A stretch of DNA of 64,000 nucleotides, taken from the NCBI GenBank assembly GCA_045837725.1, contig JBEWZL010000002.1:1-64000 (forward strand), read 5' to 3'. Numbering within the stretch: position 1 is the first letter of the stretch; each line of letters begins with the position of its first letter. The notes below the pieces were generated by a model. That model was not told the DNA's origin and did not search any database. It was given only the letters and a program-made list of their open reading frames with translations. Position numbers and translations under genes: made by a program. This document shows, one piece after another, positions 1-64,000 of this stretch. Source of the DNA: Vermamoeba vermiformis. Taxonomy: Eukaryota.

Positions 1-3000
1 CGGTTCTTGTCTGTCAGGCCATTGTTGTCCATGAAGTCGTACAACATTGCTATTACATGTGATGAGCCTTTCTTGGTAGCTGCAGGTCCTTCTGAGTCAA
101 CAAAATTTTCAGGATAAATATATCCTGTAAAGTGGTCTGGAAGGCCTTCATCAACAATGCCAAAGAAGTAAGCGTTCATCCGGGATAGGTAGTGCACTTG
201 ATTAGGAGAACAGTGATAGCCCCAATAGGGGCTTACCAAGGTTGTTTTGAAGTCAAAACAGATTAGCCTTAATTTTCCATCTGCTGCTAATTGTCGTAGC
301 AATTCATGGCTCTTTCTTTCTTGGGTTGCATGTTCATAATGAGCAGCCCATTCTTGCTTAATCTTCTTCCACCTTTCTTTTTCAGCAAAGTATTTTTGTG
401 ATTTGGCAGATTTTTCTGTTTGGTTGTTCTTGAACTTGTGCCACTTCGTGGATTCATCGATGTAGTTCTGGCACATTTGGCACCAGGTTTTGGCAAATGC
501 ACCTGTAACAACTTCATCATTCCACTTCTTGTTGAAATGTTTGTACCATGAGCTGTAGTGTACTACACAATTGCAAAACTGCTTGTGTAAGTCTGAGGCT
601 GTCTCAAGGAAACGATAAAGGCCACTGTGATCAAAATTTTGTTGAGATTTGAATCCCTTTGAGCTGGTGTTGTACTTAATTCTTTTGTGCTCTACTGTAT
701 GGCTATCAGCTCTAATTTTTCTTTTTAATTTATCTACAGTGATGCTGTTATTGTTTTGTTTCTGGTTGCTTTCAAATTGTTTGCACGATGATATGTGGTT
801 CCATACATAGTCCCAATAGAGTTGATGGATTGATGTAAGATGGGGAGGGAGAACATATTTGTTTCCTTTGACTCCTTTTGCAGCAAATGGATTTGGCAAT
901 AGAGTCTTTTCTATGTGTTGATCAAGTTCAGCAATCTGTTCATTTGATAGCTGTTTAACTGATTGTCTCCAAGCTTCAGATTTTTCTTGACATGGTTTTT
1001 TTGGAGATGTAGCTGAGTTGATCCTGCCAGAATGCACTCCATAAACTGCCTGCCATGCTCTGGTACAGTGATTTCGAACTTTTTCAAACTTGAAGACTCC
1101 ATCCTTTTTGATACAGATATTGCGAGAAACTTTAAGTGCTAAGTACCTCTGCTTTTCTTCATTAGAACTTTGTTTCCACTGCAACTGTTCTTGCATCAGT
1201 TCATCCATGAGAGTCAACATACAGTGAGCTTTGCAGCATTTTGTTGTCCAGCAAAGTAATCCCATGCCTAGATCCGTCCGAATGTTCCCAGTTGGGAAGC
1301 AAAAATCAGATTGAAGAACAAGGGTGAAGTAGCTTTGCTTCAAGGTTGGAATTTGTTGCAAAATACAATTGGGCCAGTTGTCTATATTATCCAGCATCCA
1401 ATTAATGTGAGTCTGATAGTCTGTTTGACGCTGGCCTTCTGATACAGATATAAGTATTCGTGACAGTATTGACATGCGCAGTAAGTCTATCATCGGTAAC
1501 TGCAGTAATTTTGTTAAAATCTTTTTGTTGCAGGTTGATGTGTCAAATGCACCAAGAATGTGGGCCATAGATGTTTGTGACTTGATTGGGGAAGATACTT
1601 TTTTACTTTGTTCCTCTGGTTTGCTGCTTTCAACAGGTGAAATAATTGTTGGCTTGATTGGTTTGTTTTTTGCCATTGACTTAAGGAAAGATGTCATCTG
1701 CTTTAATGCAACTTGTTCACCTTTCTTCCATTGCATAATTATGGAGCAGAACCATTTCCTTAGATAAGCTGTGTCAGCTTCTGTCCACTTGAATCTGTCC
1801 TTCTCATCAACATATGCAAAGTCCATTGCTGCTCGTAATAGAATTGGTGCACACTCAGTCCCAGATAGTTGAGCAGGAAAATTTGTCGACAATCTATATG
1901 TCCAAGTTCCAAAATCAATCCTTTTCCTTGCATGGTTTATATCAACATAGTACTCCTTCAGAAACTTGACAGCAAAATCTTTGTACTTGGGTTCATCAAA
2001 GAAACTAAATAAATTAGTAAAGAAAGTTGAGTGGTTAAACAAAGTACCTTTTTCCATCATAAAGAACTATACTGTTCGTGGTAAAGTTGAATTCAAGCAA
2101 TTGCCAGTGCTGTCCATGATAGTTGACAGGAAAGAAGATTTGATTTGCAGTGCACATCATGTCCTTGTCAAGCTTGTTCTTCATATAATTGAAATTTGGG
2201 TCTCGCCATTGAAGTACACCCAAAAACTTTGTTTCCATAAAGTACACTGGTCTTGACATCACTGAGTTGATATGGCACAGAAATGTATCAATAACAACTC
2301 CATCAACAAATTTCCCCACTTGAGCAAAGTCCAATAAATGATCTTTAAATATATAATCACTTCTGAACCGAGATAGTGTGTTTTTAAAGTAGCCATCATT
2401 GTCTGGCAATTGTTGCAATTCTTCAATATTAAACTTGATATGCTGTTCATTTTGAGGTTTGCAGGTGCAAATATAACTTGTTTCCCAGGGGCATTGCTGT
2501 TTTTGAATTGGACTTTGATCTTTCTCAGCTTCTTTTGGAATTGGGTCAGCTTCTGGAATTGCGTCAACTTTGTTGGGGAAAACTCTTTCTGGGCCAATCC
2601 TTCTTATTTTATCAATCTGCTGAATAGGAATATCAAGCAAATTGCATTCAAATAGCTCACTCAAATCCTGGGCTTCATTTAAGTTTGTTGGTTCATAATC
2701 TTCATTATTGTAGACTTCTTGCAATTTTAACAAAACAGCAGGCTTTCTTTCCTGAATTGAGAAGTCGTAATCAACCCATAGTTGTTGAACTTTTTGGCTG
2801 CCCAGCAATATTGCAGCTCTTTGTTTTGCCAATTGAATTTGGTGAACTAATTGGCCTTCAATTCCATTGGAATAGAGCTGAACAAACTGATTCCACATTG
2901 TTTGGTCCTCTGCAGACAAGTTGGTTCCATCATACTTTGAGTTGTTTCCTTTGCTCCTTTCATGTTGGAACCAATTTTGAATTCTTCTAACTGGCCAAGT

Positions 3001-3649
3001 GCCTCCCAACACAGATGATAACAGTTCACAGTCAAAGATGGTTGGATGGGATATTTTCTTGAAGAAATTGTTTAGCAAAAACCATTCCTTCTTTGAAATA
3101 TAATCCCCTTGATTACATTAGTAAAACTTTAAAGTCTGGCAATTGGTTTGCTTACTGGGACGTCTGACTGGCAAAGCTTTGGAATTAAATGACTTGAAGC
3201 CTGGATCATCGATCTTCTTTGTTAAAAATTCAGACATTGATTGCATTCTTGAAGAATGTTCAGAAGCATTGTCCTCCTCCTCAGCAATGTGGCTTTCAAC
3301 TTCCATGTTAAACTCTAATAAGATTAGAAGTTGAATGTATCTCAGGAAGCCATACCCTTTGTTGGAATAACAGGAAGCTGTAAGTCTTTCAAGCTGACAT
3401 GTTCAACACCAGTAAGGGTAGGAAGAGCAAAGCTCGTCTCTGTTGATGTCTGCAGTTCACTTTGTGCTGAATCACTAACAACTAGCTGCATTTTATCCAA
3501 GGTGCTGCTTTGTTGCAATAGCTGCTCATACCAATCATATCCTACAATTTAACTTGTTAGTCACTATTGGACATGATAATAAACATCATGATTGATCTCC
3601 ACCTTTTTGGCTTGCATTTTGAATAACTATATCTTGTTTTATTTCAATC
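1..3649 (-). mobile_element. Putative Sola-like DNA transposon gene: homeodomain + Ulp1/C48 cysteine protease + DDD-type transposase (C-terminus runs off the left edge)
   Basis: Manual translation shows that 1..2004 (-) has no stop: ...HCTRAWQAVYGV...YVLPPHLTSIHQLYWDY...WCQMC...WAAHYEHATQER...LICFDFKTTLVSP...HYLSRMNAYFFGIVDEG...YIYPE...KKGSSHVIAMLYDF, the motif order I recognise from Sola-type transposases. A 43-nt intron (2005..2047) joins it to exon 2048..~3108, which has Ulp1 motifs (IFFPVNYHGQHWQLL, LYDG; AQLSGTEC in the next exon) and a homeodomain-like segment (RRPRDYISKKEWFLLNNFF...HP...RRIQNWFQHERSK). Further in-frame exons reach ~3649; the start codon and TIRs were not located. Confidence 0.8.
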
Positions 3650-3686
3650 TGATAAAAGTAAATTAGCAGCTACACAGTAACATTAA

Positions 3687-5280
3687 TTAATTGTTGTTGT
3701 TATTATTGTTGTTTTGTTGCTGATTAGTATTGGGTTGTGATGAAGTTGGAGCAGTCTCGCGTTCGCGATTTTTCTTTGGGGGGAGAGCTGGAGTATTTTT
3801 TTTGTGGTCCTCGTACAACCCAATTACAGTTTTCATGTACGAAATTGACATGTTGGTATGTTCCTTTGTTGCAATTGATTCAGCAAACTGTTGGGTCTCT
3901 ACTTGCTTTGCAGCAACATCAAGCACCTGATAATATGTCAGTATTAGAATACTCTAATCTGACAATACCATTTTCTTAAGTCCAACTGCAAAGGTGTTTG
4001 TCATACGAATATCATCTTTAGTGCTGTTCGCTATCGAGACTGCATGATCAGCCGTCTTTGTGACACCTTTAATTTTAGCGTCTTGGATTTTAACATTCTC
4101 CTCCATGAGCGCAATTGCCTGCTCAAGCTAACGGATGGATTAGTAATGCAGCAAATCTACAATCCATTTACGTACACTTTCAATTCGACTCTCTTCATAG
4201 GTCTCAACTGAGGGCACTATGCCTTTCCAATGACCAGTTGCTTGCAATAAAACCTTTGGACCCAGAATAAACTTCTCGCCTGTCAATTCAAGAGGCTTTA
4301 CATTAGGCCATTCATCATTGATTCCACCCTCAAGTGCAAATTGTCGGACATAAGGCCAAACGGAAGCAAGTGCAAATTGGAAATCCCATTTTGGCTTGTC
4401 CACCACATCAGGTGCAAAATACGACATATTGATGGCAGTTCGAATCGCCCAGCTATTCATGGCTCGTTTGTTTGATGCGTGTGCGTAGCCGGCCATGCGC
4501 AGCAAATACACAACAAATGGACTACAAACAAATATTAGATAATTGAAATTACAAAAATCTACATACCCTACTCTTTTCTCCAGCCGTTTTAACTGCTCCA
4601 ACTCCGAGGTCAAGTACTTGATTCGTACCTCATCGCGCTTGTCATTCTGTGTACCAACAATTGTTAGTACACTATTTATTAAAAATGCATATCTTATACA
4701 AGAAAAAACTCCATCACGGAGTGCAATTATATATCTCCATCACGAAGAATCTAATTCAATAAAATCCTCATCGCGAGAATAAGCAATTCCCCATCACGGA
4801 GATGACGCGCAAAGCGCTCCTCATCACGAGGAACTGCGACACATGCTGATAGTGTCTCTCCATCACGGAGACCATGAACAAATGATGGACATAATTGATT
4901 GAACGTTGTTGAATTCTCCATCACGGAGATGACGCGCAAAGCGCTCCTCATCACGAGGAAATTGCCAAAGGCTCCCCATCACGAGGAACTTAAACAATAT
5001 GACTATCTGCTAAAATACACTTACGCGGTTGTTTTTCTTTTGAACATCTAATAATAGAGTGGATCAGTGACTCTGAACATGAATTCATTGATTAAAGACT
5101 TACTATCAAACTTCTTATTGCTTTTTCCTGCAAAACAATAGTATTAGTAATGTACGATGAGTGCGATTGCAAGCAGTGCTCTTTGAGCTGCTGCGGCTAT
5201 GTTAGTAATTGACGGACAGCTTTGCCGTTCGCACCAATTGCTCAGACTGGCAAGCTTAACCTTCCCACCAAACGGGAAGC
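3687..5280 (-). CDS. Multi-exon hypothetical protein directly upstream of the transposase gene (probable element ORF1), ending in poly-Q/N
   Basis: ORFs 4140..4613 and 3687..3926 join in frame through ~42-nt GT-AG introns (ESVR|LEQAIALMEE...KKM|VLDVAAKQ). Small upstream exons (5025-5047, 5104-5128, ~5155-5196, ~5235-5280) splice in frame across a 378-nt intron at 4647..5024. The 5' end is uncertain and no family was recognised. Confidence 0.5.
4709..4990. repeat. Array of ~9 copies of a CATC(A/G)CG-core motif (consensus CTCCATCACGGAG / CCTCATCACGAGG)
   Basis: Copies start near 4709, 4735, 4766, 4790, 4818, 4858, 4916, 4946 and 4974. A ~45-bp block (ccatcacggagatgacgcgcaaagcgctcctcatcacgaggaa) occurs at both ~4791 and ~4918. 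Confidence 0.85.
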
Positions 5281-5888
5281 TATTCCGTCAATTACTAAAG
5301 TAATCAGAGAGGGCAAAAGTACCCCTCCGACCCACGGCGCTGCCGCCGATCTGCTAGCAGACAGTAATTTGCAAAAAAAAATCAGAAAAATGAGTTTTGC
5401 AGCAAAACAGTGATAAATAAATTATTCTAACTTATATTAAGCAGTGGATTAATTATTGGTGGTGTTTTTAATTTTCACATCCAGATGTGAATTCGAGTGA
5501 ACTTACGGGGTTTATGAAATGGGCTATTCTTCTCCATTTTTCAATATCAATGCCCTATTGTATCTACAAACACAATAACCTGTGTGTATCCCAACAATTC
5601 AATAAATTAACTAATGACAAATTTTGGCAATGTCTCGATTAACTACCAACCCAACCCAAACAGTCATATATGATCATATCAATGGTTAAACTGTATTTAT
5701 TAACTATATACAGGCTCCGTTGGAGTTTTAGCGTAAAACGTCTTATACATAAAAGGTAAAACATTAAAATTGGTCATTATTAATTAGCGACTGAATCGCG
5801 ACCCACGATTCATCACACGAGGAAAATCATCATTACTTTTCAATAACATGTGATATCTTTACTATTGCGGTGTAAGCTCTGTTACAAA

Positions 5889-7533
5889 TTACAAGCTATT
5901 GACCAATAGCAAGACGATTAGTTGAACTCCCCAAGCAAGAGTGAGACGGGATTCGCTTGAGGAAGTCGAGGGGTGGGATTGTGGACCAGAACTAGATGAC
6001 GAAGGTGATGTAGATGGGGTTGAGGGAGTGCCTCCGTTGAGCGGAGAATCAGAGCCCTGCGGCACTGTGCCACCACTCGCAATTACGTCCCAGTACTGCG
6101 GTAGTTGAATCATGTAAGCCTCGCGAAAACCAGCGGTCGATTGGTTCCAGTTGCACGTCCACCAGACTTGCGTGCCGTCCATGGACAGCGCGGCTTGCGC
6201 TTCGTTTCGATAGGCTTCGTCGCCGGGGTACGTCATGTAAGTAGGACTGACTCGGAGAATTCCCGGGTTAGCTTTCAGCTCAACGAAAATCATTTGATGA
6301 TCGCCCCAATTATGCACTACCGATCCTTGACTTCCATAAAAGCCAACAAATGCCCATCCGCGTTTCTCGTAGAACTTTCCAATGTGCAAGCCAGTGCCAC
6401 TCGAGTAGTTGTTATCCCAATCAGTGTTTTGCAATAGTTGAATCTTGTTGCCAGTATTGACGTCCACCGCTTCAATCCAATCGTTTCTGTTGTTCTGGCT
6501 GACAAAGTACTCTTCTTGATCGAGTCCGAAGGCCCAGCCGCTGTGCGTGGCGTCAACAGCTATTTTGACAGGCACGTTCGGGCCAGACTTGTACTCTTGC
6601 AAGTTCAACGGCCAAGCGTGAGGCCCGTCGAGCACCGTGTTAGCGTCGGCCAACCTATTTCCGTCGTAGCAGCGGTCGAAGTGAACGATGGCTTTGGAGC
6701 CCAAAGGCGATATTTCCACCATGTTAGGACGTGGGAGGTAGCCCAATGACGCGTAATCTGTACCAATAGCCCCCAAGCCTGAATAATTGTAACCAATAGG
6801 AAAGTTGGCCGGTGTGAGAGTGCCGAGAATGGTGTCGTTGGCTTTGTCGTACGTCAAAATGGCACGTGTCTTGTAAGGTCCGCTGAGCTCGATGGACAAA
6901 ATTTGCCAAGCCCAGTAACGGCTGTCAATCGAAGAATCGCCTTCCACGTCGTTAACGAGCATTGCGCCGTTCGGGAACGGGCCAGTGAAAGTGCTTGAAA
7001 AGTCGCGGAGCAATGTGTTCGTGCCAGTCACAACGTCCATTTGATAGAACGCCAAGCCCCTAGTGTAGTAGACACGATTAGGGTAGTTGCCGGTATAGTC
7101 CCAACGAATTTCGTTCAATTCGCCAATGCTCCTGCCATCTGGTTGCAACTGTCGAACAACGGAGAGATCGGACGTCTTGATAACCCACGAGCTGGTAGAA
7201 TCTCCATTATGGATGAGAGCGAGTGTTTTGTCGCTATTTACTGGCGTGTAGCGGCTATAAACGATGAGCGAATCCGAAGCACCAACGTCGTTTCGATCGG
7301 TCATTCGTTTCAGGACAGCTCCAGTGCTTGGATCCGTTCTTGATTCTCCTTTAGTGGGAACGGATGCTCCAAAATTAGGCTGAAAAATGCCGCGAGTAGT
7401 GTTGTAATTCCATTGGGCTTGGATCTAAATCAAATAGAGGTCGTTTATATTTTTGCTTTTGTTTGGAAATATGATAGGTATTTACCTGAACGACCAAGAA
7501 TGCCACAAACACAAGCAATGCTAATTTGACCAT
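5889..7533 (-). CDS. Secreted, probably GPI-anchored beta-propeller-like protein
   Basis: Signal peptide MVKLALLVFVAFLVVQ|IQAQ (ATG 7533, intron 7426..7485), then one long exon containing the 471-aa ORF. It is beta-strand rich, followed by a Ser/Pro/Thr linker and a hydrophobic C-terminus (LAWGVQLIVLLLVNSL). Confidence 0.8.
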
Positions 7534-8133
7534 TTGTGCAATAATGTAGTAAAAACAAAAAAGAATAAAAATCGAAGCTTTTTAACACCCAAAAGAAAGC
7601 GGGTCAGAGGACCGGACTGAGCAAAAGTCCTGTATAAACAATTATAAATTCTCTCACAATATCTTTACTATTTAAGGCAAAGATTTACCTGCCTGACGTA
7701 TGCATTTCAATCATGATTTTTTTCTAACTAAGGATGCCGAGGTTGGGAAATCAGAGGACTGAAGGTTGTGAACAATGAATTAAGCATTATGGTAATTTTG
7801 ATTATGAGCCTAAAAGATGAAGGGGTACCTTTAACTCTCCTAATACGTTGTCGAGATCGTGGTGCGGGAATCTTATTGGATCTACGTTTGTGTTCTGCAA
7901 CAACGGTATTGGCGATGTTTTGAGCATGCAAACCAATAGCGTAAAACAACCAGAAAACCTACCGAAATTTAACTTCCAACGCGCCAAAAAGATTGCCTCC
8001 GAAAATTATCAATTCCAATCACTTACTTAGTATTTAATACACCACTGCGTAAGTAATTGACTCAATTTATGATTTGACGCGATTCAAAATTACTGACGAG
8101 ACTTTTCTCTAAAGACGTGTCTTTTCAATTAAG

Positions 8134-10038
8134 ATGAGCAAAGTTTACTCACTCGCCGAAGTCGCCGCGCACAATACCGCTGAAGACTGCTGGATCATCG
8201 TGCACGGTAAAGTCTACGACGTTACCAAGTTCTTGAACGAGCATCCAGGTAAGGGAAAAGATCGAATCCCGTTCACAAAATTGATTGAACATTTTTCTTT
8301 ATAATTAAAGATAATTCTAATCGCTTCTAAACCATAATTTCCTCTCATTTTACTTTCGATCTCATTTCAGCTCGGGAAAATTACTAAATTTAAATTTCGC
8401 TCAAAATTAGGTGGCCGCAAAGTCCTCGTCAACGTCGCTGGTAAAGAAGCTAGCAAGCAGTTTGATCAATTCCACAATGCCGATATTTTGGAAAAATACG
8501 GTCCCAATTTGCAAGTAGGCGTTGTCGGCGACGAGAATACTCCTCCTGTCACTGAAAAACCCAAGCGACAACCCATGCAATTGCCCATGATGCACAATAC
8601 CTTTGGTGAATTAGTGCCTATGGGTGATCCCACTTGGTATCAAGCTTGGAACTCTCCGTTCTTCACTGAAAGCCACATCAAGTTCCGTGCCGCCATTCGC
8701 GCGTTTGTCGAGAAGGAATTGATGCCTTACTGTCACGAATGGGATGAAGCTAAGAGATTGCCCAAGGACCTTGCAAGACGATGCTACGAAGCTGGTAAGA
8801 TCCGGTTAAAATGTTCGCTGAAAATTTATCTTTAATTATTCTCGTAGGTTGGTTGCCCGCTGTCGCTGGTCTCCCTTGGTCTACTGAATACGCTGGTACA
8901 AATATTATTGGCGGCGTTAAGCCTGAAGAATTTGACGTTTTCCACGAGCTGATCTTGGTAGACGAAGTTTCTCGTTGCGGTTCTGGAGGTATAGATCTCA
9001 TTAGTAAGGATTACAATTAATAATCAATCGAATGATAGGTGTCGTGTGGGCTTTGTTCGGTGGTTTGGGCATTGGTATGCCTCCTGTAACCAAGTTTGGC
9101 TCAAAATACTTGCGCGACAAGACTCAAAAGTGTTTGACCGGCGAACAAGTCATTTGTTTGGCTATCACTGAGCCTTACGCTGGCAGTGATGTCGCCAACA
9201 TCAAGACCGAAGCTAAAAAGACTCCTGATGGCAAGCATTACATCGTCAACGGAGAGAAGAAATGGATCACCAACGGTAAGCAACAAACAATGTAATACCA
9301 CCTTCTGAAAAGCGCCATCTAATCGCAATAGGTGTGTTTGCTGATTTCTTCACTGTCGCCGTTCGTACCGGTGGTCCTGGCATGGAAGGTATCTCGTTGT
9401 TGTTGATCGAGAAGACTATGCCCGGTGTTTCCACCCGTCAAATGAACTGCACTGGTGTCTGGCCCTCCGGTACCACTTACATCACTTTCGATGACGTCAA
9501 GGTGCCCGTCGAGAACTTGATCGGCAAAGAGAACCGTGGCTTTAAATATATAATGGCAAATTTCAACCATGAACGTTGGGGTATTGTCGTTCAAGCCACT
9601 CGTTTCGCTCGTACCTGCTACGAAGAAGCGTTCAAATACGCGCACAAGAGAAAGGCTTTCGGCAAGCGCTTGATTGACCAGCCTGTCATTCGTAACAAGT
9701 TGGCGCACATGTCACGACACATCGAAGCCACCTACGCTTGGTTGGAAATGTTGACTTATCAAATGAAGACCATGTCGTACGAAGAGGCCTCGATCAAGTT
9801 GGGTGGACCTACCGCTTTGTTGAAGGCCCAAGCCACCCAAACCTTCGAGTTGTGCGCTCGTGAGGCTTCTCAAATCTTCGGTGGTCTGGCTTACACTCGT
9901 GGAGGTCAAGGTGAAAAGGTCGAGCGTCTCAGCAGAGAAGTTCGTGCTTACTCCATTCCGGGTGGATCGGAGGAAATTATGTTGGACCTCGGTATGCGCC
10001 AAGCCATGAAATTCTACGAGCTTTCGTCAAAAATGTAA
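8134..10038 (+). CDS. Cytochrome b5 domain-acyl-CoA dehydrogenase fusion
   Basis: N-terminus [40 protein letters not shown] (b5 HPGG motif); ACAD motifs [48 protein letters not shown]; four introns. Confidence 0.95.
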
Positions 10039-10211
10039 GATTTAAGCGTCAAATAATGTATTTATGAATGTACTGTCGTTAATGTAATAAATAACCCAAT
10101 ATGGATTATCGCCCAATCAGCGAGCTCTTATTTTGGAGCAGTGACATTCGTCTAACGGTCTGTTTTGAAGTTTTATTCAATAACGAACGAGTCCAACAAA
10201 GTGCAATACAA

Positions 10212-12825
10212 ATGGGCAATCAAGTTGGGTCGAGCAAAGAGTTGGATGAGCGCCGAAAGCAAATCGAGACCTACTGGAAGGATTCGAAAAAGGGAAAGAC
10301 TTTGCGCGTTTCTCAAGGTAAAATTAATTGCATAATATTTATTTTTACAATTGCGAGTACTTTACTCGAATACTGAAAGACAATTCGTTAACTATCCCCC
10401 AATTGGAAATTCCAAAATTATTTAAATTTTCAATATTTTAAGCTTATTTACGCTTGACAAATTGCCATATAATGTAACCACACGGTCACAATAGAACTAA
10501 CCGATTATTTTATTTAAATCCAGACAACCGGATCATTAAACGTTTCTTCAGTTCGTACGACAAAGGAAATAAGGGTCATTTAGATAAAAATGAAGCTATT
10601 GAATATATTCAGGATTTATTAAAAATCTCCGGTTACGACAAAGAAATATCAAACCAAGCCAAAAAAACTCAAACAGATCCGAAAGGCTACTACGACGATT
10701 ACGGTAAATACTCTTCAAAATTATAATTTAAATTTAAGCTAATGTTTATTAATCAGTATTATCCATTTTCCACGAGATGGATCCAAAAATGTCTGGCACG
10801 ATCACTTTTGAACAGTTAATCAAGCCCAAATTCCAACAGTGGAACGACTTTTTGCAAACAATCAGCTCTAAAGGTGCTAGAGAACGCGAATTCACTCGCA
10901 GATTGCGTGAAAAAGGCAAGCCTCAATTTAAATTTGTTAAAAACAAACCGAAATTCTAACAAATTGACCACAGAAGAAGCTTCGAAATCACCAAAGCCCG
11001 CCAGAAAAGCCGGTGATGATGATGACGATATCGTCGAGGAGCCTGAAGTGTACGAAGAGGATTACGAGGAAGAAGAACAAATGAGCGCCAAGAAATTACG
11101 TGAGAAATTAGAGAAAGACGCGTTGTCTGCCAGGTATGCAGTGGCATTAGTACTATTATATTAGCGCTACCCTTACGATAACTCTTCTATAGTGGCATTC
11201 ATGACTTGCGTGACCAACAAATCAGTGAAGTAGCCGAAATTCTAGAAGTCGAGTTGCACGTGGCACAAGCACTGCTTGCACACTTCAAGTGGGACAAAGA
11301 CAAATTACTTTCAGATTACTGCAATGACCCTGCCAAAGTATTCGAGTCAATTAAAATGGCGCTGCCTTCAGAGCCTGCTTCGGCAAAGAAGTACGATAAG
11401 GACTTCTCATAGATATAATGGCAATTTCTAACGCACATTTAGGCGCGATACTCTCATGATTGAAAAGCCCGAGTCGATTGAGTGCTCGATTTGTTTCGAC
11501 GATGTTGACGCACCCGACTTCACTGGCTTGGACGAGTGCCAACACTACTTCTGCAACGGTTGCTGGAAGATGAATTTGGAAGACGTACAAATCAAAGAAG
11601 GCCGCACTATTGATATTACGTGCATGCACCAAGGCTGCAACAACTTAGTACCTGCGAGAATCGTGAAGTGAGTCACTCTAAATCCCCTTTAAACCGACCT
11701 TAAACTGACCTCTCGAAACTAGACAACTCGTCAGCAATGACGCGTACGCCAAGTACGCACGATTTTCAGCCAAGACATTTGTTGACAGTCACGCTGATTT
11801 GAAGTGGTGCCCTGCTCCGGGTTGCGAACGCGCTGTAAATAATTTCCGTCGTGAAGGCAAGATTCTAGTGGGCACTTGCGCGTGTGGTTTGAAGTTCTGT
11901 TTGCACTGCATGGAAGAGGCTCACCCTACTATCTCGTGCAAAGTCCTCAAAGATTGGAACATGTACTTGAGCGGCAACCTTGACGGTGCTGCATTGCCTC
12001 AAACCAAAGCAGCTGCAGATATTATGACGCTGCAATGGATCGCTGAGAACACAAAGGACTGTCCCAAGTGCGGTACAACGGTCGAGAAGAACCAAGGCTG
12101 TTTCCAAATGACGTGCCGCACATGTCACTCACAATGGTGCTGGCGCTGTCTCGAAGATTGGGCCACGCACAGCGATCACTTCCGCTGCACAAAGTACGAC
12201 GAGACCGAAGTTAAGGTAAGACCTGCGCCCTCATCATGCTCCGGATATAGGGCATTTACTCGCGTTCAATAGGACAAACCAGCCTTCTCTGATGAAGAAC
12301 TCGAGAAGAGAAAGGCCAAATTCAAAGTGGCGCACTTCTTCAATCAATTCAAAGATCACGATCAAAGCTTGAAGCTCGAGAAACAAAACCGCGAGAAGGT
12401 TGAAGCGCTGATCAAGAAATTGAAGGCGGACATGGAGTCAATCAACGGCGAATACCTTGAAGAGGCTGTAGTACAATTGCAAGAGGTATTCAAAGAAATG
12501 CATCGCTATGATCTTATCATATCGCTAATGTTATTTATACAGTGCCGCTTAGGACTGAAATATTCGTACGTGTATTTGTTCTTCCAAGACGACGATTTGT
12601 TGAAGGCACGATACGAGATGTTGCAAGTACGTACAATTGGATCGTTACTATCAAATAATTTATTAACGTATTGTTGCCTAGGAAAACTTAGAAATGATAA
12701 CAGAAAAGCTGACGCAAAGCATCGACAAGCAGCACGATCAGATTTCGGGTCCTGAAATTAGAAAACTCACCGCTGTCGCAAACACTGCGCTTAAGAATTT
12801 GCTAACATTCGAAGAAGTGTATTAG
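10212..12825 (+). CDS. Ariadne-type RBR (RING1-IBR-RING2) E3 ubiquitin ligase with N-terminal EF-hand region
   Basis: MGNQVGSSK start; EF-hand-like loops YDKGNKGHLDKNE and MDPKMSGTITFEQ; acidic stretch; UBA-like ALLAHFKWDKDKLL; RING1 CSICF...CQHYFCNGC; IBR WCPAPGC...CACGLKFCLHC; RING2 CPKCGTTVEKNQGCFQMTC; Ariadne C-terminal helices; stop at 12825. Confidence 0.9.
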
Positions 12826-13088
12826 TAGTTGTATTTTCTTCGTAAAAGTGTATTGTTATTTTTAGATCGGTTTTTGAACCAAGAATTCTAGTCTTGGGAA
12901 CCTTCTCCAAACCACGAAAATACGCACGTTGCTTTGAGTTCACAAATCGTTTACAACAAAGACAACAGATTTTTTTGTCCAGTTCATTATTGCAACACGA
13001 ACCTTTCGAGAACATCCGATCGTCTTAAGTTTACGCTTGGCTCTGTGATTAACTCCGTACATTCTTCCACCATTGACTCACAATCCCA

Positions 13089-15988
13089 ATGGCGGAGGTT
13101 GATCAGCAAGGCAACGAAGAGGAGGTCTGTTCTATTTGTTTGGAACCTTTAACGAACGACCAAGTGGTCTTACCATGCAACCACGGCTTTCATACGAAGT
13201 GTATAAATGATTGGACAAACTCTCGACGTAAGCAGATTATTATTTGATTTTTTTCTGAATTTATTATCTATTTTTGAAATTAAATTCAATTTTCAGAGAA
13301 CCAACAGCAGCAAAACGGCGTCGACGTTGCACCATGCCCCATGTGCCGAAAGCAAGTTGATAAAGAAGTTATCCAAGAATTAGCTCGTCCTATGGACTGG
13401 GTCGATATAGTCTTGACTCCTTTCATAGTCGTTATTTGGGGAGGTCAATTGCTAATTAAAGCTCCAAAGCGCATTTACAACCTATTGATTGCCATTGCAA
13501 AGAAATCTGCATCGGTATGTAAACGATTAAATCTAGAGTTCCTTCGTCCTAATTCTTGGTCAGGTACTTAAATCTGCCTTTCATAAGCTCGCCTCCGCGC
13601 TACAATTTTGTGGCACTTGGATTAAAAACAGAAGTGGCAAGACTCTGCGAGCCATCGGCAGAGCGATTCAATTCGTCGTACGGAAGTTACAGAGCGTGTT
13701 GACTCACGTTGGTAGAATCATCGTACGCGTTGCCAAATTCGGCTACAACACGACACAGAAAGTATACAACGCTATCAAACCTCACATCGCAAAGGTTGTG
13801 AATGCTATTGGAACAGTACTACGACGTGTTTGGAATGCAACGAAGAAAGTCGTTCAATTCGTCGATCACTACGTCACTTTGGTCCTCACAAAAATAGTTC
13901 TGGCACTCGTGGAAGTCCTCAAATTTACCACGAAGATAATTAAGACGGTGGCGCTATTCGTCGACAAAGTAGTCACGTGGGTTTTAACGAAGACGGTGCA
14001 GATCCTGTACAAGACTGTCAAATGGGTCGTCACACTCCTCGCTAAAACAGTGAAGACGATTGCAGGCAAATTGTGGCAATTAATCTCGTTCATTGCTGAC
14101 CAATCATGGGAGGCAACGAAGATCATCTTTAGAGTGCTGAAGAAAATACTGACAGTCGCGTGGAACATCACCGTGAAGACCGTCACTTTCTTGAAAGATT
14201 TGCTCGTTGAAATGGCCAACACACTCGTTGAATTCTTACTTCGAGTACGCATCTTGTTGATCAAAGTAGGACGAGTCCTGGGAAAGATTTTGACATTCTG
14301 CGGACGACTCGCGAAGCAGTGGCTCTGGAGACCTTTCGTCGCAGTCGTAAAATTCATCGACAGAATTCTAACTGCAGTTCTTGAATGGACTGTGCAAACA
14401 CTTTGGAAGGCACTCAACGTTCTGGTCGAAAAACTCTTCGATCTCACCTTGAAAGCGCTGCGCTACACCGCAATAGCACTGAAACACCTCTACAAAGCCA
14501 GCATGTTTGTCGCTGAATACGCTGCACGACTGTTAGTCAAAGTCGCCGAGTTTGTTAAGAAGACTCTACTGATGCTAGGCGACAAGATGTTTGACTTGGC
14601 ACTACAACTCATCGCTTACACCGCACGCGCACTTCGATTCACTGCTTTTCACATCATCAAACCGACAGCTATTTGGCTATGGAACGCAATCAAAGTCGTT
14701 TCGAAGCTCGTTTGGCGATTCGCAAGCAGCGTTTGGGAGTTGCTCAAATCGGTTGTGTTGACCATCTATCACGTCACTTCGCTCATTGGAGGCCGTCGTG
14801 GGACGATTTATTGGAGCAGTAGCACGTATTGTGGCCAATCTTCTCGTCAAATTCCACGGCCTTATAGTCACTACCATTGGTGTCGTTGCCAAATTCTTGT
14901 TGGACGTCACCTTCCGACTGCTCTACTGCGTTGATTGGATCGTTACGAAGGCTGCCTGGATTATTTCCTACCCACTCAAGTGGTTGCTCACATTGGCCGC
15001 TACTCTCACCGACTATGGACTGCAAGGTGTTTGGCAGCTCCTTATGCTCACAGGCAAGGTTATCAACTATTTGATTCTCGTGCCGTTAGAGAAGTTGGTG
15101 TGGGCAATAGGCGAGTTATTAACTCTCAGTCTGAATTTACTGCGAGAGTGTATGATCGTTGGCGCAACGCTTCTCATCAACACTGTCGCATGGCTTCGCG
15201 AGAATTTCATTAACACTCTTGATTTGGCACTTACATTTGTCTGGGCAAGCATCAAATGGATTGGTCGCACCAGTGTCAAAATGGCCCAACGATTCGTCCA
15301 AATCGTTAAAATCTCAGCAACTTTCCTACTCAAAGTGAAGCGAAAGATCGGTGCCTTCTTAACTGCCGTCAAAAATGCCGTAGTGCGAATGAAAAACAAG
15401 ATTGTCTCTGTCTCAGTGGCTGCGTGGCGTCGCGTCGTGGTGATGGTGAATTATTTGGGAAACAGATCGAAGGCTGCTTACAACAAATCGGGCATTCCAC
15501 GCTTACTTGCTGCCATCAAAACAGCTGCTGTCATCTTGGCAACAAGCAGCAAACAACGACTCGTTCTCATTAAGAATCGCATCGGCGCTATGATCACTCA
15601 AATGCGAGAAAACGGCAAAAAACGACGCGAACGAATGATGGCATTTGCCAAGGCCAGAATTCAGCAATTCTCGGCGGTATTTGCAGTGCTCAGTGGCCAG
15701 TTAAATCAACGAGCAAAAGCCATTGCAGCGCGAGTGGGCATCGCTATGGTGTTCATGAAACAACGCGGCATTGCAATGAAAAATAGAGCCATCATGGTCA
15801 AGAACGGCATGCAAGCTAAGATTGCTGCATTGACCTTGCGCATGCAACAGCGATTCATGCAAGTGAATCAGTTCATTGCTTTCATGCAAGCACGCATGGC
15901 TGCACTGCTCAAACAACGCGTTGGTGGCAATGTGAAGATTAACGACCCTCCTGTGAATAATAACGCCTTAGTGCAACCTGTACAGTAA
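13089..15988 (+). CDS. RING-H2 finger protein with an ~800-aa amphipathic helical region; apparent frameshift near 14786
   Basis: CSICLE...LPCNHGFHTKCI..W...CPMCR in exons 1-2. ORFs 13696..14934 and 14786..15988 have the same V/L/K/W-rich amphipathic composition but lie in different frames. Confidence 0.8.
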
Positions 15989-16081
15989 TATAATAAGACT
16001 AACTCGAATAAACGTTCGGTTTTTACATTAAATATTCGGTCTATAAACAAGTTGCGTGGCACTTTCAAAAAAGATTTGTGA

Positions 16082-17715
16082 CTACACTTCAGCGTACAAA
16101 TCTGAAATGCCTTCAGTCTGAATCATCGACCAGTAATACTCAATGTTGTCCGCGTTAACATTCTCCAGTGTTTTCATCAACTCCGCCATGTCCACTTTGC
16201 CCGGTGTTGTGACGGGAATAGCGCCGTTAGCGAGCTTACTGGGCGTGCGCATGACAGCAGGTGCAGCTGCGACATCAGTGACAGCACTCGGCTCAGCGGC
16301 AATTTGACTTTGTTCGGCTGCAGCGTCGTCTTGAGACACCGCACTGACGAGGTAAATATCGATTGCGCCGCTGTCTGCTTTGAGGAAGATTTGGAAACGA
16401 CGACGACCATCAGCCATTTTCTGCGAGTAATATTAGTACGATGCGTTATTAATAATATTTACGATCTTGTGGCTCTTTTACCTCGTCTGGATCTGGCACT
16501 TCAAGACGAGTACCAGGAGGGGCTTTAATGCCAATAATAGTCTGATCATCCATCTCTGGCAGTGTCCTAATATCACCATATGTAACATAATTGAATGTAA
16601 TCGTTAGTTAAGGAGAATAAGCACCGCACTGGGAGTTAGATCGAGGTCGTTACAAATCGGTTCAAAAGGATATTTGTTCGTCTCGGAGCTTTCGAGCATA
16701 TTTTTGAGCTCTTGTTGTTTGTTCAATATCAGTTGATCCATCAGCTGCTCATCTTCAGCGAGGAGTCGTACTTGAAGGCGCATATCGTTCAGTGCTTCTT
16801 TATCTTCGTCAATTTCAGGCACTTCATCGCTAATTGGGCCTCCTCTATAATACATAACATTAATACCTTATAATTACAGTATAATCAAGTCATTGTACGT
16901 ACTTCCATTGCATTAAATTTTTTGATTTCTTATCCACGAGATCTATTCCTTCTAATACGTTTGTGATATCATAAATACGTCGTTTTTGTACCTGTGAGTC
17001 ATATATAAGCCAATATATTATTGAAATTAACCGCCGAAAACTTACTTTTAATTGAGCGGCTGCAGTATTTAAATCAATAGTCTTGTCTTGAGCCTCCTCA
17101 GCCAACGCAATAAATTTTCGTGTTAATAAGCCCAAACTGTTGTCTTTTCTCTTGCCTTCGTCTATCAATGCGATTAATTAATTGAAATAAAATTAAAATA
17201 TTTTAGATCATACTCGGATCTCGCTCTTTTTTGGCTTTTTTAGGTTGTGGTGCGTCTTCAGGCTCTGCTATTGATGATCTTCGACGCTGCAATACAATAG
17301 TGGGTTAATTTGAATTGATCTAAGCTAAATTTAGTTTGCGCGCCAATTTTGATTTAAATTTTAGAGTATTAGAGCGCTATAATATCAAAATATGTACCTT
17401 GCTGCTACGCCTATTGGAGTCCTCTAATTCCATTTTGTCCGAGGAACTTGTAAGTTGTGTCGGGGTGAGCGGATTTGGTCCACTCGGACATTCACCAGTT
17501 AAATTCTGTTCAGCTGATGCTGGCTCAGCGGCTATGCGTTGCATTTGATTTTTATTAGGCGTATTATTATTTCTGCTATTATTCTGGTCTGATTTGGGCA
17601 ATGAGCGCAGTAATTCAGCTACCGCGGTATCTGGTTCAGTTTTAATGTACGCAGCTGCATGAGACGACTCTAGGCCTAGTGTATTAGTAGCAGCAAATAC
17701 TGTTGAATGCTCCAT
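16082..17715 (-). CDS. E2F: E2F transcription factor
   Basis: [13 protein letters not shown] and [25 protein letters not shown] (E2F DNA-binding domain); coiled coil; marked box ([24 protein letters not shown]); C-terminal EGISDLY resembling the RB-binding motif. Confidence 0.95.
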
Positions 17716-17891
17716 ATTTTTTTGGTTGATTTTTTCGCTCAATCTGAAATTCTATTGAGTTCTTGATCAAGACTTTGTGTTACGCCTTGATTAAATATCT
17801 AACGAAATAAATAAATATGAGGACCTTAGAGTCAACAAAATACTATTGGTGACTCGCGTTGGCCTCTCGAACTTTCAAACACAAGAATAAT

Positions 17892-17908
17892 TTCAAAATG
17901 GCGCGCAA
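17892..17908 (-). promoter_or_regulatory. E2F/CDE-CHR-like composite site in the divergent E2F/ATG10 promoter
   Basis: The minus strand reads TTGCGCG-ccat-TTTGAA: a GC box, a 4-nt spacer and an exact CHR hexamer. A near-identical sequence occurs in E2F intron 1 (17335..17352). Confidence 0.4.
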
Positions 17909-17972
17909 CAAAAATTTCAGCGCCCAAATCAAATCTCAGTTTAGATTCGCTTATTTTAGATTATATAGCACC

Positions 17973-18790
17973 ATGCTAGACTGGAGTACATTTGAATCAG
18001 AATGCCTTGACCTTCAACGCCGTTCTCAAGCGCTGAATCCGAACGATGCCTGGATTTGGAAAACTTTATCGGATCCAGTACGATCAACGAAATAAAATTA
18101 ACCACTATAATATTAACGATATATATTTAGGCTATAAAAGAATCATCGTACTTACAGTGCGCAAATAAAGTCAGGTTGTCAAATAAAAAATTAGATCAAG
18201 TTACTGACATTCAAGAAGATGACATAGAGGTACCGATATTAAAAAATGAATAACGTGATTTATTTTAATATTATTACAATTAGGAAATTGAAGATCCAGC
18301 TTCTGTAGCACGCTCACCAATTTCAGACGCAAATCCAATAATCTTCGACTACCACATCGTTTATAGCACTACATATCGTGTTCCTGTAATATATTTTAAC
18401 GCTTATAGAACAGGTAATGATTAAATTTAATTTTCAAGCTAATACAGGTCTAATTTCAATTTCAGATGGATCGCTTCTAACCCTCGACGAGATCTGGGAC
18501 GAGTTAAGGCCGTCATACATGACTGACGAGAATAAATGGAGCCTTATAACACAAGGAGTAAGATCTCTAACGATTACTCAATCAGTTCTAATCCAGATCT
18601 TCAGGAACATCCGCTTCTCGGCGTGCCTTTCTTTTTTATTCACCCGTGCCAGACTCAACTGCTCATGCAACAAGTCAAAGATATGAATAGCGAAGATAAC
18701 AATAAGTCACGCTATTTACTGCCGTGGCTCAGTGTTTTTGGTCCGATCGCTGGATTGAAATTGCCAACGCAGCTCTTTATGTACAAATAA
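17973..18790 (+). CDS. ATG10: Autophagy E2-like enzyme ATG10
   Basis: FDYHIVYSTTYRVPVIYFN, ITQGEHPLLGVPFFFIHPCQT (catalytic HPC), YLLPWLSVFGP; four introns. Confidence 0.92.
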
Positions 18791-18842
18791 GGAAATAGAG
18801 CTCGATAGATATAGTACAACACTATATTAATAACAAGATCGA

Positions 18843-20648
18843 CTATTCTGGCTGCGTAAGAATCAAGCACGAGTTGGATCCTGCTGCGACTTGAAGCACT
18901 TTTCTGTTGAGCAACACGCCCTCAACACGTCCCGGCTCAGCCGTCACACCGACTCCTGCCGAGCTTGCCAAAATCAACAAAGCCCCACGTGTAGCACGCG
19001 CCATCATCTGGTGAAATTTCGTTAGCAAGATCCGATCCGACGAAGGTGCAAGAATTCACGTACCAGTAGCGACAATAGCGTGCGAGTAACCAGCACTCAT
19101 GGACACGATCTTCTTGCCGTCGAATGCGTGGTAAATGGCCGGAACAGTCGTGTCGGCATTTCGTTCGGCAATTCTTCCGCCCTTGTTCTTGCCCCACACG
19201 TAGAAGTGATTGGCTGCGGAATAAAACATTAGCAAAGATTGACATGCCATACCCAGTGTCACGACGTACCAGTAGTAGCCATGTTCCAGTGTTTCTTGCT
19301 GCAGATGTCAAGCACGGGCTCATTGAACGACACTTTGACAGGCTGCGAGTAGTTCTTGGTCAGTTCTAACTCTTTGTTGCCGAGTTGACTGTAAGTGTTG
19401 CGGCCCCATGCGTACACTTCACCTTTGTCTAATCACAGTATCGTTAGGACATCACGTCAAGTGTCACACTTTCGTGCATTGGTACTACCTGACAAGGCCA
19501 GACAATGATTGTAACCGCACGCCACTTTGACAATCTTGACGTCATCGAGGCCCAGCAACTTCTTGGGCACGCGCGAGTTCAAGTACATTGTCGCACCAGC
19601 ACTGTTGACTGTCTCGCCCACACCGAGCTGACCGTAGTCGTTGCGACCAAAGGTGTACACTTCACCGTTCTCAGTCAACACTAAATATGGAGTATTAATG
19701 CAATTGCGAGACTAGCTCTATTTTAGCGCGTACCGATCGTATGAAATTCACCACCATGTGCCTCTTTGACACGCAGTCCTGCTGTCTTGAAGAACTCCAA
19801 CAGCGTGGGCGTGACGACATGTGACTCAGAGCCAAGGCCCTAGTAATAGTTTAATATGTATTGCTAAATATGGAAATATTGGTGCGTACCAGTGCTCCGT
19901 AATAGCCGATGCCAAACACGTACAGATCGCCTTGATCCGAAATAGCCAATGAATGCGAGTCACCGGAACTCACGCGCACTATTTTAACGTCTTTCAATTT
20001 TTCAACCAATCGTGGCACGTATTCGTCGCTGAACTCTTCGCCGTGACCTAATTGACCCGCGTGACATTTGCCTGAACAGATCCAACGGTTCAACAAATGT
20101 AAATTAATTGATATGATTGTAGTACTTACCCCAAGTATATAATTGACCATTTGAAATGGCTAAACAATGTGCGGCACCGAGGGCAATCGATGAAAATTTA
20201 GCGTCAACATAGCTGTGATTGATTCGGTAAATAAATCGATAGGTCTTTAAAGATGCCTTTGAATCAAAAATAATAATTTATTATTAATTACCTTAATACT
20301 TGCACAGGTTTGTTGTGCGTCTCTTTGTCTCCTTGACCCAATCGGCCGTATTCACCCTTTGAGTAAAAATTAGAATTTTCAAATAAATTGAAATAACATC
20401 ATCTGTTATTATTACTCACATAACCCCAAGCATACATGTTGACGACATGGCTCTAATATTTAATAATTAATTTTAGATAAATTTAAATTTCAACGGTTGA
20501 AACTCACGGCTGTAGATGGGTCCGGTTTAATTACTATAATAAAGATCATGATTATTAAAGTTGACTCGAGCTAAAGATATCAAGACTTACCAACAGGTTC
20601 CGGATTGGCACTTTTTGCTCGCTTCTTCAGTTCGTTCAAGAAAGACAT
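18843..20648 (-). CDS. RCC1-repeat (BLIP-II/RCC1 beta-propeller) protein
   Basis: Repeated VY(T/A)(W/F)G...GQLG.G and ACGYNH / SSGDSH / SAGYSH motifs over ~10 exons; ATG at 20648, stop at 18843. Confidence 0.9.
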
Positions 20649-20828
20649 TATGTGTGCTCTTAGGATTGTTTTTCAAAATGAAAATAACTTGAAATGTCGC
20701 GAGTCCGTACCCTTCACTTGTTCAAGGAGATTTTTATGCAGATAAAAGCCAAAAATAGTTATAAATTCTGCGAATTACATTGGCCTAGAATTCTAAGCTG
20801 TACAAAAGAGGGTTGGTTTTATTTACAT

Positions 20829-23554
20829 TTACTCGACTTGCGACAACGGAATGTTATTCTCTTCGAGGTACTGCCAATTAACTTCCATTTTTGGCTTTAA
20901 ATTATAGACCAGGACGCGAGCAGTATGAAACGCCATAATTAGCCTATAAAACAGACTACGCGTACCATCACTTTCTCGCTGTACGCACCTAATGACCGTC
21001 ATGCCTATTATAGGCGATAAAATGATTGGTCCTTCGGGGATCCGCGCCTCAGGAATAATTTCAAACGACATGTCGACCATGTTGCGGACCAAGCGGAATA
21101 ATAGCAATGAACAGCAGCCTTGCGACACTGCTAAACCTGCGGAGATCTCCGGCAAGTACTTGACTATCGATAAGCGCTCCATATGCTGCAAAATTGTCGT
21201 ACCTAAAAATGGTTACAGGTTAGGTAGGGCTATATACAAATAAGGCAATTAATAATACGTACCAGGAGTTGAAGGCAAACAATTGGCCAGTTCGGCAACT
21301 TTTTTGAATCCAGCTGCTTCGTAGACAAAAATAGAGCTGAAATCGGTGCACATTGCTAACTGATCGACCGGCGGAACAATTGTTGATTTGTCTTGAGCCA
21401 CGACAGCTGAATGACCAATCGACTGTGACGAATTGTTCAAAAGAATTGAGTTCTGACTGGCTCTCAAATTAGCACTCGAAGATGTCAATGGTGTTGACAC
21501 GCCACTCGAACTGACACGCAAGAGATTTTCCGCTTGACTCGAAGTTAATCCGCTGGCACTTCTCTTCGTCTTGTTGAAGAAATGAACTTGCGGCAAATTC
21601 TTCAATTCTTCTTGCGTCTCGGGCGTGTAGCTTGACTCGGGCTCGTGCAATCTCGGCCTCTTCGGAGATGGCTCCGAGATTTCTTCGTCTTCCTCGTCAC
21701 TCGCCTCTTCATCTTCTTCGAGCTCTTCATCGAGATTCTCGTCCATGAAATCAATAATGTCGTGCATTTGCGGTGCTGTCGCGTTGTTAATATTCCGCAG
21801 CGTGTTGAACAGTTCTACGGCTGACGGCGAAATAGGCCACACACCTCCATCGTCGCTATTGTTATTTTGAGGTGTGTCTATTGTTAATCGGTGAGGTCGT
21901 CATATTCTCATCATTGTCGTTCTCTTCGTGCTCGTCCATCGAATCGTCCTCCTCACCGCGCTCTTCCATGTATTCGTCGTCATCTTCCTCTTCCTGTTCA
22001 TGAAACAATTATCATTCACTGAATTAACATGACAGTTGACACTATGACAGGTGTCAAACACTGAACTTCTTTGGCATACCTCGGGTTCAATGCTGACCAT
22101 CGACACCGTGGCGTAACTCGTGCTTTCAGGCTCGTTTTTGCTCCGCTCGTCAGTTATTCCGCTGCTCCGCTTCTTCTTTTGTTTTCTCTTCGCGAGCAGT
22201 TGATCGATGTGCTCTAATGTCGTGTAGTGTGATATGTCGAGCTGGTTGTCGGGCTGCATTGTTTCGAGCAACCAAATCAGATTGTCTGGCTGCGGCAGTT
22301 CATTCCTGACTGTTTGTTTTGGTATCCACGAACAATACTATAATAAGGAAATATAAGCAGTCGGGAAATGAAATGACGGAATAATAATCAAAGAGTCGAG
22401 TTCTTCATACCCAGCCCCAAGAATTTCCAATGTCTTTTTTTCCGATTTCCGTCGCAGTTTTATCGCTGTGATTCAAGTGCCAAATGCGTGCCGTGGAATC
22501 GATGCTAATGGTCAGCAAATACTGGCCACACGGTGTAATGTCAATGCTCGGAATATTGTGTTGGTGACCCTACATAGTCGTATTAATCAACCAAATAGTA
22601 CTAGTAATAACAATACTATGTATTACTTACAGTCACGGTGATTTTGTCTTTGTACAAATTGACGCTGTCCAAGTTGAAAATATTGACCGTGTGTGCATTG
22701 GAACTGACGCAAATTAGCGGCTGATCGCGACATATACTGATGCCCCATGTTGCCTCATCGCCTCTATAATAATCATTGATAATTAGTAATAATATTCATC
22801 GCCAATTATATTCTCATTGGTAAGTTTGTTTTTTTCAAAAAAAATTTGCAAAGTTTTTCGAATGATTATGTTGGCTTATAAAACGATCAAATACGTACAA
22901 TATGAATATTCGCTTCCACTTCTCTTCATCAATGAGCTGGCTAGTGTCATTTTTGGCTTGTTCTTTGAGCTTCTGATTGTGAAGGACGGCGCGAACGTGA
23001 TCGACGTAAAATATGTTAATTCCATTGCCATCATCGACTGTCACTAATATTTCAATGCCGCAACAAACACCACATTTGATAAAATTGATGTCACGCTAAA
23101 AATAATCGAAAAATTAATTAAAAAATCCAAAAAATATTTGTTTGACTTACACCTGCATGTTCTAATTCTAGAATATGAAAGGGTTCTTTTTTACTGTTTG
23201 GAGTGCAAATATTGATCGCTTCGAAGCAGTAGATCTTGTCACCCTCCGCGATAAAAAGAAAATCTCCCTTCGGCGAGGATTCTAAGAGATTTAATTTCTG
23301 CAAATAATTTATTAATTATCATATCAAATATGTGGGTATTTGTGCATATTGAATGTCACGGTATATTTTTAAAAAATTAATAAATTAGGGATCGACATTC
23401 GACACAGTGTCTAATGCATTCTACGCACCCATAATGTAAGCCGTGTTTCAGGTAATGTCAAACTATTGTGCAATTCGATTTTGAGGGTGTTGCGATCCGT
23501 GTTTAAAGTGTTTGGCACCACTTCAGCCACTTTGGACTGAGGCAAATTACCCAT
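20829..23554 (-). CDS. CRT10-like WD40 protein with acidic insertions
   Basis: W|KLNLLESS...FLFIAEGDKIYCF, DEATWGISI...VSSNAHTVNIF, GHQHNIPSIDITPCGQYLLTISIDSTARIW, and C-terminal ERLSIVKYLPEISAGLAVSQ, resembling the CRT10 family; first exon MGNLPQSK at 23554. Confidence 0.7.
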
Positions 23555-23658
23555 GGATTAAATAAATATTAACAATCTCTAATGTTGCGCTCTCTTATTG
23601 TTATATATTCGGATCTGTTTTATAAAATGATTCGCGCTAATTTATTTCCAATTAATTT

Positions 23659-26600
23659 TTAAACCTTGCCCAGAACTAATGCGAGCAAAGCCATGCGAAT
23701 GTACATTCCGTTCTCCATTTGTCGGAAATAAGCTGCTCGTGGATCGCTGTCTACCAAAGTTGAAATTTCATCTACACGTGGCAAGGGGTGCATGACAGCC
23801 ATAGTCTCTTTCGCCGAAGTCAACACTTCAGGCGTGATAATGTACGAGCCCTTGACTTTCTCGTACTCCTCGGCCGAGGCAAATCGTTCTTTTTGAATGC
23901 GAGTCACGTAGAGCACGTCAGTGTTGGCCAACACGGGCTCCAATGAATCGTATTCTTTTTGCACTACGCCCTTGGCATTCAATTCTTCAATCAAGTGGCG
24001 GGGCATGGCCAAGCTAGGAGGGCTGACGTAGTTCAAGTTGATGCCGCTGTAGAGGCTCAACAACTTCACCAATGAGTGGACGGTGCGACCGTGCTTCAAG
24101 TCACCGACGAGCGTGACGTTGATGTTGTTGACGGTGCCCAATTCTTCACGAATAGTGAACACGTCCAGCAAGGCTTGAGTGGGGTGCTCGCCAATACCGT
24201 CACCAGCGTTGATAACGGGCAAGCTGGAGTGTTTGGCAGCAGTGGCGGCGCTGCCTTCAACAGGGTGGCGCAAGACAATCACATCGCTGTAGCACTCGAG
24301 GGTCTTGATCGTGTCAACAAGTGTCTCGCCCTTTTGAGTCGAAGAAGTGCTCTCGTTGAACGGCACAACTGAACCACCGAGTCTGACCATGGCAGCGTAG
24401 AAAGAGGATGAAGTACGAGTTGAAGGCTCGAAGAACACGTTGGCGAGGACCTTGCCCTTGAGCAACTCAAGAGAGCCCATTCGCTTGACCATGGTGCGCA
24501 TGTCCGTGGCAACGGTGAACAAGAAGTGCAAATCAGAGCGTGAGAACTGTGACACACTGAGAATAGACTTGCCGCGCAACTTGCTCAAACCTTGCTCATC
24601 CTTGAGCAATGGTGCCAAGAGAGTAGGCTCGGGAACAACGTTGGCTGCAACGATTGCTTGCTCGGATTTCTTGGCCTTCTTGGCAGGCGAGGAAGGTACG
24701 ACAGCAACTTCGGCGACCTTCGGGGCAGGAACAACAACTGGGGCCTCAACAACAGGCACGCCAGTAACGTTGGATTCTTCAGGCATAGTGCGGTAGTGAG
24801 CAACATTTTGACCGTAACCCATGGGCACCAAGATCTTGCCGTCTTGGTAAGCAACTTTGCCACGCAAAACGACTTGTCTGACACGGCCCTTGACTTCCAT
24901 GCCAGCGAAGGGCGTCCATTGACACTTGCTGAATGGCATGGCTGCAGGAATGGTCCAGGTCTCGTCCAAATCGACTTCAATGTAAGTGTCAGGTTGCTCA
25001 GGCAAGTTGAAGATTCTTCGAGGGTTGGTGGACATCTTGGCAATGACGTCTTCAAGAGTGATCTTGCCTTGGTGGACGGCAGTCAACATAAGTGTCAAAG
25101 AAGTCTCCAAGCCAGGGAAGCCAGGAGGAGGCTGATCGCTGTCCTTCTCGTACAAGCAATGAGGTGCGTGATCAGTAGAAATGACGTCAATCACGTCCAT
25201 GTTGGCCCACAAGTAGTCGACATCAGATTGGGGTGACAAACGAGGTCTGACTTCGCAACGACCGTGACCCAACTTCTCAAGGTCTTCAGTGCTCATGAAC
25301 AAATGGTGAGGGCAAACTTCGCAAGTGACTTTAACACCGCGCTCCTTGGCCTTCTTGATAACTGCCAACTCTTCAGCCAATGACACGTGGCAGACGTGAA
25401 CTTGTCTGTCGTACAAGTGAGCCATCAACAAAGCAGCAGCCATGTTTCTCTTCTCGGCGTGGACGAAGAGAGGCATGTGAGCTGGCCAATGCTTGAAGTG
25501 CTCAGCCCAATCGTTCAAACTGTCCAACTTGAGAGTAGTGAAGGTAGGATCGAGGTACATCTTGAGTGCGAAAGCATTCTTGCTCAATCCAGCAACAACT
25601 TGAGCGTTGCCAATAGCAGCACCCAAGAAGATGCCGTAGTCGCAGCGAGCCTTCTCAGCAGCAATTCTGCTAACCATTTGGAAGGACTTGGCGTCGATGA
25701 TCGAAGGCTTAGTGTTGGGCATAGCACAAACGATCGTGACACCGCCGGCGAGAGCAGCGCAAGTACCGCTGTCCCAGTCCTCTTTGTGGTTGTCTCCAGG
25801 TTCGCGCAAGTGGACGTGAACATCGACAAGGCCGGGCAGGAGTACGATGTTACCACCACGACGAGCGTCGAGAAGAGGATCGACAGGAATGTTAGCAGGA
25901 ACATAGGTCAATGCGTCAACGAACAACTTGGCGACCTTAATGTCGGTGATAACAGGGATGCCCAAATCAATTGCCATACGACGGAGCTTGTAGCCCTTGG
26001 ACATGAAGTGAGAGGGACGAATGAATCTGTTCTTGCTCGGGATAATGATGCAAAGGTCAATGACACCACTTTGAAGAGCGTGGTGAATGGATCGTTCGGC
26101 GTTTTCACTGCCAGTCTCGCTGGGCCAGTACAAAGACTTGACGGGGATGTCGTGTTCAGCAAAGTAGTCAGCAGAGCCAGGAGTACCGAAGATAGTGTAG
26201 CCCATGTCAACGAGCTTGCGAGCAAAAGGCAAGAACTCGCCCTTCTCTTTGAAGGCACCAACAGAAATGAGAGCGTTCTTCTTCTTTGGCATCTTGAAGC
26301 CAGAGGACAAGAAGCCCTTCAAGAAGGCGCTGTACTTGTTCTCGCCAAGGCAAGCGACTTCACCAGTGGAAGCCATTTCGACACCCAAAACTGGATCAGC
26401 TCCTTGCAAACGAGAGAAGGAGAAAGTAGGAACTTTAACACCAACGTAGTTGTACTTGGAGGGGTCAATAGTGACAGGCTGGCAAGGAATGCCGAGGATG
26501 ACCTTCGAGGCCAAGACAGCAAAGTCAACACCGAGGACCTTGGAGACGAACGGGAAGCTACGAGAGCTACGCAAGTTGCATTCGATGACCTTAATCTCGT

Positions 26601-29600
26601 TGTCCTTGGCAATGAACTGAATATTCAAAGGACCAGAGACGTTCAAGCTGCGAACAATCTTTTCGGTGGCAGCCTCAATTTTGCTGATAGTAATAGGATC
26701 CAAGTCTTGAGCAGGCAACATCAAAGTAGCGTCACCAGAGTGAACACCAGCATTTTCAACGTGCTCTGAGATGGCTCTAACCAAGACACGACCGTTCTGG
26801 GCAACAGCGTCTACATCGACCTCCTTGGCGTACATGATGAACTTGGAAATGACGACAGGGTAGTCCTTAGAGACTGAGGTAGCTTCGCTGAGATAGGCTT
26901 CCAAGTCGGTGGGAGTGTGCACGACGTTCATACCGGCACCAGATAAGACGAATGATGGGCGAACCAAGCAAGGGTATCCAACGCTCTCGCAGAAGGCCTT
27001 GGTCTCTTCAATGGCACGGCACTCTTTCCAGCGAGGTTGATCAACACCCAAAGTATCCAACAAACGGGAGAACTTGTAACGGTTCTCAGCAGAGTCGATG
27101 CTTTCAGGTGAAGTACCCAAGATGTTGAAGTGAGCACGGTGAAGAGCCATAGCAACGTTGTTAGGCATTTGACCACCCATAGAAACGATGACACCGAGAG
27201 GGTTCTCGCGTTCGTAGATATCAGCAATGCGTTCGAAGGTAAGTTCTTCGAAGAATAGCTTGTCGCACTCGTCGTAGTCGGTACTGACAGTCTCAGGGTT
27301 GTAGTTGATCATGATGGTCTTGTGGCCCAACTTGCTGGCAGTGTGAGTGGCACTGACGGCGCACCAATCGAACTCGACACTGCTACCGATGCAGTAAGCA
27401 CCAGAGCCCAAAATGATAACGGAGCCCTTTCCTTGTTCAATGTCGTCTTCAGAAGCGTTGTAGGTCATGTATAGGTAGTTGTTGTGAGCAGGGAACTCTG
27501 CAGCAACAGTATCGACTTGCTTCACGAAGGGCACGATGGAGTGCTGCTTTCTGAAGTCTCTGATAACAGTCTCAGTGCTGTGCATGCACTTGGCGATGGC
27601 CTTGTCGGAGAAACCCAATCTCTTGGCTTGCAACAAGACTTGAGGAGTCAAATCAGTAGGTCTGATCTTGCGCATGCTAGTCTCCAAGTCGCTGATGCGC
27701 TTCAATTTGTACAAGAACCACTTGTCAATGTTGGTCAACGAGTGAATCTTATCGACAGTCATGCCTTGCTTCAGAGCCTCGGCGATGACAAAAATTCTGT
27801 CGTACGAAGCATTGACGAGGTTGTGCTCGAGGTCCTTGGGAGTAGAAACACCGCTCATGAATCCCAATGAAGCATCATTGACCATGCGGCAAGCTTTTTG
27901 AATAGTTTCTTCGAAGTTTCTGCCAATAGCCATGACTTCTCCGACTGATTTCATAGCAGTGCCGATAGTCTTGTTGACGTGCTCGAACTTCTTCAAGTCC
28001 CATCGAGGCACTTTAACGACGCAGTAATCCAAGCTAGGCTCGAACATAGTGGTAGTAGCACCTTGAGTGACCTTGTTCTTCAAGTCCAACAAGCTGTAGC
28101 CGAGCGACAACTTGGCTGCAACAAAGGCGAGAGGATAGCCAGTAGCCTTGCTAGCCATAGCTGAGCTGCGAGACAAACGAGCATTGACTTCGATGATGAA
28201 GTATTCCTCAGAGTTAGGGTTGAGTGCGTATTGAATGTTGCACTCTCCGACAACACCCAAGTGGCGCACGACCTTGATGGCGCACTTGCGGAGCATGTGG
28301 TACTCTTGATCGGTCAAAGTTTGACTGGGAGCCACGACGATAGATTCACCAGTGTGAATGCCCAAAGGATCGAAGTTCTCCATGTTGCAAACAGTGATGC
28401 AGTTGTCAAAAGCGTCACGAACAACTTCGTACTCGATTTCCTTCCAGCCCTTGAGTGAACGCTCAATGAGGACTTGGTTAGAGGAGGCCAAGCTGACACG
28501 AACAGCAGCTTCCAATTCCTCCTTGTTGTTAGCAAAGCCCGAGCCAAGACCGCCCAAAGCGAAAGCTGAGCGAAGAATGACAGGGTAGCCGATTTTCTGC
28601 GTCGGGTTAATGTTGTTTAATGGATTTACCTTATTGTGTTCTTACCTCAGCAGCGGCAATAGCGTCCTGGACGTTGGTGACTGCAGCACTGGGAGCGACG
28701 TACTCGCCAATCTCCTTGACGGCATTAGCGAACAACTCGCGATCTTCAGTGGTAATAATGGTGTCGACTGGAGTACCCAAGACCTTCACTCCGTAGTTGG
28801 CGAGAGTGCCAGACTTGTACAAAGAGACACCGCAGTTCAAAGCAGTTTGACCACCGAACTGAAGCAAGATGCCGTCGGGCTTTTCGATCTCGATGACCTT
28901 CGTTACAAACTCCGGAGTGATCGGCAAGAAGTAGACACGATCAGCCAAGCCAGGAGTAGTTTGGACGGTGGCAATGTTGGGGTTGATCAAAATAGTGCGA
29001 ATGCCTTCTTCTTTCATGGCTTTGATGGCCTGTGAACCAGAGTAATCGAACTCTCCGGCTTGACCAATGGACAAACCACCAGAGCCCAACAAAAGAACCT
29101 TGGTGACTGACTCGCGCTTGGTCGGAGCATTAGGGAACTTCTTGTTGAGCGGGTGATCGAACTTTTGGCCGCGAACGAGCGACAAGAAGTAATCGAACAA
29201 GTACTCGGTCTCGACTGGTCCACCCTTGGCCTCAGGATGGAATTGCACGCTGAAGAACGGCTTAGTGGTGTGGTAGATGCCTTCGTTCGTCTTGTCGTTG
29301 GCATTGTAAAAGTATTGTTTCCATTGAGAAGGTAAAGTAGCGACGTCAATGGCGTAACCGTGATTTTGCATGGTCAAGTGGCATCGACCAGAGAATTGCT
29401 CGTCGACACAAGGTTGATTGTGACCTCTGTTACCGAACTTCAATTTGTAAGTCTTCGCGCCTGCCGCCAATCCCAACAATTGATTGCCCAGACAAATACC
29501 AAAAATGGGCTTGGGAGTAGGGTTGGCTTCTTCTTTTTCGAGCAATCGCTATAATCCGTGTTAATACTATTGCAATTATAGCAAGCTTATTATATTGAGC

Positions 29601-30642
29601 ATACCTTTAAGTTATTTACAGTAGTAGAAGCCATGACAGGGTCTCCGGGACCGTTGCTGAGGAACAAGCCGTCCCATTCATTGTAGTCCTTTGCAAAGTC
29701 GTAGTCCCAAGGAACAACCTTGACTTTAACACCTCGTTGCAAGAAGCAGCGAATTTGATTATTTTTAATACCGCAATCGACCATCATAATGGTTTTGTCA
29801 CCAGATCCGTAAGTTTTAACTTGCTTTGTCGACACTTCAGCGACAAGGTTTCTGCTGTTAGGGTCCTCCAAAGGAACAGCTTCAAGCTGCATGATTAATC
29901 ATTAGCTACTTGCATAGTACTAGTACTTTAAGACCGGATCCCACCTTGTCCTTGGCTTGGAGAACACGACCCAACATGACACCAGTGTGACGGATCTTTT
30001 TAATTAATGCACGAGTATCGATGCCAAATACTGCGGGCACGTTGTTCTTTTTAAGCCAGTCACCGAGAGACGCCTTGGCGTTCCAGTGGCTGTACTGATC
30101 GGAGTAATCTAATCCAGATGAAAAATGTGTGAGTTATTTGCAATCAGGCCTTAGGAGCTCGTAGAACATATTTAAAATATTATGATTTGCTATTGTCATA
30201 ATTTTTAGACCGTGTTGGGCTCCTTACCGGCGACGATCAAACCAGCAACCTGGATCTGAGAGGATTCGTAATTTTTAGAAAAGCCGTGCTCGTTGAGGTC
30301 CTCAGGAGGCACACCATAGTTGCCTATTTAACGAGTTTAGTTGATAATCAAGCTCGTGCATGATATTTTTTCTGATATTTATGATAATTGCCCGATCTGA
30401 AAGTTCGAAAGCGTTCTATCACGTTATAAATAGTGTGATGACTATTTACCAATTAAGGGGTAGGCTAAGATCAAAATTTGGCCACGGTAGGAAGGATCTG
30501 TCAAGGATTCAATGTAGCCCACCATGCCGGTCTGAAACACGCATTCTCCACTAACACTCAACTCCGCGCCAAAGGATTGGCCTTCGTAGGTCGTTCCGTC
30601 AGCAAGGACGAGGGACGCTTTAGGATATTGCTTCTCTTCCAT
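23659..30642 (-). CDS. CAD: CAD multienzyme (glutaminase, carbamoyl-phosphate synthetase, dihydroorotase, aspartate transcarbamylase)
   Basis: [32 protein letters not shown] (GATase); [13 protein letters not shown] and [11 protein letters not shown] (CPS); [10 protein letters not shown] and TDHAPH (DHOase); [21 protein letters not shown] (ATCase). Confidence 0.99.
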
Positions 30643-31131
30643 GGATCTGCTGCAGACGTGACTGTTAATAAAATGTAAACTTTTGCAAAAAAAGGTTGTT
30701 GCCTCCACCAACAATCGTTTGCTAAAATCTAGGGCTTAATGGTATAATTAATTTTAGCAATAAAACTAGTAACCTTCGTTTCACAAAATTGAAATGAATC
30801 TGAAGTGCGATCTTCGAAAACATTGTTATTGAATCACCAATAGGACGACTTACATTTGTTTGTCTATGGCTCGTTTTAATAAAAACAAGCTAATCCCTCA
30901 AGTGGTGTTGGAGAACGAGGTCAATAAACAAATGCCCGTTCGAGCAAGAAACAAAAAAATTGGGCGCGCACACTTTGAGACCGTTGCACGTGGACCGACG
31001 AAATCTCCGTTGAGTCACACACCACGCGCCGTTTCATTCCACAATGTATTTCATGCGCGATATTTCGTAATTTACGTCGGTATAAAATCGTCTGTAAGAA
31101 AAAAGTTTATGGATCGGATCAAATCCGAAAA

Positions 31132-33985
<2,854 letters not shown>

Positions 33986-34023
33986 TTACTTTGTTGTACA
34001 AAAAGGGGTGAAGGTACATCCGT

Positions 34024-37000
34024 TCAGTACCGAGGAGTCTCGCTCAAATTGTCTTTCGATTCAATTTGCTCTAACAGCTGTTGCAACTCAGCTAACCTGA
34101 TCAACTGGCGTGTTTCCGCGAGAGACTTCGTTACCTCGGCGTACTTGTTGGTCAAGTCCAGCTCTTGTTGGTGCAGATCTTCGAGTCTCGCCTTCATGGC
34201 TACCCAACCGTCAGAACTACCGCCCTTGCTCATATTTTCAATCTCTAGGTGCAGCGCGGTAATGTGCTCTTGGATCTGTTGGTCCAACACTTCTCGTTGC
34301 TGTTGTATGTCGGTGACATCATTGCACAGGCTGCCAAGAGTGGCGTTCAATTGGCCGATCTGACCGCTGCTTCGAGGTGAAGGAGCCTTGACACCACCCG
34401 CGCTAGTATTAGAGCGCGGTACTAAGGCCGGTGGCCCTCCCTTCTTGAGGCCTGGTCCTGGGGCAACCTTGGCATTGGCTAAGAGCTCCCGCTGTTCACC
34501 GAACACGGATGCGGCAGATTTAGACTTGAGAATGTGATCTCCTCCCTTTGGTGTAGGGCCCTTTGGGCGAACAGGAGGTCGTGGCAGAAGATTTGGCACG
34601 GTGTTGCTGTTTGGCAAAGGTGGAAGTACTTGAACACCGGACGGGGTTGGTGAAACGGGTCGATCTGCTCCGATCTGAGGAGGAGGCGGCAAGTTCTGTG
34701 GTGGAGGAGGTAAGCCTTGAGGAGGAGGTGGCAAGAATTGTGGTGGCGGTGGCATCTTTCCAGGAGAGATTTGGCCAGAAACAAAGGAGGGGTTTGACGG
34801 GGCACGAAGAGGAATGGGCGGGAGAACCATCACGGGTCCAGAAGAGCCAGGTTGATCGGTTGACGAACTCAGACCACTGCTTCTGAACTGAGATAGATAT
34901 GACGCGGGAATGTACGAGACGTTGATTGATCTGTCCCAACTGGCAGTCCATAACTCAAAGTTGCTGCAAGGAACGCGTCAGATCGAGCACTTTTTTTTGA
35001 TCGGATGTGAACTTACCCGTCTGCTTGCTTTCTTGGCATCAAATAGCTGATAGCATCGGTGTGGATATTATCCAAGGTGCCCAAGGGTGAGAAGGAGATA
35101 GGATCCCAAATTCGAATTGTTTTATCCCACGCGCAACTCAGCACGACTGGACCAACTGCAGCAATATGGTACACGCAACCCTTGTGTTGAGTGAGTTTGC
35201 TCTAAACGTAATATGTTAGGGCCCGTCGACTACTACACGAAGGCGGAGTACTTACTACTAAAGAGAAATCATTCTCGCTGATAACTAAAATCGAAGCATC
35301 GTCACACGCGACCCAAATATTGCTTCCGACGGCGGCAAAGAATATTGCTTTCGAGTTGCAAACGTCCTTGATCTCAGCAACTTTTTCGAAGGTCTATTAA
35401 TTGTATTAGTATGGGGAAGGGCAATTGCAGGTTAGCAAAACTCACATCCGGGTTGTACACGTGAATGACTTTAGATCGCCAAGTCCAGACGTATTTGCCA
35501 GCCTTGTCCATGCACATAGTCATATCGTTCGTGTAGTCAGTCAGGTCACGCACAGTCTGTCCTTCTTGATCGACGACAAGCAACTTCTCACCAGCAAGCC
35601 AAATGTTGTCTCCAACGAGCGTGCCGGTCAATTCGCCGCGGATTGGCAGAGTCTTCTTAGCATCGGGAACGTTGCCCTTTTCAACAAGTGTCCTAGCGTT
35701 CCACGTAATAACTTCTTGCGGCGTAACAGCCCACAGCCAATCGCCGACAAGAAGAGGATTGCTGAACAGTTTGGCACCTCCGTTCAAGTGAGACACTGGC
35801 TTCATTTCTTGTTCTTTCCACCATCGCACCATTCCGTTAGAGTCAAAACTGAACATCAAGCCTTCGAATGGGATAAGAGTAATAACTGATCGTAAGTGGC
35901 CAACCAACCGACGTCTATTATGACAGTTAGTCAGTCAATTCATTATAGCGAATATTGCGGACGTACCTAAACAATGGCTCTCTTGCTTTAGCCATGTCAT
36001 CTTCTTCGAACAAAGTGGGGTACTCGTCAATCATATACATCACGAGATCGTGCCCGTGGTCGAATGAGAAGAACACGCCAGCCATCGTGCCAAAAATTGT
36101 TGCCAAATTATCTGTGTTCATCATATTCATGTGGGAGTTCGTCGATACTTGATACAAAAAGAATAAGAATTCTTTGGCAACAGTTTGATTGACCTTGGGA
36201 AGTTGCCTGAATAACTCTAAAAATCTCGGGTTTCTATCGGAATATGTTTCAATCGCTTGGAGTTCTTGAAATTGCGCTTGAAGAGCGTTTGTGAATAAGG
36301 GTTCGGGTAAGTCTCTGAAGTACTTCTTTAAAACACTAGAAACGTCTGCTTCGCTGCACTGTTCTTTTCGGAAGTCAATTTGCAATCCTTGGCCTAAGAA
36401 CACGCGTTAAATACCAATAAGACGGCAATATCATTGTGATTGCTTACCCTTGTTGAATTTTTCGATAATAGCGTTCATTTTGCCCGATCCACCCGGTATT
36501 CTGAAAATACCTTCGACCGAGAGACCGTTTTGCATCAAGAAATGTAAACTCTTTTCTACTACGCTGGGCATTGTGGCTGAGGGATTGTAGATGGTCTCGA
36601 AGCCCATGAGTGCTTCTAACTTGCTTCCAAAGGTTGGAACTAATTTGCTTTCATCGATGACGAGTGCTGTACAAATAAATTGCGTTAACCAAATTTGGAA
36701 ATTCAATAGGTAGCGATCATTTGTCAGTAATAGGTGTAGCTACATACCTGGTTGACTCTTCGCTGCTAAGCCTGTAAAATCTCCGGATATTTTGCTTTGT
36801 GCACGAGCAACTGGTGGCGAATCCGCTCCCGGGCATTCGTGGGTCAGATCATCAATGCATTTCTTGTGTACAGTGAGAGCGCAATTAGAGCATTTGTATC
36901 CTTGCTTGCCAACGCCCCAAATATTTTTCTTGCAAACTCCGCAAACGACAGGACTCGGGAAATGAGATTTCTTCAGCGGATGTCCTTTAACCTTGGATTC

Positions 37001-37111
37001 GTCGTCTTTATCAGTTTGGGCACCGACATTTTGCCCTAAAGCGTTGCCTACGCCACCAAGGACATTAACTTTTGGTGCGCCTGCGTCCTTTGGCTTATTT
37101 TTGTTCGACAT
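34024..37111 (-). CDS. RhoGAP with N-terminal C1 domain, beta-propeller, proline-rich region and C-terminal coiled coil
   Basis: C1 HPLKKSHFPSPVVCGVCKKNIWGVGKQGYKCSNC...HKKC; GAP EGIFRIPG, LKKYFRDLPEPL, NMMNTDNLATIFG; WD-like SCAWDKTIRIWD and TASWDRSI; PPPPQ repeats. Confidence 0.9.
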
Positions 37112-37695
37112 CCTCGGAGCTATGCAAAAATGCATTAATTATCGGGAACTACATAATCGATTATAACTTATAGAATTGTTAACTACATTTGCTAATATTA
37201 CATTTGATTACAGCTACAAAATAATGAAATTTTCTTAACCGAAATTTATGGAATGGGTTTGCTAATTTTTAAATAATGAAAAGCTTAAAATATTATTGTG
37301 AACATATGTAAAGCTTAATTTAATTTCTTGTGATTGTAAAATAAATTTTAATTGCCAGATGAAGTTCAATTTAATTTTGTAACAAATCAGCTGCGTTATC
37401 AGTTCGGATTTGCTTTAGATTGAATGTTCATATTATATTGGTTATATGATTAAGCATATACCGCAAGCATACTCTATTCTTCCGCAAAATTTGATCAAAT
37501 ATTCAGTTTGCTGCTGGTATCACGTCAGTAGGTAACTTACCCAATTAATAGCAAAATTGACAATCCGTGGTATTGGTAGATATTTTACAAATAATTCTGC
37601 ACAAAGGCAAAACGGTCATTTTTTTGATCGAACTGTATTTTCGTTCACACGAGGAGGAACTCAACAAGACCTCAAAAGGCGATAATTTGTATAAT

Positions 37696-38487
37696 ATGGA
37701 TCATCCTCGATATCGCAACGTCGAAAATATCAAAGACGAAACCTTGAAAGCGTTGACGATCGGATTTATTGACCTCATTCAAGACAATAAAATCTATGGG
37801 TCTGGTAAGTTCACTACGATTATATTTTATCGTTGTATAATGTGTAGAGGCCTCTACGATTTAATTAAATAATTTTTATTTTGGGATCGTCAATTGCGCG
37901 TCAGTTGATAGCCCAGCTGCAATCCTTAATTGGCAACGTATTAACAAAATATTAGATATCTGCCGTAGGCTAGTATTCGAACACATAGAAAAGGGCAGTG
38001 TCACTTTTTCGTTGAAAGTAGAGAAGGACATGTGCAATATTTATTCCACGTTTCACGGTGGTGCATACGGTTATTTAGCAGGTAGATTATAATTATAAGA
38101 ATAACACGGGACTAGGAGGCGGTCTTTCTGATTTTAATTCAAATAGATCACATCAGTACGTTAGCAATTATGAGTGCAGACAAAGAACATCGTGCAGGTG
38201 TTAGTGTTCAATTAGGCACGAGTTATATGAAGGCTATTCCGATGAACGAGAACGTCAAAATTGTCAGCACTGTACTCCGAACTGGCAAACAGTTAGCGAC
38301 AGCTGAAGTTCGATTTTATGATAAGGTACGTATTTACAACAGTTTCGAGCTTATATTTACTGCATAATTAACGCGTTAGCATGGAACAATACTTAACTTT
38401 ATTGACACTTCGTGTTTATAGGATAATGTGCTTTGTGCTGTTAGTACGCATACCAAATTCTTACCAATGCCAATGCCTAAACTGTAA
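37696..38487 (+). CDS. PaaI/ACOT13-like hotdog-fold acyl-CoA thioesterase
   Basis: MCNIYSTFHGGAY...D, GVSVQLGTSYM, VLRTGKQLA, HTKF; ends PMPKL* (PTS1-like). Confidence 0.88.
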
Positions 38488-38737
38488 TAAATATTCTAGC
38501 TAATAAAATTGTAAATTACGTGCGGATTTTCTCGATCTGATTGGATTTACAGATCTTGAATCAAACGAAAGTCGTGACAAGAATAATTGTACTTAGACTT
38601 AAGAAAGAGCGATTCCCTACGGATGTGCGTAGAAACGCGTTATTCAAAAAAGGCAAAGGTTCTCAAGACCGATTATTAGAAAGATTTGTTCGAACAGTTT
38701 GTTATTGTTTATTTCTTGTACATTATTACACTATACA

Positions 38738-41700
38738 ATGAGTGGACTAAGCTCACCTGATTTACTTGATACGTCCACCGCGTCCACTTCGACAACCCCG
38801 ACCCGAACCAAAAAGCGAAGTATGGATGCAGCACTACTGACGAGGAGAAATTCGAAATATTAATGATTTATTCACAGGAAATGGAGGAAAATTATTTACG
38901 TTCGGAAGTGGTCTGGATGGTAACGGTCGCAATTTAAAATGACTCAATTTAAAATTCCAAATTAATTAAAGAACACTATGTAAAATATATTAATAACCCT
39001 TATCATATTATAACACGGATGAATATTATAAAGCGAATCGGCAAACTTTAATTAAATACTAATTCGAAATCCGCAAGCAAGGCCCAGTGTTCTATTATTG
39101 ATTACTCTTCGGTCAGATAGTGGTTCTAATAATTATTGCATCAAATAATAGGACGTTTGGGCCATGGAGACATTAAGGATCGAAACATACCGACCCAAAT
39201 CCAGTTCGATACGCCAGAAAAATTCGTATTCATTGACGGCGGTGCTTTTCATTCAGCAGCCGTTACAAGTACGTATTATATTGCGTCACATTCATCCTAA
39301 TAATTCCGCCCTCAGAGACTGGTCAATTATGGACGTGGGGTCGAGGAATATTTGGTCAATTAGGCCACGGAGACCAAGAAAACAGAAACAAACCAAAGCT
39401 GGTAGAAACAGCTCCCGATGTTAAATTCATTCAAGTATCGTGCGGATCCGATTTTACCGTAGCTCTGTCCGGTAAGTATCGAGAGGCATGCCTTAGTCAG
39501 TTACGCTTCGTGTCTCATTACGTTCCGTAGATCAAGGCAAAGTGTACACGTGGGGCAAGGGCCGTCAAGGAGCTCTCGGCCACGGTGATAAGAACAATCA
39601 CTCGAGACCTAAACTCGTTGAGACTCTCGCAGATAAAATCATCGTGTGCGTCACTGCCGGATCCAACTTCGTCATTGCAGTTGCTGGTACGTGTTAACGC
39701 CAACCGCAATGTTTATAAGAGAACTAAGCCTGGGCCTAGGTGATGGCACGCTATGGTCGTGGGGTGAAGCAACGAAGGGACAGCTTGGTTACTATGATAA
39801 CAAAGAGGTAGAAGTGCTGCCGAAGTTGGTTAAGACCCGCGAGAAGTATAAAATAGTTTCCGCCTCAGCTGGAGATTACCACGTAATCGCACTTGGAGGT
39901 AAGGACAGAAAACGAATCAGTATACGAGGATCCATTGCGTCGTGTCGTTGAGTTTGCGAAACGCTGGATCAACGCGGCCCGCTTAGCTCAGTCGGTAGAG
40001 CGCTAGGCTTTTAACCTAGTGGTCGGGGGTTCGAGCCCCCCAGCGGGCGTATTCTTTTTTTTTTTGCTTACGCACTTCTTATTTGACATAAATATAATTA
40101 TGCACTTATTTAGAATCCTCTCACACTAATTTACTTTCGCCTTCGCGAGACGGCACAATTTTTTTATTATATTTTGTCTGCGCGGCTAAATCTGATCCGT
40201 CACTTTTGAACGTTGTTTCGAGCTTTGGTTTGTCTGACCCACTTTTCGTAGATAATGGCAAGATATACACTTGGGGTGCAGGCCAATACGGGCAGCTGGG
40301 GCACTGCAACACTGCAGATCAGATCATGCCTCGACCTGTTTTCTTCTCGCAAGAGGAAATCAAGTTCGTCAAAGTTGCTGCTAGTCCGTCACACACTATG
40401 GCCCTGACAGGTAATTCATCCTAGAATAAGCACGAAGAGCACTTACTAACGTGTGATCTGAACAGAGGAAGGCAAGTTGTACACGTGGGGCCGCAATCAG
40501 TTTGGTCAATTAGGTCACGACGACACGAAGGATCAATACTTCCCTAAGCTTGTTGATATTCAGTTTGTATATTTTGTTGATATGGCAGGTGGCTACTTCC
40601 ATACTGTCGCTATTTCAGGTACTCCAACACATCTGGATCCGCACCACTTTTTTTCAGTGTATAACATTATTTTATTGAATTTAGATGAGGGAGATATTTG
40701 GACTTGGGGCCATGGTGGTAATGGTCGATTAGGCCACGGTGGCACTGAAGATGTGAAGAGGCCAAAGCTCGTTGAATTGCCCGATGTAGATATTAAGGTA
40801 CGTGACATTTCATTGCCACATCTTTCGGTCGCTGACAACTCCGTCCAGAACGCACCTAGATTTAAGCTCGTGGCCGCAGGAGATCACCACACACTAGTCA
40901 TTACTTCAGCACGTCGAATTGTCAGTCGAGACAGGTCGAGTACAACGACTTCGAGCGGCAACAAGTTGAAGCCAGGAGGCAGCATGCGAAAAAAGATTAG
41001 CAGACAAAAGTCACTCAACGCTAGCCCGCGCCAAATATCAGTGCCGAACATCCCTAAGATCAGTCTCGACGCTGTTCGTGCGGCCAAAACTGCCGGTGAA
41101 ATGTCCGTGCCAAAAGATGCAAGTCCACGCACACCTCACAGCCCATTGAACAGTCCCATCAGCGATCAAGTGAGCATATTATAGTTATTCCTATTCATAT
41201 ACTAACGATGTGTATTAGAGCGATTCAAGGCTCGCGGAAGAGACTATCGCGCTGAAACTAGCCATGCAAAAACTCGAAGATGAGAACGGCGCGTTGAAGA
41301 AACAAATTGAAACGTTGACAGAACAATTGAAGTTCGTTAAAGACAAGCAACATATCACCGAAACGAGCAATCAGAAATTAACCGACAAAGTGACCAATTA
41401 CGAGACCCTCAATCGACTATTAAAAATCGATATTGAGAAGCATTCAAAGACGATTCAAGAGCAAAAAGAGAAATTGGAAGAAAAAGCTGTTTTGGAGGCT
41501 AAAGCAGCGGAACAAGCCAAAGAGGCCGAGGCTAAAGCAGCAGCGGAATATCTCATGTTGGTCGAGTACCAAGATGTCAAGAGGAAGTTGACACTGAGCC
41601 AACCATCGCTGACCACTGACGTTGTGTTGAAGAGTATCTGCGAGTTATTTAAAGTCTCAAAATCGGAGGAATACAATTTGGAATATTTTGACGAAGATTT

Positions 41701-41803
41701 TAGCGAGTGGGTCTTATTGGACACGATGAATGGCTTGCCGAAGAAGTTGAAGCTAAGATTATTGCCAAAAGTAGATAGGCAATCGTTGATGTACTCTTTT
41801 TAA
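38738..41803 (+). CDS. RCC1-repeat protein with Ser/Pro linker, coiled coil and C-terminal PB1/ubiquitin-like domain
   Basis: Seven YTWG..GQLG.G repeats across exons; coiled coil 41264-41545; C-terminal LEYFDEDFSEWVLL; stop at 41803. The start at 38738 is inferred. Confidence 0.85.
39977..40049 (+). tRNA. trnK-UUU: tRNA-Lys (anticodon TTT), located in an intron of the RCC1-repeat gene
   Basis: 73-nt cloverleaf: acceptor GCCCGCT/AGCGGGC, D-arm GCTC-AGTCGGTA-GAGC, anticodon arm CTAGG-CTTTTAA-CCTAG, T-loop GGTTCGAGCC. Confidence 0.97.
40055..40065 (+). terminator. RNA polymerase III poly-T terminator
   Basis: T11 run 5 nt downstream of the tRNA 3' end. Confidence 0.8.
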
Positions 41804-42124
41804 ACTCATAAACCCCTTTTTGCAAAAACATGATAATCCAAGCTTTTTAACAAAATTCAACGCTGGTCAAGTTGGTGAAGCGGTATGTTCGAACTAGATT
41901 GAAGAAATACAAATGATTAGTATTAATGGTAAAATTAAGTAATTTCCAGACGGTTATCAGGCTTATGTGAAGCGATGTGCGCTCAAATGTATTCGCCGTC
42001 TTTGGGAGATTGTATCGCAACGGGTTTATATAGCTTTATTTAAAGAAAAATATTACAACATAGGGCAATGTAATACAATGCAGTTAGATTCAATTCACAT
42101 TCGAATTCTTTCGATTCCCCGGAT

Positions 42125-42313
42125 CTAAACTTCGACTTGTTGTGAATTCACTTCAATTAGCTGTTCCGTATCTTCAGGTGTCGTTAAGTATATTCTATTG
42201 ATAACGGTAGTTTCTTTTGGCTTGTCGCCACAACAGCAGTCGATGCAGACAAAACAACCACCGCAGCAACAAATGAGAAAGGCAACCACCAAAAGAATGA
42301 CTACGAGGCTCAT
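42125..42313 (-). CDS. Small single-pass membrane protein with a Cys-rich juxtamembrane segment
   Basis: MSLVVILLVVAFLICCCGGCFVCIDCCCGDKPKETTVINRIY...; intronless 62-aa ORF in an otherwise gene-free interval. Confidence 0.55.
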   Translation of the reverse strand: MSLVVILLVVAFLICCCGGCFVCIDCCCGDKPKETTVINRIYLTTPEDTEQLIEVNSQQVEV

Positions 42314-42588
42314 TGTGTTCAATTGAACGTTTGAAAAAAATGTGAAGAATGGTTTTTTAGTACTGATTTTACGGTATGATTGGAGATTTGACCGGAGATT
42401 GCCCGTAAAGTTGAAACCGGATTAAATTGTGAACTGAAGAATTTCGGAACGTTCTTAAAAACTTTTGCGCTTCAAGTTATTATGACAGGAGGTTTAGATC
42501 TCCAAAGTTGCTGAAAGCAACAAATCTGATTAATTATTGATTCGGGCACACACGCACGATTAGTTATATTGCATCAAAGAAAGGCCTG

Positions 42589-42882
42589 AATGAACCTGCC
42601 GCTGGTAAAACTGCTTCGCCTTTTTTGCTCAATAAACCCGTTTTGGCCACACGACCCAGCCCTCCAAATCATCGTGTTTCATATTCAACTCGTTCTTTCG
42701 TTCTTTCAATCGAGGTCAATGCTTTTCAATGCCGTCCAAGTGCGCTAGACCAACCACGCCCACAACTTTTTGAGCGCCATTGCGGCTCATGTGATGCAGC
42801 GCGTTGATCATGTACAAATCTCGTTCATGAAGCGCAGTGCTTTGCTGACTTCGGGACAATTTCTGTCGAGAATTGCTGTCAC
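42589..42882 (-). pseudogene. Degenerate duplicate of the 3' end and 3' flank of the TraB gene (direct repeat of 46485..46775)
   Basis: Aligns by eye with 46485..46775 with scattered substitutions. It carries a 2-nt insertion (gaagCGcagtg vs gaagcagtg) that breaks the TraB frame. Confidence 0.9.
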
Positions 42883-43040
42883 GATAAGATTCTTCGAGCT
42901 ACGCTCCGCATAATCCTACGAGTAATTATTTTCATATTCGAATTACTTTTTTTCCGTCTTTCTATCGATTAATTTTATCAACTGTGAGTTAGATCGTATT
43001 CATTGATCCTTACTACAATCGCCATACGCGCCACTCTATC

Positions 43041-43128
43041 GCCTTTCCTTGCCTCGAACAGGGAAGGTGCCTTGCCTTTCTCAAAGCAAGGGAAGGCGCC
43101 GTGCCTTCTTCCACCGAGAAGGGAAGGC
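43041..43128. repeat. Three tandem ~27-bp imperfect hairpin units GCCTT-N-GGGAAGG(C/T)
   Basis: gcctttccttgcctcgaacagggaaggt, gccttgcctttctcaaagcaagggaaggc, gccttcttccaccgagaagggaaggc; ~90 bp upstream of the ATG at 43216. Confidence 0.7.
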
Positions 43129-43215
43129 CGTATTATTTTTTGCCGGAAATCACGGGTAGCGACGAAAAATTCTGTTGAAGTTGGAAGATCATTAGACCCG
43201 CCTTTATCATTAACA

Positions 43216-46200
43216 ATGGACAGTAAAACTATAGATCAGGTTACTTATAATGAGCTGCGAATAGAAGCAAAAAAGTTAGGAATACCAGCAAATGTAAGAT
43301 ATCGCGTTACTGTGAACTTCGCAGGCATTTAATTCGTAAAATTAAATAATAGGGAAAAAAAGAGCAATTATGGACGCGCGTTTTGGAGGGTAAACGTAAG
43401 TTTTAATTTAGAATTTCGTAATTAGGTTTGGGCTTTTACTAATACTATAATATTGCTACCTATTGTTTATAATATAATATTGCTAATTTTCTTTATTGCC
43501 CAAGCATTTTGAATTGAAATATTAATATGACTCTGGCAGAACGCAAGAGAAAGGCAGAGGAAGTCCCAGAAGAAGAACCGAAGACTAAAATTGCTAAATT
43601 ATCTCACGCAAAAGACACTAATAACGAAGACATCTCGTCAGCAAATAGCCAAGAAGTTTTCGAGGTAGTACCGCGCGATCTGAAGACCAAAGATCCGGAC
43701 CAATCAGAGGTCAAAACCGTAACTCGTACCACGGGAAATAATAATGCAGCAAGCTTTCGTGAAGCCATTCAGTACTTGTTGGCCGATCCAAAACTCAGCA
43801 GTGAGTAGACCCAGTTAATTAACGAATCAAGCCATTAATATTCCGCATTTTTAGCTCAAGACACCAAGAACGCCATAAAGAAGTTGACCATCGCTATTGA
43901 GAAATCAAGCGATCTCGTATATCAACAGGGCGTGTATGGCACGTGCTTAAAGGTACCTCTGCCTTTGAGAGAAACGCTCAAGTTTGAAAACTATTTCTCC
44001 GATGATATCGTCGGCACCGAGATCTACAACCAATTCGTCAACTTCGTGCAGGGATGTCAAGTGTCAACTCTATCAAAACAAACCTTACGCCTTGGAGCCG
44101 TCGTCCAAGGTATTGCCAGAACAATAATGCCGTGGTTCCTTTAGAATTCTAATTCACATTCTCAGTGAGCGGTTACGGCAAAACGCATTTGGCTCGCGTT
44201 TATACTCGTCACAACAAAGGGATCTACATCAAATTTTCTGAACGTCAGAGCGCTAGTTCGTTCTACAAAGCGATTAATACGACGATCAATGGTCTTCAAC
44301 AAAAGTATCTGCCTGCGGATATCGATAAACGCACAGGGGAAAATTACGTTGAATTTACGGAGATGGCTGGCCGAGCAGTTGAGATATTCTTTCTCGCTGC
44401 AATAGAGCACTACATCTACTTCTATCATATGAGTACGTCTTAACACTATACATAGCACTCTCTAACAGTTTACAAACAGTTTCAGAAAACAACACAGGGA
44501 AATTGCGGAAGCGGATGTGATCAAAATGTGCGCGCTTTTGTTCGATATTGGCTTTGCCGATCTTTTTCTGCTCCGTGTTAATGACTACTGGAAGAATATT
44601 GACAACGAGACTTGGTTTACATTGTGGAAAGGCAAAGTTCGCGATTTGGCTTCAGAGTTTGGTCTACGCGCTATTTTTTGTGACGAAGTCCATGCATTGC
44701 AATCATTGTATATTGGGCACTTCTGTCACACCTCACCGCCTCCTGTTTGGAACAGCGTAAGCTATGCTCACCCGTCCAATATCTACTAACTTAACATCAA
44801 TTCGCTAGAAATTGTGCGCCGATCGTGCTGCTTACGAGCAACACATTGTAATGTACCCTGAAGACAAGAACAGCGATCGATTCCATCCAAATGTTCGCAA
44901 CGCATACAAGAGGTTGATGACACTAACTTACTTGACTGTGGCAATGTTGGAGCACATATCTGAGTTTATTCAAATTGGAGTAAGTTTTATTTAAGAATTC
45001 TTTTTTGGTCTATTCTTATGATTGTTAATGTAGTGTATATTGTTGACAACTGATCATGTGGCAATTGACTACACAAGTGAAAACTCTCTTGCAACTCGAG
45101 ATCGGGCCACTATGCGTGAGTTCACGTTCACACGCAATGTCTGTTGAAGACGCTGCCCATTACAATGAGCTAATTCAAACACATTTTGGAATTGACTTGG
45201 ACACTTACTTGCAGACATTGCCTGATTACACTAGGATCAAAGAAACTTTGGGAAATCGTGCAGTGTACTTCAACTGGGCACTCTTTGCTGTAAGAATGTT
45301 TCATAGGCTAGACTTTCTTAACTTAATTATTACAGACACTTGTTGTTGCACAATGCTCCAAGCCAACAAACTTGAATGCTAATCTTCCAGACATTTGGCA
45401 AACAGCAGAAGAGTCAGTATTGATACAAGCAAATGATTTCCTTTTGCAGATGGAATTAAAGACAGAAGATGTATGTAACCAATTAGTAGATTAGTGCATA
45501 CTAACTGCTTGCAGGCCTTTAAAAAAGTTGTATATGCTGCATTGTATCATAATGGATACCTGCCAGACAATACATTGGTGACATCAAAAGAAATTGATAT
45601 TGGTTATCTCCCAGTTATCACAGAAAAAAGCATTGGTGGAGTTACCAGATATTACTTGACAGACTACTGGATGATCAAGCAGATCTCCAATACTGCTAAT
45701 AGGTCATTGCATCTGAAGGTACTGTGCTGTGAACAATTATACATTGACTAATGGTTGTTAGGCCCTTGAGCACAGGTACCATTTGGCCAAGGCTGATGGA
45801 CCACTGGGTGAGGATTCGAGGAAATTTATCATCATGACAAACCAAGGCAAGACATTCAGCGCTCTTGCTGTCAAAGGCTCAACATTTCACCAGAACTCCA
45901 TTGCACATCAATGTCGACTGCAAGTACTGTATGCTGCTGATGCATCAGAATTTGAGTTGAGTGAGATGGATGTGCTCACTAATCCCCACAAACACTTGAA
46001 GCATCGACTGGTCAAAGTTTGTGATACTGTCTGCCCTGATGGGCTTACTATTTCTGACTCTCCAGGTGGCTCTATCATTTCAGCATGGCAATCTAAGCAT
46101 TACTTGGAACGTTTGGATGCAGTTGCCATTGAGGAGGCACTCAAGTCATTGGACCCAACTACCTTCTTTCATCCTAACTCAAGTGCTAGAGCAGAGTGGG

Positions 46201-46459
46201 ATGCAATCAGGAAGGATACAGTGTGGCATGACAAATACATTCGGGTATGAGGTTAATTGAGACCTACAGGTAATGTAGTGTTCTAATTTTTGGTGTTCAG
46301 GTAATATGGGCTACTGACTTCACTGAATCAGCAATCTCTGCAATCAATAAGTACAATGATGACAGCACACACATCAACAGACCTATTGTCTTAATGTCAC
46401 ATGAGTTACTTCCTATAGAATTTGCTCGAAATTTTGGCCTGTTGTCGTGCATTGATTAA
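43216..46459 (+). CDS. SAP/HeH + Crinkler-type P-loop NTPase + C-terminal PD-(D/E)xK-like nuclease protein
   Basis: SAP-like VTYNELRIEAKKLGIPAN|GKKEQLWTRVLE; Walker A AVVQ|VSGYGKTHL; Walker B AIFCDEVHAL; nuclease-like CPDGL...AWQSKHY; ~12 exons joined by short GT-AG introns; stop at 46459. Confidence 0.7.
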
Positions 46460-46523
46460 TAGTGTACAATTAGTCGTTAATTTTAATGGCCTGCCACTGG
46501 AAATCTGACTCGCCTTTATGGTT

Positions 46524-48410
46524 TCAATTAACACGTTTTGGCCACACGATCCAGCCCTCCAAATCATCGTGTTTCATATTCAACTCGTTCTTTCGTTCTT
46601 TCAATCTAGTCCAATGCTTTTCAATGCCGTCCAAGTGCGCTAGACCAACCACGCCAACAACTTTTTGAGCGCCATTGCGACCCATGTGATGCAGTGCGTT
46701 GATCATGTACAAATCTCGTTCGTGAAGCAGTGCTTTGCTGACTTCGGGACAATTTCTGTCAAGAATTGCTGTTACTTTGCGCACTCGGCGTCTATTTTTC
46801 AACTTCTCGACTGCTGTTTTCAGGTGATCCCTAACAAGCAGATTAATATCTAACACGAAGTAGGTTGTTTAATAATATCGAGAAAAATCGAGAGTCTCAA
46901 GGAGCTTCGCGTTTCTGCAGGAGATCAAAAAAAGATCCTATCGAGATCAAAAAAGAAAAAGAAAGTGATTGCGTAACGTGCCTTCTGAGACATGATTCGC
47001 AGGAAAGCGCTGCAATCCTGCGAACCAATGTACGAAGTAAAAGCTGAGGCTTTAGCAGCGCTAGGCATTTTCCAGAGAAAATAAACGATGAAGCACAATT
47101 ACTTTAGCACTTTCAAGCTAGACACATAACATGCGATGCTATAGTAACTGACACTTTGGACAGGGGAGAAATTATTATGGTAGAAAATGCCCGGGCACGA
47201 AAAGTTACTAACTTTGCCGAAATTTCCGTCGGCAATTAAGTTCGTCAGACTCTGACGGTTTAAAGTAGCTAAGTGGATACCAATAATGCTTACTTTAGAT
47301 CCTCGTCGGTTGGCGGAGTATTGTTCCGCATATCCAAATCGTCTAACATCAGCTCACGCAGTTCGAGGGCTTCCGGATCCGTTGATGATTTGAGGAATCC
47401 TTTCAAAAGGGTCATAAACCCTGCCGACTGAGCCAAGCTATGCCTTGTAGCCTTAAAAAATTCATTAGAAGCAATGCGCGTACTGGAAAATTTTGATGGT
47501 CAAAAAGGTAAGGTTTGAAATTTGACTATCAAATTCTAGCGCTCTTATTTCTTACTTACAGCAACGCTCCTATCTCCTAATAGAATATTCGCGTTGATCT
47601 TTTCAGCCTCTTCCATCGCTACTGCGAATTCTTTGCCGGGTACGAAGCCTAGATCGCGCAGGTACGAATAGAACTTGCTTATTAAAGTCGTTAATAAATC
47701 TCCCGAGAAAAAGCTGCTAAATCCACTGCCTTGGTTGTGTTGAATAGGACTAAGCTGCTTGATAACGAAGTGTTTGTCTTGCAAGTGCACTTCTTGCTTA
47801 ATTTTAATGGCTCGTGCTTCATCTAATTCGACCTAGTTACAATAATAAGTCATACGTTATATATATTTATGATGCTTACCATTACGGTGTCAGGACGGAC
47901 TTTTTCAATGACCTGCTCGAAATTTAGATCCGCTCCGTACAAATTAAATTTGACTTACGTCTCGTGCTTCTTCAGCAGACTGCTCAGAAATATGCGCTGT
48001 ACCGACTATAAAGTACTAAACAAGAGTTTGGGTCAAATAGGGTGCAGATCTAGCTGTTTTTTGTCATTATGACGTCACTAAATCTTTTATGGCGCGAAGT
48101 ATGAAATGTGGGTATTTTTTAAAATAATATTCTGATGAATAGTTAACATAAGCGCTCGTCTTACCTCTGTTCCAGTGGTTGGATGTCGTAAATAAATTAT
48201 TCGACTGTCAGCACCTGGATCATTACGTTCCACGAGAAATTTAGACGGCTTATCATAGTAGTGATATCCTGAGTATTTTCTTTTTTGAGTCTGTATATTT
48301 TTTGTGTTGAGTAGAGGTGAAAACAGATTGGTCGCTTTGTTTCGTGCAGATGCAGCACGGCTCATTCGTGCCACTGACCTCCTGAGTCCTAAATTAAAGG
48401 TAGTATTCAT
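46524..48410 (-). CDS. TraB/PrgY family protein (TRABD-like) with a probable mitochondrial presequence
   Basis: LVGTAHISEQS, VMVELDEAR, PGKEFAVAMEEA, LGDRS, LLHERDLYM, VVGVVGLAHLDGI; Arg/Ser-rich N-terminus without acidic residues. Confidence 0.9.
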
Positions 48411-48520
48411 CAATATATTGCTATTGGTGTTGCTGTTTCTATATAAATTAAAAAGTGGAGCCGCGAGAACGGATTTGTATTTACAGGGACTTAATTATTC
48501 TACAATTTCGATTACATTCA

Positions 48521-49109
48521 CTACTTGAGTGCTTTATGGTGCGATGAATAATAAGATTCTTCGAGCTCATTTAAACCAAGGTCTATTTCTTTCTGTAGCC
48601 GTTCAATTTCGGATTCAGCTGCGATGGCTAATTGGTTGTAATTTTCTATTTTTTTGTTTGCGTCTTCTCGAATTGTTTTGAAGTCGTTAAGCGATATTGA
48701 GTGCTTTAATTCGGCTACTAATTTTAATAAAGCTTCTGCAGCGTTGATCTAAAAATCAGACTAAAGTTAGATGCGATAGATCGTCCCAGAATAATTTAAT
48801 AATTACCATATTTGACGATTGAACTTCTAATTGAAAATTTTCTCGTGTATTTTGCGGTCTATCATTCACCTGTAAAAAAATACAAAATTAATAATTCAGA
48901 TCTGGTTTTCTTCATTCCATAAAAATCTACAAATAATATGTTGCGAATAATTTAATTATGACCTATTTAATTCTTACATGAGCAGCACGTAACATGCCGT
49001 GGAAACTCTCCAACATCTGTTCGCAGCTGTCATCAATTCGTTTAGCATAATGATCCTTTAATCGTTGTAAAGTATCCGTTCGTTGAGGCGGGGGTGCATT
49101 TTTAGACAT
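48521..49109 (-). CDS. MED22: Mediator subunit Med22 (Srb6/SURF5)
   Basis: RIDDSCEQMLESFHGMLRAAH|V...FQLEVQSSNM|INAAEALLKLVAELK...LNDF...LNELEESYYSS; two introns. Confidence 0.88.
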
Positions 49110-49323
49110 ATTTAAATTAACACTATTGTTGCGGCTTGTGTTACACGTGGCGGGATCCAAAAAACAACATTTTTAGTGCTTGGCAATAATGTAATTGTAC
49201 TCTTTGCATTACATTTGCAACCACATATTATATTTTAGTGCGCCTATATTTAAAGCTTACTGGACAAACAAAGCGGCGGATCTTCCGTGATCACTCAGAA
49301 GTTACCGTTAAATTCAATTTAAT

Positions 49324-50683
49324 ATGGCCGAGATAAAGAAAAGAGACGTCGCTAATTTTACTGGAGGAGTCACTACGGACGATGGCAGACAATTATTCGG
49401 TCTGGATGCGGAGACGTATTTGAAGGTAAATTCAATTGCCTTTTCAATAAATTATAATTGTTTATTGGATTATACAATCGGTCATATTATTATACCTCAC
49501 CCAAATAATTTATTTCGATTTTTGTTTGCTATTATATGCCTATTTAATCGAGTTTTCTAGATCAAAGCGAAAGAAGATCCAAACAGAGAACGACGGCTGG
49601 GCGAATGGCTTGAAACATTCTTAGAAATTAAACTAGAAGACCCAGGAGACCTTCATGTCTCATTAAAGAACGGTATAATTCTTATAATGTAAGGGTCTTA
49701 AAATAGTCAAGTCCACATCCGTTCGTTAACTTTTACTCTCGATAGGCTAATGAATAAACTACGCCCTGGTATTATTGCAAAGTATAATCAAGAACAGCCT
49801 GGCAAGAAATTGCACGCTTTAGCTGAAACGGTACGTGGATCTGCTTCCGGGCAACAATATTAATCCACACGCGTGCTTTTTATCATTCACAAGTTGTCCT
49901 ATCGTCTGTATATCTAATGAGTATTACATAGGCTAATATTCAATTATATTTGCGTGCTTGCGAGAAGATGGGCATTTCGAAGAGTAATTTGTTTGATCCG
50001 TACGATCTGCATGCTCGTAGGAATATGCCAGCAGTAAGTAGATTATATCATATAGTTTCAGTATTATCACAAATTTAATCAAGAGGACAATATAACTTCA
50101 GTATTTGACTCGGATGAAATTCGTAACAGCATTTCTTCCGGATGTGGTTGGTTTACTAATGGTGTGATTAGGTGATGAATAATTTGGAAATAATGTCTAC
50201 ATTACGAGTATACGATGCTTCGAGTGGACAACTTCAGGCTCCTCAAACGAAGCTGGATGCACTTCCACCAAAAGAACGAACCCAGTCTAAAACTTGGAAA
50301 CAAGTTGAAACATCGCCTGCGATGGTAAATATTAATATAACAAGTATTATCAAGGTTATATAACGTATATATAATCAATTCTATTGTGCAGGTTCACGTG
50401 TCCCAAATTTCCGAAGATCAAGTTTACGAAGAGCTTATTCAAGCCAAGAAGGAATTGTATGAAATGCAACGCAAAAAAGGTATTTATAAAGGAAGTCAAT
50501 TTTTTGGGAAAAAAATGGATGCCGAGGCCAAAGAGAGGGGTACAAATTTCGGATGATGAAGGTCCTTCTATTGCCGAGGAAGAGACCGTCGTGGAGGGCA
50601 TTGCATTAATTGCACCGGCCTCGAAGAAACCTATTGGTTGGTTTAGAAGTTTGCTTAATGCTCTCTTCACTTTCTCTGGATAA
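49324..50683 (+). CDS. Calponin-homology domain protein (transgelin/IQGAP-like CH); 3' end uncertain
   Basis: LFGLDAE...RLGEWLE...LHVSLKNGIIL..LMNKLRPG...NIQLYLRACEKMGI...LFDPYDLH. The last exon stops at ~50556, or continues to 50683 in the +1 frame. Confidence 0.8.
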
Positions 50684-51432
50684 AGATGCCGATCCAGATC
50701 CATCCATAACTCTTTTTGTATTTTTAGATTTTTTGAAACTACGATATGATGTAATTACCGCGAAGTTGCAATGTAAAATAAATTAAAATTTAGAATATAC
50801 CTGGTGACAGCATTGGAAACTCCGAAAAACGTACGAAAAAACGGCGCCGCTTTCGTAAAAATATCCATCCGCGAGCTAAATATAGTACCGTTTTAAGGCG
50901 TATCTGTGGGAAAAGTCACGCGACCTGTGGCAAATGTGATTCATCCGCGATTTTTGCAAGCGTGATTGGATAATTTTCCGTTGTTTGTTTGGGAGGCTTG
51001 GGAAAACGGTCTGTTCATGTTGCAACTTGATGAAATAAGTCAATAGAGATCAGTGCATGCTATTATTTTTGTAAATAATGTTATGTTCATTGAGGGTAAG
51101 AAGATTAATAGCGAGATCCGATTTCTTACTTTTGTGTTGCAATTTTATCTGATAAATAATTTTTCAATTAAAAATGATGCTGCAAAAAATAATAGATAGC
51201 ATAATTAAGATACAAATTTAGCTGTAGATAATTATTTAAAGAAATTAAAGATTTTTTGGAATTACAGATCGAACCAATTAATTCAATCCCTTGCAACGAA
51301 GAGCGTACACGTTTTTCATTCTATAAAATAAGTATATTACTAATTACCTTAAACAGAAAACTATCGGTCCCGTGTCACGTTCCCTCTTACGAATCCGATC
51401 TGCGCGCCAACAAACCAGATGTGGCTCTAAGC

Positions 51433-54400
51433 TGTTCAACTCGACGAGAACAAAGAACGCAATGCGTTGCTATTCTATAGACACCCTGATGCAACACAAA
51501 GAGACGATGACAGGTACCAAAAATACTTTGTGTTCCCCAGGGATCTAATTCGATACCGTTCAGAGCCAAAAAAACCTGCGGAATTAAGTGATAAAATCTC
51601 AGAAATAGAAGGAATGATCGAAAAGCTCTATAATCAAGGCAGAATTAGAGGTCTTGCTTCCGGCATCCACTACGAAGTACGAATTTCGAGCTTTTGATCT
51701 GCGATCTGAAAACTTGATCCAACTTGGATTGATATTGACATCTCATCAGGGTGTCGACGTGCTTAAAACAGTCTTTGGCATGGCCGATGCCGACATGGAC
51801 GAGCCGGTATCACCTGACACCGTCTTCAGGTAACAAATTCACATTTTTGGATCGCAAAAATTTTTCTTCTAGAATCTCAAAATTATCTCGCGATGCAAAT
51901 AATATCCTATAAACTTTAAGTATACCCCTTGCAAATGCCAATTGTGATGTCTTACCGAGCTTCATTTTTGCAGAGTCGGATCCATTTCGAAAACAATGAC
52001 AGCAATCGGAGTTATGCAACTATGGGAGCAAGGAAAATTTAAATTGGACGATCCGGTCAATGACCACTTGAAGAGCTTTAAAATTGAAACAAAAGCCAAA
52101 TCCTCGCCGCCAGTCACTATCAAACACCTCTTGACCCATACGGCAGGTGCGGATCTAAATTTTAGTTAGCGAATATCTCGCGATTGCAATAAGATACAGT
52201 TGGAATATATAACAATGCACAAAATTATTGTTACGAGCGATCTCGTCAAGTGGAGCTGTAAAGGTCTACTAAATAGAACTTTCCATATTAGGAAAGTCGT
52301 TGCGGATCTGCTCCACCTCAGCTTGCCAACTTGATGTCTTAATATAGAACCGATACTAATTGCTATATATGTACAGGTCTAGGCCTCACTCGCAACATGA
52401 CGGACTACCTTCAGCTCACATCTGAATTTGGGCCGCAAGCACGAGGACCGCCCGCTAACACTAGCCGAGTATTACAACGGCAGACTAATTGCCCCACGAC
52501 GAGCAGGCGAAGATTGGTTCTATTCCAATCACGGCTACGCTGCATTAGGTAAAACAATTGCATCGGAGAAACGCGGATCCGTCGTGGTTCAGAAGTTTTG
52601 GATGTATTGCAGAACGTAATATTAACATGTATATATGACGTACTATAGGCCAACTTGTTGAAGACGTGTCAGGGCAGCCATTTGCTGAATACATGGTGCA
52701 ACACGTGTTCGAGCCATTAGGCATGCACAACACGGATTACAGACGCACGAATCGAATTCGCAATAAGCTAGCAATCGGTTATAAAGTCAAGCGAGGAAGG
52801 TTTAGTCCAGTAGAAGATTTAGAGATTATTCCCGCTGGTGCAGGTACGGATCTGTCAAAGGATCTCAAAAATTAAATTTCAATGAATCTCGATCGCACGA
52901 GCGAATCTAATTTCGATTTTGAGTTAATTTATATTCTGATAGGATCTGTGTATTCAAATCTCGATGACATGATGCTCTATCTCCATGTAAGTCCAAATTG
53001 AGGATCCGCGTAACAAATTTTTCTCCAGACATGGCGGCAGAGAATTAAATATAATTTTAGTTAGTATACCGAAATCTTTCATAAATTGATTAGATTTTGT
53101 CGATAGGCGTTGATAGGATACGGAGAAAATAAGTATGGACGAGTTCTTAAGGCAGAAACGATGCAGCTAATGTTCGCGCCGCAATTTTTCAAACATCCCT
53201 CGTTAGTTGCGATGGGCTTAGGGTTCATCATAGACCCTATTGGACCTCACAAAGCGATCATGCATAATGGCGGTACGTCCCTTAATCAATATTTGAGTCT
53301 ATATTTGGCTTTAAGCAATGTCTATAATTATCGCTGTGGTCGCATTAATTAACGCAAAAAAAAATTAATTTTTTTTTTGTACCACGTGTCTTGACAGTTC
53401 AATAAGGCAATCTTTATTTAATGAACATTGCGCAACATTAAATAGGGTCTTATTTCGCATGCTATAAGCTCAAGTTTTGATTTTTTTGTTAGGCTGGCCT
53501 GGATTCAGTTCGTCCATGTGGTTCGTACCAGAGCTTAGATACGGAATAATTATGTTTAGCAATGTCCTCAACGATCGATTGGATACTTTATGCAGACAGA
53601 GTAGTACGTACATAATTTAATCGATTTAACGGTCGTCGCGTCATTTTTATTGAATAAATTTTTGAAAGACCGGGATGTATCCGATTGTTCGCTAATCCCG
53701 CCGAAAACTATGCTAACAATTCCTCCATATAGTCTATACTATCGAAGGCTCCTCACCTGAACAGCATACAGTTGAGCCGAGTCAAGAAGATCGCGCGAGC
53801 TGGAAAGAGCTTATTGGATCTTACGTAGTGCCGAAGAACTCGCCTCTCGTCTTGAAACTACAGTTCATTCGTCGAGTACAGGTATGTGGTCGATATTAGT
53901 GCGCTATAATTGTCTGCCTAAAATTAGCCCAATTTATGAGCACAAAACGTAGTTTCGGAATTTTTCATGCGTAAATGCGAGTGACCTCAGAATGGGACCG
54001 CGTCTCAAAGTGAAATGGCTGGTCCCTTTATGATCATATTATCGATGTTGTATTGCCGCACAGAACCTCATTTCGGAATTTTTGTCCTTCGGCCCGTGCT
54101 ATGAAATTTGGTCCCGTCAAGCGAATTACGCTCGTTCGTATTCACTATGTTACTAGGTATACAGCGCTATTACCTTTTTAGCTGTTGACATGTCGTCTCA
54201 TTACTTAATATCCAATTTTGCGTTCTCGTACGTGACCGATTTGTCAGATCTGACATTACACGTGAAGTTACGGGAGTTATCGGTATGAGTAACCATAGTT
54301 ATATTGACATTGTATAGCGTATCTTTCTTAAGCTCAAGATAGCGTTATGCCACATAATCCCCGCAGTCACACAGCAACCGATTGAGTTTGGGGTTGGATC

Positions 54401-55030
54401 TTATGAACACAATCTAAAATCGCAGCTAATTGAGCGGATCTGCCTTATTTTGCAAATTTATTTCTTTATAACTAGCGTATTTTCGATGTAATTACATAGG
54501 GATAAATATTTTAAACTTTGCTGGAATATCTCGCTAACCTCGAGATCTTTTCTATTTTAGGTCAGTGAATTGAATGGTAAATTGAGTGTAATTGGCTTGT
54601 CTTTACGCGGCGAAGATGTTTTGCATCCGTTGGCTGAAAAATGGACGTTCGAGACTGCTGGTAAGTCTTATAAGTTTATTTTTACGGTTTATCACTTTGT
54701 TTGTGCATTGCCAACTTGTCATTTTGGTTTTATAAAATTATTGCAAAGGTATATTAATTTTTCGGGGACAGATCCGGAATTTAGTTGATAAAATATAAAT
54801 ACTGAAATGACTCATGAATTGGGTTCTGATAAGTGTCGACAGGCTCTAAGATGCCTCAGCGAATAGCGTTCATGAAACAAAGTGACGGATCTATTCAATT
54901 GGTGACACGTGGATTTTACACATTGAACAAATTGACGAAGCGTGATCATGCGATTTTATTGGTTAAACGCGCTGTGATCTTTAGTGGACTATTAGGAACG
55001 ACTTGGTTAGTCCTATCACTCTTCTTCTAA
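51433..55030 (+). CDS. Beta-lactamase/class C serine hydrolase family protein with a C-terminal transmembrane segment (5' end approximate)
   Basis: FR|VGSISKT (SxxK), KLDDPV, TIKHLLTHTAG, WFYSNHGY (YxN), VFEPLGM, MHNG|GWPGF (HxG); C-terminus AVIFSGLLGTTWLVLSLFF*. Confidence 0.88.
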
Positions 55031-55513
55031 TGGCCACGAAGTAATTGGTAAGTAATCGCAGTGCAATTGTTATTTTTTTAAAGATCCCATCCGGTTTTTT
55101 TTTCATCACGAAGAAATCAATGTGATCTCGAATAGTCTGTACTCGTAATACGAATAATACCTTTTGCTTATACGCGTTCTATTATAGTTCTTATGACCGA
55201 AGAACGTTAAAGAATCTTCGTTCAGTAATCCGAGATCCACGGTCAATAAATAGAAAGTATGATTGATGACAGATTATTCCTCCTGTGATTCAAACACCGA
55301 CAAAATGCACTTTTTTGCAATGCACATTCGACATTTCATTAGCTTTCAAAGAGCAGATCAGACGACACAAAGGCAGATCGAAGCTGAAAAAATAACTTCG
55401 CTTGGTAATTTGGATCTAGCTTACTTACACTTTCACAAAGTTAAACTACGGCAAATTACTGTGTAAATTACACGCCTAAACACTTGCCACCTATAATACT
55501 ACAATATAACAAT

Positions 55514-57441
55514 ATGGAAACGCAATCAAGCCAACCTTCAGAATCTGCTGGCGCAGATCAGCTCGGTGTTCAAAGTAACAAAGCGGCAAATCAATCTAAG
55601 AAAAGTAGCCACAAGATCAAAACAGTGTCCATGTTCGTAAGTCTATTTTAACAGTTTACAAGCCGTTTATGTTAATTACACGATCTGGTCCCTTCTGGAT
55701 CGACGGTACTATTTCCAAAATTTCAATTTCAACTTCCATCCGAAGCGTTAATTAACGATTTAATTGTAACCTAGCATGAAGAAGAGTGCTTTATATGTCA
55801 TAAGAGCGCTAGCGAGAAAGAAAATACAACTTTCATCGGATGCAGCTTCTGTCCAAAATCTTATCATCTCTCCTGTTTGCCTGCCGGTACCATCATTACC
55901 TCACCTCGATGGTAAGTACTTTAAGAACATAGTTTCTGTTTCGATTTTCATACTCCTGTCACTAGCGGAAGATATTTCGCGATTAGTTTGACGAGATCCA
56001 ATTTTAGCTCAAATTGGGAACTCTCAGGTTCCTCGTTGTTTTGGGTCTCTTAAATTAACCTTAGCGAGTACGTTAGTCAGAATACTAAACAAAATCAAAG
56101 CATATCTATCACCATTTAAATTTTATTTTATTTTGCTCGATTTGGCTTCGTTCGAAAAAATAGTTGATCCGTAACCGAAAGAAGAATCAAATCACGACGG
56201 GAACTAACTCGATTGACATTAGGGGATGCCCAGCTCATAAATGCGCTACCTGTGGTGCACCTAGCTCGAAGAGCAGAGGCAAAATGTTCAGATGTGTTTC
56301 CTGCCCTACCGCTTTGTGCTCGTAAGTCCTTTGCTCTTTGCAAAATCAAGACTATAATGGCCACCGCGTGCATAAATTAGAGTTTTCTACTGCTTTTCAT
56401 CGAGTTTAATGCTAATGTTTGCCCGATCCAGGCTTCATGTTCCTAAAGATTGTAAAGTTGTTCCTCAAAACATCTTAGAGGAGCGTGGATATTCATCATC
56501 GAGCTTCCACTTCATATTCTGCCATAAGTGCGAGGTAAGGACTGCTTTGAATCTCATTTCGTCGCATCCGCATTAAAATTATGTTCGATCAGCAAGTGGA
56601 TCTCGACAGCAAGCCAGGACAAAAGCGAACGGCCAGCGAGGCAGGGCTCGATATTGCTTCTATATTGAAGAAGAGGAAGATAGGATCTAACCAGATGGTC
56701 AAAAGTCCACCCGACGAACAAATTTTAATTCCAATGCGCGGGTTGTTCTCATCCGGATTCGTCTTCCAAAAACAAGTAGCCGACGAGATCGGTATTAGGT
56801 ACGAATAGGCTTCCCATATACTATAGTATCGTATTCATTGCTTCCGCTTTGAAATACCGTACTACGAAAGAGATTACGATTTGGTGACACATCCATCCTT
56901 AATTAATGGCCCACGACTGATTTTCTTTTTGAATAGCCAACCCTTGCTTAGTCAGTATGTCCACGGTGCTACTCGTAACAACGGATGGAGATTCTTGGAG
57001 GAAAAATTGAAGATCTGGCTCGATAAACACACAGATCTTGTTGCGCGCCTAGAAAGCGAAGCCAAATCCGCTGAGCCTCCAGTACAACCTCAACAACCAG
57101 TTGTACCAGAGCCGATCATTAAGCAAGAGCCTATTCACCATCTGAGAGCCGCTTCTAATGACATCAAGATCCGTCTGAGGCTGAACCAGCAAAGCCAACC
57201 CGATCTCCGACCAAAACAACAGCCGATGTGGGAACCTCATCGCAACTACATCCCCGTACTCACTGCATATGAAATTGCCGCATTACAACAACAAGAAGAG
57301 AACAACAGTCTAATCTTAGGTGAATCTCCGACCTTCTACGGATCAGATTCGTCTGAAATCGAAGTCGAAGAGACGGGCGTTTGGTCTATCGATATATTCC
57401 AACAACAGAGTAATAGGTCTCAAGAGACGGCTTATTATTAA
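55514..57441 (+). CDS. Hypothetical, probably nuclear protein
   Basis: In-frame exons from ATG 55514 to stop 57441; NLS-like KRTASE...LKKRKIG; Gln/Pro-rich and acidic C-terminus; no family recognised. Confidence 0.55.
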
Positions 57442-58180
57442 TCCAATAGGCCTTGATTTAAAAAAATCGAATCAAAACTTGTAAAGTAGATCTTGCGAAT
57501 TATTTATAACAATAAAAAAACCAGCGGTGTATTATTAGGAACTCTTGTTCATAAGAACTTTCGAATTGTGAATTACGCTTACGTACATTGCAATATACCG
57601 GCTGTTCAGTGAACGGTATACTTTGGTCGTATTCACTTTTAATCCGTTCAAATCACTTTTCAACCTGACGTCAATTCAGATATTATTTTCCTTCCGCGGA
57701 ACGAGAATAAATCTTCGTTGCCTCGTCCGTAACAACTTTCATACTGATGTTCCCAAGTCAAAATGTGCTCTTATTCTAGAATCATTATTTAAGATTCAAA
57801 AAGCAATTCGGTTGGTGGTCGATACTTATACATAGTATTACTTTCATTAGCAATCAAGATCTTGCGAGCTGAATGAAAGTGACAAGCATCGTACAAATTT
57901 TTTTCGGTCCCGTCCACTTTTTTCAGTGAATAAACCCCGCAACGATAAACCGGCTAAACTCTTTACTTGAAACAGCAATACGCTTTATCTACCCTTAATA
58001 ATAACATACAAGAATACAGCACTACTTTGCCGAGCTTGCTGATTCACGCTGAATCAACCGTTAATTTGCTGTACAAATTTAGCGCAGAAGGTTCTCGGCG
58101 ACCGAAATCCCGTTGCCTGTCTCCTCAATCGTCAACAAGATTATCCTAAACTTTTCACTAACTACTCTTCAGTCGGCTGA

Positions 58181-61100
58181 TTACGATTGCTCGTTCATTT
58201 TCATCTTCTCGTCGTTGAGCTCTTGAATGATTTGTTCGAAGTCCTTAAAAAAGTAGATCCGGTCAGTTACCGCTTGAACACGAACCACAATAATAAAATT
58301 ATAGCTCAATTGTGAGTGTAGCGTTGTGTAGGATGAGTGTTTGTGCCTTACAGGACGGTGATCAGGTTCGAACTGACAACACTTGACCATCAGTTGTTTG
58401 AAGAACACATCAACACTTGCATCGAGTTGTGGAATGCGACCTGTTTCGCGAATGTCGATGGCAACGGACACCAAGTTCTCTGCTGAGCCGTGGGGTTTTT
58501 TGCCGCTCAGAATCTCGTACATCAGAATGCCAAACATCCACACATCTGCAAAAACAACATCGCGAGTCAGTATTGTTCTTCAGGTGACAAGTGTCAAACA
58601 AAGTGTCACTTTTGTGATGAAAGAATTCGGTGCACACGTACCACTCTTCTTGGAGTAAGTGCCATTGCGAATCGATTCAGGTGCCATGCTCGCTGCTGGT
58701 CCAATGGTTTGATTTGTTTTCGAACCATCTCCTTCTTTCAGTTTTCTGCTCATGCCAAAGTCTGCGAGCTTCAAATGACCTTCTGCTGTGATCTAAACAA
58801 ACAACAACAGACGATCAGTTTGTATTCAACGGACAACAGGTGATTGACTTGTTTGTTTTGAATGCTTACGAGAACATTTCGTGCAGCAACATCGCGATGA
58901 ATGATGCCGTGTGAGTGAAGATGTTCGAGACCACTTGCAATCGAGACAAGCATGTCGATCACTTGTTGTTTCGACTGAGGAGGATGGCCTTGCAGCTGCG
59001 ACCATAGACTGCCACCTGCGCAGTACTCCATCACGAGACCAATCGTGTGTTCATCGAGCTGAGTAATACCGAGTGTCACGAGCACATTAGGATGAGGCTT
59101 GATAGACCTAGCAAGAAGGTGTTAGTGAAGGTCAATGAGAGATGAAAGTGTCAAGGTACGTACAAAGCCAAGTTAGCCTCGTTGAGGAAATCGTCCGTGG
59201 ACAACATGTTGCTTTGATGAACTTTGACAGCGACAGGCGTGTTGTTGTACATCGCTGCGTACACTGCTCCGAACGAGCCTGGAAAGAGAAGCGTCAGAAA
59301 CAATAGCAAAGGATGGGCAAACATGAGACACTTGTCAATCGTCATTTCGATTCATGACACGTGTCAACTGGCCAAGGCGAGTCCGTACCTGAGGCTATTT
59401 GTTGCTTGAGTTGAATCTTCTGCTTTGGAATGGAGTAATTGTTCATCGCGACGGCTGAAGGCAATGAGATGTACTTGCCATCGTCGTTGTCAGTGTTGAG
59501 CACTTTGACAGATGTCAACTCGGCTGTCTCTTGCTTCTTGTTTCTACTACGCTTCACTAACAGTATCAGCAACAACACTCCGCCTCCGAGAGCTGCGCCA
59601 ATACCGACTACAACACCAGCAATTGTACCAGCTGCAAATTAACAATGAGATCGAGAAGTCAACGGAAGAAAAGGTAATGGTGCTCACCTTGGGTGTCGAC
59701 GCCGCCGGGGGTATTAGCCTCAGGAGTGAGTGATGCGTCACTTTGGGGCACGGTTGATGGAGTTTGTACCGTTGGCGTATTTTGATCAGACGGTGATGCC
59801 GATGGAGCACTAGTGAGAGGGGCAGATATCGGTGTTGGGTTTGGCGTGATGCCAAGCTCGCTCAAATCGACTAGCCCCTTTGCCTGTGACATCTGTGTGA
59901 CACTTCCCGAGAGCGCCGAATCAGTCCAGAATGTGGTGATCTGTTCGAAGTCAATACAACGCGTGGTGAGTGGTTCAAAGTACGTACTTGACCGTTGCTC
60001 CAAACTACAGCGCTGGTGTCAGGAGAGCCATATGCACCTTCCACACATGCCATCTTGTCGCTCGTCACTTGCGAAGGGATCGTGTTGCCGTCCCATGACA
60101 CTACTTGGTAGCACACTGAGCTCACAGGTCTGTTGATCATTTGTGTGTGACCGAACAAGAGTGCGTTGGAACTGATTGGAATCAAGTCCATCGACATGTC
60201 TGTCGTGTTGGACGTGATCCAAAAGTCGAACGTCGCGCCTGCCGTGCCTGTCTGAGGGTCGTATGTGCACGCTAAAAATAGGGTTAAGTAACTTTTTCGG
60301 ATCTCGAAGATCTTTTTGGTAAGTTACCTTTTATGGAAGAAAATTGGGTATTACCAGGCTCGTTCCAAAGTACGATATATGTGTTATTAATTAAGGTCAC
60401 CATTGCACCAGGGCTTAAGACAAACATTTTGAGTACTTGCCGTTCATGAACGAGTTAAAAATAGCTACTTACAAAGCGCGCGCAGTAGTACTTAGCTGCG
60501 TTAAGCTGAGAATGCTCGAGGCTGATTCGCTCAATATTGATACACTTAATGTCGACTGAGCGTAGTCACTTTCAAAGTCCTCGAGGAGAATCATAAAGGT
60601 CGTTGCAGATCCGCCTTCAAAGGCTTGCAAGTAATCTTGTCGAATCTCTCGTGTCTTAAAATAGGAGTTAGCGAATCATACTACAGTATTTTAATGCTTA
60701 CGCTTACTTGCGGCTTCGGGTTGTTTGAGATCTGTTTGGTGGATGTAGCGACAGAGATGACTCCACCAGAGGATATCGAATAAGTGGCGAAGTAGACCTT
60801 CTTCTGGGCGTACCAAGTCCAATAAAGCGCTAGCTTAGTACCGCTGCTATAAACCACTGCAGAGTAACGAACTTGATCCGCAATGAAGCTGCCAGTTCCG
60901 GTCAGAGTTTGTGGAGCTGTTAGGTAAGCACCCGTTGAAGTAAAGCAACGTGCTTTGAGAGGCTCTGAAGTAGACTAAGCGAGGAGTCAGAAGATGAAGC
61001 GCTTTGGTCTGGATCGAACTTACTGTACTGGCTCCTTCGCTCCATACCACAATGAAGCCGTTTGGTATTGCTGCATCAAAAAAAGTTAGTACATAAATGC

Positions 61101-61444
61101 GGTTAAGCGGATTTTGAGTCTTTACCAAGTACGGTAATACGCTTAGCGATGATAGGATTGCTGGATCTCGCCAGATCAGAGACAGAAAATGGCTGCGAGC
61201 CACTGATAAGGGTACCGTTGCGAGCGAATATGGAGCCAACGATTTGATCGTAAGCACCGCCTGTAGCATGCCAAACAGTCACCAAAAGCTCTTCATTACT
61301 TGACGACAGAATCTTGGTAGCCGTAAGAGCTGTCTGCGTAGTAAATGAACCGTTAAGAGCAGCAGTAGTCTGGCCTAACGATGATAGCGAGGAATTGTCT
61401 CCTAAAACGAAAGTGTTAGATCTCCATCTTCCGCACGTGCACAT
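58181..61444 (-). CDS. Receptor-type tyrosine-kinase-like protein kinase (5' end uncertain)
   Basis: Extracellular region, S/T/P linker, TM GTIAGVVVGIGAALGGGVLLLILL followed by VKRSRNKK; kinase motifs ASG|SFGAVY, VAVK, FLNEA, HPNV, MEYCAGGSL, HRDVAARNVL, LADFGMSR, MAPE, DVWMFG. Confidence 0.9.
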
Positions 61445-61962
61445 TACGTAACCAACGCAATCAACTGAATCAAGTTATCCTAGTACTTCGTATATATGAT
61501 ATACTTAATAATTCAATTTCATAAATATCCAAGTAAACGGTTCCCGGGTAAGTTCCGTACTTGGATCGAGTTTAAGGAGACCAATCCTGGCAATTCGGCA
61601 AGGTTGCCTCAAATTTAATAGCAGAACTAAGCAATGCAGAATAACATTGTAGTAGAGTATGATCATGTTTTGAGAATCGAAATAAATTAAGTCAGAGACG
61701 AGGATCCGATCAGTGGACGGATCCATGTAACAGAAGCCAGTAAACGTATTATACGATGCATATTTCTCTTGAAGTCACAATGTGGTACTTTTAGCCGCGT
61801 AGTTAGATTTCAGAAACGTTAGCGAACAACGACCGGAGGGTCAAAAATTATTACGCTGGATACAATCGCGGTTAAATGTTAATTATTCAAAACCAAGTCT
61901 TAAATGGACCAAAATATAATAATATTACGGAAGAAGCTATTGGTACCAAAAAAAAAACTTAC

Positions 61963-62273
61963 CTCTTCGACAATTATCTTCAGCAGGCACAAATGGGAAG
62001 TATCCATCTGTTCTATTACATCGGCATGATGTATTACAGCCAAGATTACCAACTAGGCATTCGCATCTGTAATTACATTGCAAAATCAATTAGAAATTAT
62101 ATATGTTTTTGAAACATTTAATCACCGGTTGCTTATCAAATTATTTAACTCATTGAGTTTTGTCAGTGTATAAAATACCGAGCTTACCCATTAGCAAATG
62201 AAGTAGATCCATTCAGCGCCAAGAAAATAAGCGCGATCCAATAAACAAAAACCAATTCGCCTTTTCTATGCAT
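61963..62273 (-). CDS. Signal peptide plus Cys-rich exons (possibly the 5' end of the receptor kinase)
   Basis: Exon 62188..62273 (MHRKGELVFVYWIALIFLALNGSTSFAN) splices GT-AG in frame to exon 61963..62066 (GCECLVGNLGCNTSCRCNRTDGYFPFVPAEDNCRR). The downstream connection was not resolved. Confidence 0.55.
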
Positions 62274-62585
62274 TATTTGTTTAATCAAAGTTCATTCTCC
62301 TTCGCTACTGGATTATCTTCTTCAGTTGTGCAAGTCGAACGAAGAAAAAGACGAACTGCTGACACGGACTTTATAAGGAAAATTCTAAAAATAATCATCT
62401 CCTTATTTAGCAAACAAAAAATATTGCGCGAATTTTCCAGCGACTCGGGGTACTTTCGCCACAGATAGCGACAAAGATCTAATCGCCTTAATTGAAGCGA
62501 CTTACGAGGTCAAGATCTCGATCCCCAAGAAATACTCCGGTCGATCCAATTGTGTATCTTCTGTATACTAAATGAGGCCTATTTA

Positions 62586-64000
62586 CTAGTTTAATCCAAC
62601 AAGCTTTGCACTAACGACCCATAGTCTGCTTGAAGTCTCATCATCGAGGCCGTTCGGATGTGGTGCGATCGGCTTGCATTCCTCCCAATAGCTTCCACTA
62701 TCGATCTTAGGGCATAAAGCTGCAGCCAGTGTCGTCTGATATAATGTAATATTAGACGCTAGATCCACAGGTGGTGTTTGGAGTTAAGAAAAGTCAGAAA
62801 GAATATCACCGACGCAATCGTTAAAAAAATGTGTCTGGCAATTCTCTACCCGGCAACATTTGACAGATTTCGAATCTAACAAAATCTAATATGATACCCT
62901 CGCTAGTATGATGATAACGGGTAATGATACAAGCGAGAGTGCCTCTAGTCTAGAATGACCAAACATGACATGATCCTGGATCTTGCTTACCTGTGCTCCT
63001 TCGTAGTTCGTTTTCATGAATAGTTTCAATAATGGCGTTACCATGAATTGCATGTAATGTGGCAGGTAATTGCGCCAAATATCAGAAATTACTAGTCACG
63101 TAGATCGATGTTAGTTCGGTACAGATCGCTCTGACGGAGCTTATCTCCGATTCTTTACGGTCGTTAAGCACTTACCTAATCCAGGGTGCAATGAGACTGC
63201 AGTAATATTTCTATTGTCTTTTTCTAATCGCTTGGCTAGCTCGTGTGTGAAGAGGACATTGCCCAATTTGCTCTGCGTGTACGCCACACCAGCCACGTAA
63301 GGCTTTTCAGTCTGCAAATCGTCAAAATTGATTTTTCCGTGACGATGGCCCATTGAGGCTACGTTGACTATGCGGCCACCATTATTGACGAGATCGTCGT
63401 TCAAAAATAGGTTTGTTAGCAGAAAAGGTGCTAGGTGGTTCACGCCGAAGTGACTCTCGAAGCCATCTCGTGTCTTTCTGCACTCCTTCTCCTGCGGAAA
63501 AACCGATAAGGTGGATCGAGCAATACGAATAAAATTTAATCAAAATTATAGTTTATGCGGTTGCGGAATTACCGATTCGATAAATGAGGCAAAAAATGAG
63601 AAAGTCTTACCAATACTCCTGCATTATTAATCAAAATATCGACTTTCTTGTTCTTCTTTTTAAATTCTCTTTCAAACCGTCGAATGTCCTCTAGCGAAGC
63701 CAGATCGAGTAGCATATATTCAACATTATTATTCTTAGAATATGCTTTGATATCTTTAACCGTCTGTTCTCCTTTGATGAGTCGCGCACGGCTAAGGGAA
63801 GAGATGAATTAGAGCGGAATAATTCGCCGAAACTCTAACAGTCTTTAAACTTACTGACAATGACGTTCGCATTTAATTTCGCAAATTCCTTCGCGGCTTC
63901 TTTCCCAATACCAGCGTTTCCGCCCGTCAGAATGACGCACTACCGATAACAATTAGATTTTTTTCAATTTCCTTCGAGCACGTACTTTACCGGTTAGATC
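62586..64000 (-). CDS. Short-chain dehydrogenase/reductase (retinol dehydrogenase/WWOX-like), 5'-truncated by the window edge
   Basis: ILTGGNAGIGK, LDLASLEDI, ILINNAGV, FGVNHLAPFLLT, RIVNVAS, AYTQSKLGN (YxxxK), SLHPG. Confidence 0.93.

Follow-up and report, generated by a model that had tools for sequence, protein, structure and literature searches.

The window analysed here, by which we mean the whole stretch of 64,000 nucleotides from Vermamoeba vermiformis, opens with a minus-strand gene that runs off its edge, and it is confirmed that this gene unites in a single reading frame a homeodomain-like module, a protease of the SUMO type and the beginning of a probable, little-known DDD transposase. 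The spliced minus-strand exons (3306..3156, 3107..2048 and 2004..1) amount to 1071 codons with no stop, the frame being still open at the window edge; the product is probably a mobile-element protein, unusual in its composition and yet with precedents. Its features, listed in the direction of transcription, are the following:

3315..3491, minus strand: possible extra 5' exon and intron, seen by eye (exon from an ATG, 3491..3356, whose frame is that of the ATG at 3306; intron of 41 nt, 3355..3315, GTATGG...CTAAT...TAG)
3156..3306, minus strand: exon 1, with the ATG at 3306, coding for an acidic N-terminus and for the greater part of the homeodomain's basic arm
3108..3155, minus strand: intron A, 48 nt, GTAAGC ... 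TACTAAT ... AG, whose removal keeps the frame
2048..3107, minus strand: exon 2, in which the homeodomain-like module is followed by a conserved helical linker with clustered Cys residues and by the N-terminal C48 half (His384, Asp401)
2005..2047, minus strand: intron B, 43 nt, GTACTT ... TACTAAT ... TAG, inside the protease domain
1..2004, minus strand: exon 3, with the C-terminal half of the C48 protease, the middle region, the predicted N-terminal region of the transposase and the start of its catalytic core; cut by the window edge
2944..3165, minus strand: homeodomain-like module (about residues 48-105 after splicing), interrupted by intron A
1716..2406, minus strand: Ulp1/SENP-type C48 protease, residues about 285-500, interrupted by intron B
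2109..2107 (His), 2058..2056 (Asp), 1871..1869 (Gln) and 1853..1851 (Cys), minus strand: predicted catalytic codons of the C48 protease, in its landmark motifs
1028..1718, minus strand: middle region conserved within the family, aligned in P0001-P0005, P0007 and P0008
468..578, minus strand: Cys/His cluster (CxC..H ... CxxC), perhaps a zinc module, preceding the catalytic core
1..263, minus strand: predicted beginning of the catalytic core (RNase H-like), with the first Asp codon at 254..252 and the FGIVDE and KKG motifs

Three stop-free frames on the minus strand underlie this model, namely 3..2066 (688 codons, open at the window start), 2035..3117 (360 codons) and 3118..3402, and the similarity of the spliced frame to its relatives (32-75% identity, E-values as low as 1e-257) is above chance. 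The first of these frames agrees with the preliminary description, where a stop-free stretch of more than 660 codons at 1..2004 had been noticed; the short introns said there to join the parts in frame are indeed found, as two GT-AG introns whose removal leaves the 1071 codons uninterrupted, the coordinates given for intron B being exact and those for intron A off by one base. The support for intron A consists of splice signals and frame, while exon 1 is placed by the position of its ATG and by the frame, reading through intron A leading to an in-frame stop just inside it; neither a homolog nor RNA support was found for exon 1. Exon 2 is a single open frame, to which the relative P0035 is 55% identical, covering 98% of the query (window:2380-3117, exon 2 residues 1-246), and its C-terminal part aligns to P0004 (E=2e-14). 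The junction at intron B is crossed in one blastp alignment by five relatives (P0004, P0005, P0008, P0015 and P0001); in the tblastn alignment of P0004 the gap at this point is of 67 nt for 8 residues, leaving 43 nt, which is the intron length, and the frame of P0035 stops at the same position. The homeodomain and the first half of the C48 domain thus lie in one uninterrupted frame, the second half and the transposase in another, and the sole link between them that needs splicing is intron B, within the protease fold. Three RNA runs bearing the same species label gave no reads on 1..4800, neighbouring gene included, and hence provide no test of the junctions.

The homeodomain-like module is divergent. 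The basic arm and the helix-3 motif on which it had originally been recognised are both present; its score, obtained with exon 2 alone and therefore without the N-terminal arm, is 22.0 bits (E=1.5e-4) against the Pfam Homeodomain profile (PF00046), below the gathering cut-off of 22.9, and the nearly identical module of P0035, the 55%-identical relative, scores 16.3 bits against the same cut-off. In a search of the PDB with the module, 29 of the 32 rows were homeodomain chains (best DUX4, E=1.1e-4), and in a profile search all seven rows were homeodomains, the best being the Hox-like domain of ceramide synthase (E=0.048). Position 51 of homeodomains is normally Asn; of the helix-3 signature W48-F49-x-N51-x-R53 the W, F and R are kept, and a His replaces Asn51 both in the window and in P0035, which makes the module atypical, the same His being found at position 51 of the ceramide-synthase Hox-like domain. 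Because Asn51 is absent and the best profile match is that of ceramide synthase, DNA binding by this module is to be regarded as uncertain. The AlphaFold model of exon 2 displays three helices at residues 9-55; with a pLDDT of 35.6 it is unusable.

The C48 domain is, judging from sequence, a real Ulp1/SENP protease with a complete predicted catalytic set. His384, Asp401, Gln449 (for the oxyanion) and Cys455 occur in order and, through the relatives, fall in the catalytic columns of SENP/Ulp1, so that the H-D-(Q)-C set initially proposed is recovered in full. Relatives carry the domain uninterrupted: P0004, P0005, P0007, P0008 and P0015 score 40-48.7 bits against Pfam PF02902 (cut-off 20.7), and the C48 profile built from the relatives retrieved from the PDB 12 rows, all SENP/Ulp1 chains (SENP5, SENP1, SENP2 and Ulp1; best 6e-13). 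The separate exons of the window have no match to PF02902 at E<=1, because intron B splits the domain. Self-cleavage of the polypeptide by the protease at a Gly-Gly was considered and judged unlikely, a single GG being present in the 1071 residues, within the homeodomain.

Downstream of the protease, the whole series of motifs described at the outset is present in the spliced frame, at residues 911-916 (CxxC), 959-967 (H..A..ER), 985-989 (FDF, with its Asp), 1017-1024 (FFGIVDEG) and 1047-1054 (KKG). The window holds the first catalytic Asp, its edge lying some 15 residues short of the second. No Pfam match was obtained for the middle region (1028..1718), and the window's own exons gave nothing above any Pfam cut-off and no match to DUF7869. 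Other searches were equally unproductive: exon 3 had no match among PDB sequences, the profile of alignment A1 retrieved from the PDB four unrelated rows (E at least 0.18), NCBIfam gave nothing relevant, and the best score of exon 3 in the Atlas search, 0.76, is a lead only. The reading of the C-terminal region as the N-terminal part of a DDD transposase is nonetheless supported through its relatives, which point to DUF7869, to an Asp triad and to a modelled RNase H-like fold.

The C-terminal part is a member of a very small family, with 15 matches among 1.84 billion representatives, whose members form several deeply diverged lineages, found on short contigs from many assemblies, and extend into Pfam DUF7869 (PF25273). 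Among the 19 relatives scanned, 10 score above the cut-off of this profile, and the relatives aligned to the last 120-650 residues of the window score 63.9-82.6 bits (cut-off 26). P0020, which is 75% identical and the nearest relative at the cut end, runs on through both remaining Asp motifs; in P0001 and P0002 a single frame contains DUF7869 together with remnants of C48. No related DNA loci were found in metagenome contigs (searched with A2 and P0011), in viral contigs (A1) or in prokaryote genomes (A2). Six relatives end in tandem chromodomains, a feature absent from the preliminary description; the chromodomain profile (PF00385) is above its cut-off in P0006, P0009, P0016, P0017 and P0018, and in P0021 it is taken from a precomputed list.

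The remaining catalytic Asp residues, whose recovery had been proposed as a check, are found in the relatives: D152, D245 and D287 (P0006 numbering) are near-invariant in an alignment of 26 sequences, being missing in 1-2 rows only, and the triad is kept in every close relative spanning it; in alignment A1, D152 aligns with the FDF Asp of the window. In the AlphaFold model of P0006 (pLDDT 80.2), D152 is placed on strand 1 (E147-159), D245 at the end of strand 4 (E239-245) and D287 at the start of a helix (H285-297), the Cys/His cluster being modelled at low confidence. Residues 134-321 of this model were compared with known structures by VIA-align, and the nearest folds were those of SIV integrase (Z 9.7), PFV integrase (9.5) and Metnase (9.4, 168 residues aligned), followed by Mos1 (9.2) and IstA (9.0); the best 15 rows are all integrases or transposases and cover the triad region, and the matches to integrases, Metnase, Mos1 and IstA span Z 9.7-8.5, although values of 9-10 are only modestly higher than the background of 7-8 stated for the method. 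The chromodomain matches reach Z 8.5 at an rmsd of 1.7. Foldseek gave no match in the PDB at E<=0.001, its weak rows being all RNase H-like proteins. The RNase H fold and the Asp triad argue for DUF7869 as the core of a DDD transposase or integrase. A core of the hAT, P, MuDR, Kolobok or Dada type was rejected: according to PMC9587614 this group is characterised by a C/DxxH motif and by a lengthy insertion that separates the third acidic residue from the second Asp; here there is no such motif and D245 is only 42 residues from D287.

Taken as a whole, the locus probably covers three quarters, counted from the 5' end, of a spliced gene that encodes a large multi-domain DNA-transposon transposase, or of a gene whose derivation from such an element is very recent. 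From the N- to the C-terminus the protein would consist of a divergent homeodomain-like module, a linker with a Cys cluster, the C48 protease, the middle region, the Cys/His cluster and the DDD core (DUF7869); beyond the window, judging by the relatives, about 315 more residues would carry the second and third Asp and two chromodomains. No terminal inverted repeats, target-site duplication or transcripts were seen, one of the two ends of the element lying off the window, and the missing repeats and duplication count against this reading. The reading frame, the protease with its catalytic residues, the family membership and, in relatives, the fold and the triad are established here, whereas we infer the roles of all the domains, the mobility of the element and the off-window part of this copy. 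The DDD core would cut and join DNA in the manner of integrases and mariner transposases; the DNA may be bound by the ancestral N-terminal region, by the added homeodomain or by both; the chromodomains would anchor the enzyme on methylated histone tails, while the protease may strip SUMO, or a relative of it, off chromatin proteins, allowing the element to act in silenced chromatin or to escape it.

The alternative that survives best, though rather unlikely, is that of a domesticated host gene, that is, a former transposase fusion now acting as an immobile, single-copy chromatin or DNA-processing factor. The depth of the contig over 871..3554 is 35.8 and that of the flank 39.6, and since the two match the locus looks single-copy; no second copy occurs within the 64-kb window. 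Domestication would also agree with the apparent age of the introns, their position being common to a 55-67% identical relative, with the distance of only about 200 bp (by eye) from the upstream gene, and with the presence of a homeodomain, a deSUMOylase and chromodomains, a combination that would suit a chromatin regulator. In a source-like DNA run the coding variants are all (4/4) at third codon positions and three are silent; the reading frame is kept, a result that agrees with the transposase reading as well as with domestication. On the other hand, the GC3 of the gene (0.36-0.39) differs from that of 10 of the 11 other long frames of the window (0.44-0.61) and fits a foreign or weakly expressed gene; moreover, the near-invariance of the Asp triad, the deep divergence of the relatives over many assemblies and short contigs, and the fact that animal DUF7869 clusters are multi-member, all speak against domestication.

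Very improbable, by comparison, is the view that the C-terminal domain, an RNase H-like nuclease, serves some purpose other than transposition, DUF7869 being no transposase family: a search of about 8.4 million texts found no paper on the function of DUF7869, solved transposases show no sequence match and the Z-scores of the structural comparison are moderate, but the integrases and transposases that fill the best 15 VIA rows, the fit of the DDD triad and of its spacing, the multi-copy animal clusters and the accessory C48 and chromodomains, typical of mobile elements, all favour the transposase. That two or three separate genes (homeodomain-protease and transposase) simply abut, their in-frame introns being a coincidence, can practically be dismissed, since, even if the junctions are predicted ones and gene callers split some relatives (P0005/P0009, P0035/P0003), intron B cuts the protease fold itself, contiguous in the relatives, the second C48 half and the transposase start share one 668-codon exon, and P0001 and P0002 have C48 remnants joined to DUF7869.

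Comparison with known systems shows which parts of this architecture are shared. Animal DUF7869 proteins, for instance those of arthropod clusters and an uncharacterized one from the sea urchin Diadema antillarum, have the same catalytic core at 17-27% identity and share with the family the motifs FD, FG, DN..QNKN and GHTKF..D; C48, homeodomain and chromodomain are absent from the precomputed Pfam lists of the animal proteins considered, whereas the clade of the window adds all three. The cores of Mos1/Metnase (mariner) and of retroviral integrases, the nearest solved folds, are compact RNase H cores without an insertion domain, in which the third acidic residue lies about 40 residues past the second, as in the family; they differ in having no detectable sequence similarity and other DNA-binding and accessory domains. 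Chromovirus integrases have a C-terminal chromodomain on a DDE-type enzyme, which is thought to steer integration to marked chromatin; chromoviruses, however, are LTR retrotransposons, while here tandem chromodomains, seen in relatives, would sit on a DNA-transposase-like protein.

The Sola-type label first given to the transposase finds no support here; the likeness to Sola is one of description and not of sequence, the common DDD triad being seen here in relatives only. Sola elements have a 4-bp target-site duplication and family-specific termini, and we know of no Ulp1, homeodomain or chromodomain in them. The superfamily, attributed to Bao, Jurka and Kapitonov (2009), reportedly comprises DDD transposons with a large transposase and a wide but patchy distribution among eukaryotes. 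In passages of PMC5751038, PMC3985635, PMC11071193, PMC11662393 and the preprint 10.1101/2021.09.26.461848 Sola is mentioned by name only, and a literature search with Sola motif strings returned noise only. As had been anticipated, Ulp1 capture is documented for plant Mutator-like elements: according to PMC13317346, Kaonashi/KI-MULEs and Vandal (VANC-Ulp1) have kept a captured Ulp1, suspected to serve in the escape from epigenetic silencing, and there it resides in a separate accessory gene, whereas in the present case it is fused in frame with the DUF7869 transposase.

In the texts searched we found no description of a fusion in which such a core is combined with a SUMO protease and a homeodomain-like module and, in relatives, with chromodomains. 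This fusion offers a compact natural system for studying how mobile elements handle SUMO- and H3K9me-dependent silencing, and would extend the capture of accessory domains by transposases, known in plant Mutator-like elements, to an amoeba-like protist lineage; if domesticated, the gene would qualify as a candidate for a transposon-derived chromatin factor. It is tempting, if speculative, to go further and to see here a new DDD-transposon lineage of free-living protists, in which a DUF7869 core, tandem chromodomains, a complete Ulp1 site and an acquired homeodomain are united in one polypeptide; by means of these three additions the protein would respectively read chromatin marks, take off SUMO and recognise DNA. 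Such a protein would be a self-contained 'chromatin-aware' transposase, targeting or disarming silenced chromatin, and DUF7869, widespread in animals, would for the first time be given a function, that of a transposase superfamily which is either new or a branch of Sola. As a separate observation, the neighbouring gene (3687..5536), considered as a possible second gene of the element and without a Pfam match, also has a low GC3 (0.36) and consists, by eye, of many small host-like exons.

The homeodomain-like module, the Ulp1/SENP (C48) protease and the start of the transposase at the window's left edge belong to one minus-strand gene model, composed of the following features:

3..2066, minus strand: stop-free frame of 688 codons, still open where the window begins
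2035..3117, minus strand: stop-free frame of 360 codons
3118..3402, minus strand: stop-free frame
3306, minus strand: start codon ATG of the model, from the strand reading and the scripted model
3155..3108, minus strand: intron A, 48 nt, of GT-AG type with an internal TACTAAT branch-like site
2047..2005, minus strand: intron B, 43 nt, likewise GT-AG, with a branch-like TACTAAT inside

Scripted splicing of this model yields 1071 codons with 0 stops, running past the window edge; the motif series given in the preliminary description (CxxC, H..A..ER, hFD, YFFGIVDEG...E...KG) and its protease and homeodomain landmarks were all recovered in the spliced frame. One unbroken frame encodes the module together with the N-terminal half of the protease, and another encodes the protease's C-terminal half together with the beginning of the transposase, so that joining them needs the removal of intron B alone. 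Intron B interrupts the protease fold itself; in blastp with the spliced model its junction is spanned in one alignment each by five relatives (P0004, P0005, P0008, P0015 and P0001), while in tblastn the two pieces of P0004 leave 67 nt for 8 residues, that is, a 43-nt intron; the in-frame linkage proposed earlier is supported at this junction. Intron B is old, since the frame of P0035, a relative 55% identical, ends at the same position. Intron A is a predicted intron, proposed from its splice signals and frame. In three RNA runs carrying the same species label, 0 reads fell on 1..4800, the neighbouring gene being equally without reads, so these runs say nothing for or against the junctions. 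By eye, a candidate additional 5' exon was read from splice signals at 3491..3356 (minus strand; ATG at 3491), which a 41-nt GT-AG intron (3355..3315) would link in frame to the ATG at 3306, the two together occupying 3315-3491.

The exons scanned singly gave no match to the Pfam C48 model; the five relatives aligning to the protease scored 40-48.7 bits (cut-off 20.7), and a profile built from them retrieved SENP or Ulp1 chains in all 12 PDB rows, with E-values from 6e-13 (SENP5) to 0.004 (yeast Ulp1). The catalytic His, Asp, Gln and Cys columns align with those of SENP/Ulp1 and all four residues are present in the window, in line with the apparently complete catalytic set first described. In the linker between module and protease, a cluster of the form C-x7-C-x-C followed by His (window 2502-2545, spliced residues 255-266), kept in P0035, may form a small zinc knuckle.

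The homeodomain assignment stands in part: the landmarks are present and the module, searched against the PDB, found homeodomain chains in 29 of 32 rows (DUX4 homeodomains at E=1.1e-4), but exon 2 alone reached 22.0 bits, under the Pfam Homeodomain cut-off of 22.9, and position 51 is an unusual His. With a three-sequence profile 7 of 7 rows were homeodomains, the best being the Hox-like domain of ceramide synthase 5 (E=0.048), which has the same His. The predicted structure of the exon containing the module has a pLDDT of 35.6, too low to confirm a homeodomain fold. Since the module is nearly identical between the window and P0035, in proteins only 55-59% identical overall, it is under constraint; we describe it as homeodomain-like, with putative DNA binding.

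The C-terminal family is small: an exhaustive HMMER search among 1.84 billion representatives found 15 proteins at E<=0.001, and a second search, started from the relative P0006, found 21. Relatives that reach past the window end carry DUF7869 (PF25273; 63.9-82.6 bits, Pfam cut-off 26), and P0006, P0009, P0016, P0017 and P0018 have two chromodomain stretches. In an alignment of 26 sequences, the near-invariant residues (P0006 numbering) are H123, D152, P160, F182, G183, E199, K211, D245 and N246, as well as N251, K252, F276, H281, K283, F284, D287 and F290; the window stops about 15 residues short of the position matching D245. In the AlphaFold model of P0006 (pLDDT 80.2, pTM 0.67), D152 lies on core strand 1, D245 ends strand 4 and D287 starts the next helix. 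Foldseek with this model gave no match at E<=0.001, the weak rows all being RNase H-like proteins; VIA-align against 48,161 chains placed SIV and PFV integrases, Metnase, Mos1, MMTV integrase and IstA in the top rows, at Z-scores (9.7-9.0) that only moderately exceed the tool's stated background. Because these rows are consistent and the triad is so placed, the domain is, on the predicted model, best read as a DDD transposase or integrase core. In VIA-align, chromodomains of Chp1, HP1 and CHD1 were matched by the last 50 residues of P0006 (Z 8.5-7.8, again modest against that background; rmsd 1.0-1.7), and the Polycomb chromodomain by residues 434-491.

A core of the hAT, P, MuDR, Kolobok or Dada type is ruled out, since no C/DxxH motif is present and nothing is inserted between Asp 2 and Asp 3. 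The Sola affiliation given in the preliminary description is a putative one.

A distant relative, P0011 (JGI record; about 23-26% identity, DUF7869 by Pfam), can be aligned near its C-terminus with the chromodomains of the relatives, with no Chromo match in the Pfam scan. It ends in residues similar to the Gln...Cys portion of the C48 site, which here follows the transposase and lacks the His/Asp portion; chance, a permuted domain order or an artefact of gene calling could each account for this.

As to whether the gene is mobile or resident, no second copy was found within the 64 kb, and in the contigs of the DNA run best covering the locus, 871..3554 has a depth of 35.8 and the flank one of 39.6. 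The relatives are singletons or small fragment clusters, on short contigs from many assemblies. All four coding variants in the gene are third-position changes, of which three are silent, and its GC3 (0.36-0.39) is lower than that of 10 of the 11 other long frames of the window. An autonomous low-copy element is favoured; a domesticated derivative of a transposon ranks below it. In the contigs of the best-covering DNA run, two-state variants at 273, 297, 324, 663 and 3555 suggest two haplotypes or strains, and one-base gaps at 716 and 3604, both within T runs, look like assembly noise.

Ulp1 capture, cited in the preliminary description for Mutator-like elements, is indeed documented for plant ones (PMC13317346). 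In open-access texts, no description was found of DUF7869, of a DNA transposon combining Ulp1 with a chromodomain, or of the combination of homeodomain, SUMO protease and transposase.

The neighbouring gene (3687-5536, minus strand), read by eye as many very small exons and without a match in a Pfam scan, has a GC3 of 0.36, as low as that of the fusion gene; about 200 bp separate its stop (about 3687) from the candidate first exon of the latter. What seems to be an intron of this gene contains an array (4708-4998, minus strand) in which a 13-nt palindrome of the TCCGTGATGGAGA / CTCGTGATGAGGA type, with 5-nt arms around ATCAC, occurs eight times on one strand; one more copy only occurs in the window, at 59025. 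Chance would give 0.39 copies, and the array could be regulatory or a set of binding sites. The window is eukaryotic, and the named matches of its CAD gene (carbamoyl-phosphate synthase, dihydroorotase, aspartate carbamoyltransferase; 23659..29548, minus strand) point to a probably amoebozoan host: dictyostelids and Balamuthia come first (67-68%), and chytrids reach 65-67%. The CAD protein shares 97% identity with a JGI metagenome protein and no more than 70% with any named species.
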